NCBI GenBank assembly: GCA_031411675.1 | Contig: JANOBN010000398.1 | Span: 1 to 40,297 of the forward strand | Length of the DNA: 40,297 nucleotides | Direction of reading: 5' to 3' | Origin: Bacteroidota bacterium | Lineage (GTDB): Bacteria; Bacteroidota; Bacteroidia; AKYH767-A; OLB10 | Shown: positions 1 to 40,297 of the stretch, in pieces | Numbering within the stretch: position 1 is the first letter of the stretch | Layout of the letters: each line of letters opens with the position of its first letter | Position numbers and translations under genes: made by a program | Notes under the pieces: model-generated | Databases searched by the model: none | Seen by the model: the letters and a program-made list of their open reading frames with translations, nothing else | Told to the model about the DNA's origin: nothing

Positions 1-1
1 T

Positions 2-1075
2 AATTACGGTACTAATTGGACATCAGCAGGATTGCCCAATACAAGTGTTCGAGCAATTGCGATAAATGGCACATCAATTTTTGCAGGAACTTATGGTAAA
101 GGCGTGCAATTATCAAACGACAATGGAACTAGTTGGATTCCCGTAAACAACGGATTAACAGACACGATTGTGTATTCATTAGCGGCATCAGGCAATGAAA
201 TTTATGCAGGCACTAACAATGGAATTTTTGTATCATTTAATAGTGGAAACAGTTGGATCGCCAGTACCAATGGCTTGCCGGGAGGTAACGTGAATGCAAT
301 TGTAATCAAAGGATCAATTGTTGTTGCCGGCACATCAAATGGTATATATATATCAAACGATCATGGAAGTACCTGGCAAGTGGAGAACTCAGGGTTGTTC
401 GTTACGGATGTTTTGTCATTGACAATAAGAGGGAATGATGTTTTTGCAGGAACGAATGGTGCCGGCGTATTTAAACGGCCGATCTCGGAGCTGAACAATT
501 GTTTTGCCTACTATACACCAACCTATGACCCCGCACAAAACATCTTTACTTTACATGTTGATTCCACAACAGCAGCAATGGCGGTGAGTTATCTTTGGGA
601 TTTTGGAGACGGAAGCACATCATCACTTACAACACCAACGCATATTTACGGCATTAATGGTATTTATCAGGTAAAGATGAGTGTGGCCACTGCATTAGGA
701 AACACCTGTTATTATAGTCATTTGATAGGGAAAGATGCACTTGGAAATATTATTCTTAGGCCTACTGGTTTTGCTTTTACACTTAATGTACAGAATCCAA
801 ATACTACAAATGTTACACAAAACAGTGTTGGTGAATCAAAAATTACTATTCAACCGAATCCATTTTCTTCTCAAACAAAACTTACTTTTTCTGAGGAGCA
901 GAAACATGTAGTAATAAGGATAATTGACTTGCTTAATAAAGAAGTAGCAACGATGGAAATGGAAAATAAAACGGAGCTGGTGATTGAAAAGGGAACAATA
1001 AAGGAAGGAGTTTATCTTCTTAAAATTACCGACGATAACAACAATGTTGCTACCCGGAAAATAATAATTCAATAA
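2..1075 (+). CDS. 5'-truncated secreted beta-propeller-repeat / PKD-domain protein with T9SS C-terminal sorting domain
   Basis: Frame 2 is open from the window edge (NYGTNWTSAGLPNTSV...), so the listed TTG at 32 is probably internal. It has about six ~45-aa repeats of the form N-G-x-S-W...NGL...V..(I/L)...G..I(F/Y)AGT. A PKD-like block is present (YLWDFGDGSTS...GIYQVKMSV). The last ~80 aa (ITIQPNPFSSQTKLTF...GVYLLKITDDNNNVATRKIIIQ) fit the type-A T9SS CTD pattern. TAA stop. Confidence 0.8.
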   Translation, partial: NYGTNWTSAGLPNTSVRAIAINGTSIFAGTYGKGVQLSNDNGTSWIPVNNGLTDTIVYSLAASGNEIYAGTNNGIFVSFNSGNSWIASTNGLPGGNVNAIVIKGSIVVAGTSNGIYISNDHGSTWQVENSGLFVTDVLSLTIRGNDVFAGTNGAGVFKRPISELNNCFAYYTPTYDPAQNIFTLHVDSTTAAMAVSYLWDFGDGSTSSLTTPTHIYGINGIYQVKMSVATALGNTCYYSHLIGKDALGNIILRPTGFAFTLNVQNPNTTNVTQNSVGESKITIQPNPFSSQTKLTFSEEQKHVVIRIIDLLNKEVATMEMENKTELVIEKGTIKEGVYLLKITDDNNNVATRKIIIQ

Positions 1076-1184
1076 CTAAATAGGTAACCTAAGGCCTGAC
1101 TAATGTTAGGGAAATAAGAATTTTTTCACTGATTCATTGCATTTTCACAGGAATAGGCTTATTTTGCTCAATATCTGTTAACTT

Positions 1185-2366
1185 ATGAAGAATTTAATAC
1201 TTACAGGAATATTGTTACTTGCCTTTTTTGGCACGAATGCTCAAATAGAAGGAACAGGACTTATATTCCGCAACCTTACCTATGAAGAGGCCCTTAAAGC
1301 AGCCAGAGTAGAGAATAAAATGGTTTATGTTCATGGTTATGCGGACTGGTGCCACTTTTGTAAGGATATGATAGAAAAGGTATACCCCGATTCTGAAGTA
1401 GGGGCTTTTTATAATCCTCAGTTTATCTGCATAAAAGTTAATCTGGAGAAAGAAGGAGCGGAGTTAAATAAGCGAATACTTAGTCATAGCTTTCCCACCT
1501 TATTGTTTTTCGATTCTACCGGCACGGTTATGCACCGGGCAGCGGGCCGACACATGAAGAGTTTGCTGATTCAATTGGGTCAGGAGGCACTAGACCCCCG
1601 CAGAAGATTATATACCTGGATAAAGTTATTTAATGAGGGGGATTGCTCTTATGATACAGCGTACACTTACCTGAGAAAGATGGAAATCTCCGGTGCTGAT
1701 TTTCAACCGGAAGTTCTTAAATATCTGAATCGTAAAAAACCAGCAGAATTAACATCAGAAGCAAACTGGAAAATTATTAATGAATTATATAAGGATGTAA
1801 AAGATCCGTTTATGCTGACACTTATTCGGTTAAAGCCTGATTTTGAAACAAAATACACCAAACCTGCAGTTGACCGAAAGTTTACAGAGATGTATAAGTA
1901 TGAATTTGCTATTCGTACCCGTTTGCTGGATACTGCAGGATATGACAAATTGAAACAGCAGGTGAAAGCCAGCGGACTTGATTTGGCTGACCGGATTGTG
2001 GATTATGCAGATCTTCAAAAAGCAAAAATGAAGAGTGATTATGAAACCTATTTTGTATTAGCAGAATCATTTGTAAAGAAGCATGCAGAAAAAGATGCGG
2101 AGTTGCTCAATGAAATTGCACAGACCTTTTTTGAAAAAACAAAGGATAAAGAATTACTTAACAAAGCAGCGGAATGGGCACGGTTAAGTGTGAAGATGAG
2201 TGACACTTATACTTATAATGAAACACTTGCAGGGATCCTTATTATGAGTGAGCAAAAAGAAGAAGCACGAAAGGTGACACTGCATGCAATTGAGATTGGG
2301 GAGAAGAACAAAATTAATGTAAGCAGGGCGAAGTTGTATCTGGATAAGATTGAGGAAATGCCTTGA
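1185..2366 (+). CDS. secreted thioredoxin-fold protein with helical C-terminal domain
   Basis: Signal peptide MKNLILTGILLLAFFGTNAQ. The thioredoxin-like N-domain carries a CxxC motif (YADWCHFCKDM). A ~250-aa helical C-terminal region follows. ATG start, TGA stop. Confidence 0.75.
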   Translation: MKNLILTGILLLAFFGTNAQIEGTGLIFRNLTYEEALKAARVENKMVYVHGYADWCHFCKDMIEKVYPDSEVGAFYNPQFICIKVNLEKEGAELNKRILSHSFPTLLFFDSTGTVMHRAAGRHMKSLLIQLGQEALDPRRRLYTWIKLFNEGDCSYDTAYTYLRKMEISGADFQPEVLKYLNRKKPAELTSEANWKIINELYKDVKDPFMLTLIRLKPDFETKYTKPAVDRKFTEMYKYEFAIRTRLLDTAGYDKLKQQVKASGLDLADRIVDYADLQKAKMKSDYETYFVLAESFVKKHAEKDAELLNEIAQTFFEKTKDKELLNKAAEWARLSVKMSDTYTYNETLAGILIMSEQKEEARKVTLHAIEIGEKNKINVSRAKLYLDKIEEMP

Positions 2367-2557
2367 ACTAGTAGCTAGTATTAAGTATCGAGCAGTGAGA
2401 CTTAGATTTTGGGAATAGAAAGTTTGTGCGGTGATTTGTGCAGTGTAAAAAAGGAGTTTACTTTAAATTCATTTCTCTGCGATTTTTATGGTTTTATGCA
2501 AGAGAAAATGGATATTTTTATTCTGCAATGCGGGCAGATAAATTGATAACCCTGGAA

Positions 2558-2860
2558 TTATACAGTAAGCTCTTTAATTTTCTTTTCGAGGTCAGGGGCC
2601 ATCAGGAAGCCGTTTATCCTCCACAGCAATTCTCCTTTTTTAAAAAGCATCAGCACGGGAACACTCATCATGCTGTACTGTTTTTTTAATTCTTCACTTT
2701 GATCGATATCAATTTTAAGAATGGCTAATTGCGGAAGGCGTTGTTTTAATTCATCCAGAATAACATCTAGCATTTTACAGGGCTCACACCAATCGGCCCA
2801 AAAATCAACCAGCACCAGTTCTTCTTCGGCAATACGAATATCAAACTCTTCTTTATTCAA
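2558..2860 (-). CDS. thioredoxin (variant WCEPC active site)
   Basis: 100 aa with the active site FWADWCEPCKML (2774-2791) and a cis-Pro loop MSVPVLMLFKKGE. It uses a TTG start, as no in-frame ATG precedes the active site. It lies 35 nt downstream of the dioxygenase gene on the same strand. Confidence 0.85.
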   Translation of the reverse strand: MNKEEFDIRIAEEELVLVDFWADWCEPCKMLDVILDELKQRLPQLAILKIDIDQSEELKKQYSMMSVPVLMLFKKGELLWRINGFLMAPDLEKKIKELTV

Positions 2861-2895
2861 AACGCGGCACGCAAATTATTAATACGAAACAGGAA

Positions 2896-3444
2896 TCAAC
2901 TTCTGCCACGAACATCTTCAGCAGGAGGAGCAGCAGGAGGCTCCATAACAGTACCACACTTTTTACAGGTTCGCTTTTCTAAAGAGGCATAAAAACCGTT
3001 CATGATCACCGGCAATTGCCCAACGATATCTTTCAGACCAAAATATTCTTCGTAAAGTTTCTCATTACACTTTTCACAAAACCACATGCAGGCATCCATT
3101 TCTTCCTCACTTCGGTAACGCTCAATTACCAACCCAATCGTGTTAGGGCCACGTTGTGGGGAATGTGGAATACGTGGCGGCAACAAAAACATTTCTCCTT
3201 CCCGGATATGTACATCCACCTGCTTGCCTTCCTGAATTGTCTTCACCACAATATCACCCTCTAACTGATAGAATAATTCTTCTGCATCTTCGTAGTGATA
3301 ATCCTTACGGGAATTAGGTCCGCCAACTATCATCACAATAAAATCTTTATTTCCGGTATAAACCTGTTTGTTTCCTACAGGCGGCTTAAGCAAGTGACGG
3401 TTTTCGTCGATCCATTTTTTCAGATTTAATGAAGTTGCAATCAT
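2896..3444 (-). CDS. nbaC: 3-hydroxyanthranilate 3,4-dioxygenase (kynurenine pathway / NAD synthesis)
   Basis: It aligns by eye along its full length with bacterial HAO: W.DE..HLLKPPVGN.QV, VGGPN.R.DYH, EE.FYQL.G, EG..FLLPP...HSPQR, LVIER. The C-terminal rubredoxin-like site has two CxxC pairs (CEKC, CKKC). Confidence 0.9.
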   Translation of the reverse strand: MIATSLNLKKWIDENRHLLKPPVGNKQVYTGNKDFIVMIVGGPNSRKDYHYEDAEELFYQLEGDIVVKTIQEGKQVDVHIREGEMFLLPPRIPHSPQRGPNTIGLVIERYRSEEEMDACMWFCEKCNEKLYEEYFGLKDIVGQLPVIMNGFYASLEKRTCKKCGTVMEPPAAPPAEDVRGRS

Positions 3445-3540
3445 AGTTTTGGTAATTATTTATTCGGGGATAAAGAAACAATTTTTTAATAACCGGACAA
3501 AAAATCCGCGACAAACAGGGAATAAAAAATATATATAGAA

Positions 3541-3831
3541 TCAGCTTTTTTTGCCGAAGACTTCTGTAATCTTTTTACCTACATCTGATGCCAGCTCTTC
3601 TGCTTTTTGTCCGAAGTTTCGTGCAGCATCTTCCAGCTCGTCTTTCAGATCACCCATTTTCTTTTTCATGCCGTCAGACATTGTTCCGCCATTCATAATT
3701 ACATCTAACTGATCGTGAAAAACGTGAGGAGTTTTAGTTTTTAAATAGGCGGAAACGGAGGCCGCCGCTTTCTGTGCCTGCTCTGCTGTTATTCCTGCTT
3801 CTGCAGCTATTTTTTCAATGAGCTCTTTCAT
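3541..3831 (-). CDS. small hypothetical protein (96 aa, charged/helical)
   Basis: A clean ORF with ATG start and TGA stop, fitting the gap between neighbouring genes. I recognise no family motif. Confidence 0.55.
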   Translation of the reverse strand: MKELIEKIAAEAGITAEQAQKAAASVSAYLKTKTPHVFHDQLDVIMNGGTMSDGMKKKMGDLKDELEDAARNFGQKAEELASDVGKKITEVFGKKS

Positions 3832-3928
3832 GTGTTTTGTTTTTTATTCAACGGTAAAAGTAACAAAAAGCAGGGCGGCAAAACAGGATAACCTTATCAA
3901 TAAAAGATGATTTATGTGCTGAAACAAA

Positions 3929-3936
3929 TACTTTTG
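3929..3936 (+). promoter_or_regulatory. candidate sigma-A -7 box (TACTTTTG) for the SDR gene, implying a very short or absent leader
   Basis: An exact match to the Bacteroidota TAnnTTTG consensus ends 5 nt before the ATG at 3941. Confidence 0.4.
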
Positions 3937-3940
3937 CCGG

Positions 3941-4723
3941 ATGAATATTAGTCTTAAGGGAAAAACAGCACTGGTTTGCGGCAGCACACAGGGCATTGGA
4001 AAAGCAGCAGCTGTGGAGTTGGCTACCATGGGCGCATCAGTCATTCTTTTAGCGCGCAACAGTGAAAAACTTGCTGTCACTATGAAGGAGCTGCCCTCCG
4101 GCCCACAGATGTCGCACAGCTTTATTGCTGCTGATTTTAGTGATGTTGAATCCGTAAAGAAGGCAATTCATTCACTATTAGGAAAGGCCATACACATCCT
4201 GGTAAACAATACCGGCGGACCCCCTTCAGGACCAATTTTAACTGCTAAAGCGGAGGAGTTTGCACAGGCTTTTAATAATCATCTCATTTGCAATCATCTT
4301 TTAGCACAAGCAGTAATACCATTTATGAAGTCGGAAGGTTATGGGCGGATTATCAATGTGATTTCCACTTCCGTGAAGTTGCCTTTGAAAAACCTTGGAG
4401 TAAGTAATACCATACGGGCTGCAGTTGCTAACTGGAGCAAGACCATGGCAAATGAGCTGGCAGCACATCATATTACGGTAAACAACGTTTTACCCGGAGC
4501 AACCCACACACAACGGTTGCAAAGCATTATGGAGAACAAATCTGCAGCCGGCAAAGTACCATTTGAGGAAGTGCAGGAAGAAATGATTCATGAAATACCG
4601 ATGCAACGTTTTGCTACTGCAGAGGAGATTGCAAATGCTATTGGTTTTTTAGCTTCACCGGCAGCATCGTACATCACGGGAATTAACTTACCGGTGGATG
4701 GTGGCAGGACGGGGTGTTTGTAA
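3941..4723 (+). CDS. short-chain dehydrogenase/reductase family protein (FabG-like fold, atypical active-site positions)
   Basis: Rossmann motif GSTQGIGKAAA, plus NNTGG and ITVNNVLPG. The C-terminal ASYITGINLPVDGG is typical of classical SDRs. The expected YxxxK appears as S-NTI-R at 4403-4417. Confidence 0.85.
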   Translation: MNISLKGKTALVCGSTQGIGKAAAVELATMGASVILLARNSEKLAVTMKELPSGPQMSHSFIAADFSDVESVKKAIHSLLGKAIHILVNNTGGPPSGPILTAKAEEFAQAFNNHLICNHLLAQAVIPFMKSEGYGRIINVISTSVKLPLKNLGVSNTIRAAVANWSKTMANELAAHHITVNNVLPGATHTQRLQSIMENKSAAGKVPFEEVQEEMIHEIPMQRFATAEEIANAIGFLASPAASYITGINLPVDGGRTGCL

Positions 4724-4753
4724 ATGAATTGTAGTTGTTATTCCTCACCCACT

Positions 4754-4843
4754 TTGTCATTCCGAGGTACGAGGAATCTATACGGCAGACAAACCTCCGT
4801 AACCATATCGCCGGAATTAATTCCGGTGATATGGTTACGGAGG
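4754..4843. repeat. intergenic repeat module (TGTCATTCCGAGGTACGAGGAATCTATACGGCAGAC) followed by a 50-bp near-perfect palindrome
   Basis: 4794-4843 (cctccgtaaccatatcgccggaatt / aattccggtgatatggttacggagg) is self-complementary with one mismatch. The upstream module recurs at 5201-5230 and, reverse-complemented, at 30809-30845. Confidence 0.9.
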
Positions 4844-5079
4844 CTGTGCTTAAACTTGTGCAAAAACCTGTGCTCTGTCTTGTCTCCCCGAAGGGGCCTT
4901 GTGGTTTTGGAATAGGTTGGTGCAATGGCCACCTGAGGAAATTCGGAGCACCAGACCGAACTTTTTTTGGCTTTGTTTCCACAATTAAAAGTCAAACTTT
5001 CTTGTTGCTATCCCACTGGTTCCTTTCAGGAGGACAACAATGGAGAGTGAGTTGGAGCGGGAGAGTGGTAGGCTTTTTT

Positions 5080-5384
5080 CTCCATATCGCCGGAATTTAT
5101 TCCTGCGCCTGACGAAATTTTCACTCTTTGCAGTAACATCATCCCAAAAGCTTTTGTTATGGAACAACATCAATCACCGCAAAGTTCCTTCTCCCCTTTT
5201 TGTCTTTCCGAGGAATCTATACGGCAGACGAAATTTCGACTCTTAGCAGCAATATCCTCCGGAATGATTTTGCCAAGGAACAACATCACTCATCGCAAAG
5301 TTCCTTCTCCGCCAGCGGGCGGATCAGGATGACAATAAGGGTATTATACTCCATATCGCCGGAATTAATTCCGGCGATATGGAG
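5080..5384 (+). repeat. ~305-bp composite MITE-like repeat (copy A) with terminal inverted repeats and two internal ~125-140-bp subunits
   Basis: The left end CTCCATATCGCCGGAATT is the reverse complement of the right end AATTCCGGCGATATGGAG. The right end is a perfect 36-bp palindrome (5349-5384). The subunit core GACGAAATTT..CTCTT.GCAG...GGAACAACATCA.TCA.CGCAAAGTTCCTTCTCC occurs twice. The element aligns end to end with 30661-30966 on the opposite strand. Confidence 0.85.
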
Positions 5385-5386
5385 GT

Positions 5387-6310
5387 TTAAACTAACGTTA
5401 TATCAAACTGCACCAAATTGATAAACTCCTGTACTCTGTTATCAACCTCGTCCTCACTTAACTCAATAATACGTTCCAGTCCGAATTTCTCAACGCAGAA
5501 AGAAGCCATTGCGGAACCGTATATTACAGCTCGTTTCATGCTTTCAAAAGAGATATCATCTACACTGCTGAGGTAACCCATAAATCCTCCGGCAAACGTA
5601 TCACCGGCACCGGTGGGGTCGAACACTTCCTCCAATGGCAAAGCAGGAGCAAAAAACACCTGATCATTATGAAATAACAAAGCGCCGTGTTCACCTTTTT
5701 TAATGATTAAATATTTCGGTCCCATAGTGAGGATCTGACGTGCCGCTTTTACCAATGAATATTGGCCGGTAAGCTGACGTGCTTCTTCATCATTGATCGT
5801 TAAAACATCAATCATCTTCAGGTTTTTCAAAAGATCTTCCATAGCTATTTCCATCCAGAAATTCATGGTATCCATTACAATTAATTTCGGACGTTTTTTC
5901 AAACGTTGCATTACTTGCATCTGAATAGAAGGCATCAGATTTCCCAGCATCAGATATTCACAATCCTGATACGACTCCGGAATGATCGGGTCGAACGTAC
6001 TTAAAACATTAAGTTCCGTAGCCAGGGTATCGCGGGTATTCATATCCGTATGATATTTCCCTGACCAGAAAAACGTTTTTTCTCCCTTTTTAATCTGAAG
6101 GCCTTGTGTATCAATGCCACGGTTATTCAGCATCTGAATTGTTTCCATAGGAAAATCTTCCCCTACAACAGAAACAAGATTGATTTTATCTTTAAAGTAA
6201 GAAGCAGAAGTTCCGATATAGGTAGCGGCGCCGCCTACAATTTTATCGGTTTTGCCAAATGGCGTTTCAATAGCATCAAAGGCAACAGTACCAATAACAA
6301 GCAGGCTCAT
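5387..6310 (-). CDS. PfkB/ribokinase-family carbohydrate kinase
   Basis: The DPTGAGDTFAGGF anion-hole/catalytic motif and overall pfkB layout are present. I place the start at ATG 6308-6310 (MSLLVIGTVAFD...), not the listed upstream start at 6403, whose 31 extra residues look non-native. Confidence 0.85.
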   Translation of the reverse strand: MSLLVIGTVAFDAIETPFGKTDKIVGGAATYIGTSASYFKDKINLVSVVGEDFPMETIQMLNNRGIDTQGLQIKKGEKTFFWSGKYHTDMNTRDTLATELNVLSTFDPIIPESYQDCEYLMLGNLMPSIQMQVMQRLKKRPKLIVMDTMNFWMEIAMEDLLKNLKMIDVLTINDEEARQLTGQYSLVKAARQILTMGPKYLIIKKGEHGALLFHNDQVFFAPALPLEEVFDPTGAGDTFAGGFMGYLSSVDDISFESMKRAVIYGSAMASFCVEKFGLERIIELSEDEVDNRVQEFINLVQFDITLV

Positions 6311-6569
6311 AGGTTTATTTTTTAGGAAGTGATAAGGGATTCCGGAGTCGGATCCGGGAGGCAAAAATAGTAAAGTGAGTGAATTACACCGCCTACCAAG
6401 CAAAATGGGAGCAAATAAAAAGGGTATTAATGATCAAAGGCAGCCGAAGCGAATGATTTCGTCGGGAACAGGCAAATTTCAGAGTGAAAAACTCCTTTTT
6501 CTTTTAACAAACGCTTTCCTGATTGTTTCTAATTTGTTTTCTTTGAGCGGATTAAAAAACCACCTGCGC

Positions 6570-7349
6570 TTGTCGAATTTTGAGATAAAACTCCCCCAGT
6601 TTGAAGGTCCTTTTGACCTTTTGCTCTTTTTCATAGAAAGGGATGAACTGGATATTCATGATATTCCAATAGCACGGATTACCGTTGATTTCATGGAATA
6701 TATGCACAGTATGCAGACCATGAATATTGAGTTGGCCAGCGAATGGATACTGGTTGCTGCTACGCTGATGCGCATCAAAGCCAAAATGCTATTACCTCGT
6801 TATGAAAAAGATGAGCAGGGTAATGAGTTAGATCCACGTCATGACTTAATACGCCAGTTACTTGAGTATAAACAGTTTAAGGCTGCATCAGAAGAACTTC
6901 GATTATTGGAGGAAGATCGATTGATGCGTTTTAATCGTGGAAATATGCAGCAGGAGCTATTAAAGATGGCAGGCGATATGGAAACCGGTTATGCCGGCGA
7001 GTTGAATCACCTCACCCTATATAAGCTGATTGCCACATTCGAAAAAGTTATGATGCGTTTTGATGATAATCAGAATCGCGTAATGCATACGGTTGTTCAG
7101 TTTCCTTATAGCATCGACGGACAAAAGGATTACATACGTGCATTAGTGAGTAAGAAGCCCCAGATGAGCTTTGGGGATCTTTTTGAGGAATGTACTACCA
7201 AAATACATGCAGTATTTACTTTTCTGGCTTTACTGGATTTATTACAAAGCCGCATCTTGTTGATCTTTTTAGGGGAGGGCTTTAACAATTTTGTGTTAAG
7301 TACGCCAGAGGCCGCACCGGAGCAACAATCATCGGCCGATGCAGAATGA
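6570..7349 (+). CDS. scpA: segregation and condensation protein A
   Basis: The ScpA N-terminal signature is present (LPQFEGPFDLLLFFIERDELDIHDIPIA). Length is ~259 aa from TTG 6570. The start is uncertain: in-frame ATGs lie at 6405 and 6453, and the listed GTG is at 6375. Confidence 0.8.
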   Translation: MSNFEIKLPQFEGPFDLLLFFIERDELDIHDIPIARITVDFMEYMHSMQTMNIELASEWILVAATLMRIKAKMLLPRYEKDEQGNELDPRHDLIRQLLEYKQFKAASEELRLLEEDRLMRFNRGNMQQELLKMAGDMETGYAGELNHLTLYKLIATFEKVMMRFDDNQNRVMHTVVQFPYSIDGQKDYIRALVSKKPQMSFGDLFEECTTKIHAVFTFLALLDLLQSRILLIFLGEGFNNFVLSTPEAAPEQQSSADAE

Positions 7350-8397
7350 TGCTCGTGATATTTTAAAAAGTTTCTCTACAGGTAAAATTATCTGGCCGGT
7401 TCTTATAGGATTAGGCGTTGCCAGTTATTTACTGATTAGTGAATTTGATGCTGATGCTTATTCACGCATTCGCTGGACAACCGCATCCACATTATGGTTA
7501 TGCCTTGCTGCATTAATGGTGGCCATTCGTGATGTGGCATACATGGTTCGAATCCGCGTATTAACGGATGGAGAATTGAACTGGTATCGTTCCTTTATTG
7601 TGATTATGTTGTGGGAGTTTGCCTCCGCACTAGCACCCGGATTATTAGGTGGAGGATTTTTCTTTGCCATTTTAATTTTGAATCGTGAAGGAATTAATAT
7701 GGGCAGAAGCATCACCGCAATTTTGTATTCTTCTTTTCTAGATGGAATATTTTTAGCAGTAATGGCGCCATTGGTTTATTTCACAGTAGGGAAAGATGTT
7801 TTATTTTCCGGATTTAATTTAAATTCTCCTTTTGGCAGTGGAATATTTTACGGTTTCTGGCTGATTTACTATCTCATATTGGCATACAAACTATTTGTTG
7901 CTTATGCATTATTTGTTAACCCACGCTTTGTAAAAAAAATATTAATCAGCTTATTTTCTTTGCGCCTACTCCGACGCTGGAAGCATGGTGCCATAGAAAC
8001 CGGAAACCAGCTTATCATTGCTTCCAAAGGATTGAAAGGGAAAAATTTCCGCTACTGGGGCTGGTCACTGGGAGCGACTTTTGCCTCCTGGACAGCACGT
8101 TATTCCATTGTTAACTTTTTAATACATGCATTTCATGGAAGTAAACCGCTGTACGATTTAGCGGTGTATGGCAAACAAGTAATAATGGGCATACTGATTT
8201 TATTAAGCCCAACGCCCGGCGGAAGCGGAGTTGCCGAATATGTATTCAAAGATTTTTTAGGTGAGTATATTCCGACAGGACTTGCTTCTACACTTGGCTT
8301 ATTGTGGAGGCTGATGAGTTACTACCCGTATTTATTTATTGGTGCCATCATTTTACCGAAATGGATCCGAACACATTTCAGGAAGGTGCATTTGTGA
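7339..8397 (+). CDS. UPF0104 / lysyl-phosphatidylglycerol-synthase-like transmembrane (flippase-like) protein
   Basis: Polytopic membrane protein with ~8 hydrophobic segments and a conserved SPTPGGSGVAEY motif. It overlaps the scpA stop by 11 nt. Confidence 0.7.
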   Translation: MQNDARDILKSFSTGKIIWPVLIGLGVASYLLISEFDADAYSRIRWTTASTLWLCLAALMVAIRDVAYMVRIRVLTDGELNWYRSFIVIMLWEFASALAPGLLGGGFFFAILILNREGINMGRSITAILYSSFLDGIFLAVMAPLVYFTVGKDVLFSGFNLNSPFGSGIFYGFWLIYYLILAYKLFVAYALFVNPRFVKKILISLFSLRLLRRWKHGAIETGNQLIIASKGLKGKNFRYWGWSLGATFASWTARYSIVNFLIHAFHGSKPLYDLAVYGKQVIMGILILLSPTPGGSGVAEYVFKDFLGEYIPTGLASTLGLLWRLMSYYPYLFIGAIILPKWIRTHFRKVHL

Positions 8398-8592
8398 TTT
8401 TCGTTTAACATCATTTTGTTTACTGAGAGTGAGGAGGAGATTGGAGAAATCGGCCCGATTATTAATTCAATCAAGAGTTAATTGCGAACAAAACCTTACA
8501 CCATTTTCTGTAATATTTTGTAAAAAAGTGTAACCTTTTTGCTTAAAACAGGTTTAATTGATGAATGAAACTATCTCTATTCGTCAACCATT

Positions 8593-9357
8593 ATGAACCG
8601 CAAATCCTTATTCAGTAACACTTTTATCATCGGGATGTTGCTCTATGGGATGTTGGTTTTAACGTCCTGTAACAGGCAAGCCCTGTTTACGCAAAATAAA
8701 CCGCTGGCACCTAATTCAGGAATTACTTCCGGTAAGCAGGATTCTACCAGACAGCAAAAACTGCTGGCTCCTGATGATAAGATTATGATCAGCATCTGGG
8801 ATCATGATGAGCTGAGCGTTGGCTCCTTACAGGGAACTTATAGTCTTGCAGAAGAGTTTGGCAAATGGATCATGCTGGATGCAAACGGGGAAGTTCGTTT
8901 ACCACAGGTTGGATCAGTAAAGCTGGCAGGATTAAATGTAAAAGACGCCACACAGCAACTGGAAAAAGTATATGCAAAATATATACAGAACCCTGTTATC
9001 AATATCCGAGTATTAAATAATCAGGTAACGGTGCTGGGAGAAGTTCGTAGCCCCGGTATTTATTTGTTTAGTGCTGATCATGTACGTCTGGCTGACATTG
9101 TCGGAAAAGCACAGGGGTTTACTGATTTTGCAAAAACAAAGAAGATTAAAATAATCCGCAATACGGATCAGATGACGATTGACTTTACCAATGCAACGAG
9201 CGCATCAGCACAAGAACTGACGATCTATCCCGGCGATATTATATATATACCACCAACAGGAGGAAAAGCATGGGAACGTTTCAGTACGAAGCTGATTCCT
9301 ATTGCAAGTTTAATAACAGCCATAGCATTAGTTTACAGTGTAACCAATAAAAACTAA
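8593..9357 (+). CDS. wza: polysaccharide export outer-membrane lipoprotein (Wza-like: Poly_export + SLBB)
   Basis: Lipobox VLTSC. Poly_export-type segment ISIWDHDELS...GEVRLPQVGSVKLAGLNVKDATQQLE. SLBB-like segment VTVLGEVRSPGIY. C-terminal hydrophobic helix IPIASLITAIALVY. Confidence 0.8.
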   Translation: MNRKSLFSNTFIIGMLLYGMLVLTSCNRQALFTQNKPLAPNSGITSGKQDSTRQQKLLAPDDKIMISIWDHDELSVGSLQGTYSLAEEFGKWIMLDANGEVRLPQVGSVKLAGLNVKDATQQLEKVYAKYIQNPVINIRVLNNQVTVLGEVRSPGIYLFSADHVRLADIVGKAQGFTDFAKTKKIKIIRNTDQMTIDFTNATSASAQELTIYPGDIIYIPPTGGKAWERFSTKLIPIASLITAIALVYSVTNKN

Positions 9358-9362
9358 GAGAA

Positions 9363-11645
9363 GTGCATAATCCAAATAGTATAAAAAGTTTGCTTTCACC
9401 TCTGGTAAAAAGATGGTATATCATTGCGATATGCCTTTTGTTGTCAGGTATAGCAGCCTATCGTTACATGCAAGTGGCCACACCGGTTTATCAGGCAAGC
9501 GCTACTATAAAAATTGAAGATCAGTCCGGAATAACAGAGACGAAGTTGTTTAAAGATTTTGATGTTTTTAATCAGAATAACAAAACACAAACGGAAGTTG
9601 AAGTACTGAAGTCGAGGTACCTTTTTGAGAAAGCACTGGAGAAACTGGATTTCTTTGTGGAGTACTACCGCATCAATGACATGAGCAATGAAGAGTTGTA
9701 TCATAAAAATCCCTTTACTGTTGACTTTAATTTAACTGCTGAAAATTTCAATCAGCAGGAATTTGATTTTAAACATCTTGGTGGAGAAAGGATACGCATC
9801 ATGTATAATGATGGCAGACGCAACTATGAAAAAGATGCCCGTTTCGGAGAGCGTATTAATGGCAGAGGCTGGAATATTACCGTTAAGAAAGCACCACATT
9901 CTTCCTATTCATTATCGGATTCTTACCGTTTTATCATCTATAGTAAGGTAGCCCTTGCGCAAAAGATGATGAATACCGATTACATTGTTCGTGCAGTAGA
10001 TAAAGATGTAAATATTATAAAAGTATATTACAAACATCCGGTACCGGAAAAAGCAATGAAGATGGTGAATGCCGTTTCACAGGCTTATCTGGAACAAGGG
10101 TTAAATGATAAAAAGGAACTTGCTTCCAGCACACTTGGTTTTATCAATCAACAACTGGAAATTGTAACGCAGGAATTAAACGATGCACAGGATGCCATTA
10201 AAAAATATAAAGTAGATCATGAAATTGTAAATATTCCTCAACAAACCGATGCAACATTCCGTACATTAAGTCAACTGGAAATACAAAAAGTTGATATTAA
10301 CATGCAGCTTTCCATGTTGGAGAATCTGAGTGAATATTTAAGAAGAAACCGTCAGATCAATTTATCAGGACCGGAGTTCACCACTATTGCTGATCCGTTG
10401 TTTACGGAGAGTGTATCAAAACTAAATAACAAGCTGCGGGAACGAATGACCCTAACGGCAAGATATACGGGGGAAGATCCGCACATTATGGGTCTGGATG
10501 CAGAAATTAGTCAGTTGCGCAATTACCTGGTAGAAAGTGTGAACAACACGCGCAAGAAATTAATGATTCGCGAGGAGGAAGTACAAGGTGCGATCGGAGA
10601 ACAAAGAGCATCATTTGATGGCGTTCCGGAAATGGAATCAACATTAAATGAATTGAACCGAAATTTCTTTTTATACGAAAAGGTATATAACTTCCTTATA
10701 GAAAAACGTACGGAAGCTTTAATCACTTCACAGGTGAATGTATCCTTTAACCGAATTCTGGAAGTTGCCACCATGCCTTACAAACCGGTTGCACCTGTTG
10801 CCGAAGTAGTTTGGGGAATTGCTATCTTTTTAGGATTGCTTATTGGTATTACCATTGCTTATGTTCGTCATTATATAAAATCATCGGTATCCAGCAGAGA
10901 GGAAATGGAGAAGGTGAGTCCGATTCCTTTTATTGGCAATGTAGAGCAATTTGTAAAAAGCAGCAACGGATACAATTCCTTTACTGCATTAACCACCAGA
11001 ATTCTTTTAACACAACAATCAAAAGAAAATCTGGTTATAACGGTTACTTCCACAAAAAAGGGAGAAGGTAAAACATTTATTGCTACAGGTGTTGCACGTA
11101 CATTGGCTGCCATGGATAAAAAAGTACTGCTCATTGATATGAATCCATACAACCCGACCTTAAATGAGTGGTTCGATATTCGTAATCCTCAGGGAATGGC
11201 TGATGTGTACATTCATAAGATGAACATACATGATGTAATCAACATTACTTCATTCCCCAATCTTGACATGATAAATTCAGGAACACAGGATGGTCCGATG
11301 AGTCATCTGATTGCCACACAACGCACGCAGGACATCATCAAAGAACTTCGTAACCATTATGATGTAATTGTATTTGATACACCGGAGTCAGGAAAATATG
11401 TAGATGCCATTCCGTTTATGAAATGGAGTGACCTGAATCTGTATGTTGTAAAAGCAGATGAAACCAACAAGGAGCTTATTGCCAATGCGGAGTTAGTAAA
11501 GGAAGAATACCGTCTGGAAGAAGTATATTTTGTACTTAACGGCATGAAGGAAAAACGAAATCATTCAGGCTATATCAATAACAGAAAACTAAACAGTATC
11601 AGGAAAAAAATGGTGCCACAACTCACATCCTTATTTGCCTGGTAA
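9363..11645 (+). CDS. Wzc/GumC-like polysaccharide co-polymerase with C-terminal P-loop (BY-kinase-like) domain
   Basis: It has an N-terminal TM helix, a long coiled-coil periplasmic region and a second TM helix (VVWGIAIFLGLLIGITIAYV). The P-loop is STKKGEGKT (~11044-11080) and the Walker B-like motif is VIVFDTPE. GTG start. No C-terminal Tyr cluster is present. Confidence 0.8.
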   Translation: MHNPNSIKSLLSPLVKRWYIIAICLLLSGIAAYRYMQVATPVYQASATIKIEDQSGITETKLFKDFDVFNQNNKTQTEVEVLKSRYLFEKALEKLDFFVEYYRINDMSNEELYHKNPFTVDFNLTAENFNQQEFDFKHLGGERIRIMYNDGRRNYEKDARFGERINGRGWNITVKKAPHSSYSLSDSYRFIIYSKVALAQKMMNTDYIVRAVDKDVNIIKVYYKHPVPEKAMKMVNAVSQAYLEQGLNDKKELASSTLGFINQQLEIVTQELNDAQDAIKKYKVDHEIVNIPQQTDATFRTLSQLEIQKVDINMQLSMLENLSEYLRRNRQINLSGPEFTTIADPLFTESVSKLNNKLRERMTLTARYTGEDPHIMGLDAEISQLRNYLVESVNNTRKKLMIREEEVQGAIGEQRASFDGVPEMESTLNELNRNFFLYEKVYNFLIEKRTEALITSQVNVSFNRILEVATMPYKPVAPVAEVVWGIAIFLGLLIGITIAYVRHYIKSSVSSREEMEKVSPIPFIGNVEQFVKSSNGYNSFTALTTRILLTQQSKENLVITVTSTKKGEGKTFIATGVARTLAAMDKKVLLIDMNPYNPTLNEWFDIRNPQGMADVYIHKMNIHDVINITSFPNLDMINSGTQDGPMSHLIATQRTQDIIKELRNHYDVIVFDTPESGKYVDAIPFMKWSDLNLYVVKADETNKELIANAELVKEEYRLEEVYFVLNGMKEKRNHSGYINNRKLNSIRKKMVPQLTSLFAW

Positions 11646-11651
11646 AATTAT

Positions 11652-12914
11652 ATGCAACTCACCTTTTCCACTACTAAAAATCTCTTCAAGAACAACACCC
11701 TGCTGGTTTATACTGACCAGTTGGTGGTGAGTGGATTGAGTTTTGTTTCCAGTATTATTCTGGCACGATTACTTGGGGTGCAGGGCTTTGGTATTTATAG
11801 TATTGCATGGTTAGGTGTGCTTATTGCAAGCAGTGTAAATCAACCCTTCATCATTTCTCCGATGATGACCTTAAGCAGCAAAAAGGAATCAGGGGAAAGA
11901 GAACGTTATCTGCAGGCATTGGTTTTTAAGCAACTATTCTTTGCGGCAACCTTAAGTATTCTTGCATTTCTCACAGTGCTGGTGATGAGTGTAATATTGA
12001 AGGAGTGGAAGGTAAACAGTATTATTCTTGCATTTCCTCTTGCTGTTTTTTCATTCCTGTTACAAGACTTTTTCCGCAAATACTTTTTCATTATTGGCAA
12101 AGCACATATGGCGGTTATGATTGATGTAATTGCCTATGGCGGAGTTTTATTAAGTGCGTTTTTGTTGCATTATTTCCGGGATATGGATGCACAGTTTATA
12201 TTGTTGCTTACTGCACTCTTCTTTTTATATGCTTCGCTTGTTGCACTATTGTCGTTAAACAAATTAAAATTTGATCTTAAAGAAATTAAAGCCGCCATCA
12301 CAGAACATTGGGATTTCAGCAAGTGGCTGACGGCAACAGCATTGCTTCAGTGGTTTTCGGGTAACCTGTTTATTATTGCGGCAGGAGCAATACTGGGTCC
12401 GCGCGCTGTTGGTGCCACCCGCATGGCGCAAAATATTGTGGGAATAACCCATGTCTTATTTCTTGCAATGGAAAATATTATTCCGGCGCGAGCTGCTACT
12501 GCTCAACGTAATGGAGGGAATGATGCTCTGTTCCGTTACTTGTGGAAGTTTACATTGCAGATGGGAACGATCACATTTGCATTATTAGGGTTAATAACCA
12601 TCTTCAGCAAACAAATTATTGAAGCCTGCTACGGGGAATCATATCTTGAATATCAGCCGGTACTCATTGGGTTCTGTTTATTATATGTAATTGTGTTTTT
12701 AGGATATCCTTTAAGATACGCAATTCGAACAATGGAAAAAACAAGATTAATATTCTCTTCTTTTATCATCAGTTCCATCTTTAGTGTTGCCTGTGCATAT
12801 CCTGTTATTAATGCATTTGGTTTGTTTGGTGTTGTAGGCGGATTAATGGCTACTCAGATGATCACACTGATCATTTATACATGGTCGTTACGGAATACCA
12901 TTAAGTGGATTTAA
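11652..12914 (+). CDS. wzx: oligosaccharide-unit flippase (Wzx, MOP superfamily)
   Basis: About 12 TM segments and the typical size and position of a Wzx in the locus. The N-terminal LVVSGLSFVSSIILARLLGVQGFG motif is characteristic of polysaccharide biosynthesis flippases. Confidence 0.75.
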   Translation: MQLTFSTTKNLFKNNTLLVYTDQLVVSGLSFVSSIILARLLGVQGFGIYSIAWLGVLIASSVNQPFIISPMMTLSSKKESGERERYLQALVFKQLFFAATLSILAFLTVLVMSVILKEWKVNSIILAFPLAVFSFLLQDFFRKYFFIIGKAHMAVMIDVIAYGGVLLSAFLLHYFRDMDAQFILLLTALFFLYASLVALLSLNKLKFDLKEIKAAITEHWDFSKWLTATALLQWFSGNLFIIAAGAILGPRAVGATRMAQNIVGITHVLFLAMENIIPARAATAQRNGGNDALFRYLWKFTLQMGTITFALLGLITIFSKQIIEACYGESYLEYQPVLIGFCLLYVIVFLGYPLRYAIRTMEKTRLIFSSFIISSIFSVACAYPVINAFGLFGVVGGLMATQMITLIIYTWSLRNTIKWI

Positions 12915-12974
12915 GGTTGCCGTAAAAGCCTTGTAACATCTGCACATTTTCTACGTAAAAACATCAACAAAACC

Positions 12975-14090
12975 ATGAAAGTAATACACCTTGTTTTAGG
13001 AAAAGCCAATCCCAACCGGATGAATGGCGTTAGTAAGGTGGCCCATTTCCACGCCATGTACCTGCATAAAATCGGGGTGAATACAGAGATATGGGGAATA
13101 ACCCGTACTCCGGAAGCTCCGGTTACCGAAAGAGAAGTGCCTACCCGTTTATTTCGCGGGCAGTCAATTATCAGAGGACTGGACCCATCATTAATGTTGG
13201 CTATTGAAAGACTGAAAGGAAAGGTAGTATTTCATATTCATGGTGCATTGATTCCTGACTTCTATCTGGTAACAAAAATACTTTGCGAGAAGAAGATTCC
13301 CTATATATATACTCCGCATGGTGCTTTCAATGAAGTTGCTTTACGGAAAAACAAACTCATTAAGAAAATATATATTAATAGTTTCGAGAAATGGATTCTG
13401 CGCCATGCCAAGAAGGTACAGTTTCTGGGGAAAAGTGAATACGATCATATTACGAATCTGGTAACACTTCACAACAAGGTAGTGATACCAAACGGACAGT
13501 GTCTGGAAGAAATGAGTTTTGAGTATAAAAAAATCAAACATCAGAATGAACCGGTATTCGGCTTTTGCGGACGACTAGATAATTATTATAAAGGACTTGA
13601 CTTATTGCTTACTGCATTTGCTGATTATAAATCAAATGGCGGGAAAGGTGAATTGTGGCTGATTGGTGATGGTCCTGATCGTCAGAAGCTGGAGCAAATG
13701 GTAATTGCACTTGACTTGTCAGCATATGTTACATTTCATGGAGCTCGTTACGGACAGGAAAAACTGAATTTTATTGCGAACTTGGATGTGTTTGTTCATC
13801 CTTCACATTCCGAAGGGTCACCAACAGCTGTTTTGGAAGCTGCGGCATTGAGCATACCGTTGCTTGTTACCACAGGAACGAATGTAGGGCCACTTGTAGA
13901 AAAATATCAATGCGGAATTCATATTCATTCCAATAAAAGTAAAAGTATTGCAACTGCATTAAAAACGTTTGGAGAACTTTATCAGACAGACTCATTAAAA
14001 GAAATGAAAAATGGAGCTTTACGAATGGTAGAAGCGGAGTTTGATTGGGAAAATATTGCAAAACAATTATCGGTAATTTATCAATCATGA
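12975..14090 (+). CDS. GT-B glycosyltransferase (family 4-like)
   Basis: C-terminal E-x7-E region: VFVHPSHSEGSPTAVLEAAALSIPLLVT. Confidence 0.85.
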   Translation: MKVIHLVLGKANPNRMNGVSKVAHFHAMYLHKIGVNTEIWGITRTPEAPVTEREVPTRLFRGQSIIRGLDPSLMLAIERLKGKVVFHIHGALIPDFYLVTKILCEKKIPYIYTPHGAFNEVALRKNKLIKKIYINSFEKWILRHAKKVQFLGKSEYDHITNLVTLHNKVVIPNGQCLEEMSFEYKKIKHQNEPVFGFCGRLDNYYKGLDLLLTAFADYKSNGGKGELWLIGDGPDRQKLEQMVIALDLSAYVTFHGARYGQEKLNFIANLDVFVHPSHSEGSPTAVLEAAALSIPLLVTTGTNVGPLVEKYQCGIHIHSNKSKSIATALKTFGELYQTDSLKEMKNGALRMVEAEFDWENIAKQLSVIYQS

Positions 14091-15385
14091 TCACGGACGC
14101 AGCAGTATCCATAAAAGAGAAGAGTGCATCTTCTTTTTATGTGCTGGCCGTTACTTTGCTTACACTTCGTATCTGTAGTTATTTTATGCTATCAGAAGAA
14201 GTACAGATTACACAGCTGCTTAAAGTAAGCTTGAGAATTTCTGTAACTGCAGCAACCGGAATTTTATTATTAAGACATTATTCAACACGCCGGGAAAACA
14301 AAATAACATACGACCAGCCAATGAGTCTGGTTTTATATTTATGTTATATCGGATTGGCTATTTGCTCCCTGATGTGGTCAACATCATTTAGTGATACAAT
14401 ACTGCATTTGTTGATGGACACAGAGACCTTATTGTTTTGCTTTTTATATATAAAACTGATATTACTTAAGCAACACCAGGAAGGATCTCAAATCAGGTTC
14501 AGCAGGATTGTTGCATATTCCATATTTTTGATATGTGCAGGATTTTTGGCAGGTAAAATGATTAATCCCGATAAATTTTTCCGTCTTACACATGGCGGTG
14601 AAGAATCAAGGCTTGGAGGATTTATTATTAATCCGAATGAATTGGGAATGCTCATTGTAATTGGCATTTCCACCACATTTATAGAGTTAAAACACTCTTT
14701 CAACAAGTGGGCAAAGTGGGGCATGATGTTTATAATGTTGTATGAATTAATGATTACAGGTTCACGGTCATCCATGATTGCATTACTTCTTGTAATATTA
14801 TTTTTTGTATCGCAAAGTAAAACAAGACGGATGCAGATAGTAATTCTTGCAGCACTTCTTGCAGTAACACCGTATATAGTACATCAGGTTTTTATAAAAC
14901 AAGGGAATGTAGAGGAAGTAATGAGTTTAACCGGACGATTGCCTTTCTGGAAGGATTTGCTCACTATCAATTTTCCTAAAGAGCCGTTATTAGGCTACGG
15001 ATATATGCGAATTGACTACACCGATAAATTTGAAAGTATTAGTTCATATGCCGGAGGAATGACGCACAATACGTTTTTACAAGTGTTGATGGGTTTAGGG
15101 TTAGTTGGGTTGTTTATCGTGCTTGCGCAGCTTACTTCTACCATTTACAGTATTTTAACCCACCCTGACTGGCAGAAGAGACGGGTTTGTTTCGGGTTAT
15201 TAATTCCTGTTTTAGTCAACTCGTTTACGGAATTTGGCATATTCGGAGAGACTAATTATGGAATTATGTTTTATCTTTTTATAGTTTTTACTGTTGTTTT
15301 AAAACCTGCGACCGAGCATTTGCGTATAAAAAGCACAAATGCAAACAGTTCCGCTTCATTTCTCAGATCTCCAGTTACTGCATAG
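14087..15385 (+). CDS. wzy: O-antigen polymerase/ligase family membrane protein (Wzy-like)
   Basis: About 10 TM segments, a Wzy_C-like block (ITGSRSSMIALLLVILFF) and a large loop. I place the start at ATG 14087, which forms an ATGA overlap with the upstream stop. The listed TTG at 14045 lies inside the previous gene. Confidence 0.75.
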   Translation: MITDAAVSIKEKSASSFYVLAVTLLTLRICSYFMLSEEVQITQLLKVSLRISVTAATGILLLRHYSTRRENKITYDQPMSLVLYLCYIGLAICSLMWSTSFSDTILHLLMDTETLLFCFLYIKLILLKQHQEGSQIRFSRIVAYSIFLICAGFLAGKMINPDKFFRLTHGGEESRLGGFIINPNELGMLIVIGISTTFIELKHSFNKWAKWGMMFIMLYELMITGSRSSMIALLLVILFFVSQSKTRRMQIVILAALLAVTPYIVHQVFIKQGNVEEVMSLTGRLPFWKDLLTINFPKEPLLGYGYMRIDYTDKFESISSYAGGMTHNTFLQVLMGLGLVGLFIVLAQLTSTIYSILTHPDWQKRRVCFGLLIPVLVNSFTEFGIFGETNYGIMFYLFIVFTVVLKPATEHLRIKSTNANSSASFLRSPVTA

Positions 15386-16673
15386 TTTCTTTTGCAATGA
15401 TGCAGAAGAACTGTCCGTATATGATCCGGATCAACGGTTAAAAACTGTTGCTGAAAAACCTGTATTAAGCAATAAAGGCAGATTTAATCTTTCCGCAAAT
15501 GGAAAAGATATGAATGCTGCCATGCAGTTTTATTTCGGAGACGGTAACTGGAATGATGGAAAACGTTATATATATATAAACAACCCTGATGGAACTATGC
15601 GCTGGATTATTCCTGCGGAAGAAAAAAGTTCAATTCATCTGTCACTTTATAATTCACAATCGTGGAAGGCACGTTTTTATAAGGCGGCATCATCTATTCT
15701 CTTTGCAGCAGGGAAAAGTAGCTGGCTGGCTTCAGGATCATTTTATGTAGAGAAAGCAAAAGCAGATGCAATTGAAAAGAAGTATGGGATATTGCCCGGA
15801 GAAAAATACTCCTTTTTTACAGGCACCAGAGGAAATACAAGAAAAGTGGTTTTAGCTGTTGGAGATAAGAAGATTACACATTTTATAAAAATTGCAATAA
15901 GTAAACAATCAAAACAACTTATTAATAACGAAGCAAACATGTTAAAAGAACTGAATAAATACGATTTTACCACATTGAGCATGCCACGGGTTACCGATCC
16001 GAGAATTAATGGTTGTGCTCGTTTAACAAATGTGAAACCGGCGTATGTAATACCGGCACAAAGAATTAATGATATTCACGTACGAACACTTGCGGAGTTA
16101 TATGCGGCCAATCACGAAAAAAAGCGAATCGAAGAATGTGCAGCATGGTCAGCTATTTCTAACAACATGGACTGGATGCAAAGGGAGCATGAACTGAACA
16201 ACGGTCTTGATGAGCTAAAAACCAGAAGGGTCATTCATTTATTACGCAAGCTTTATAACTCCATGCCAATTGAAGCAGAGATTCCTGTTTCCGTTTCACA
16301 TGGTGATTTTACACCTTGGAATATGTATTGTGATGAACATCGTTTATATGTGTATGATTGGGAACTTTCCAGCAATGGCATCCCAATGTTATTTGATCTT
16401 TATCATTTCATATTGCAGTCACAGGTTTTAATTCATCATCAAAACTACCCGGCTATCAGAAGCACTATCAACCAAACAATCAGAAATGCGAACGTGAAAA
16501 AGCTGGTTAGCAAATATGATATAGAAACAGAATTGCATTATCGGATGTATTTGCTTTTTACAGTAAGTTATTATTTGCGATTATATATCAGTGAAGCCGA
16601 ACTCCTCACCCAATCACACTGGATGATGGATGTGTGGATGGATGCGTTGGAAGAAGTTAACAGTGTAAATTAG
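15339..16673 (+). CDS. APH/choline-kinase-superfamily phosphotransferase with unknown ~170-aa N-terminal region
   Basis: Catalytic loop SHGDFTPWN (16296-16322) is followed by the YVYDWE metal-binding motif. These are Brenner-type HxDxxxxN...D motifs. The start is uncertain: 15339 overlaps wzy by 47 nt, and the next ATG is at 15510. Confidence 0.7.
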   Translation: MQTVPLHFSDLQLLHSFFCNDAEELSVYDPDQRLKTVAEKPVLSNKGRFNLSANGKDMNAAMQFYFGDGNWNDGKRYIYINNPDGTMRWIIPAEEKSSIHLSLYNSQSWKARFYKAASSILFAAGKSSWLASGSFYVEKAKADAIEKKYGILPGEKYSFFTGTRGNTRKVVLAVGDKKITHFIKIAISKQSKQLINNEANMLKELNKYDFTTLSMPRVTDPRINGCARLTNVKPAYVIPAQRINDIHVRTLAELYAANHEKKRIEECAAWSAISNNMDWMQREHELNNGLDELKTRRVIHLLRKLYNSMPIEAEIPVSVSHGDFTPWNMYCDEHRLYVYDWELSSNGIPMLFDLYHFILQSQVLIHHQNYPAIRSTINQTIRNANVKKLVSKYDIETELHYRMYLLFTVSYYLRLYISEAELLTQSHWMMDVWMDALEEVNSVN

Positions 16674-16674
16674 T

Positions 16675-17976
16675 ATGAGTCAACGTAAAGAGTTTATTTA
16701 TTATTTTTTTAATGCAATACGTAATTATCGTTATGCGATTCTGAAAGATGTGTATCACAACATACAAGATCTTCCGGAATCGGCAGACATTGACCTTGTT
16801 GTTGATCCTCTGGATCTGGAAAAGGTAATTGCAGTTGTAGATAAGGGAAAGGGTGTAATACGGACGCACCGAGAAAAAAGAAGTTTTGCTTCATTTATTA
16901 AAATTTACTTTGAAGATCTTGGCTATCTGGAGATTGATCTGATACATCGTTTCGATAGAAAGGGGATCATCTATATGAGTTCGTTTCAAGTATTGCAGGA
17001 TAGTGTTATCAATAGTCAGGGGCTAAAAACAGCAGCCCAACATCATCAGTTTATTTATGTTGTTTTATTTTATATGATGAACCAAGCTGATGTTCCGGAG
17101 CGTTATCGTTTACATTTTTCACAACTTCCGCAAGAAGAAAGAAGATTGATTTTTACCTGGATTACTGCGAAATTTGATGTACATCTAAATAAACTGGAAG
17201 ATCTGTATGATTATCATAACAGACATAGAAAAAAAATATTATTGAAAATTGCCAGTGATAAGCGAAACAGAATTCCATTCTGCTGGAAGCACCGGATGGA
17301 GTATCTTTTTGATACATTAAAAGGAGCACTAAAGGAGAAAGGAATCACAGTAACATTTACCGGAGTGGACGGTGCAGGAAAATCAACCATACTGGAAAAT
17401 GTAAAGCAACAATTGGAAGGGAAATATCGTCATCAGGTAAAGGTATTACGTCACCGGCCATCACTTTTACCCATTTTAAGCAGTCTTCTTCATGGCAAAA
17501 AGGCAGCGGAACAAAAGGCAGCAAGTACGCTTCCAAGGCAAGGTACCAACAACAGTCTCATTAGTTCACTTTTACGCTTCAGTTACTATTTTGCCGATTA
17601 TCTGTTCGGTAGACCTTATATTTACTATCGCTATAACTCAAGGGGAATCACCGTGTTATACGACCGATATTATTTCGATTTTATAGTTGACAGCCGAAGA
17701 AGCAACATAAGAGTAAGCCCTGCATTGGTTAAAAAAGGTTATGTTCTGTTGAGTAAGCCGGAGGTGAATGTCTTTTTATATGCCTCTCCGGAAGAAATTT
17801 TAAAGCGAAAGCAGGAACTTAAAGAAGAGGATATACGTACAATGACCAGCGATTATCGCACGTTATTTGAAGATTTAGAAAAAAGATATCCAAATCAGCA
17901 GTATCTGTCACTTGATAATAAAGATTTGAATACTACACTTACTACTGTAATGAAAAAGATTATTTCAGCACACTAA
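16675..17976 (+). CDS. fusion protein: N-terminal nucleotidyltransferase-like domain + C-terminal thymidylate-kinase-like P-loop kinase
   Basis: The N-terminus has SADIDLVVD and EIDLIHRF, resembling the D.D / D.H motifs of the uncharacterised NTP_transf_5 group. The C-terminal half has Walker A GVDGAGKST (17362-17388), as in the dTMP-kinase family. It starts 2 nt after the upstream stop. Confidence 0.6.
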   Translation: MSQRKEFIYYFFNAIRNYRYAILKDVYHNIQDLPESADIDLVVDPLDLEKVIAVVDKGKGVIRTHREKRSFASFIKIYFEDLGYLEIDLIHRFDRKGIIYMSSFQVLQDSVINSQGLKTAAQHHQFIYVVLFYMMNQADVPERYRLHFSQLPQEERRLIFTWITAKFDVHLNKLEDLYDYHNRHRKKILLKIASDKRNRIPFCWKHRMEYLFDTLKGALKEKGITVTFTGVDGAGKSTILENVKQQLEGKYRHQVKVLRHRPSLLPILSSLLHGKKAAEQKAASTLPRQGTNNSLISSLLRFSYYFADYLFGRPYIYYRYNSRGITVLYDRYYFDFIVDSRRSNIRVSPALVKKGYVLLSKPEVNVFLYASPEEILKRKQELKEEDIRTMTSDYRTLFEDLEKRYPNQQYLSLDNKDLNTTLTTVMKKIISAH

Positions 17977-18043
17977 AAAATAAAACTACTTATAACTTAA
18001 CCGCGTCTCGTCTTCACAGGCGAATGATTCAAAAACAAAACAA

Positions 18044-18799
18044 ATGAAAAGAACTACTCACACACCACCGTTACAAAAAACGGTAACCTCCAGTTACAAA
18101 AATCCGGTATTTGATAAAATTCTCGGACGTACAACACTTGAATGGGATTGTGATGACGGACATAAGGAAAAGTTAACGGCATCTTTGAGATTAACGGATT
18201 ATGAGGGCAACAAACCATCGTGGTACAGTATCGCTAAATTGCCGTTTGTTCTGAAAACATATTTTCAATCGCGTAAATCACCTTTAATGGTAAAGCCAAT
18301 TCCATTTTTAACGATGGATGCAATTCGTTTTCTTGACACATTAATTCGCCCGGGATTACGCGTTCTGGAAGTTGGCGGTGGAAATTCCTCACTCTGGTTT
18401 TTAGAGCGTGGTGTTAATCTTACCACTTACGAACATGATAAAGAATGGGCCATGATGATGATGGAAAAGATAAACAGCAACCCGGAACATTTTAATGCCG
18501 GAAGATTTAATCTGAAAGTAATGCAGGGTCGTGACACCTTGAATGATCTGGCAACACTGGAGAATAATCATTATGATATTATTCTGGTTGACAGCATGAA
18601 TGATTTCACACGTCGTACAGAATGTATTCGCGCGTTAAAGAATAAAGTAAAAGAAGGAGGATGGATGATTCTGGATAATTCAGATAATCCGGCTAACTGG
18701 CCTGCAGATGAAATGCTGAACGGCAAAGAGATGCACAGGTTTACAGGCTATTCTCCAATGTCGTTATTCGTTTGCCAGACTACTTTCTGGAAAATGTAA
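18044..18799 (+). CDS. class I SAM-dependent methyltransferase-like protein
   Basis: Motif I is VLEVGGGNSSLWF. An acidic residue ends beta-2 (TTYEHD). Post-motif ILVDS is present. Confidence 0.65.
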   Translation: MKRTTHTPPLQKTVTSSYKNPVFDKILGRTTLEWDCDDGHKEKLTASLRLTDYEGNKPSWYSIAKLPFVLKTYFQSRKSPLMVKPIPFLTMDAIRFLDTLIRPGLRVLEVGGGNSSLWFLERGVNLTTYEHDKEWAMMMMEKINSNPEHFNAGRFNLKVMQGRDTLNDLATLENNHYDIILVDSMNDFTRRTECIRALKNKVKEGGWMILDNSDNPANWPADEMLNGKEMHRFTGYSPMSLFVCQTTFWKM

Positions 18800-18831
18800 A
18801 ACGAAGTTTCGTTATATATAATCAACCTCTT

Positions 18832-19584
18832 ATGCTTAAACCCTTACTCCAAACCATTGGGAGGAAAAAGAATCCGGCCTTTACAATTGACCCTTCTGTA
18901 TCAGGAGCAGTAATAGCCGCATTTATATGGCATAAAGCCATTGCATGGATGCGGCATCTGCGAATAATGGCAAGCGGTAAGAAACCGGGCTTATTATTCT
19001 TAGGAACAGGAGTAAAATTAACAGGCATACGGAGTTTTCATTTCGGTAAAATGGTGCAAATTGGCGATTATGTTTCCATTGCTGCTTATGGAAGAAAAGG
19101 ATTAACCATTGGCGATAATGTTTGGATAGGAAGCAATAGTTTTATAAAAGTTTCTTTCTCTTTTAATGATCCCGGTGAATATATATATATCGGGAACAAT
19201 GTAGGAATCGGTGAATTTGCTCATTTGGGTGGCGCAGGAGGTTTAACTATTGGTGACGATTGTATTATAGGACCGTATTTAAGTTGTCATCCGGAAAACC
19301 ATAACTTTTTTGATAATGAACTGCCCATACGTATGCAAGGCGTAACACGAAGAGGAATCAACATAGGAAATAATTGCTGGATAGGAGCTAAAGTGACGAT
19401 TCTTGATGGTGTTACTATCGGCAACAATTGTGTGATTGCTGCAGGTGCAGTAATCACAAAAAATATGCCTGCAAATAGTGTTATCGGCGGTGTCCCAGCA
19501 AAAGTAATTCGCAGCCGAATGACGATCAACGGAACGGAACGCAGTAATCATTCAATGGAAAAAAACTTCAGCACAAAAGCATGA
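18832..19584 (+). CDS. hexapeptide-repeat (LbH) O-acetyltransferase
   Basis: Tandem hexapeptide repeats: IGDNVWIGSNSFI, IGNNVGIGEFAHL, IGDDCIIGPY, IGNNCWIGAKVTILDGVTIGNNCVIAAGAVI. I place the start at ATG 18832, just after the upstream stop. The listed 18772 start overlaps the previous gene. Confidence 0.85.
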   Translation: MLKPLLQTIGRKKNPAFTIDPSVSGAVIAAFIWHKAIAWMRHLRIMASGKKPGLLFLGTGVKLTGIRSFHFGKMVQIGDYVSIAAYGRKGLTIGDNVWIGSNSFIKVSFSFNDPGEYIYIGNNVGIGEFAHLGGAGGLTIGDDCIIGPYLSCHPENHNFFDNELPIRMQGVTRRGINIGNNCWIGAKVTILDGVTIGNNCVIAAGAVITKNMPANSVIGGVPAKVIRSRMTINGTERSNHSMEKNFSTKA

Positions 19585-20819
19585 AAACAATTCTTCTGAG
19601 TGCCTATGCAGTGAACCCTTACCATGGATCAGAAGATGGAATGGGCTGGAATTTTATCTGTCAGATTGCACGCTTTCAAAAAGTGATTGCTGTAACCCGA
19701 CAAAATACCAGAACACATATTGAAAAATACATAGCTGAGCATCCTTCACCGGTTTATGCTAATATTCAGTTTATTTATTATGATTTACCTTATTGGATGC
19801 GTTTCTGGAAAAAGGGAGGACGCGGAGCACTTTTGTATTACTATATGTGGCAATATTTTCTTCCCGTTTTTATACGAAGAAAAAAACTACAATTCGATAT
19901 CGTTCACAATCTTAATTTTCACAATGACTGGACACCTTCGCGTTTATATATATTAAACAAACCATTTGTATGGGGCCCGATAGGACATCATCCGAGAATT
20001 CCTAAAGATTATATTATCCATGTTTATGGCAGAAGGCAATATCTGCTGGAACAATTGAAGTGGAGCACCAAAAAGTTTTTCTGGAATGCCGATCCGTTTC
20101 TTCGTAATACCGTAAGAAGAGCAGATGCAATTCTGGCGATGAATTCCAGTGTAAAAGACGTGCTGGATATCAGAGACCAACATTTTGTTACCATGCCTTC
20201 GGTAAGTTGTGAAGGACATGGACGACCGATAAATAAAAGTGAAGATGAATTTTACATTCTTTCGGTAGGAAGATTCGTTCCATTGAAGGGATTTGATGTT
20301 ACCATAAAATCTTTTGCCCGTTTTTATAATCAGTTGCATGATCACGATAAGTCAAAAGCCAAACTGATTCTTGCAGGAGATGGTCCATATAAAAGTTATT
20401 TACAACAACTGGCGCAGGATTTACAGCTTGGGGATGCCGTTCGTTTTATTGATTGGATGAAGCGGGAAGACCTGAAAAAATTGTATGAGCAATCGCATGT
20501 ATTCCTTTTCCCTTCACATGAAGGCGCAGGAATGGTGGTTGCAGAAGCACTATCCTACGGATTACCGGTTATCTGTTTTAAAAACTGCGGTCCGGGAGAA
20601 TTTATTGATGATAATTGTGGAATACGCATTGACTACGGACGATATAATTCAAGTATCACCGAGTTTGCAAATGCCTTAAGCAAATTATATATTAATGACA
20701 GAGTTTATAAAAGGCTTTCTGAAGGTGCAGTATATCGTTTTCAATCGCGCTTCGACTGGAATCTGAAAGGAGAACAACTGAGTGCTGTTTATGAAAAAGT
20801 AATGCGTTATGCCAGCTGA
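19581..20819 (+). CDS. GT-B glycosyltransferase (family 4-like)
   Basis: E-x7-E region: LFPSHEGAGMVVAEALSYGLPVI. ATGA overlap with the acetyltransferase stop. Confidence 0.85.
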   Translation: MKTILLSAYAVNPYHGSEDGMGWNFICQIARFQKVIAVTRQNTRTHIEKYIAEHPSPVYANIQFIYYDLPYWMRFWKKGGRGALLYYYMWQYFLPVFIRRKKLQFDIVHNLNFHNDWTPSRLYILNKPFVWGPIGHHPRIPKDYIIHVYGRRQYLLEQLKWSTKKFFWNADPFLRNTVRRADAILAMNSSVKDVLDIRDQHFVTMPSVSCEGHGRPINKSEDEFYILSVGRFVPLKGFDVTIKSFARFYNQLHDHDKSKAKLILAGDGPYKSYLQQLAQDLQLGDAVRFIDWMKREDLKKLYEQSHVFLFPSHEGAGMVVAEALSYGLPVICFKNCGPGEFIDDNCGIRIDYGRYNSSITEFANALSKLYINDRVYKRLSEGAVYRFQSRFDWNLKGEQLSAVYEKVMRYAS

Positions 20820-21903
20820 TCAGAAGAACAAAATTGTATGTGTTCATTTATTGAATGATTATAGCGGAAGTCCGTTAATATTATCAATGGTAATAAAGGG
20901 CCTGGTTCGTTCAGGATATGAAGTGGATCTGATTACTTCACCGGGTGGAGCAGGATTTTTATCTGATCTTCCGGTTAATTACAGATTTATTAATTACCGC
21001 TTTCATGAAAATAAAATGATACGGCTTTTTCGTTTTTTCAAATCACAAATCACCTTATTTTTTATGATAGCCGTTTATACCGGGCAAAATATTACTATAT
21101 ATATTAATACTTTATTACCGTTTGGCGGAGCACTTGCAGGTAAAATAACCCGAAAGAAAGTAATTTATCACATACATGAAAGTTACATACAACCACAACT
21201 GCTTAAAAACTTTTTAAGAAAGGTGGCGGCAATGTGCGCTGATTCGGCAGTGTATGTTTCCAACTATCTGCTGGATGAAGAGAAGTTAAAGGGAGTAACT
21301 AATACGGTAGTATATAATGCGCTTCCTGATGAATTTACTTCCAGAGCAACTACCGGTATCCATACTGTTACCAAAAATCAATTCATTGTTTTAATGGTAA
21401 GTTCTTTGAAAGAATATAAGGGAATCCGTTATTTTGCAGAGCTGGCTTCTAAAATGCCGCAACTAAAATTTGAATTAGTACTCAATGCAAAACAAGAAGA
21501 AATAGAATTATTTTTTAAAGACACTGTTCTATCCTCTAACTTAAAATTATTTCCTTCACAGAAGGACGTACATCCTTTTTATGAAAGAGCGGGGATGGTT
21601 GTGAATCTTTCCATTCCTGATCAATGCAAAGAGACCTTTGGAATGACATTACTTGAGGGGATGTGTTACGGCTTGCCGGTTATAGCTCCTCCGGCAGGTG
21701 GCCCGGCAGAGGTAGTTCGTAATGGGTTTAACGGGTTTTGTATTGATGTGAGGGATATGAAGCAAATGCAACAATCAATCCTGGAAATTGAAGGCAATGA
21801 AGCCCTTAGAAAACATTTGTCGAAAGGGGCATTAGCCACTGCTGAACTTTTTGAAGAAAAGGCACTTCAGCAAAATGTTACCCGAATCGTAGAATCAGCC
21901 TAA
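20809..21903 (+). CDS. GT-B glycosyltransferase (family 4-like)
   Basis: N-terminal HLLNDYSGSP and C-terminal ETFGMTLLEGMCYGLPVIAPPAGG. It overlaps the upstream gene by 11 nt. Confidence 0.85.
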   Translation: MPADQKNKIVCVHLLNDYSGSPLILSMVIKGLVRSGYEVDLITSPGGAGFLSDLPVNYRFINYRFHENKMIRLFRFFKSQITLFFMIAVYTGQNITIYINTLLPFGGALAGKITRKKVIYHIHESYIQPQLLKNFLRKVAAMCADSAVYVSNYLLDEEKLKGVTNTVVYNALPDEFTSRATTGIHTVTKNQFIVLMVSSLKEYKGIRYFAELASKMPQLKFELVLNAKQEEIELFFKDTVLSSNLKLFPSQKDVHPFYERAGMVVNLSIPDQCKETFGMTLLEGMCYGLPVIAPPAGGPAEVVRNGFNGFCIDVRDMKQMQQSILEIEGNEALRKHLSKGALATAELFEEKALQQNVTRIVESA

Positions 21904-22008
21904 TATTCGGACATTTTTCCAAAAATCTTACATCGTTTTTATTGTGTAACAATTGACGGATTCTGCCGTAAAAAAAGTCTATCTTATACTCATAACACCA
22001 GAAGAAGC

Positions 22009-23199
22009 GTGAAAAAGTTAGCGATTGTAGGCACCACAGGATTACCTGCCAAATATGGAGGTTTTGAAACCTTAACAAATTATCTTACCATACATCTGAA
22101 TAGTAAATTTGATATTTCCGTTTACTGCAGCAGTAAATATTTTGCAGCGAAAGGACAAAGAAGGAGGGAGTGCAATGGAGCGAAGCTGATTTATTTTCCA
22201 TTAAATGCAAACGGTTATCAGAGCATAATTTATGATGTTGTTTCTATCATTCATGCTTTATTTTATGCCGACGTGATATTGTTGCTTGGTGTTTCAGGAG
22301 CAATCATTCTTCCTTTTGTTAAGCTGTTTTCGTCCAAACCGGTAATAGTCAATATAGACGGACAAGAGTGGAAGCGGGCCAAATGGAACTTCATTGCTAA
22401 AAAAATACTTCGTTTTAGCGAAAAGCTTGCAGTAAAATTTGCAGATACGGTAATCACCGACAATAAAGTGATTTCTGAATATGTAACAAGAGAATACAAA
22501 CGAACCTCCGCTCTTATTGAGTATGGCGGAGATCATGTAAGTGCTCAATCAATAACTCCGGAATACAGAGTTAAATATCCGTTTTTATGTTCTCCGTATG
22601 CATTTACAGTTTGTCGTATTGAGCCGGAAAATAATGTACATTATATTCTGGAAGCATATTCAAAAACGCCACAGAAAACAATTGTTGTAGTAGGGCTTTG
22701 GGATCATGGTGAATTCGGATTGGTGTTACGTAATTACTATAAAGGTTATGCTAACATTATTCTGCTGGATCCAATATATAACACAGAGGAACTTGATGTT
22801 TTAAGAAGCAATGCTGAAGTGTATTTGCATGGTCATAGTGCAGGAGGAACCAATCCTTCACTGGTGGAAGCCATGTGCCTTGGACGTGCAGTTTTTGCTT
22901 ACGATATTTCATATAACAGAGAAACATCAGACAATAAAGCCTTCTTCTTTAAAAATGTAAAGGAGCTGGAACAACTGATAGATAAAACAAAAGAAACAGA
23001 TCTTGCTTTTTGTGGTCAGCAATTGCATCAGTTGGCTCGTGAAAAATATACATGGTCACGCATTTCAGATTGTTATTTTAAAGAAATAAGTAATCTGTTG
23101 GATTCTCCGGAATATTTACTGAGTCAGCAAATAAGCGAGCAGCGTGAACAAACTATAAAAGTGCAAATTCCCAATAAAACCGAAGCAGAAGTAATATGA
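22009..23199 (+). CDS. DUF1972-type glycosyltransferase (WchF-like rhamnosyltransferase family)
   Basis: The N-terminus MKKLAIVGTTGLPAKYGGFETL is the hallmark of DUF1972 glycosyltransferases. The C-terminal GT-B half has HGHSAGGTNPSLVEAM. GTG start. Confidence 0.8.
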   Translation: MKKLAIVGTTGLPAKYGGFETLTNYLTIHLNSKFDISVYCSSKYFAAKGQRRRECNGAKLIYFPLNANGYQSIIYDVVSIIHALFYADVILLLGVSGAIILPFVKLFSSKPVIVNIDGQEWKRAKWNFIAKKILRFSEKLAVKFADTVITDNKVISEYVTREYKRTSALIEYGGDHVSAQSITPEYRVKYPFLCSPYAFTVCRIEPENNVHYILEAYSKTPQKTIVVVGLWDHGEFGLVLRNYYKGYANIILLDPIYNTEELDVLRSNAEVYLHGHSAGGTNPSLVEAMCLGRAVFAYDISYNRETSDNKAFFFKNVKELEQLIDKTKETDLAFCGQQLHQLAREKYTWSRISDCYFKEISNLLDSPEYLLSQQISEQREQTIKVQIPNKTEAEVI

Positions 23200-26150
23200 T
23201 AATAAGGAAGTGGTTGAAGAATGCGTTGCTGTTTTCAGTATTTCTAGCTGTTACATGCAACCATATTTATGCTCAGGCTGTTACTACTATTGCAGGTGCT
23301 GCAGGTGTTGCCGGTGTGCAAGATGGTGCTGGCAGTACAGCACGATTTAACAGTCCTCATGGAATTGCATGCGATCGTCAGGGAAATATATATATTGCCG
23401 ATCGTTATAATCACCGCATACGCAAAATTAATCCTGCCGGAACGGTAAGCACAATTGCAGGAACAGGAGTAATCGGTGGTACAGATGGGCCGGGATCGTC
23501 AGCCACTTTTAACGAACCGTGGGCTGTTGCATGCGATACAGCAGGAAATATTTATGTTGCCGATACAAGAAATTATAAGATCAGAAAAATTACACCTGCA
23601 GGAGCAGTATTAACCATTGCAGGACAAGGAACATTCGGTACAACAAATGGTCCTGCTGCATTGGCAAAATTTGGTTTTCCATCAGGCATATGTGTTACAC
23701 CGGACGGAAGTACCATCTATGTTGCAGATCATAATACACATGTAATCCGTAAAATTTTTAATGGTACAGTAAGCAACTTAAGCGGAGTAACTTACATTGC
23801 AGGATCCAACGATGGTGCTGCAGGAGTAGCCACATTCAATCATCCTTATGGAATTGAAATCGATAATTCAGGGAACATCATAGTTGCCGATGAATGGAGC
23901 AACATGATACGTTTGGTAACACCAACAGGTATTGTAACTACTCTTGCGGGTGTTGGTTTAAACGGAAGTAATGACGGACAACCATCATCTGCTATGTTTA
24001 ATTATCCCTGGGATGTTACGGTTGATAATACAGGAAACATTTTTGTTGCTGATGGATTTAATCACACGATCCGTAAACTGGAAAGTCCGTTCTGGACAGT
24101 TTCAACCTATGCAGGAACGGCAGGTGTTACAGGAGCAACAGATGCAGTGGGTTCTGCAGCAAGTTTTAATGCGGCCACCGGCATAACATTTAGCGGCATC
24201 GGAAATGTATTATATATTGGGGATGCTTCCAATCAACTCATACGTAAAATTGCTGCAGTATCTGCACAACAGATTACCTTATCCACCTCCTCCGTAAATA
24301 ATACCGTTTGTTTTGGTGACAGTATTCCCGTTACTGCAACTCCGGGCGGATTTTCAGGATACACTTTTTATGATAATGGTAATGCCATTACATCTTCCGC
24401 AAGTTCAACAGCAATGCTTCCGCCGTTAACTGCGGGAAACCATACCATTACTTGTAGTTCAACTGACAGTGCAGGATTAACGGTGTTATCTAATAACATC
24501 ATCATTACTGTAAAGGCGGCATACATACCAACAATTACCCCTGCAAATCCAATTTTTTGTAATGGCGATTCCATACAAATCAGTGCAGGATCTGCATCAG
24601 CCTATCAATGGAATCAGGGAAGTACATCACAAGCTATCTTTATTACAGCGGGCGGATGGTATTCGGTTACTGTTACCGCTGCCGATGGATGCAAAGGAAC
24701 AAACACTACACTGGCAACAGCATCTAATGGACCAAATGCGGTAATTACGCCTGCATCATCCGGAGCAATTTGTCCCGGAGATTCTGTTTTGATATCATCT
24801 GCTATTGCAGCAACGTATCTGTGGTCAAACGGATCAACTACGCAAAGTATTTATGCCGGTTTAACAACACCATATACTGTTACCGTAAGTGATGTGGCGG
24901 GATGTGCAACTATATCATCGCCTTATAATATTAACTTTTTTACGGGCAGTATAGCCACTATTTCTCCTGCAGGACCTATTGTACTTATTCAGGGAGATTC
25001 CATTATACTTTCTTCAGGCAGTGCAGCAACGTACAACTGGACAGGAGGAGCAACTTCACAAAGTATTACAGTGAACAGTGCCGGCAGTTATGCAGTTAGT
25101 ATAACCACCACCGATGGTTGTAGCTCTGTTTCAGCTCCGGTACAGGTCAATGTAATTACAGTACAACAAATGCTGACATCAAACGGAGCATTAAGTTTTT
25201 GTCAGGGAAGTTCAGTTACACTGCAATCCTATTTTACACAAGGAAATCAATGGTATTTTAATGGTGCACCATTACCCGGTGAAACAGCACAAACATTAAA
25301 CGCTACTGACAGCGGTTATTATCAGATTGCTGTTTTACAAAATACTGCCTGGTATTATTCTGACTCCATATTGGTAACAGTAAATGCAACGCCGCAAATG
25401 GCTGTTGTAAATGATACTATTATTTGTTCCGGTCAGAGTCCATTGCTTATTGCACAAGCAGAACCATTAATGACTATCAAATGGTTTGATCAGGATTCAG
25501 CAGGTACTATGCTTGGTATGGGTTCTGCATATCAACCGGCGGCAATATTTCAAAATGTTACCTACTATGTAGAAGTCACCGGATTAAACGGTTGTGTTAC
25601 TGAAAGAAGTGCATTAAACATCAACACTAATCCGTCACCTATTGCAGACTTCTCCTTTGCCATAACAGGACAACAGGGTAATTATTCTGTGATATTAAAT
25701 AATACCACACTATTTGGAGATTATTATTCATGGACGCTACATGATACAGCCTATCAGACTTCACAAAATTTAAGTCCGTCATTTACCGTAACAACACCCG
25801 GTGAATACGAACTGTGGCTGATTGCCGATAATGCTTTTGGATGTCGAGACTCCATGTTTAAACGAATATATATAGGCGCTTCTAATGAATGGTTTATACC
25901 AAACACATTTACACCGAATAATGACGGTAAAAATGATATATTCAGAGTTAGAGGCAGAGGTGTAATAACCAAAGAGATGAAAATTTATGATCAGTGGGGA
26001 TCACTGCTCTTTTTTACTGACACGAATCCTGTTTGGGATGGAACCGTAAAGGGAGAAACCGTGCAAAACGGAACATATATGTATCATGTGATTATCAGCA
26101 AAGATGATCAGGAAGAAGTGGTTACAGGAGCCATTACCGTAATCAAATGA
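23196..26150 (+). CDS. large secreted NHL-repeat beta-propeller / Ig-like-repeat protein with type-B T9SS (gliding-motility CHU_C-like) C-terminal domain
   Basis: Signal peptide. About six NHL-type repeats (F..P.GI..D..GNIYVAD..NH.IRKI, 23.3-24.25 kb). Tandem ~72-aa Cys-bracketed Ig-like repeats lie at ~24.54-25.15 kb. The C-terminus WFIPNTFTPNNDGKNDIFRVRG...WDG...NGTYMYHV matches the type-B CTD. ATGA overlap with the upstream glycosyltransferase. Confidence 0.85.
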   Translation: MIIRKWLKNALLFSVFLAVTCNHIYAQAVTTIAGAAGVAGVQDGAGSTARFNSPHGIACDRQGNIYIADRYNHRIRKINPAGTVSTIAGTGVIGGTDGPGSSATFNEPWAVACDTAGNIYVADTRNYKIRKITPAGAVLTIAGQGTFGTTNGPAALAKFGFPSGICVTPDGSTIYVADHNTHVIRKIFNGTVSNLSGVTYIAGSNDGAAGVATFNHPYGIEIDNSGNIIVADEWSNMIRLVTPTGIVTTLAGVGLNGSNDGQPSSAMFNYPWDVTVDNTGNIFVADGFNHTIRKLESPFWTVSTYAGTAGVTGATDAVGSAASFNAATGITFSGIGNVLYIGDASNQLIRKIAAVSAQQITLSTSSVNNTVCFGDSIPVTATPGGFSGYTFYDNGNAITSSASSTAMLPPLTAGNHTITCSSTDSAGLTVLSNNIIITVKAAYIPTITPANPIFCNGDSIQISAGSASAYQWNQGSTSQAIFITAGGWYSVTVTAADGCKGTNTTLATASNGPNAVITPASSGAICPGDSVLISSAIAATYLWSNGSTTQSIYAGLTTPYTVTVSDVAGCATISSPYNINFFTGSIATISPAGPIVLIQGDSIILSSGSAATYNWTGGATSQSITVNSAGSYAVSITTTDGCSSVSAPVQVNVITVQQMLTSNGALSFCQGSSVTLQSYFTQGNQWYFNGAPLPGETAQTLNATDSGYYQIAVLQNTAWYYSDSILVTVNATPQMAVVNDTIICSGQSPLLIAQAEPLMTIKWFDQDSAGTMLGMGSAYQPAAIFQNVTYYVEVTGLNGCVTERSALNINTNPSPIADFSFAITGQQGNYSVILNNTTLFGDYYSWTLHDTAYQTSQNLSPSFTVTTPGEYELWLIADNAFGCRDSMFKRIYIGASNEWFIPNTFTPNNDGKNDIFRVRGRGVITKEMKIYDQWGSLLFFTDTNPVWDGTVKGETVQNGTYMYHVIISKDDQEEVVTGAITVIK

Positions 26151-28042
26151 GAAGACAGCGCGCAATACTACTGGTAATTTTAGCAATGACAATGGCAGGC
26201 TCTGTTTTTAGTCAGGATGCACATCATACACAATATTTCAATTTGCCGGCATATTTCAATCCGGCAGCAGCTGGTCATGATGTGGAGCATATCCGCCTCA
26301 CCGGGCTTTACCGTAAACAATGGCCTGCACTTTCCACTCCTTTTGTTACACAAAGTATATTATTTGATAAGCAGGTTAGTCATGTTGGCTTTGGTGCATT
26401 AATTAATAACAATACATCAGGGGCAGCCGGTATTAAACGGATGCAACTTGGAGGAATGATATCTTACCGTTTACAAATTAAACAACATCAGATTGCAACC
26501 GGAGTAAGCATTGGATTCATTCAAAAAAGTTTTGATCCTTCGGGAATGACCTTTGATGATCAGTATATGGATGATGCAGGATATGATGCTGCAAATCCTA
26601 CTGCCGAGCAATTTGCATTTACCAAAGTGATACGTCCTGATTTTAGTGCCGGATTTTTATGGACGCATGGAGATATATTTAACACACGTTGGGTTCCATA
26701 TGCAGGAGCATCATTAATGCACATCAACAAGCCATCAGAAGTATTGATTGAAGAAAGCAATGTAAATCCTATGAAAACCGTTTTACAAGCGGGAACAAGA
26801 TTTAGTGTAAATGAAAAAATTGAAATTGATCCGTCTGTAATAATGTCGATGCAGCAATTTTCAAAGGAGCTGATGTTTGGTTCAAAGGCTGCATATAAAT
26901 TTGACACACGCACCAGAGCTGAGGGAGGAATATATATACGAAATAAAGAATCGGCAATGGTTTATGCCGGTTACCAGTGGAACAGCATGATGGTGGGGAT
27001 ATCCTATGATATAACTACTTCCGGCGCTGTTGCCGGACCGGGGGCATTTGAAATTTCTCTTACTTATATTCCAAAGGCAAAAGTTAAAAAGGATAAGAAA
27101 GAAGCTGCTGCTGATTCAACAGCATCAAACAAAGTCTTAGCGAAAAAAGGACCGGAGAAGCCTTCTATAGAAGAAAAGAAAGAAGTAGCAGTTGATTCAT
27201 CAGCAAGAAATAGAGAAACAGCAATTACATCTCCGGAGGTAAAACCGGAACCAATACCGGCAGAAGAAAAGAAAGAGACGGCAATAGTTACTCCTGAAGT
27301 AAACAAAGGAGAAGCATCGCCATCATCTGAAAATAAAGATGGAGCAAAATCAGAAACTGCAAATGAGAAAGCAGCATTAGCATCAATAGAAATAAAACAG
27401 GAGCAGAAGGAAATGCCAAAAGCAACTGCTGTAACTGCACCAACCATAATCATAAAACCAATTTCAAGTTTGCCGATAACACCGAAAGTAACTTCTGTTA
27501 ACACTGCTGATAAAGATATTGACACCGATGGTGATGGCATCAATGATTTACCTGATGAATGTCCGTTCCTGAAAGGCAATGCAGCAAATCATGGTTGTCC
27601 GGATTCTGATAATGACGGCATCAATGATTTAGTAGACCGTTGCCCGATGGAAAAGGGAACCATAGAAAGAAACGGCTGCCCTGGTGAAACTACAGTAGCA
27701 AAAAATGCGGAAGGCTTTATTCGTTTTGATGTTAATTCATCGGAGATAAAGGGCTTTGATATCATCGATATTCTGGAGCCGGTGGCAGACAGTTTATACT
27801 TTAATAACAATCTTAAGCTGGTGATCACAGGTCATACTGATGATGAAGGTGATGAAGAATATAACATGTATTTGTCGCAAGACCGTGCTGATGCAGTGAA
27901 GCAATATTTTGTAGATCATGGCATACCATCTGAAAAGATAGAGACACTTGGTTATGGTGAGAGAATGCCATATGCTGATAATGCTACCGAAGGTGGTAAG
28001 AAACGTAATCGTCGTGCAGAAATATATATTGTAAGAAAGTAA
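26147..28042 (+). CDS. PorP/SprF-family T9SS outer-membrane protein fused to TSP3 repeats and an OmpA-like C-terminal domain
   Basis: The N-terminus after the signal peptide (QDAHHTQYFNLPAYFNPAAAG) is the PorP/SprF signature. A K/E/A/S-rich disordered linker spans ~27.06-27.47 kb. Calcium-binding TSP3 repeats are DTDGDGINDLPDECP and DSDNDGINDLVDRCP. The OmpA domain shows ITGHTDDEGDEEYNMYLSQDRA...NRRAEI. ATGA overlap with the upstream cargo gene. Confidence 0.85.
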   Translation: MRRQRAILLVILAMTMAGSVFSQDAHHTQYFNLPAYFNPAAAGHDVEHIRLTGLYRKQWPALSTPFVTQSILFDKQVSHVGFGALINNNTSGAAGIKRMQLGGMISYRLQIKQHQIATGVSIGFIQKSFDPSGMTFDDQYMDDAGYDAANPTAEQFAFTKVIRPDFSAGFLWTHGDIFNTRWVPYAGASLMHINKPSEVLIEESNVNPMKTVLQAGTRFSVNEKIEIDPSVIMSMQQFSKELMFGSKAAYKFDTRTRAEGGIYIRNKESAMVYAGYQWNSMMVGISYDITTSGAVAGPGAFEISLTYIPKAKVKKDKKEAAADSTASNKVLAKKGPEKPSIEEKKEVAVDSSARNRETAITSPEVKPEPIPAEEKKETAIVTPEVNKGEASPSSENKDGAKSETANEKAALASIEIKQEQKEMPKATAVTAPTIIIKPISSLPITPKVTSVNTADKDIDTDGDGINDLPDECPFLKGNAANHGCPDSDNDGINDLVDRCPMEKGTIERNGCPGETTVAKNAEGFIRFDVNSSEIKGFDIIDILEPVADSLYFNNNLKLVITGHTDDEGDEEYNMYLSQDRADAVKQYFVDHGIPSEKIETLGYGERMPYADNATEGGKKRNRRAEIYIVRK

Positions 28043-28125
28043 TCTGTTTGTAAGAAAGTTCATTTTTTCACCTTAACTCCTGGGTTAGTTATTCGTAAAA
28101 ATAATTAAACAATACCCGTTCTGTT

Positions 28126-29232
28126 ATGAATGAATTTGACGCCTCAATACTTGCTTTTTTCAGCGCATTGCTGATTACTGCTGCACTTGTTCCATCCTGG
28201 ATTAATGTTTGTCATAAATGGCATTTATTTGAAGCCAATGATGAAAGAAAAAACCACAGTGGCAATACACCTACGTTAGGCGGGCTGGCAATTTATGCAG
28301 GATTGATGATTTCCTTTTTATTATTAGGACATAAACTGGGAGCCTATACAGTAAAATCATTAATGGCGGCATCATTGATATTGTTTTTCACCGGATTTTT
28401 TGATGATTTACTCAGTATGGCAGCAGGGAAAAAGCTATTGTTACAACTTATTGCGTCAGGGATTATTGCCTATGGTGGAACGCGAATTACCGGAATGCAG
28501 GGTTTATTGGGGATTGAAGCAATTCCGGAGTGGATGCATTATCCGGCAACCATGTTCATCATCGTTGTAATAACTAATGCATTTAATTTAATAGATGGTA
28601 TTGATGGCCTTGCTGCAAGCCTGGGAATAATTGCAAGTACATTGTTCGGATTTATTTTCTTCAATCATGGCCGATATGATTTTGCCATTTTATCATTTTG
28701 TTTAGCCGGATCATTAACAGGATTTCTGATATATAACTTTCATCCTGCACGCATCTTTATGGGCGATACCGGATCCTTAATAGTCGGTTTTATACTTGCT
28801 TCCTTATCCATTGAACTGCTGGCACTGCCAACTGTTGTAAATGCTATTGTTGTAAATCCGTCATTGTTATTGGCAATATTATTTATTCCATTATATGATG
28901 TATTAAGGGTGATGATGATACGCATAGTAACCGGCAATTCTCCTTTTCAACCGGACAGAAATCATATACATCATATGATATTGTCAGTAGGTTTTAGTCA
29001 GCGGATGGTGACGCTCGTTATATTAGCCATTAATGGAATTTTTATAGCGCTTTATTTTACATTCCCTAAAATGGACATCAACCTGTTTACTTTAATGTGC
29101 GTATGTTTGGGGATGTTAATCATCAATTCGCGCAGCATAAAAGTTTTGGCAGTTTTATATCAACGTATAGGTGGCAGATTATACAAAACTGACACAAATG
29201 TTGCCAGCGATTACCTGCGAAAAGTGGCCTGA
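28126..29232 (+). CDS. polyprenyl-phosphate sugar-1-phosphate transferase (WecA/MraY family, initiating transferase)
   Basis: NAFNLIDGIDGLA and FMGDTGSL motifs, with ~10 TM segments. Confidence 0.85.
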   Translation: MNEFDASILAFFSALLITAALVPSWINVCHKWHLFEANDERKNHSGNTPTLGGLAIYAGLMISFLLLGHKLGAYTVKSLMAASLILFFTGFFDDLLSMAAGKKLLLQLIASGIIAYGGTRITGMQGLLGIEAIPEWMHYPATMFIIVVITNAFNLIDGIDGLAASLGIIASTLFGFIFFNHGRYDFAILSFCLAGSLTGFLIYNFHPARIFMGDTGSLIVGFILASLSIELLALPTVVNAIVVNPSLLLAILFIPLYDVLRVMMIRIVTGNSPFQPDRNHIHHMILSVGFSQRMVTLVILAINGIFIALYFTFPKMDINLFTLMCVCLGMLIINSRSIKVLAVLYQRIGGRLYKTDTNVASDYLRKVA

Positions 29233-29271
29233 TTAGTTTTTTCTCTTTCTTTGCTTTATCAAGAAACTACG

Positions 29272-30636
29272 ATGAAGCATAAAATCACATTATTATTGTT
29301 GCTTGCAGCCATTTGTTGCAGAGCCCAAACCAACGATACAGCAATTATAAGTGCTATATATAAAGAAGCACTTATCCAAAACCAGGCGTATAAATGGCTG
29401 GAACAACTTTGTACCATTGCACCTAAGCGATTGAGTGGTTCTGCAGGTGCAGAAAAAGCAGTGGACCTTGTGTTCAATCAATTGCAATCGATTAAAAACA
29501 TTAGTGTTTATAAACAGGATGTACTGGTGCCGCATTGGGTAAGCGGAGACAAAGAAACAGCATATATAGAATCAGGAAAAGATAAAACACCACTTTCCGT
29601 TTGTGCTTTAGGAAGAAGCATTGGCACTAGTGCTGCAGGATTAAAAGGAAACATTATTGAAGTAAAGGATTTTGATGAATTAGATAAGTTGGGGGAAAAA
29701 GTAAAAGGGAAAATCGTTTTTTATAATCATGCAATGAATCCCGAATATTATAATACATTCAGAGCTTATGGAGAAGCGGTACGATATAGATGGGCTGGTG
29801 CAAACCGGGCATCAAAATATGGAGCCATTGGTGTAGTAGTGCGTTCCGTTACACTGGCGCTGGATGATTTTCCACATACGGGCAGCATGGCGAATTATGA
29901 TTCTGTTCCACCAATACCTGCTTGTGCAATAAGTACTATAGGAGCACAAAAACTGAGTGATGCCATTGCAAAAAATAAGAACCTTCAGTTTTACTATAAA
30001 GCATCCTGTAAAACATTGCCGGATGCACCATCACATAATGTAATCGGAGAAATTAAAGGCAGTGAATTTCCGGAAGAGATTATTATTGTTGGCGGGCATC
30101 TGGATGCATGGGAGACCGGTGATGGTGCACATGACGATGGTGCAGGTGTGGTACAATCGATGGATGTTTTACGATTGTTTAAAGCATTAAATATTCAACC
30201 TAAAAGAACGATACGTTGTGTAGCTTTTATGAATGAAGAGAATGGTGGAAAGGGTGGAGAAAAATATGCTGATGTAAGCAAAGAGAAAAAAGAAAATCAC
30301 ATTGCAGCGATTGAAAGTGATGGTGGCGGAGCAACGCCAAGAGGCTTTTCATTTAAAGGAGACTCTGCAGTTGTGGAAAGATTAATGAAATGGAAAGAGT
30401 TATTAAATCCATATGGAGCAGGTGACTGGATAAAGGGATATGGTGGTGCAGACATCGATCATCTGGAAGATCAGGGCACTTTACTAATAGGATTAATGCC
30501 GGATTCACAACGTTATTTTGATTATCATCATGCAGCTAGTGATACATTTGACAAAGCAAATAAACGAGAATTGGAATTAGGTGCAGCATCTATGGCAGCG
30601 TTGGTTTATTTATTGAGTGAGTACGGCGTAAAGTAA
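29272..30636 (+). CDS. M28-family metallo-aminopeptidase (with PA-like insert)
   Basis: Signal peptide MKHKITLLLLLAAICCRAQ starts from ATG 29272 (listed TTG 29251). The zinc-ligand region is GGHLDAWETGDGAHDDGAG, followed by FMNEENGG and a later DYHH. Confidence 0.8.
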   Translation: MKHKITLLLLLAAICCRAQTNDTAIISAIYKEALIQNQAYKWLEQLCTIAPKRLSGSAGAEKAVDLVFNQLQSIKNISVYKQDVLVPHWVSGDKETAYIESGKDKTPLSVCALGRSIGTSAAGLKGNIIEVKDFDELDKLGEKVKGKIVFYNHAMNPEYYNTFRAYGEAVRYRWAGANRASKYGAIGVVVRSVTLALDDFPHTGSMANYDSVPPIPACAISTIGAQKLSDAIAKNKNLQFYYKASCKTLPDAPSHNVIGEIKGSEFPEEIIIVGGHLDAWETGDGAHDDGAGVVQSMDVLRLFKALNIQPKRTIRCVAFMNEENGGKGGEKYADVSKEKKENHIAAIESDGGGATPRGFSFKGDSAVVERLMKWKELLNPYGAGDWIKGYGGADIDHLEDQGTLLIGLMPDSQRYFDYHHAASDTFDKANKRELELGAASMAALVYLLSEYGVK

Positions 30637-30660
30637 AATTGCCTAGGTTGTTTTTGTAAG

Positions 30661-30966
30661 GCACCGGAATAAATTCCGGTGATATTAATTTCCTCACCTG
30701 TATTGTCATCCAGATCCGCCAGCTGGCGGAGAAGGAACTTTGCTTTGAGCGATGTTGTTCCATAGCAAAATCATTTCGGAGAATGTGGCTGCTAAGATTG
30801 GACATTGCGTCTGCCGTATAGATTCCTCGTACCTCGGAAAGACAAACAATGGGAGAAGGAACTTTGCTTTGAGAAATGTTGTTCTTTACCTAGATCATTC
30901 CGGATAATGTTGCGGCAAAGAGTGAACATTTCGTCAGGCACAGGAATAAATTCAAGCACTATGGAG
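30661..30966 (-). repeat. ~305-bp composite MITE-like repeat (copy B), inverted relative to copy A at 5080-5384
   Basis: The reverse complement aligns module by module with 5080-5384. For example, GGAACAACATCGCTCAAAGCAAAGTTCCTTCTCCGCCAGCTGGCGGATCTGGATGACAATA matches 5278-5338 with 5 mismatches in 61. There is a 7-bp TACGAGG indel. The terminal hairpin 30662-30681 lies 26 nt after the peptidase stop. Confidence 0.85.
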
Positions 30967-31184
30967 TTTTGTTATTAAGGAGCATTAAAATTCGTTGAAT
31001 TCAAAATCAACACCTTAAAAATGCAGATATAAATCGTAATAACCGTATGCTCTTCACAGGTTAATACCAAAGATCTCATTATATGCCGGTTATTTATTTA
31101 GCTTTTAATAAAATTATTTAAACTATCTTCGGGCTAAGAAACGTAGTATTAATAACAATCTTAGTTCAACAATTCCTCGCATTT

Positions 31185-31760
31185 ATGCCTTCAAATATTT
31201 TGTTTGTCAAGAATATGGTTTGCAATCGCTGTGTGATGGCGGTTGAGGATATTTTGAATAGTGCAGCCATATCATACAGTAAAGTTCTTTTTGGGGAGAT
31301 TCATTTAAAGAATGAATTATCTGATAAGGAAATGGAAATCTTAATCAGCGCGTTGGGAAAAATAGGATTTGAGTTAATTGATAACAGGATGAGCGGTGTT
31401 ATTGAGAAAATCAAGCAGCTTGTAATTAAAAGAGCGAGGAATGAAGTGAAGGATAATGAGAAAAAAACTAAACTTTCCGATTATCTTTCTTCAAATTTGC
31501 ATTATGAGTACACTCATTTAAGCTCTTTATTTTCTTCAGTGGAAGGGCGCACTATTGAGAATTATTTTATTGAACAGCGCATTGAGAAAGCCAAGGAATT
31601 GCTGAAATATGATCAACTGTCTTTAAATGAGATTGCTTTTGAACTCGAATACAGCAGTACAGCACACCTCTCAGCGCAGTTTAAAAAAATTACGGGACTA
31701 ACACCATCTGCTTTTAAAAATATAGGCGCAGAAGCGCGTAAATCGCTCGATAAGGTTTAA
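31185..31760 (+). CDS. AraC/XylS-family transcriptional regulator with N-terminal heavy-metal-associated (HMA) domain
   Basis: The N-terminal ~65 aa look like a beta-alpha-beta-beta-alpha-beta fold carrying the canonical M-x-C-x-x-C motif (MVCNRC, 31214-31231). The C-terminal AraC HTH is LSLNEIAFELEYSSTAHLSAQFKKITGLTPSAFK. Confidence 0.85.
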   Translation: MPSNILFVKNMVCNRCVMAVEDILNSAAISYSKVLFGEIHLKNELSDKEMEILISALGKIGFELIDNRMSGVIEKIKQLVIKRARNEVKDNEKKTKLSDYLSSNLHYEYTHLSSLFSSVEGRTIENYFIEQRIEKAKELLKYDQLSLNEIAFELEYSSTAHLSAQFKKITGLTPSAFKNIGAEARKSLDKV

Positions 31761-31826
31761 CCCAAAGTACTATAAACTTAACCCAAAGTTATATAACGCC
31801 TGCGGCAGGCGTGTGGAATACTTTTG
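31761..31826 (+). promoter_or_regulatory. operator + promoter 1: two CCCAAAGTWWTATAAC direct repeats 21 bp apart, then TACTTTTG -7 box
   Basis: The repeats are cccaaagtactataaac (31761) and cccaaagttatataacg (31782). GTGTGGA follows, then TACTTTTG at 31819-31826. The ATG lies 32 nt downstream at 31859. Confidence 0.7.
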
Positions 31827-31858
31827 TGCCATCAAAAAACATAAAAAAATCACGAAAA

Positions 31859-32647
31859 ATGAAAAAGCTTATTCCACTATTATTTATTCTATCATTCACA
31901 GCTTGTACTAAAGAAGAGTTTGACGTAAACCGTACTAAAGAATTCTCTATTCACTCCGTATCAACAGGAGCTACCTATCAAATTAAAGTTGGCTTACCGG
32001 AAAACTATTCTTCCGATAAAAAATATGCTACAGTATATGTTTTAGACGGAGAGGAGAACTTTGATTTCGTAGCTAAGAAGTGTAAAAAAATAAGTGATGA
32101 TAATTCGATGCAAAATGTACTTGTAATAAGTATCGGTTATGGTAACGATAGAATTCGGGATTATACTCCGACTGTAGCTGATGAAGGAGAAGGCGGAGCT
32201 TCAAAGTTTATGGAATTTATTAAAGGAGAATTAATACCCAAAATAGATAGTGATTTTTATGCTGATACATTAAGAAGTAGCAGAGTTATACTGGGCCATT
32301 CATTTGGGGGTTTACTGGGGGCTTATGCTTTCACCAATTATAATTACGTATTTGGAAATTATATTCTGCTAAGTCCTTCCATATGGTATGATAATGAAGT
32401 AATGCTGCGATTTGAGCAGGAGAATAGAACTTTAAATAATAAAAATCAACAATTAGTCTTTATGGGGATTGGAGAATTAGAAAACGCCGGCAGAATGCAG
32501 GCTCCATTTGAAGCGTTTTATCAGCGGTTATTAAACAATTATACCGGCATTAAAATTTCGAAACACATCGTGCCACATCTTGATCACATGGGCTCAAAAA
32601 ATGAAAGCATTGAAGTTGGATTAAAATTTTATTTTCAGAATAAATAA
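31859..32647 (+). CDS. lipoprotein alpha/beta-hydrolase, putative esterase (IroE/BesA-like esterase family)
   Basis: Lipobox LSFTAC from ATG 31859; the listed GTG 31811 lies inside the promoter. YVLDGEENFDF and the nucleophile elbow GHSFGGL are typical of the 'putative esterase' PF00756-type fold. Confidence 0.75.
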   Translation: MKKLIPLLFILSFTACTKEEFDVNRTKEFSIHSVSTGATYQIKVGLPENYSSDKKYATVYVLDGEENFDFVAKKCKKISDDNSMQNVLVISIGYGNDRIRDYTPTVADEGEGGASKFMEFIKGELIPKIDSDFYADTLRSSRVILGHSFGGLLGAYAFTNYNYVFGNYILLSPSIWYDNEVMLRFEQENRTLNNKNQQLVFMGIGELENAGRMQAPFEAFYQRLLNNYTGIKISKHIVPHLDHMGSKNESIEVGLKFYFQNK

Positions 32648-32688
32648 TCACATATAAATAAACACACCTCCACAAATAATAAAACAAA

Positions 32689-33303
32689 ATGAAAAACTAT
32701 AAGTATTTAATCACCATTCTTTTTATTTTACATTTTACTATAAGTAATGCTCAATCTGATTCAACGATTTCAGTGAGCAAAAAATACCCGGCACGAAAGC
32801 TGACTATTCAACCGGCAATAGGTTTGCATCCGGCATTCTTCTCTGATGTAGTACTGTCAAATTTGATACAGTGGAAGGTAAATAGGCATTTGAGTTTCGC
32901 TTCACACACATCTTATGACATCAATGATGTTTCTATGCGCAATTTCAATTATATAAAGACGAACTATAACTTCTCGTTCAATCAAAAATTTGGTGTAGGA
33001 ACTACCGTGTATAGGCAACAAACCTCACATTCCTTCTTCCTTATGGGCGGCGTAAAATATGATGCTTTTAAGCAGACACTTAATAATCCGGAATTTGAAA
33101 AAGTAGCTGTTAGCGTTAGCTCACTGAGTCCTGATTACGGAGTTTTTTACAATTTAAAGGCCGGCAAGAAGAAATATTTTTTCAGCTTCAGTATGTACGT
33201 GCCGATTTATCCTTATCCGACAAATGGATTTGACATTAATTCTATACAAGCAAACATGGCTAATTTCTCCTTAGAAATGGGAATAGGCATCAGGCTTAAA
33301 TAA
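32689..33303 (+). CDS. hypothetical secreted protein, probable small outer-membrane beta-barrel
   Basis: Signal peptide (ILFILHFTISNAQ), an alternating hydrophobic pattern and aromatic-rich strands. I recognise no family. It is probably co-transcribed with the esterase. Confidence 0.55.
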   Translation: MKNYKYLITILFILHFTISNAQSDSTISVSKKYPARKLTIQPAIGLHPAFFSDVVLSNLIQWKVNRHLSFASHTSYDINDVSMRNFNYIKTNYNFSFNQKFGVGTTVYRQQTSHSFFLMGGVKYDAFKQTLNNPEFEKVAVSVSSLSPDYGVFYNLKAGKKKYFFSFSMYVPIYPYPTNGFDINSIQANMANFSLEMGIGIRLK

Positions 33304-33324
33304 AGCTGAGTATTTTATGAATTG

Positions 33325-33351
33325 AAACGCTCGGAAACGGGCGTTTTTTTT
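33325..33351 (+). terminator. rho-independent terminator (9-bp stem, GAAA tetraloop, T-run)
   Basis: AAACGCTCG-GAAA-CGGGCGTTT is followed by TTTTT, 22 nt after the stop at 33303. Confidence 0.75.
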
Positions 33352-33391
33352 GTTAAAACAATTTCAATCCTTATACATTCAAAATAATATT

Positions 33392-33457
33392 CCCAAAGAA
33401 ATATAATATAATCCCAAAGTAATATAACGCATTTGGAAGGGTGTGGATGTACTTTTG
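33392..33457 (+). promoter_or_regulatory. operator + promoter 2: same direct-repeat architecture
   Basis: The repeats are cccaaagaaatataata (33392) and cccaaagtaatataacg (33413). GTGTGGA follows, then TACTTTTG at 33450-33457. The ATG lies 27 nt downstream at 33485. Confidence 0.7.
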
Positions 33458-33484
33458 TCCTATCAAATTTTAAATAAATATATT

Positions 33485-33649
33485 ATGAAAACAAAATCAG
33501 AATTGGGCCAAAGTGCTCAGAACATCAGCAGAAAAAACTGCAATTGTGAAATATGTACTTGTGAAACCTGTACATGTGGTACTGCTACAAAAAGCGAAGG
33601 CTGTAATTGTGGCGGTTCCTGCAAGTGTGAAGGCACTTGCATGTGTTAA
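33485..33649 (+). CDS. 54-aa cysteine-rich metallothionein-like peptide (six CxC pairs)
   Basis: The sequence is MKTKSELGQSAQNISRKNCNCEICTCETCTCGTATKSEGCNCGGSCKCEGTCMC. All 12 Cys fall in CxC pairs, forming two clusters of three pairs separated by GTATKSEG. The Cys-rich part has no His or aromatic residues. The gene has its own operator/promoter upstream and a strong terminator downstream. The listed GTG 33443 start lies in the promoter. Confidence 0.7.
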   Translation: MKTKSELGQSAQNISRKNCNCEICTCETCTCGTATKSEGCNCGGSCKCEGTCMC

Positions 33650-33651
33650 GT

Positions 33652-33685
33652 AAAAGAGCCGCTCCGAAAGGGGCGGCTCTTTTTT
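33652..33685 (+). terminator. rho-independent terminator (14-bp stem, GAAA tetraloop, T-run)
   Basis: AAAAGAGCCGCTCC-GAAA-GGGGCGGCTCTTTT plus TT begins 3 nt after the stop. Confidence 0.85.
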
Positions 33686-33756
33686 AAATCTATACAATGG
33701 GGAAACAATATTTTCGGTATTTCCCTTCTAAGAAAACAAAAACATATTCAATAAAA

Positions 33757-34167
33757 ATGAATGCAGCACTAATAGGAATTTCAACCGGTTTACTAGTTAT
33801 ACTGGTTATTGCTTTAATTAAGCAAATAGATAAAAAAATAATTTACGGATTGATCCTTACAGGCATCGGGTTTTTGTATGTGGGATTTACCTGGATGGAT
33901 ATTACAGCAATTTCAATAAACATCATGCAGGCAATATTCTTCTTGTTTCTGGCATACTATGGTATTAAAAGTAACCTGTATTTTATGGCAGCCGGTTATT
34001 TTTTGCATGGCATTTGGGACATTGCTTACGATTTATTTGCAAACTCCAGTTTAATCCCTCCTCATTATGATATGTTTTGCTTATCAATAGATTTTACCAT
34101 GGGGTTATATCTGTTGATCATTCAATATCAAACAAACAAGAAGCTTAAACCAGTGACTGCACGCTAG
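33757..34167 (+). CDS. small integral membrane protein (about 4 TM), unknown function
   Basis: From ATG 33757 (MNAALIGISTGLLVILVIAL...) there are four hydrophobic segments. A conserved-looking YFLHGIWDIAYD / PPHYD His-containing stretch is present. The listed start 33697 adds a basic, non-membrane extension. Confidence 0.55.
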   Translation: MNAALIGISTGLLVILVIALIKQIDKKIIYGLILTGIGFLYVGFTWMDITAISINIMQAIFFLFLAYYGIKSNLYFMAAGYFLHGIWDIAYDLFANSSLIPPHYDMFCLSIDFTMGLYLLIIQYQTNKKLKPVTAR

Positions 34168-34199
34168 TATATTCTTAATGTTTACAGCTTACCCATAAA

Positions 34200-34264
34200 C
34201 CCAATAAAGTATAATCGATTCCCAAAGTATTATAACACGTAAAATAACAGGTAATCTACTTTTG
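34200..34264 (+). promoter_or_regulatory. operator + promoter 3: same direct-repeat architecture
   Basis: The repeats are cccaataaagtataatc (34200, degenerate) and cccaaagtattataaca (34221). TACTTTTG is at 34257-34264. The ATG lies 30 nt downstream at 34295. Confidence 0.65.
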
Positions 34265-34294
34265 TCCCACTCTAAAAAATCAAAAACATAAAAA

Positions 34295-35620
34295 ATGAAA
34301 ACCACATCTAAAATCGTAACTTACAATCTTGAAGCAAGCGCATTTCAATGGGAGATTTCTCCCGGAAAAACCATTGAAGCATGGGGCTTTAATAAACAAA
34401 TTCCGGCTCCGGTTTTAAGAGCACAGGCAGGCGATACACTGGTTGTTCGACTGACTAATAATCTACCTGAAGCAACCATGATACATTGGCATGGAATTCG
34501 TATTCCGGCGGCAATGGATGGTACTTCGGCAGTACAAAAGCCAATTATGCCCGGTGAAGTATTTGAATATCGTTTTGAAGTGCCTGATGCCGGAACATTC
34601 TGGTTTCATTCGCATGCCAACGAAACTATCCAGATGGAAAGAGGAATGTATGGTGCTTTAATTGTTGAAGATGATACCAATCTTGTTACTGATGGAGAAA
34701 GGATATTCATGATTGATGACATGAAGCTGAATGAAAACAATGAGTTTACAAAACCAACCTGGTTTCTGCCACGCGCTATTGAAAGACATGATGGACGCCA
34801 GGGTAATACGCTATTGTTAAACGGGAAAGAAGATTTAGCAATCAATGTGAACGGCGGACAGACAGAAAGATGGCGTTTTATCAACTCGTCCAGTGCACGA
34901 TATTTTGTTTTATACCTTGGTGGTAAGTCATTTAAAACTATTGCATCAGATGGTGGCCTTTTGGAGCATCCTCTAACAGTTACCGAAGCTTTAATAACTC
35001 CCGGAGAACGAATCGACATAGCAATTGATTTTACAGAAGGTGAAACATTTGCAATTGAATCATTGGCTTACGACAGAATGACTTTCTTAAAAGCAAAGCG
35101 GGAGACATTTGCAACTGTAAAGGTGGGAGAGAGTAAACCGTCAAAGGCATACATACCTGAAAGACTAAGAACGATTGAGCCGCTTGCCTCACAGGATGCT
35201 GCCATCACCAGAAAAGTAAAGTTGTCAGTTGACCCAAGAATAAGAGATCAAAAGGACTTTAAAATAAATGATAGCACACATGTAAACGACAAGCCGGTGA
35301 TGGTTGGCGAGCTGCAAATATGGGAAGTGTCGAATACAAGCAGAATGGATCATCCGTTTCATCTTCACGGTTTTTTCTTTCAGGTGATTGAAGAGAATGG
35401 TAAAGCACCGGAATACATGGCATGGAAAGATACCGTTAACTTAAAACCAAAAAGCACCATAAAGATTGCATGGATGCCTGATAACCGCCCGGGCATGTGG
35501 ATGTATCATTGTCATATCATTGAACATCATGCAGCAGGGATGATGGCAAACTTTGAAGTGATTGATGGAAGCCGGCCATATCTTAAGACCGTTGCACATC
35601 CGGAAAATCATTGCAATTAA
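34295..35620 (+). CDS. multicopper oxidase (three-cupredoxin laccase/CueO-like), no evident signal peptide
   Basis: All four copper-ligand motifs are present: HWHGIR, FWFHSHA, HPFHLHG and MYHCHIIEHHAAGMM. The N-terminus MKTTSKIVTYNLEAS runs straight into cupredoxin domain 1. Confidence 0.9.
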   Translation: MKTTSKIVTYNLEASAFQWEISPGKTIEAWGFNKQIPAPVLRAQAGDTLVVRLTNNLPEATMIHWHGIRIPAAMDGTSAVQKPIMPGEVFEYRFEVPDAGTFWFHSHANETIQMERGMYGALIVEDDTNLVTDGERIFMIDDMKLNENNEFTKPTWFLPRAIERHDGRQGNTLLLNGKEDLAINVNGGQTERWRFINSSSARYFVLYLGGKSFKTIASDGGLLEHPLTVTEALITPGERIDIAIDFTEGETFAIESLAYDRMTFLKAKRETFATVKVGESKPSKAYIPERLRTIEPLASQDAAITRKVKLSVDPRIRDQKDFKINDSTHVNDKPVMVGELQIWEVSNTSRMDHPFHLHGFFFQVIEENGKAPEYMAWKDTVNLKPKSTIKIAWMPDNRPGMWMYHCHIIEHHAAGMMANFEVIDGSRPYLKTVAHPENHCN

Positions 35621-36191
35621 ATTGCCTTATAGATTCTAATGGTTATCGTGATTTGGTCCGGAATTTCATTCGTGTGGTATCAGATGCCAAGTATATAAAG
35701 TTGCTTTTGATTAAGACCAAACTGTCTTTTTTAAAGACTCCGGTGGCAGATAGAAAAAGGTAACAGGTTGCGTAAAACTTATGCCATATAAGATTCCAAT
35801 TACATATGCTGCTGTTAAACAGGTGTCTACTGCAAAGATGCGTTAATATATCACCGGATCATAATGGTAATTTCAATCACAATTCCTTCTGGAAAATCGG
35901 GGTAGGTTCTGTCAAGGTAGCGCCGGTCCTAAGGTGACGGGGCGGATTTTCTAAACCTTAAACTAGCCATCTGACTATTTCTTATAAATCAGGTCTGTAC
36001 ATTTTGCCTATTTGCCTCAAAAAAGTTTCAAAATATTAAAAAATAGCAATAAAATATAGGAAACCGATTATTAAATTTAATAAAAAATCCCCCCTTAACA
36101 TGGGGTAACATTCCCTTGAAATAATCAATTTATTTGTTGATTCAGTAGCCTATTTATTATTCATTGTTTAATTTAATCTTAACTTTACTTC

Positions 36192-36824
36192 ATGATACGC
36201 GTTTTAATTTTTGAAGATAATCCTGATTTCATTGATAGTATTACCGAATTACTGAGCAATGCAGACGGTATGGAATTGGGTGGTGTATATAACAACTGTA
36301 AGAACGTAAACCAAATTGTAACACACCATCAACCTGACGTGGTGCTAATGGATATTGACATGCCTGTAGAGAATGGTCTTCAGGGCTTGCGAAGTCTGAG
36401 GGCAGCCGGTAATGAGGTGAACGTTTTAATGCTTACTGTTTTTGATGACAACGACCGTGTTTTTCAGGCGATTTGCCAGGGTGCTTCAGGTTATTTATTA
36501 AAAAGAACGCCACCCGAAAAAATAATTGAAGCTATTCGCGAAGCACATACCGGTGGGGCACCCATGACTCCATCTGTTGCCAAACAAGTGCTGAAATTAT
36601 TTTCCAAACCATTTCAAAAATCAGCAGAGTTGCAATCGCTTACTCCTCGTGAACACGATGTGCTATCGTTTTTGGTGCGCGGTTACAGTTATAAAATGGC
36701 TGCCGGAGAAATGAACGTAGGAGTAGAAACATTACGTTATCACATTAAAAATATATACAGCAAGCTACACGTAAATTCAAAGAGTGAGGCGGTGGCAAAA
36801 GCAATACAGAATAAGATAATTTAA
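36192..36824 (+). CDS. NarL/FixJ (LuxR-type) response regulator
   Basis: The REC domain has acidic FEDN and phospho-acceptor VVLMDIDMP. The LuxR HTH is LTPREHDVLSFLVRGYSYKMAAGEMNVGVETLRYHIKNIYSKLHV. Confidence 0.9.
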   Translation: MIRVLIFEDNPDFIDSITELLSNADGMELGGVYNNCKNVNQIVTHHQPDVVLMDIDMPVENGLQGLRSLRAAGNEVNVLMLTVFDDNDRVFQAICQGASGYLLKRTPPEKIIEAIREAHTGGAPMTPSVAKQVLKLFSKPFQKSAELQSLTPREHDVLSFLVRGYSYKMAAGEMNVGVETLRYHIKNIYSKLHVNSKSEAVAKAIQNKII

Positions 36825-36895
36825 TATTTTTAATCTGCTTTTAAAATATGTTTCCTCAAAACCCACTTTGATTCTTAAGTATTTATCCTTTTTCT

Positions 36896-36903
36896 CCCCC
36901 CCC
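36896..36903 (+). repeat. poly-C(8) homopolymer tract in the upstream region of the Kelch/T9SS gene
   Basis: tttctCCCCCCCCttttatg was counted directly from the sequence. It lies 83 nt upstream of ATG 36986 in otherwise AT-rich DNA. Confidence 0.9.
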
Positions 36904-36985
36904 TTTTATGTAGGAGGAATCATTAATGATGGGTGCGAATTTTACATGGTTAATTAAAATTAATCACATTAATCAAAAAATCAAA

Positions 36986-38218
36986 ATGAAAAAAAGACTA
37001 CTTCTGCTCATTGCAATGCTTTGTGTTACAGCAATGTCATTCGCTCAATTGTTCACTCAAAAAAGTGATTTCATTGAACCACGTCATCGCGCATTTTCTT
37101 TTATCCTGAATAACAAATTAATTACAGGAACCGGAAGAGATGCAAACAATGTGATGAATAATAATGTTTGGGAATATGACATTGTCACGCAACAATGGAA
37201 TCCGTTAAACGATTTTCCAACAGTTCCCGTTCGCAATTGCATCTCCATGGTAATTAATGATACTGCTTATGCTGGTTTTGGTCGTGACGACTTTAATGGA
37301 ATTGGTTGGTATCAATATGATGCAATTAATGATAGTTGGATTCAAAAAAATAGTGTGTGTGATGCGGGTCAGTTCTCGGGAACATTTTCGTTGAATGGAA
37401 AAGGGTATGCAGTCTGTGGTTCGGGAGGAGTGGCAGAGCACAATCAATTATGGGAATACAACCCTGCAACTGATGCATGGTTACAAAAAGCAAACTTTCC
37501 GGGAGCAGCGCGCGATTTTCCTTTTGCTGATACAGTTGGTGGATTTGCGTATGCAGGTTTGGGGGATTTCTTTTTTGCTCCACCATTTTTTTCTGATATG
37601 TACAAGTACGATGCTGTTACTGATGTATGGACTGCTATTGCGCCCATTCCTGTTTCATCAACTGGAGCAATTGCAGAAGGTGGTTGTTCATTCAGTGCAT
37701 CGTATAATGGAAAATTAATTATTATGAGCTTGGATGGAATTACTACATCCAACTTGTCTGACTACAATACCATTTATGTTTACGACCCGCCAACAGATAG
37801 TTGGACATTGTATGAAAATGCAAACCCTGTTGGCTCACGAGGCACACCGCTTAAAGGACAAAATGGAAGCAAAGCATATTTTGGCTCGGGTGATGATTTC
37901 CTAAACGGAATTCAACAAGACTTTTGGGAGATAGATTTAGCCTCATTGCTCACAGGGCTTAGTGAACAAAATCCGGGGTTGGAAAACATCATAGTGTATG
38001 CTGCCAATAAAATAATTTATGCTAACTTACCTGCGGAAGTTTTTAATTATAGAAATTTAAGTCTGGAACTTTATACTGTTGATGGAAAATTAATTGCTAC
38101 ACATAGTTTGAAAGGCATACGCTCAATTGATGTTTCAAAACTAGCTACAGGCAATTATGTGTATTTGGTAAAATCAGACAATAGAAATTTGAAATCAGGA
38201 AAACTATATCTTAACTAA
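36986..38218 (+). CDS. secreted Kelch-repeat beta-propeller protein with T9SS C-terminal sorting domain
   Basis: Signal peptide MKKRLLLLIAMLCVTAMSFAQ starts from ATG 36986. Repeated Kelch-like units carry W.(Y/E)(D/N)P..D.W motifs. The C-terminal ~80 aa (IIVYANKIIYANL...GNYVYLVKSDNRNLKSGKLYLN) fit the type-A CTD pattern. The listed start 36926 would place 20 aa ahead of the signal peptide. Confidence 0.8.
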   Translation: MKKRLLLLIAMLCVTAMSFAQLFTQKSDFIEPRHRAFSFILNNKLITGTGRDANNVMNNNVWEYDIVTQQWNPLNDFPTVPVRNCISMVINDTAYAGFGRDDFNGIGWYQYDAINDSWIQKNSVCDAGQFSGTFSLNGKGYAVCGSGGVAEHNQLWEYNPATDAWLQKANFPGAARDFPFADTVGGFAYAGLGDFFFAPPFFSDMYKYDAVTDVWTAIAPIPVSSTGAIAEGGCSFSASYNGKLIIMSLDGITTSNLSDYNTIYVYDPPTDSWTLYENANPVGSRGTPLKGQNGSKAYFGSGDDFLNGIQQDFWEIDLASLLTGLSEQNPGLENIIVYAANKIIYANLPAEVFNYRNLSLELYTVDGKLIATHSLKGIRSIDVSKLATGNYVYLVKSDNRNLKSGKLYLN

Positions 38219-38310
38219 TTAATAATTAAACCTAAATAGTTCTTTCGTAAACAATTTAAACATAACAAAATGCAAAACAGAAAATTGTTAGCATACCGCT
38301 GGTAAAAAAT

Positions 38311-38844
38311 ATGCTGGTGGCAAGCGCACTTGCCTGCACAGTTTTAACATCGTGCAAGAAGGAATCAATTACTGACATTGCAACAGAACAAACTTCTTAT
38401 GATGAACAACAAAGAAATTGACAACCATGCAAAATAACCTATGCCGAAGATTATTTTGGAAATGCCTATCTAGTAGTTTATAAAGGTAATGGCAACCCTG
38501 ACACCATTTATGTGGGATTGCATTACTTTTATTTTTTTAAATTGTTCTCGAAATATAACCCTGTTAATTATACACTGAATGATGATACTAATATTTACAA
38601 CATTTATTCTGTTTATACCTACAACAATAACTTTGCTATCATAAATGAAATGCAAAGTTCTGACCAGGCTACAAGAACCAATACATTTACATTGTATAAG
38701 TTTGCCGGCTCCACTTGCGATGCTGCCCCAAGAATTGCCACTCCCAACATGAGTGTAAATTCAAAATTAAAAAGCGGGAAACAAACCTGGCTTGTTAAAT
38801 TCGAGTCATTAGGACACTCAATGAATTATTTTGATAAGTTATAA
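38311..38844 (+). pseudogene. lipoprotein gene interrupted by an in-frame TGA (probable pseudogene)
   Basis: Frame 1 reads MLVASALACTVLTSCKKESITDIATEQTSYDEQQRN-TGA(38419-38421)-QPCKITYAEDYFGNAYLVVYKGNGNPDTIYVGLHYFYFF...DKL with no other stop. Only the 3' part (38512-38844) is in the ORF track. An out-of-frame ATG at 38270 (MQNRKLLAYRW*) looks like the original basic n-region, which suggests an additional frameshift. Confidence 0.5.
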
Positions 38845-38885
38845 ACGCTATCTTTAAAAATCCATTTTGAAATGAAAAGGTGTAT

Positions 38886-40297
38886 ATGATAATATCAAAC
38901 ATAACGCATAATTATAGAAGAAGTAAAAAGGCACTTTATGCTTTCTTACTTCTTCTGTTTTTGTACAACATTTCTTTTGCGCAATCTCTATTATCAATAG
39001 ACTCAATGGGTTATTACCTAACCCAATTGAATAATAAGCGGGTACATGACAGTATTTTAGTTACTAAGGCAATGACGATAATTGATGCTAAAATCTTAAA
39101 TGATAAACAGTTTTCTAAGGCCGATTCTATCGTTGAACATTACAAAAATAAATTAGGAATTGAATATTATTACGCTTTTAGATATGATTTGAATTTTGGA
39201 TTAGTAATAGCTAACAATCATAAAAAGGCTTATGAGCACTTTACAAAAGACATTACATATCTAAAAGCATCCAACAATAAATATCTGCATTATTTGCTTG
39301 CACATAATTTTATGCAACTCAGAGTTCCAATCCGAAACAGCGATAAAATATATGAAGGCATTAGGCATTATCTGCAATGGATTGATGAATATGAACAAAA
39401 AAATGATTCCGTAATTGTTGCCACACTTTATCATGGATTAAGAAGTTTTTATAGTACATTAGGTTTGATGGAAAAATCCTATGATACGCACAAAAAATGT
39501 ATTCAATTTTTGCCTAAGAAGGAGTTCATTCCTATTAAGTATTGGGTAGATTTTCAACCAACGCAAACTGGATTGGAAGCCCTGTATTCTCAAAAATGGA
39601 TAATGGGAAGTGTATACCTCTATGATGGACTGTTGGATAAGGCGGCTGCCGTATTGTATGAATTAAAGGATGAATATGAGAACAATAATCAAACGGCTAA
39701 CCGAATTCCTTTCCCTCAATTATATATGGAGCTGTACAGTTATCAAAGTGTAACACGTAATGATAGCATCGTATATTATCGGAAGAAATGCGAACAGGAA
39801 TTCAGCAAAGCAGAAACAAGCCCGATTTTATATATGCATTTTTATCAGGGACTGGCAAATGATTTTTACCTTGATAAGCAATTAGACTCAGCAGAGTTTT
39901 ATATTAAAAAATCTATTTTTATTCAGGATAGCATGCAATTGGGGGTTAGTAATGATTATGGCACATTATTAACAGGGTATTATTACTCGATAATAAAAGT
40001 AGAACAAAAAAAGTTTAAAGAAGTGATTCCTCTTCTTACTAAGGAAATTGAACAACTGGTTCAATCAAATCAAAGAATAGCTGTGTTGCAGGAATACGAG
40101 GTGCTTGCTAATGCATATAAAGCAATAGGAGATTATAAAAATGCAACCATAGTTTTGGAAAATTATAAGAACCTGAAAAATGAAATTACTAATGATGAAA
40201 TAAAGAGTCGTTCTGTAAGTTTTGAAATTGAGCAAAGTATTTTGCAACAGAAAAGGAAAACGGAAGAACTTTCTCAGGAAAACGAAAAAAATAAAAA
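38886..40297 (+). CDS. 3'-truncated TPR-like repeat protein, probable periplasmic sensor portion of a histidine kinase
   Basis: This ORF is absent from the supplied track. I translated it by hand from ATG 38886, and it stays open for 470 codons to the window edge. It has an N-terminal signal/anchor (ALYAFLLLLFLYNISFAQ), helical-repeat content with Y/L/A periodicity, and ends in a coiled-coil-like stretch (SILQQKRKTEELSQENEKNK). That stretch usually precedes the TM and HisKA_3 module in Bacteroidota TPR sensor kinases. Confidence 0.6.
   Translation, partial: MIISNITHNYRRSKKALYAFLLLLFLYNISFAQSLLSIDSMGYYLTQLNNKRVHDSILVTKAMTIIDAKILNDKQFSKADSIVEHYKNKLGIEYYYAFRYDLNFGLVIANNHKKAYEHFTKDITYLKASNNKYLHYLLAHNFMQLRVPIRNSDKIYEGIRHYLQWIDEYEQKNDSVIVATLYHGLRSFYSTLGLMEKSYDTHKKCIQFLPKKEFIPIKYWVDFQPTQTGLEALYSQKWIMGSVYLYDGLLDKAAAVLYELKDEYENNNQTANRIPFPQLYMELYSYQSVTRNDSIVYYRKKCEQEFSKAETSPILYMHFYQGLANDFYLDKQLDSAEFYIKKSIFIQDSMQLGVSNDYGTLLTGYYYSIIKVEQKKFKEVIPLLTKEIEQLVQSNQRIAVLQEYEVLANAYKAIGDYKNATIVLENYKNLKNEITNDEIKSRSVSFEIEQSILQQKRKTEELSQENEKNK

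Follow-up and report, generated by a model that had tools for sequence, protein, structure and literature searches.

A candidate copper-homeostasis regulon under a one-component HMA-AraC sensor in Bacteroidota

The 40,297-nucleotide stretch of Bacteroidota DNA analyzed here (contig JANOBN010000398.1, hereafter the window) contains a gene for a 191-residue regulator followed by three units on the same strand (Table 1). Unit 1 comprises an esterase lipoprotein gene and the gene of a 204-residue protein that was initially annotated as an outer membrane protein. The latter had no Pfam or NCBIfam match and its family is not known. Unit 2 encodes a metallothionein-like peptide and unit 3 a multicopper oxidase for which the nearest NCBIfam model was CueO, under the CueO cut-off, and in which no signal peptide was visible. 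The open reading frames were as initially annotated, except that a DUF6010 gene between those of the Cys-rich peptide and the oxidase had been overlooked. It lacks an operator of its own; DUF6010 genes lay at most 6 kb from the regulator in 14 loci, often directly upstream of it. The two terminators, annotated as having GNRA loops, each carry a GAAA loop, with good folding energies of -14 kcal/mol (z -3.5) for terminator 1 and -25.4 kcal/mol (z -5.9) for terminator 2. The esterase family was also found after the operator described below in six loci and the oxidase family in two, and the esterase and 204-residue protein genes recurred as a pair in the same order in four.

Table 1. Features of the regulator gene and the units downstream of it, in positions of the window.
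Feature	Position	Strand	Basis or remark
Regulator gene, 191 aa, HMA-like domain plus AraC/XylS DNA-binding domain	31185..31760	+	ORF, Pfam
N-terminal HMA-like domain, residues 1-67, invariant K9-N-M-V-C13-x-R-C16	31185..31385	+	Alignment, AF2, Foldseek, hhalign
AraC-type two-HTH DNA-binding domain, ~residues 80-180	31422..31724	+	Pfam, structural matches
Operator 1 distal box CCCAAAGTACTATAAA	31761..31776	+	~-70 to -55
Operator 1 proximal box CCCAAAGTTATATAAC	31782..31797	+	~-49 to -34
Promoter 1 sigma-A -7 box TACTTTTG	31819..31826	+	Predicted TSS near 31831
Lipoprotein esterase, unit 1 first gene	31859..32647	+	PF00756, GHSFG nucleophile motif
204-aa signal-peptide protein, unit 1 second gene	32689..33303	+	
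Intrinsic terminator 1	33324..33347	+	10-bp stem, GAAA loop, T-run
Operator 2 distal box CCCAAAGAAATATAAT	33392..33407	+	
Operator 2 proximal box CCCAAAGTAATATAAC	33413..33428	+	
Promoter 2 -7 box TACTTTTG	33450..33457	+	Predicted TSS near 33462
Metallothionein-like peptide, 54 aa	33485..33649	+	12 Cys, CxCxxCxCG core
Intrinsic terminator 2	33652..33683	+	14-bp stem, GAAA loop, T-run
DUF6010 membrane protein, 156 aa	33697..34167	+	Likely start 33757; Pfam DUF6010 3.3e-20
Operator 3 distal box CCCAATAAAGTATAAT	34200..34215	+	Most degenerate
Operator 3 proximal box CCCAAAGTATTATAAC	34221..34236	+	
Promoter 3 -7 box TACTTTTG	34257..34264	+	20-nt spacer; predicted TSS near 34269
Three-domain multicopper oxidase, 441 aa	34295..35620	+	Pfam Cu-oxidase_3, Cu-oxidase, Cu-oxidase_2

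Three intergenic regions share one layout, in which two 16-bp boxes with starts 21 bp apart are followed, after 20-21 nt, by TACTTTTG. Reading of the sequence reproduced the box positions of the initial annotation, and its description of the distal copies as more degenerate also held: all three proximal boxes are exact CCCAAAGTWWTATAAC, two mismatches occur in each of the distal boxes at 31761 and 33392, and the one at 34200, spotted by eye only, has more than three. The distal box of operator 1 begins 1 nt past the regulator stop codon. The exact TACTTTTG boxes lie 32, 27 and 30 nt from the ATG for promoters 1, 2 and 3, within the annotated range of 27-32 nt. A flavobacterial TSS map (PMC9723704) puts the sigma-A -7 box at -12 to -5, and the start sites were accordingly placed ~5 nt past the box and not ~7 nt as first proposed. 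The combination of proximal box, N20-21 and TACTTTTG occurred three times in the window and never in 100 dinucleotide-preserving shuffles, and the operator-promoter architecture of the window thus exceeds chance.

Conservation of the operator was studied at the loci of regulator homologues in 80 genomes, using a 66-nt weight matrix with a fixed spacer and a cut-off of 15 bits. The layout of 16-5-16-21-[-7 box] was identified at 127 sites of at least 15 bits, and at none in shuffled copies. In about 70 of the 80 genomes (homologue 52-71% identity) the tandem box starts -5 to +7 nt from the regulator stop codon. With distances of 20-22 bp permitted, every true box pair had a spacing of 21 bp; with 17-25 nt permitted between proximal box and -7 box, 42 of 45 group-1 sites had 21 nt and the other three 20 nt. 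This spacer length is fixed although the spacer sequence is nearly free of information (at most 0.3 bits at most positions), and a conserved -33 element is therefore absent. The initial annotation had likewise seen no -33 element and had read the promoters as activator-dependent; activation itself remains an inference. Spacers 1 and 2 contain the GTGTGGA heptamer, as annotated, but it is not conserved, being found at 7 of the 127 sites and limited to one small clade.

Each box consists of two conserved sub-sites ~10 bp apart, CCCAAAgT and TrTAA. Operator and recognition helix change in step between the two clades: box positions 11-13 read TGT in one and CAC in the other, and the regulator has AHLS or AYLS and EYTxLSS or DYNYLSN, respectively. 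In the clade preceding CopA the -7 box is mostly CAnnTTTG instead of TAnnTTTG. The weight matrix gave no scoring site at a 38%-identical Pontibacter homologue, where a variant tandem repeat is nevertheless visible, 21 bp apart. Operator sequence thus drifts with phylogeny while its geometry stays constant. A motif-first metagenome scan, independent of the regulator, revealed the layout in 74 further contigs, about one third of which had no regulator directly upstream, as fits a dispersed regulon. The regulator-operator module was found across the phylum Bacteroidota, and the operator common to the three units, as initially proposed, was kept in the 80 genomes and 74 contigs. Together, these comparisons, which rest on sequence alone, strongly back the idea of a regulon.

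The database name of the regulator is "AraC family regulator", nothing more. Its residues 102-178 match Pfam HTH_18 (3.4e-18) and HTH_AraC (8e-10), and the best structural matches of this domain were the DNA-binding domains of AraT, YesN, MarA, SoxS, AdpA and AraC. The homologues form a large conserved family that aligns over the full length; KNMVCxRC is invariant across 26 aligned homologues, and a looser NMxCxxC pattern is found in the 77 regulators drawn from loci. The Pfam HMA model did not match the N-terminal domain, so the label HMA, part of the fusion initially annotated, needed another test. Models of the domain (AlphaFold/AF2, pLDDT 81-82) show a beta-alpha-beta-beta-alpha-beta fold in which C13 lies in the beta1-alpha1 loop and C16 opens helix 1. 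HMA chaperones or ATPase metal-binding domains made up 24 of the best 25 Foldseek matches of the isolated domain in the PDB, and CopZ, TTHA1718, ZntA, Atx1, GolB and Hah1 were among the matches. E-values were modest, between 2e-3 and 0.1, and the matches also included one ACT domain, a type that shares this fold. Alignment with HMA domains by hhalign paired CxxC with CxxC (probability 91.7%, E 7.6e-7); by sequence alone the similarity to solved HMA domains was weak (E ~0.3). The predicted structure and profile comparisons group the N-terminal domain with CopZ and Atx1 and with the metal-binding domains of ATPases, and the annotated fusion stands despite the Pfam result.

The first gene after the 127 genome sites encoded an HMA-bearing protein in 64 cases (one cluster linked via the common HMA domain). 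The 39 of these longer than 600 residues are P1B ATPases with CPC, 37 of them also with MxxSS, and one scored 619 bits on the copper ATPase model TIGR01511. Cys-rich metallothionein-like peptides, which carry no annotation, came first at 32 sites, DUF326/Csp-like proteins at six, cupredoxins at five, esterases and CDF transporters with His-rich ends at three each, DJ-1/PfpI proteins at two and a multicopper oxidase at one. The oxidase of the window is not counted, as its 20-nt spacer caused the fixed-spacer scan to miss it. The operator preceded Cys-rich peptides in ~50 of the 74 motif-first contigs, as well as four esterases, one oxidase and one TonB-type receptor; we call the metallothionein-like peptide the commonest gene after the operator. 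RefSeq neighbours of plasmid homologues included RND efflux, HMA and SCO proteins, a four-helix-bundle copper-binding protein, a P-type ATPase and a multicopper oxidase. Judged by their assigned families, the genes after the operator are overwhelmingly copper-handling, in keeping with the metal regulon first suggested, for which metal responsiveness is inferred. For the esterase, the 204-residue protein, DJ-1/PfpI and DUF6010, a function in copper handling is not known.

We consider it likely that these genes form a copper-homeostasis regulon under a one-component HMA-AraC sensor, for which binding, induction and metal specificity lack experiment. What was observed is the sequence architecture, its conservation, the sensor-domain fold and which genes lie downstream; metal binding, the metal itself, activation as opposed to repression and the mechanism of dimerisation are inferred. 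Our best reading, likewise inferred, is an AraC activator that is class-II-like, responds to Cu(I) and works at sigma-A promoters without a -33 element. Its sensor would be the N-terminal CopZ/Atx1-like HMA domain, with an M-x-C-x-x-C metal loop, joined to the AraC/XylS domain. Cys13 and Cys16 may bind cytoplasmic Cu(I), possibly also Ag(I), upon which the regulator would occupy the tandem boxes or contact RNA polymerase, most likely through HMA domains paired by a metal bridge or metal stabilisation. The two boxes, with starts two helical turns apart, would take two regulator molecules, and the paired sub-sites fit one bipartite two-HTH domain per box. Ending 21 nt (rarely 20) upstream of TAnnTTTG, the proximal box lies in the usual place of the -33 element. 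The esterase lipoprotein and 204-residue secreted protein of unit 1, the peptide of unit 2 and the oxidase of unit 3 would thereby be switched on. Besides the lack of experiment, points that weigh against this reading are the Pfam HMA miss with the weak sequence matches and modest fold E-values, the N-M-V-C-x-R-C motif, the CDF transporters, the genes without a known copper role, the CAnnTTTG boxes and the unscored Pontibacter locus.

A different signal acting through the same regulator and operator, such as thiol-oxidising stress or another soft metal (Zn, Cd, Hg or Au, for instance), is unlikely but deserves consideration. A CxxC pair is capable of redox switching through a disulfide, as in the AraC-family HOCl sensor RclR, and the fold matches include HMA domains of ZntA, CadA, MerP and GolB, whose metals are Zn, Cd, Hg and Au. 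CDF transporters are usually Zn/Co/Cd exporters, so their occurrence at three sites may mean that the signal is not copper alone, and DJ-1/PfpI proteins are often stress-linked. However, the controlled genes are mostly copper-specific (CPC/MxxSS ATPases matching TIGR01511, multicopper oxidases, cupredoxins and Csp-like copper storage proteins), and classical oxidative-stress genes were not seen after the operator. Zn/Cd-type HMA domains carry an Asp in the metal loop, which this sensor lacks. In favour of such a signal, the RclR regulon is itself connected to copper (PMC7527725).

It is also conceivable, at a distinctly lower level, that the regulator is a repressor, or a metal-independent constitutive activator whose HMA-like domain serves only dimerisation or structure. 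The regulator gene and operator 1 have no terminator between them, making possible a read-through that a bound protein could block, and the ferredoxin-like fold serves non-metal domains such as ACT. Against these readings, both boxes sit ahead of the core promoter without covering the -7 box or TSS, and contact with RNA polymerase calls for just such a spacing, fixed to the base pair, and a missing -33 element. As far as is known, AraC-family proteins with direct repeats close to the promoter almost always activate transcription. Both cysteines are also invariant throughout the phylum. That the repeat is a dispersed or mobile element unconnected to the regulator we regard as effectively refuted by the 127 sites against none in shuffled copies, the narrow gene set and the motif-first scan. 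A single box with up to three mismatches is weakly enriched in the window (six observed, 2.3 expected), and some regulator-plus-ATPase segments are almost identical across genera, which suggests mobile DNA. Nearly all sites nonetheless face a downstream gene of a narrow range of metal-related families with the -7 box at a fixed distance, the geometry is kept through sequence drift, and inverted ends and transposase association are absent. The initial annotation had named a motif scan of relatives as a check and a generic repeat as grounds for refutation; copper-handling genes predominate after the motif, which speaks against a generic repeat.

The initial annotation knew of no characterised sensor or operator of this type. 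We likewise found no HMA-AraC sensor described in the literature searched, which left out most subscription journals, so an earlier description is not excluded. A survey of marine Bacteroidota reported only two-component and ECF-type copper-system homologues (PMC10141476). The HMA-AraC regulator with its rigid tandem operator points to a copper sensor class not described before.

The I1-I2 half-sites of AraC at araBAD are the basis of comparison for the 21-bp direct repeats. The module resembles AraC and XylS/RhaS-type class II systems in its two-HTH domain, direct-repeat half-sites, 21-bp periodicity and a proximal half-site that abuts or overlaps the -35 equivalent of a promoter weak without activator. 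It differs from AraC in having a 67-residue HMA-like sensor instead of a cupin/jelly-roll domain for sugar binding and dimerisation, a Bacteroidota sigma-A promoter (-7 TAnnTTTG), a presumed metal ligand and no distal looping site seen at its operators. RclR of E. coli and YbtA of the Yersinia HPI are also AraC-family activators with regulons touching copper stress. RclR senses via cysteines (PMC7527725) and YbtA responds to a copper-siderophore complex (PMC8725597); both have a classical AraC-type N-terminal domain and a signal (HOCl or siderophore) other than HMA-bound metal.

Presumed cytoplasmic Cu(I) sensing via cysteine thiolates, and presumed control of CopA, multicopper oxidase and copper-buffering proteins, are shared with the established Cu(I) sensors CueR (MerR family), CsoR and CopY, whose folds and mechanisms (MerR-type DNA distortion in CueR, de-repression in CsoR and CopY) are unrelated. 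Archaeal CopR/CopT combine an HTH and a TRASH metal-binding domain in one polypeptide. As in these and in the Enterococcus CopZ-to-CopY relay, a small cysteine module would pass or report Cu(I) to a DNA-binding module; the TRASH fold, the separate proteins of the relay, the DNA-binding families and the phyla are different. The sensor shares with CopZ, Atx1, Hah1 and P1B ATPase HMA domains (PF00403) the beta-alpha-beta-beta-alpha-beta fold and a CxxC located in the beta1-alpha1 loop and the first turn of the helix. It differs in falling under the Pfam HMA threshold, in its N-M-V-C-x-R-C motif in place of the customary G-M-T-C-x-x-C, and in its fusion to a DNA-binding domain for presumed copper sensing instead of trafficking. 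Dimers or clusters bridged by Cu(I) are formed by several proteins of this CopZ/Atx1/Hah1 and ATPase-domain group, with 2qif and 1fe0 as examples among the fold matches.

Three promoters in the window carry a distal and a proximal 16-bp box in direct repeat ahead of a -7 box (see the table below). Reading the sequence confirmed the box starts and the exact 21-bp spacing that the initial annotation had listed. All three proximal boxes matched CCCAAAGTWWTATAAC exactly, and the distal boxes had two mismatches to it at 31761, two at 33392 and more than three at 34200. On its own the 16-bp box was weakly enriched in the window (6 matches with up to three mismatches versus 2.3 expected); the composite of proximal box-N20-21-TACTTTTG occurred three times versus none in 100 dinucleotide-preserving shuffles. 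The -7 box was exact at each promoter, a -33 TTTG/TTG element was absent from all three, and the ATGs lay 32, 27 and 30 nt beyond the respective TACTTTTG boxes. Because the sigma-A box TAnnTTTG occupies -12 to -5 in a flavobacterial transcription start site (TSS) map (PMC9723704), we predict TSSs near 31831, 33462 and 34269, which moves them to about 5 nt after the box from the approximately 7 nt initially proposed. On this estimate the proximal box would cover positions of about -49 to -34, with the distal box at about -70 to -55. In its architecture, the arrangement thus meets what is expected of AraC/XylS sites (approximately 16–20 bp per monomer, in direct repeats near -35), and there are no binding data.

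Features of the regulator, the candidate operators and the downstream units
Feature	Position	Details	Basis
Regulator, 191 aa	31185-31760		ORF and Pfam AraC domain
Box pair upstream of esterase (distal/proximal starts)	31761/31782	exactly 21 bp apart	read from sequence
Exact -7 box TACTTTTG, esterase	31819-31826	21 nt after proximal box	
PF00756 esterase	31859-32647	lipoprotein signal, GHSFG motif	
Signal-peptide protein, 204 aa	32689-33303	no family	
Terminator 1 hairpin	33324-33347	GAAA loop, T-run; -14 kcal/mol, z -3.5	folding
Box pair upstream of Cys-rich peptide (distal/proximal starts)	33392/33413	exactly 21 bp apart	read from sequence
Exact -7 box TACTTTTG, Cys-rich peptide	33450-33457	21 nt after proximal box	
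Cys-rich peptide, 54 aa	33485-33649	12 cysteines	
Terminator 2 hairpin	33652-33683	GAAA loop, T-run; -25.4 kcal/mol, z -5.9	folding
DUF6010 membrane protein	33697-34167	probable start 33757	
Box pair upstream of multicopper oxidase (distal/proximal starts)	34200/34221	exactly 21 bp apart	read from sequence
Exact -7 box TACTTTTG, multicopper oxidase	34257-34264	20 nt after proximal box	
Multicopper oxidase, three-domain	34295-35620		

Folding energies and z-scores bore out both proposed GNRA-loop terminators as genuine hairpins, including the second, which a generic promoter/terminator scan had overlooked. A generic sigma-70 promoter scan found fewer sites in the window than in shuffles, with a model that is irrelevant for Bacteroidota, and Rfam had no match anywhere in the window. 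The ORFs were as initially described, with the exceptions that the DUF6010 gene had been missed and that the label "OM protein" for the 204-aa product is unconfirmed. The DUF6010 gene, located downstream of terminator 2, lacks an operator, and its only -7 box, TATTTTCG near 33709, has one mismatch. In 14 loci a DUF6010 gene was located no more than 6 kb from the regulator, often directly upstream of the regulator gene, and DUF6010 belongs to the neighbourhood. The window flanks are unrelated to metals, with glycosyltransferases, type IX secretion proteins and an M28 peptidase upstream and a LuxR-type response regulator and a Kelch-repeat protein downstream.

A scan with one genome per GTDB species confirmed at least 587 relatives of the regulator, and 80 loci were kept from Chitinophagales, Flavobacteriales, Sphingobacteriales, Cytophagales and Bacteroidales. 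The family is thus large, and it is tightly conserved: among protein clusters, the best 120 were full-length (about 191 aa), 66–100% identical, and named at most "AraC family transcriptional regulator". In NCBIfam the regulator matched generic AraC models alone, each time far short of the cut-off, and there was no family-specific model. In homologues of more than about 60% identity the operator, CCCAAAATTnTnTAA-N6-CCCAAAGTnnTGTAA, starts 2 nt past the regulator stop codon; in the clade of 52–57% identity a variant, AAATCTTACAAA ... CCCAnAATTTCACAAT, overlaps that codon. The two clades differ at box positions 11-13 (TGT or CAC), alongside substitutions in both predicted recognition helices. The geometry was fixed: box spacing was 21 bp in all true pairs when 20–22 bp was allowed, and the spacer to the -7 box was 21 nt in 42 of 45 sites and 20 nt in the other three when 17–25 nt was allowed. 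The spacer held almost no information and therefore no conserved -33 element, and it is this lack that argues for activator dependence.

A weight matrix of 66 nt, derived from 81 distinct sites, identified 127 sites of at least 15 bits in approximately 1 Mb of loci; shuffled copies contained none. The matrix found no scoring site at a 38%-identical homologue on the Pontibacter actiniarum plasmid NZ_CP021236.1 (L155), even though AATCTTGTACA and AATCCTGTACA lie 21 bp apart right after the stop codon of that homologue (7570-7601). The phasing was thus kept there with a box sequence beyond the reach of the matrix, and no clear TAnnTTTG followed. GTGTGGA, which had been noted initially in two of the three spacers, was rejected as part of the operator, being present in only 7 of the 127 sites, all from close relatives. 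A G-rich GGGTGTGGA-like element lies directly upstream of the -7 box at 31810-31818 and 33441-33449 in the window, and in L029 and L034 among the loci of relatives. It was found in 7 of the 127 sites (0.9 expected), in a small clade only, and could be a lineage-specific promoter feature.

Metal-related genes followed most of the 127 sites, as the proposed regulon had implied. The largest group of first genes encoded 64 HMA-bearing proteins, which formed one cluster joined via the shared HMA domain; the 39 of these longer than 600 aa were P1B ATPases of about 800 aa with CPC, all but two with MxxSS (37 of 39), and one scored 619 bits on the copper ATPase model TIGR01511 (cut-off 397). Cys-rich peptides followed another 32 sites. 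The smaller families, assigned by Pfam, comprised six DUF326 (Csp-like) proteins, five plastocyanin/azurin-type lipoproteins, three esterases of the window type, three CDF transporters, two DJ-1/PfpI proteins and one multicopper oxidase. The last count does not include the window's own oxidase, whose site is missing from the scan because its spacer is 20 nt and the scan spacer was fixed. Counting genes within 6 kb of the regulator, 43 loci had ATPases, 20 had multicopper oxidases, 15 had HMA-DUF3347 proteins and 13 had DJ-1/PfpI proteins. The plasmid homologues of the regulator in RefSeq, labelled only "AraC family", had as neighbours RND efflux, HMA proteins, SCO, a four-helix-bundle copper-binding protein, a P-type ATPase and a multicopper oxidase.

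So that loci were not chosen through the regulator, metagenome contigs were also scanned motif-first with the bare tandem box. In the resulting 74 contigs the sites preceded approximately 50 Cys-rich peptides, four esterase lipoproteins and one multicopper oxidase, and about a third of the sites had no regulator gene directly upstream. Given the weight-matrix scan, the first-gene families and the motif-first contigs, we rejected the explanation of the motif as a dispersed repeat.

Two further kinds of gene followed the sites in these 74 contigs. A family of 185-aa lipoproteins with no Pfam match followed perfect tandem boxes in eight contigs (L091, L104, L108, L122, L137, L144, L152 and L153), six of which had TAnnTTTA, not G, as the -7 box. 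In L090 a perfect operator and -7 box (site 957, minus strand) preceded a 774-aa TonB-dependent-receptor-like protein; an outer-membrane transporter may therefore be a regulon member in some genomes.

The AraC domain of the regulator was identified by Pfam HTH_18 (66 bits, cut-off 33.6) and HTH_AraC (39 bits, cut-off 26.6). It has the two HTHs expected of an AraC-type C-terminal domain of about 100 aa, and its top Foldseek matches were AraC-family DNA-binding domains. The cupin N-terminal domain typical of many AraC/XylS members is not required for membership, and Pfam found no classical AraC_binding or cupin domain in the regulator.

The HMA label of the N-terminal domain had to be tested by other means, as the Pfam HMA model did not match residues 1-77 even at E values up to 10. 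In AlphaFold2 models (pLDDT 81.5 for the whole regulator and 82.3 for the isolated domain) the domain is a 67-aa ferredoxin-like fold, and DSSP assigned the same elements in both models: E5-9, H14-26, E31-35, E38-41, H47-59 and E63-65. This matches the beta-alpha-beta-beta-alpha-beta order expected of an HMA domain of about 65–70 aa, as well as its M-x-C-x-x-C loop between strand 1 and helix 1. As in HMA domains, C13 is modelled within this loop and C16 on the opening turn of helix 1. K9-N-M-V-C13-x-R15-C16 was invariant in 26 aligned homologues, and C13 and C16 were the only two cysteines. Foldseek with the isolated domain returned HMA proteins as 24 of the top 25 PDB matches (TM 0.55–0.68, probability 0.89–1.0), including TTHA1718, CopZ, ZntA, Atx1, GolB, Hah1, CadA, PacS and ATP7A/B domains; the single other match was an ACT domain, which has the same fold. 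An hhalign comparison between a profile of 72 N-terminal domains and 38 HMA segments, taken from ATPases and HMA proteins of the same loci, gave a probability of 91.7% (E 7.6e-7), with CxxC placed on CxxC. A sequence profile gave weak matches in the PDB (E about 0.3 to ATP7A, ZntA and CopZ). The fusion of an HMA domain to AraC claimed in the initial annotation was therefore upheld for the fold and the CxxC motif but not by the curated sequence threshold, and we conclude from the models and alignments that this is a divergent HMA-type domain, whose metal binding is inferred.

The 54-aa peptide is small and Cys-rich, with clustered cysteines and few aromatics, which is a metallothionein-like composition. 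At least 74 distinct relatives of 32–59 aa with 6–14 Cys were found (L001-L034 and L081-L154), 70 of the 74 with a CxCxxCxC core (given for the family as CxCxxCxCG) and only nine with an aromatic residue beyond residue 5. The window peptide had no Pfam or NCBIfam match and was absent from a collection of 15 billion proteins; when it was used as query in a homology search, no candidate had enough 5-residue words in common with it. Among described metallothionein families, Metallothio_2 and Metallothio_Euk were each touched by one of 24 relatives (E about 0.03), and the best match in a PDB sequence search was wheat Ec at E 6. The peptides look like an unannotated bacterial metallothionein-like family.

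The oxidase has the three cupredoxin domains expected of its class (Pfam Cu-oxidase_3, Cu-oxidase and Cu-oxidase_2), and its translation contains HWHG, HSH, HPFHLH and HCHIIEH, corresponding to the copper-ligand motifs HxHG, HxH, HxxHxH and HCHxxxH. It was below the level of a CueO equivalog (NCBIfam CueO, 216 bits versus a cut-off of 525). By eye only, no Sec or Tat signal was visible, the first cupredoxin domain starting at residue 18 by Pfam, and relatives in L004 and L100 were likewise without a visible signal. CueO and PcoA are periplasmic, and so a cytoplasmic location would be unusual. The esterase recurred directly after the operator, usually with the 204-aa protein behind it: the pair was repeated in L011, L022, L028 and L034, and the esterase had no such partner in L029, L085-L087 and L146. 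The nearest named relatives of the esterase include siderophore (enterochelin) esterases, with weak scores, and the role of the esterase module in a copper regulon is unexplained.

From three features taken together (spacing fixed to the base pair, the missing -33 element and a position upstream of the core promoter) we argue for activation by RNA polymerase contact rather than repression, a reading of promoter sequence for which there are no expression data. Within each box, two sub-sites at a distance of about 10 bp are conserved, and this fits one two-HTH domain per box. With the boxes two helical turns apart, two protomers would lie on one face of the DNA, the proximal one at the position of a -33 element. 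AraC at I1-I2 and other class II AraC/XylS activators have the same layout. Cu(I), held between C13 and C16 as ligands, is the most likely signal, although this is inferred, as is metal-bridged pairing of the HMA domains, which would be a simple route to activation; the crystal structures of CopZ and Hah1 with such pairing were among the Foldseek matches. The main rival explanation keeps the regulator and the operator and replaces Cu(I) with another soft metal or with thiol oxidation, and the CDF and DJ-1/PfpI members of the regulon leave room for it. The regulon interpretation itself is supported as far as computation goes, with binding, induction and metal specificity inferred. The wider proposal is that Bacteroidota sense cytoplasmic Cu(I) mainly through HMA-AraC proteins, as a metalloregulator family distinct from MerR/CueR, CsoR, CopY and ArsR. 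Cu(I)-bridged pairs of chaperone-like domains would place two AraC domains on a 21-bp-phased tandem operator and so control a regulon with a widespread, essentially unannotated family of metallothionein-like peptides and an esterase module of unexplained role in copper stress; we consider this proposal evenly balanced between right and wrong.

By domain the regulator is a member of AraC/XylS. It would share its function with CueR, CsoR and CopY, with no shared fold. CueR-type regulators have an N-terminal MerR winged helix and an operator inside an over-long -35/-10 spacer, whereas the regulator has no MerR domain and its operator lies upstream of the core promoter. Its resemblance to the CopZ-to-CopY relay and to archaeal HTH-TRASH fusions is one of idea only. 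We rate the system as an AraC-type promoter architecture of the classical kind, under the control of an unrecognised, presumed metal-sensing domain. The literature searched, with most subscription journals outside its scope, contained no description of an HMA-AraC sensor, in agreement with the initial annotation, and earlier work is not excluded. A survey of marine bacteria reported only homologues of two-component and ECF-type copper systems in Bacteroidota (PMC10141476).

Copper sensing is poorly defined in this phylum, which dominates gut, soil and marine particle communities. What is offered here is a testable candidate: a protein with two candidate ligand cysteines, an operator resolved to the base pair, predicted TSSs and a predicted regulon. 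If confirmed, the candidate would extend the few known metalloregulator families by a new domain combination and provide a compact copper-inducible expression module for Bacteroidota genetic tools. It would also expose a family of small Cys-rich genes missing from the protein collection searched, and flag as copper-stress genes several whose products have no known function: the esterase lipoprotein, the 204-aa secreted protein, DUF6010, DJ-1/PfpI and the 185-aa lipoprotein.

Segments comprising the regulator, operator and CopA, together with their upstream flanks, were nearly identical across genera in L048/L050/L069 and L061/L063/L066, with further such sets in L060/L062 and L067/L075. One set spanned Zunongwangia, Allomuricauda and Croceitalea and another Mucilaginibacter, Chryseobacterium and Dysgonomonas, and the segments also had further conserved neighbour genes in common. 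This near-identity suggests that the segments travel on a mobile element, conjugative or other, and copies preceding CopA on segments shared almost unchanged between genera are relevant to how metal resistance spreads. In the window, the 550-bp gap that precedes the regulator contains an 84-nt direct repeat (30728-30811 and 30852-30935, 82% identity, 124 nt apart) and a second repeat of 25 nt (30652-30676 and 30929-30953), neither with an Rfam match. In several loci (L009, L012, L020, L024-L026, L031 and L033) the gene directly upstream of the regulator encodes an approximately 215-aa protein that combines a guanylate/adenylate-cyclase catalytic domain with a C-terminal YFCSxxC motif resembling YHS/TRASH metal-binding motifs.

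Follow-up and report, generated by a model that had tools for sequence, protein, structure and literature searches.

Introduction

Only a few bacterial metallothioneins are known experimentally, namely SmtA/BmtA, MymT and a handful more, and such proteins are thought to be rare. MymT, a mycobacterial cytosolic, copper-inducible and cysteine-rich peptide of ~53 amino acids, was long missed by annotation; it contains histidine, and its regulator is the repressor RicR instead of an AraC-type activator. On the side of regulation, CueR- and CopY-like regulators without metal sites have been reported in the flavobacterium Bizionia argentinensis (PMC11213822). The literature searched contained nothing relevant on the sequence motifs discussed below, on HMA-AraC regulators or on metallothioneins of the Bacteroidota, and no description of an HMA-AraC metal sensor.

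Here we analyse a peptide gene on a stretch of 40,297 nucleotides from a Bacteroidota bacterium (the window), which the first-pass annotation, made from sequence alone, had proposed to encode a possible new metallothionein of this phylum. The proposal is supported computationally. We read the peptide as a cytosolic metallothionein inducible by a soft metal, probably Cu(I), and as the signature target of an HMA-AraC sensor, and assign this reading a probability of roughly 0.62. That the gene is translated and its product binds metal, and which metal this would be, is inferred and not shown.

A CxC-rich peptide gene and its regulatory elements

The coding sequence (33485..33649, forward strand) begins with an ATG at 33485, ends with a TAA closing at 33649 and specifies 54 amino acids, 12 of which are cysteine; its translation is MKTKSELGQSAQNISRKNCNCEICTCETCTCGTATKSEGCNCGGSCKCEGTCMC. 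The N-terminus is hydrophilic and lacks a signal peptide, and the core CNCEICTCETCTC is followed by a linker and then by CNCGGSCKCEGTCMC. All 12 cysteines, 22% of the residues, are taken up in six CxC pairs, three on either side of the 8-residue linker GTATKSEG, and the entire peptide lacks His, Phe, Tyr and Trp. This layout had been described in the first-pass annotation and held in full, as did the lack of a signal peptide and the absence of His and aromatic residues, which had been claimed for the Cys-rich part and applies to the whole window peptide.

Chance is ruled out as the origin of this reading frame by segment ranking and by shuffling. With six CxC motifs, the peptide leads the 618 stop-to-stop segments of at least 30 amino acids in the window (the runner-up has three), and the top CxC count of any ORF in block shuffles (n=100) averages 1.8 with a maximum of 4. 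The AF2 model of the metal-free peptide has a pLDDT of 53 and no autonomous fold, a prediction that is compatible with an apo-thionein but is neither specific nor diagnostic.

The operator of the peptide gene (33392..33427, forward strand) is composed of two direct half-sites, CCCAAAGAAATATAA (33392-33406) and CCCAAAGTAATATAA (33413-33427), spaced 21 nt start to start. The -7 promoter element TACTTTTG (33450..33457, forward strand) lies 27 nt upstream of the ATG and is of the Bacteroidota type TAnnTTTG, the consensus of Bacteroidota sigma-A promoters. The operator overlaps the -33 region and is inferred, without binding data, to be the site of the HMA-AraC activator. Two further pairs of operator and -7 box occur on the forward strand, one before an esterase/OMP gene pair (31761..31826; operator 31761-31796, -7 box 31819-31826) and one preceding a multicopper oxidase gene (34200..34264; operator 34200-34235, -7 box 34257-34264), and TACTTTTG stands about 22 nt beyond each of the three operators. 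Their consensus is CCCAAAnnnnTRTAA twice, 21 nt apart; half-sites at <=1 mismatch number six in the 40-kb window, and these make up the three operators. In more than 20 related loci, the operator pair and the -7 box constitute a fixed frame of 65-66 nt located 22-32 nt before the ATG.

Downstream, an intrinsic terminator (33652..33685, forward strand) begins 3 nt past the stop codon and comprises a perfect 14-bp stem (33652-33665/33670-33683), a GAAA loop and T6, with a dG of -25.4 kcal/mol and a z of -5.7. Terminator hairpins are found 3' of the peptide gene in related loci too, and the peptide mRNA folds unusually well (z -6.6). The 33652..33685 hairpin was not listed by a simple terminator scan. 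Conservation of the operator/promoter/terminator architecture is shown. The claims that the gene has its own copy of a shared operator/promoter and a very strong terminator, and that it is a discrete regulated unit instead of a chance ORF, were upheld.

Conservation and protein-level selection

The core CxCExCxCExCxC is kept in 19 distinct relatives (19 or more distinct relatives in all). In the 19 distinct sequences, six of six core cysteines are invariant, with codons divided between TGC and TGT at 63/51; the third codon position varies in 12 of the 13 core codons, positions 1 and 2 in three and five respectively, and the core pN/pS is ~0.1. Because third positions vary while the amino acids stay invariant, selection acts on the protein, and the ORF is a real protein-coding gene under protein-level selection, translation itself being inferred. 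It should be borne in mind that the search pattern C[NT]CE[IV]C[TI]C was what brought up loci L004-L018, so that the invariance of the core is partly circular there. Loss of the ORF or of its Cys positions in relatives had been named at the outset as grounds for refutation; both are conserved, and all of the computational refutation tests named in the first-pass annotation came out in its favour.

Across 42 members, the family ranges from 35 to 59 aa, bar one miscalled outlier of 89 aa, and its Cys content ranges from 15 to 29% with no CC pairs. The core spacing is CxCxxCxCxxCxC, and the Cys region is free of aromatics and His in 33 of the 42. The number of CxC pentads varies from 2 to 6, with tandem duplications of the module in P0137 and P0139, and the N-terminal segment is kept in composition, not in sequence. 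One of the carriers is the Flavobacterium sp. of GCA_053551195.1, with peptide P0135.

The HMA-AraC regulator

The regulator (31185..31760, forward strand) consists of a CopZ-like HMA domain, carrying C13-x-x-C16, fused to an AraC/MarA-type double-HTH domain. The C-terminus is recognised by Pfam (HTH_18 E 3.4e-18, HTH_AraC E 8e-10; double HTH, PF12833/PF00165), and Foldseek matches it to the DNA-binding domains of AraT, MarA, SoxS and AraC. The Pfam HMA model (PF00403) gives no match to the regulator at E<=1, and the N-terminal profile finds Cu-ATPase HMA domains at E 4e-4 to 0.02, the best matches of the sensor domain being, with few exceptions, Cu(I)-ATPase domains or CopZ. The AF2 model of the regulator (pLDDT 86) has a beta-alpha-beta-beta-alpha-beta N-domain (E5-9 H14-26 E31-35 E38-41 H47-59 E63-65), for which Foldseek returns CopZ, Atx1 and GolB at TM 0.61-0.67. 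The HMA fold of the N-domain is shown, on the basis of the AF2 model and Foldseek, and metal binding by it is inferred. No PDB chain in the Foldseek list covers both regulator domains together. Among regulators the N-M-V-C-x-R-C motif is invariant, and the CxxC and the GEIH motif are invariant or nearly so.

At least 7,887 homologues of the regulator are found at E<=1e-20. In seven of seven sampled ones, picked only for long contigs, an uncalled Cys-rich small ORF is adjacent, with the conserved tandem operator and -7 box 5' and an intrinsic terminator 3' of it. In a set ascertained through the peptide, the regulator lies immediately upstream of the peptide gene in 12 loci, and in L019, L023 and L031 it is itself located downstream. 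The linkage of the peptide gene to the regulator is shown. No Cys peptide is encoded close to the distant regulator homologues on Cytophagia plasmids, at 37-48% identity, so the pairing is clade-specific, not regulator-family-wide; on plasmids of cultured Cytophagia, these distant homologues adjoin a multicopper oxidase, or a P-type ATPase together with a cupredoxin and DUF305.

Genomic neighbours

Between the regulator and the peptide gene lie genes for a lipoprotein-type esterase (PF00756; 31859..32647, forward strand), with a likely start at ATG 31859, not GTG 31811, and for a 204-aa signal-peptide protein without family match, a putative OMP (32689..33303, forward strand), both syntenic in L001 and L021. 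A terminator at 33324-33347 stands behind the latter. Directly behind the peptide terminator, and without an operator of its own, is the gene for a DUF6010 membrane protein (33697..34167, forward strand; start probably 33757), which is linked to the module also in L001 and L026. Preceded by the third operator, a gene for a three-domain, CueO-like multicopper oxidase without signal peptide follows (34295..35620, forward strand). From the shared operator, the esterase and the multicopper oxidase are inferred to be co-regulated members of the regulon. In L001 and L021 the esterase-OMP-MCO genes are found behind the peptide terminator without an operator of their own.

The expected synteny with the HMA-AraC gene proved to be tight, and that with the multicopper oxidase held only in part, being confined to a sub-lineage (window, L001, L021). 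Most loci have no copper genes within +/-8 kb of the module. P0139, the two-module relative, belongs to a SCO1/HMA/P-type ATPase/CopZ/DUF5134 cluster in a 63% GC genome. In L024 the module adjoins an RND efflux system with faint CusB/CzcB-type matches, with rplT on the minus strand downstream, and in L031 it adjoins a catalase gene.

A family largely missing from protein databases

A word-indexed protein search with the peptide alone gave no match, exhaustive phmmer against 1.84 billion representatives gave a single one, P0001, and an exact look-up of the window peptide and nine relatives found none on record. Because DNA-level scans yielded 18 loci with the peptide gene, the outcomes of the word-indexed and phmmer searches reflect non-annotation, not absence. 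Only about 19 family members are called as proteins among 5.8 billion clusters, all of them as 'hypothetical protein' or unnamed, and at one or more loci a spurious opposite-strand gene is called in place of the peptide ORF. The first-pass annotation had remarked that bacterial metallothioneins are rare and easily missed by annotation pipelines because of their size; the present family is apparently common but uncalled.

The peptides scanned, the window peptide and relatives, could be placed in no Pfam or NCBIfam family, and a PDB profile search gave nothing at E<=10. The gathering score of the eukaryotic metallothionein families in Pfam (Metallothio, Metallothio_2, _PEC, _Euk, Yeast_MT and others) was never reached; below threshold, the members match no Pfam families other than metallothionein ones (PEC E 0.0049 in one member, Metallothio_2 E 0.11, Metallothio_Euk E 0.74), and the window peptide has no such match. 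Rfam, searched at gathering thresholds and permissive E-values, returned terminator-driven noise only and no family at threshold.

Proposed function and rival explanations

A new family of bacterial metallothioneins is most likely because a conserved Cys-rich gene stands under a promoter that is inferred to be governed by a copper-chaperone-like AraC regulator. There is no detectable homology to characterised metallothioneins, so that the peptide is assigned from its composition and its surroundings. The Kagi/Binz definition of the metallothionein superfamily is met with regard to size (under about 10 kDa), high Cys in CxC/CxxC arrangements, and few or no aromatic or His residues (none in the window peptide, and none in 33/42 Cys regions). 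Metal-thiolate clusters and metal-responsive expression, two further parts of the definition, are inferred, the latter from the conserved operator beside a gene for an HMA-domain regulator.

In the mechanism we propose, the regulator would take up a soft metal, most probably Cu(I), at C13-x-x-C16 of its CopZ-like domain. Two AraC-type domains would then fill the direct half-sites CCCAAAnnnnTRTAA, 21 nt apart and abutting the -33 region, and switch on the TAnnTTTG promoter as class-II activators, in the manner of AraC, MarA and SoxS. The resulting short monocistronic mRNA, ended by the strong terminator, would yield a peptide of CxCxx pentads whose thiolates wrap the metal in thiolate clusters and so buffer it in the cytosol; each invariant six-Cys block would suit either a single [Cu4(S-Cys)6] cluster or an M(II)2Cys6 centre with two metal ions. 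The co-regulated multicopper oxidase, esterase/OMP and DUF6010 proteins would handle the metal elsewhere. Binding of the regulator to the operator, its role as an activator, metal binding by the peptide and the choice of metal are all inferred.

The rival that deserves most attention retains this architecture and changes the metal: the pair could be a sensor and thionein for Zn/Cd (or Hg, Ag, Au), with M(II) thiolate centres in each six-Cys block. HMA CxxC sites bind Zn, Cd, Hg, Ag and Au too, and Zn/Cd thioneins contain CxC motifs as well; the ZntA HMA domain and the gold chaperone GolB are among the sequence and structure matches of the sensor, the L024 module sits beside the RND efflux system with its faint CusB/CzcB-type matches, and a copper-specific neighbour is absent in most loci. 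Against this stand the best matches of the sensor domain, which with few exceptions are to Cu(I)-ATPase domains or CopZ, the multicopper oxidase, which belongs to the regulon in the window and in L001 and L021 clusters with the module, a relative inside a Cu-ATPase/SCO1 cluster, and the absence of the His ligands typical of bacterial Zn thioneins. A non-copper metal remains conceivable. It is less plausible that the peptide is a partner instead of mainly a sink, either as a high-affinity buffer that resets the activator by taking the metal out of its HMA domain, in negative feedback, or as a Cu(I) chaperone to the oxidase. In favour, the pairing of regulator and peptide is almost obligatory even without other metal genes near, and the multicopper oxidase would share the peptide's compartment because it has no export signal; but the oxidase is present in a minority of loci only, and the 2-6 CxC pentads and the tandem duplications in P0137 and P0139 resemble the capacity tuning typical of a sink more than a specific interface between proteins.

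The remaining alternatives carry little weight. Copper-related RiPPs (methanobactins, bufferins) come from Cys-rich precursors, and the Cys/Thr/Ser-rich core behind a Cys-free N-terminal segment could suggest a RiPP precursor (of a thioether, thiooxazole or other Cys-derived metallophore) with the hydrophilic N-terminal 18 residues as leader. Yet no maturase (LanB/C/M, radical SAM, MNIO/DUF692, YcaO) or exporter lies near the gene in about 20 loci with called genes, the regulator is the sole constant neighbour, the N-terminal segment is conserved in composition and not in sequence, and no precursor family in NCBIfam or Pfam is matched, all of which makes this origin highly improbable. No more credible is a functional RNA or regulatory leader encoding a functionless peptide, its Cys codons sensing cysteine/tRNA-Cys or its terminator controlling read-through. 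The terminator does lie 3 nt past the stop, genes without their own operator do follow (DUF6010 in the window, esterase-OMP-MCO in L001 and L021), and the mRNA fold is unusually stable (z -6.6); but invariant amino acids with variable third positions denote protein-level selection, what lies downstream is in most loci unrelated or encoded on the other strand (rplT in L024; the regulator in L019, L023 and L031), no antiterminator pairing is apparent, and no Rfam family reaches threshold. A thiol redox or electrophile buffer, that is, a sacrificial Cys-rich scavenger and not a metal binder, could be argued from the catalase gene beside the module in L031, and metallothioneins of other organisms also scavenge oxidants (PMC11237414). 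The metal-binding-type HMA fold with CxxC in the sensor, and co-regulated and neighbouring genes that are metal genes, not redox genes, leave this reading with very poor support.

Significance

The peptide family is apparently common yet invisible, given the at least 7,887 regulator homologues (E<=1e-20) and a peptide gene in 7/7 sampled. If the metallothionein reading is true, it adds a new metallothionein family, a new kind of metal sensor (CopZ-like domain plus AraC DNA-binding domain) together with its operator, and a testable model for cytosolic copper handling in Bacteroidota. It could also furnish compact parts for biosensing and bioremediation, in the form of a 66-nt inducible promoter and a 40-54-aa chelator. 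In a bolder reading, which we consider slightly more likely to fail than to hold, the regulator and the CxC-pentad peptide would be the main module by which much of the Bacteroidota (Chitinophagia, Saprospiria, some Flavobacteriia) senses and buffers Cu(I) in the cytosol, with thousands of genes nearly absent from protein databases, a new metallothionein family with high-GC relatives, and the first AraC-type copper sensor.

Comparison with known systems

With SmtA/BmtA and SmtB, the present pair has in common that a bacterial thionein goes with a dedicated metal sensor, both roles being inferred here, and the core shares its CxCxxCxC spacing with the N-terminal K-C-A-C-E-P-C-L-C of SmtA (cf. 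P0001, KCNCETCLC). Membership of the SmtA/BmtA family (MT family 14, PF02069 Metallothio_Pro) was rejected, there being no match at E<=10 in 24 members or the window peptide, and hhalign against SmtA gave a probability of 5% over only 11 columns. As the first-pass annotation had held in setting it apart from their Cys-plus-His, zinc-finger-like pattern, the peptide has no Cys9His2-type ligands, aromatics or zinc-finger-like fold, and no folded core is predicted for it; SmtA is a Zn protein under an ArsR-type repressor. The spacing C-x4-C-x-C ... C-x-C ... C-x-C is common to MymT and many family members. MymT is similar also in its size, its richness in Cys and its having been overlooked by annotation. 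Homology to MymT found no support, at an hhalign probability of 1%.

Csp3-type cytosolic copper storage proteins, methanobactin and bufferin are further bacterial means of Cys-based Cu(I) handling. Csp proteins, unlike this peptide, exceed 100 aa and form four-helix bundles, and RiPP metallophores depend on export signals and on maturases such as MNIO, none of which accompany the peptide gene.

The likeness to fungal Cu(I)-thioneins suggested by the first-pass annotation held in part, extending to composition and Cys spacing only and not to detectable homology: hhalign against Cup1 gave a probability of 1%. Like Neurospora crassa MT and S. cerevisiae Cup1/Crs5, the peptide is small, Cys-rich, CxC-dominated and free of His and aromatics, and its Cys blocks would suit polynuclear Cu(I)-thiolate clusters, although its binding of metal is not shown. 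As with fungal thioneins and Ace1, the gene is paired with a dedicated metal-binding activator, a role inferred for the present regulator; unlike them, the host is bacterial and an HMA-AraC fusion takes the place of the copper-fist activator. In fold, and in having CxxC where beta1 meets alpha1, the N-domain of this fusion is like CopZ/Atx1. Its C-domain superposes on the DNA-binding domains of MarA, SoxS and AraC, and the direct-repeat half-sites, 21 nt apart and abutting the promoter, resemble AraC I1-I2.

A conserved cysteine-rich peptide

The peptide gene runs from an ATG at 33485 to a TAA ending at 33649 on the forward strand, and its product, MKTKSELGQSAQNISRKNCNCEICTCETCTCGTATKSEGCNCGGSCKCEGTCMC, holds all 12 cysteines in six CxC pairs, set as two groups of three with GTATKSEG between them; His, Phe, Tyr and Trp are absent and the N-terminus is not hydrophobic. 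The first-pass annotation had described exactly this arrangement of cysteines, 8-residue linker and missing residues. Of the window's 618 stop-to-stop segments of 30 aa or longer, only this ORF has a CxC count above 3, and the best count in any ORF after block shuffling averaged 1.8 per shuffle and was never above 4 (100 shuffles). AF2 gave the peptide no autonomous fold (pLDDT 53). The full mRNA (33458-33692) folds far more stably than its shuffles (-79.9 kcal/mol, z -6.6), probably a side effect of TGT-ACA-TGT (Cys-Thr-Cys) palindromes, and the folding might influence translation or stability.

DNA-level scans revealed relatives in three assemblies (one MAG each from Saprospiraceae, Bacteroidetes and Flavisolibacter, the first encoding two paralogues) and on 15 additional metagenome contigs. 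A 13-codon core, CxCExCxCExCxC, retains its six cysteines and both glutamates in 19 of 19 distinct sequences, so that the conservation proposed as a check on the original reading is borne out. Across these sequences, the core cysteine codons are TGC and TGT in a ratio of 63/51, 12 of the 13 codons vary at the third position as against 3 at the first and 5 at the second, and pN/pS is about 0.1; length differences within the family are in frame without exception. Together, these features are the mark of selection at the protein level, as opposed to an RNA element or a chance ORF. It should be noted that the pattern C[NT]CE[IV]C[TI]C served to retrieve loci L004-L018, and the invariance of codons 1-8 in them is hence partly circular. 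This affects neither core codons 9-13 nor the synonymous variation, and loci L021 and L024 are independent of the pattern.

The family peptides are arrays of CxCxx pentads. Type A, that of the window, has the core CxCE[IV]-CxCEx-CxCG, frequently with CGNPN ahead of it and 0-3 more CxC pairs behind, while the 40-aa type B, C-x-NPN-CTCxxCNCGxxCTCxxC, equals type A less one pentad; the relatives P0137 and P0139 are tandem two-module members. Over 42 members, cysteine makes up 15-29% of residues, CC pairs are absent and aromatic residues and His are rare. By analogy, a varying repeat number is a usual trait of metal sinks, and the invariant six-Cys block could accommodate either a [Cu4(S-Cys)6] cluster or a centre of the M(II)2Cys6 type, an inference made without metal-binding data.

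A regulator partner and its presumed operator

Pfam recognises only AraC helix-turn-helix domains in the regulator (31185-31760, forward strand). A profile of its N-terminal 78 residues, however, matches Cu-ATPase HMA domains (E 4e-4 to 0.02), CopZ and ZntA. In the AF2 model (pLDDT 86), a beta-alpha-beta-beta-alpha-beta domain is predicted ahead of the seven helices of an AraC domain, and the invariant C13-x-x-C16 lies where beta1 meets alpha1. Foldseek pairs the N-terminal half with CopZ, Atx1, tetranuclear-Cu(I) CopZ and GolB, and the C-terminal half with the DNA-binding domains of AraT, MarA, SoxS and AraC. Since profile, model and structural search agree on an N-terminal HMA domain, the label HMA-AraC given at first reading is correct.

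At least 7,887 regulator homologues were found at E<=1e-20, the majority about 70% identical. In seven sampled solely for long contigs (L019, L021, L022, L023, L025, L026 and L027), a small Cys-rich ORF immediately adjoins the regulator in all seven, and gene callers missed it every time; in L025 they instead reported a spurious 39-aa gene (8711-8830) antisense to the real ORF (8667-8789). A phmmer search of 1.84 billion representatives returned a single match, P0001 (an NCBI 'hypothetical protein'), whose gene lies directly 3' of an HMA-AraC-type regulator gene, as does that of P0135 from a Flavobacterium sp. assembly. As the regulator is also immediately upstream in 12 loci found via the peptide, it is the peptide's constant partner. 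The predicted synteny thus holds for the regulator; the set of esterase, putative outer-membrane protein (OMP; 32689-33303), multicopper oxidase (MCO) and DUF6010 genes is confined, as a companion of the pair, to the window, L001 (the Saprospiraceae MAG) and L021.

More than 20 peptide loci share an upstream frame of two direct CCCAAAnnnnTRTAA half-sites 21 nt apart, then, about 22 nt beyond, TAnnTTTG, the Bacteroidota -7 element, and an ATG 22-32 nt further 3', the leader being A/T-rich without a Shine-Dalgarno sequence. In these loci the stop codon is followed by a hairpin terminator, which in the window (33652-33685) has a perfect 14-bp stem, GAAA loop and T6 (dG -25.4 kcal/mol, z -5.7); the claim that the gene has its own operator/promoter copy and a very strong terminator therefore stands. 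The window contains six half-sites, as three pairs and none elsewhere, at 31761 before the esterase/OMP genes, at 33392 before the peptide gene and at 34200 before the MCO. As the proximal half-site abuts the expected -33 position and the repeats are direct at 21 nt, the geometry would fit class-II activation, by analogy with the known behaviour of AraC, MarA and SoxS and without binding data. In L001 and L021 the sole operator is at the peptide gene. There, the esterase, OMP and MCO genes follow its terminator at short gaps without an operator of their own, which suggests that the terminator could be leaky and set a high peptide-to-enzyme ratio.

Several further observations concern the neighbourhood. 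The DUF6010 gene (33697-34167) has no operator in the window; its probable true start is ATG 33757, aligning with MNATIVG of the L001 orthologue, and over its leader (33727-33757) it shares 81% identity with the 5'UTR of the MCO gene (34271-34301). The link between DUF6010 and the module recurs in L001 and L026. Of the L001 paralogues, that at 8433-8603 is preceded by the operator, and that at 10001-10180 has no recognisable one and sits behind a DJ-1/PfpI-AraC (GlxA-like) regulator gene, a gene that in L022 and L026 comes after the peptide. L026 also has, two genes ahead of its regulator, a 98-aa protein (6881-7177) with a hydrophobic N-terminal segment and the C-terminal end CSDTGCGCQNCKCVGSCTCGDL, possibly a membrane-anchored or secreted carrier of a related CxC module. 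The 550-nt gap 5' of the window's regulator holds a pair of 84-nt direct repeats with 82% identity (30728-30811 and 30852-30935) and, within 30640-30960, 25-nt hairpin-containing repeats at 30652 and 30929; these are either a repeat element without explanation or degenerate fragments of genes.

Metal preference and alternative explanations

Copper is the likely metal, a specificity inferred from sequence and context. It is favoured because most matches of the sensor domain are to Cu(I) proteins, a CueO-like MCO with all four copper-site motifs (34295-35620, forward strand) lies behind the same operator as the peptide, and the genes ahead of P0139 (54 aa, 14 Cys; L029/L030, 6001-6165) encode SCO1/SenC, HMA, P-type ATPase, CopZ-like and DUF5134 proteins. 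Plasmids of cultured Cytophagia (L032, Spirosoma linguale pSLIN02; L034, Hymenobacter monticola) carry distant regulator homologues (37-41% identity) that point the same way, lying within copper or heavy-metal clusters with either a 'bilirubin oxidase' multicopper oxidase or a P-type ATPase, cupredoxin and DUF305 (also DUF4396) as neighbours; no Cys peptide is near these two. P0139 belongs to a 62.8% GC genome, and the CxNPxCTCxxCxCG module therefore extends beyond Bacteroidota.

The window MCO (N-terminus MKTTSKIVTYNLEAS...) has no export signal of the Sec, Tat or T9SS kind and cannot be extended at its N-terminus because a stop codon lies upstream; its L001 orthologue (11781-13115) is likewise signal-less. 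An apparently cytoplasmic MCO co-regulated with a cytosolic thionein, as inferred here from sequence alone, would be unusual.

A thionein for another metal remains plausible, since the copper evidence does not exclude Zn, Cd, Hg or Ag. A role in feedback or as a chaperone is also conceivable and would fit the tight pairing of peptide and regulator. Other readings fare poorly: a RiPP precursor is very unlikely with no maturase or exporter near the gene in any locus examined, a leader peptide or sRNA is contradicted by the core codon pattern and by downstream genes that are unrelated or on the opposite strand, and a redox buffer is hard to reconcile with the metal-binding fold of the sensor. On balance, we lean towards a new, widespread and nearly entirely unannotated metallothionein-like family (probability about 0.6 as metallothionein), its function, metal specificity and translation being inferred. 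The original observation is confirmed, and its metallothionein interpretation supported to the limit of sequence analysis.

Relation to known metal-binding systems

No member significantly matches a Pfam or NCBIfam model, and the sub-threshold matches are exclusively to metallothionein families; a profile built from the family had no PDB match at E<=10. In pairwise comparison, hhalign gave a probability of 5% for SmtA, over an 11-column CxCExCxC match, and 1% each for MymT and Cup1. The stated difference from the SmtA/BmtA pattern hence holds, but the proposed resemblance to fungal copper thioneins gains no homology support from Cup1. Within the Pfam, NCBIfam and PDB searches the peptide lies outside every described family; two metagenomic metallothionein-mining sets were not compared by sequence. 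The literature searched contained nothing on the peptide motifs, HMA-AraC sensors or Bacteroidota metallothioneins. A study of copper homeostasis reports that the CueR- and CopY-like regulators of the flavobacterium Bizionia argentinensis are missing their metal sites (PMC11213822). With metal-thiolate clusters, the decisive criterion, still a matter of inference, the peptide fulfils the compositional definition of a metallothionein, and its coupling to an HMA-AraC sensor with a defined operator, deduced from sequence alone without binding data, would be an arrangement not described before.
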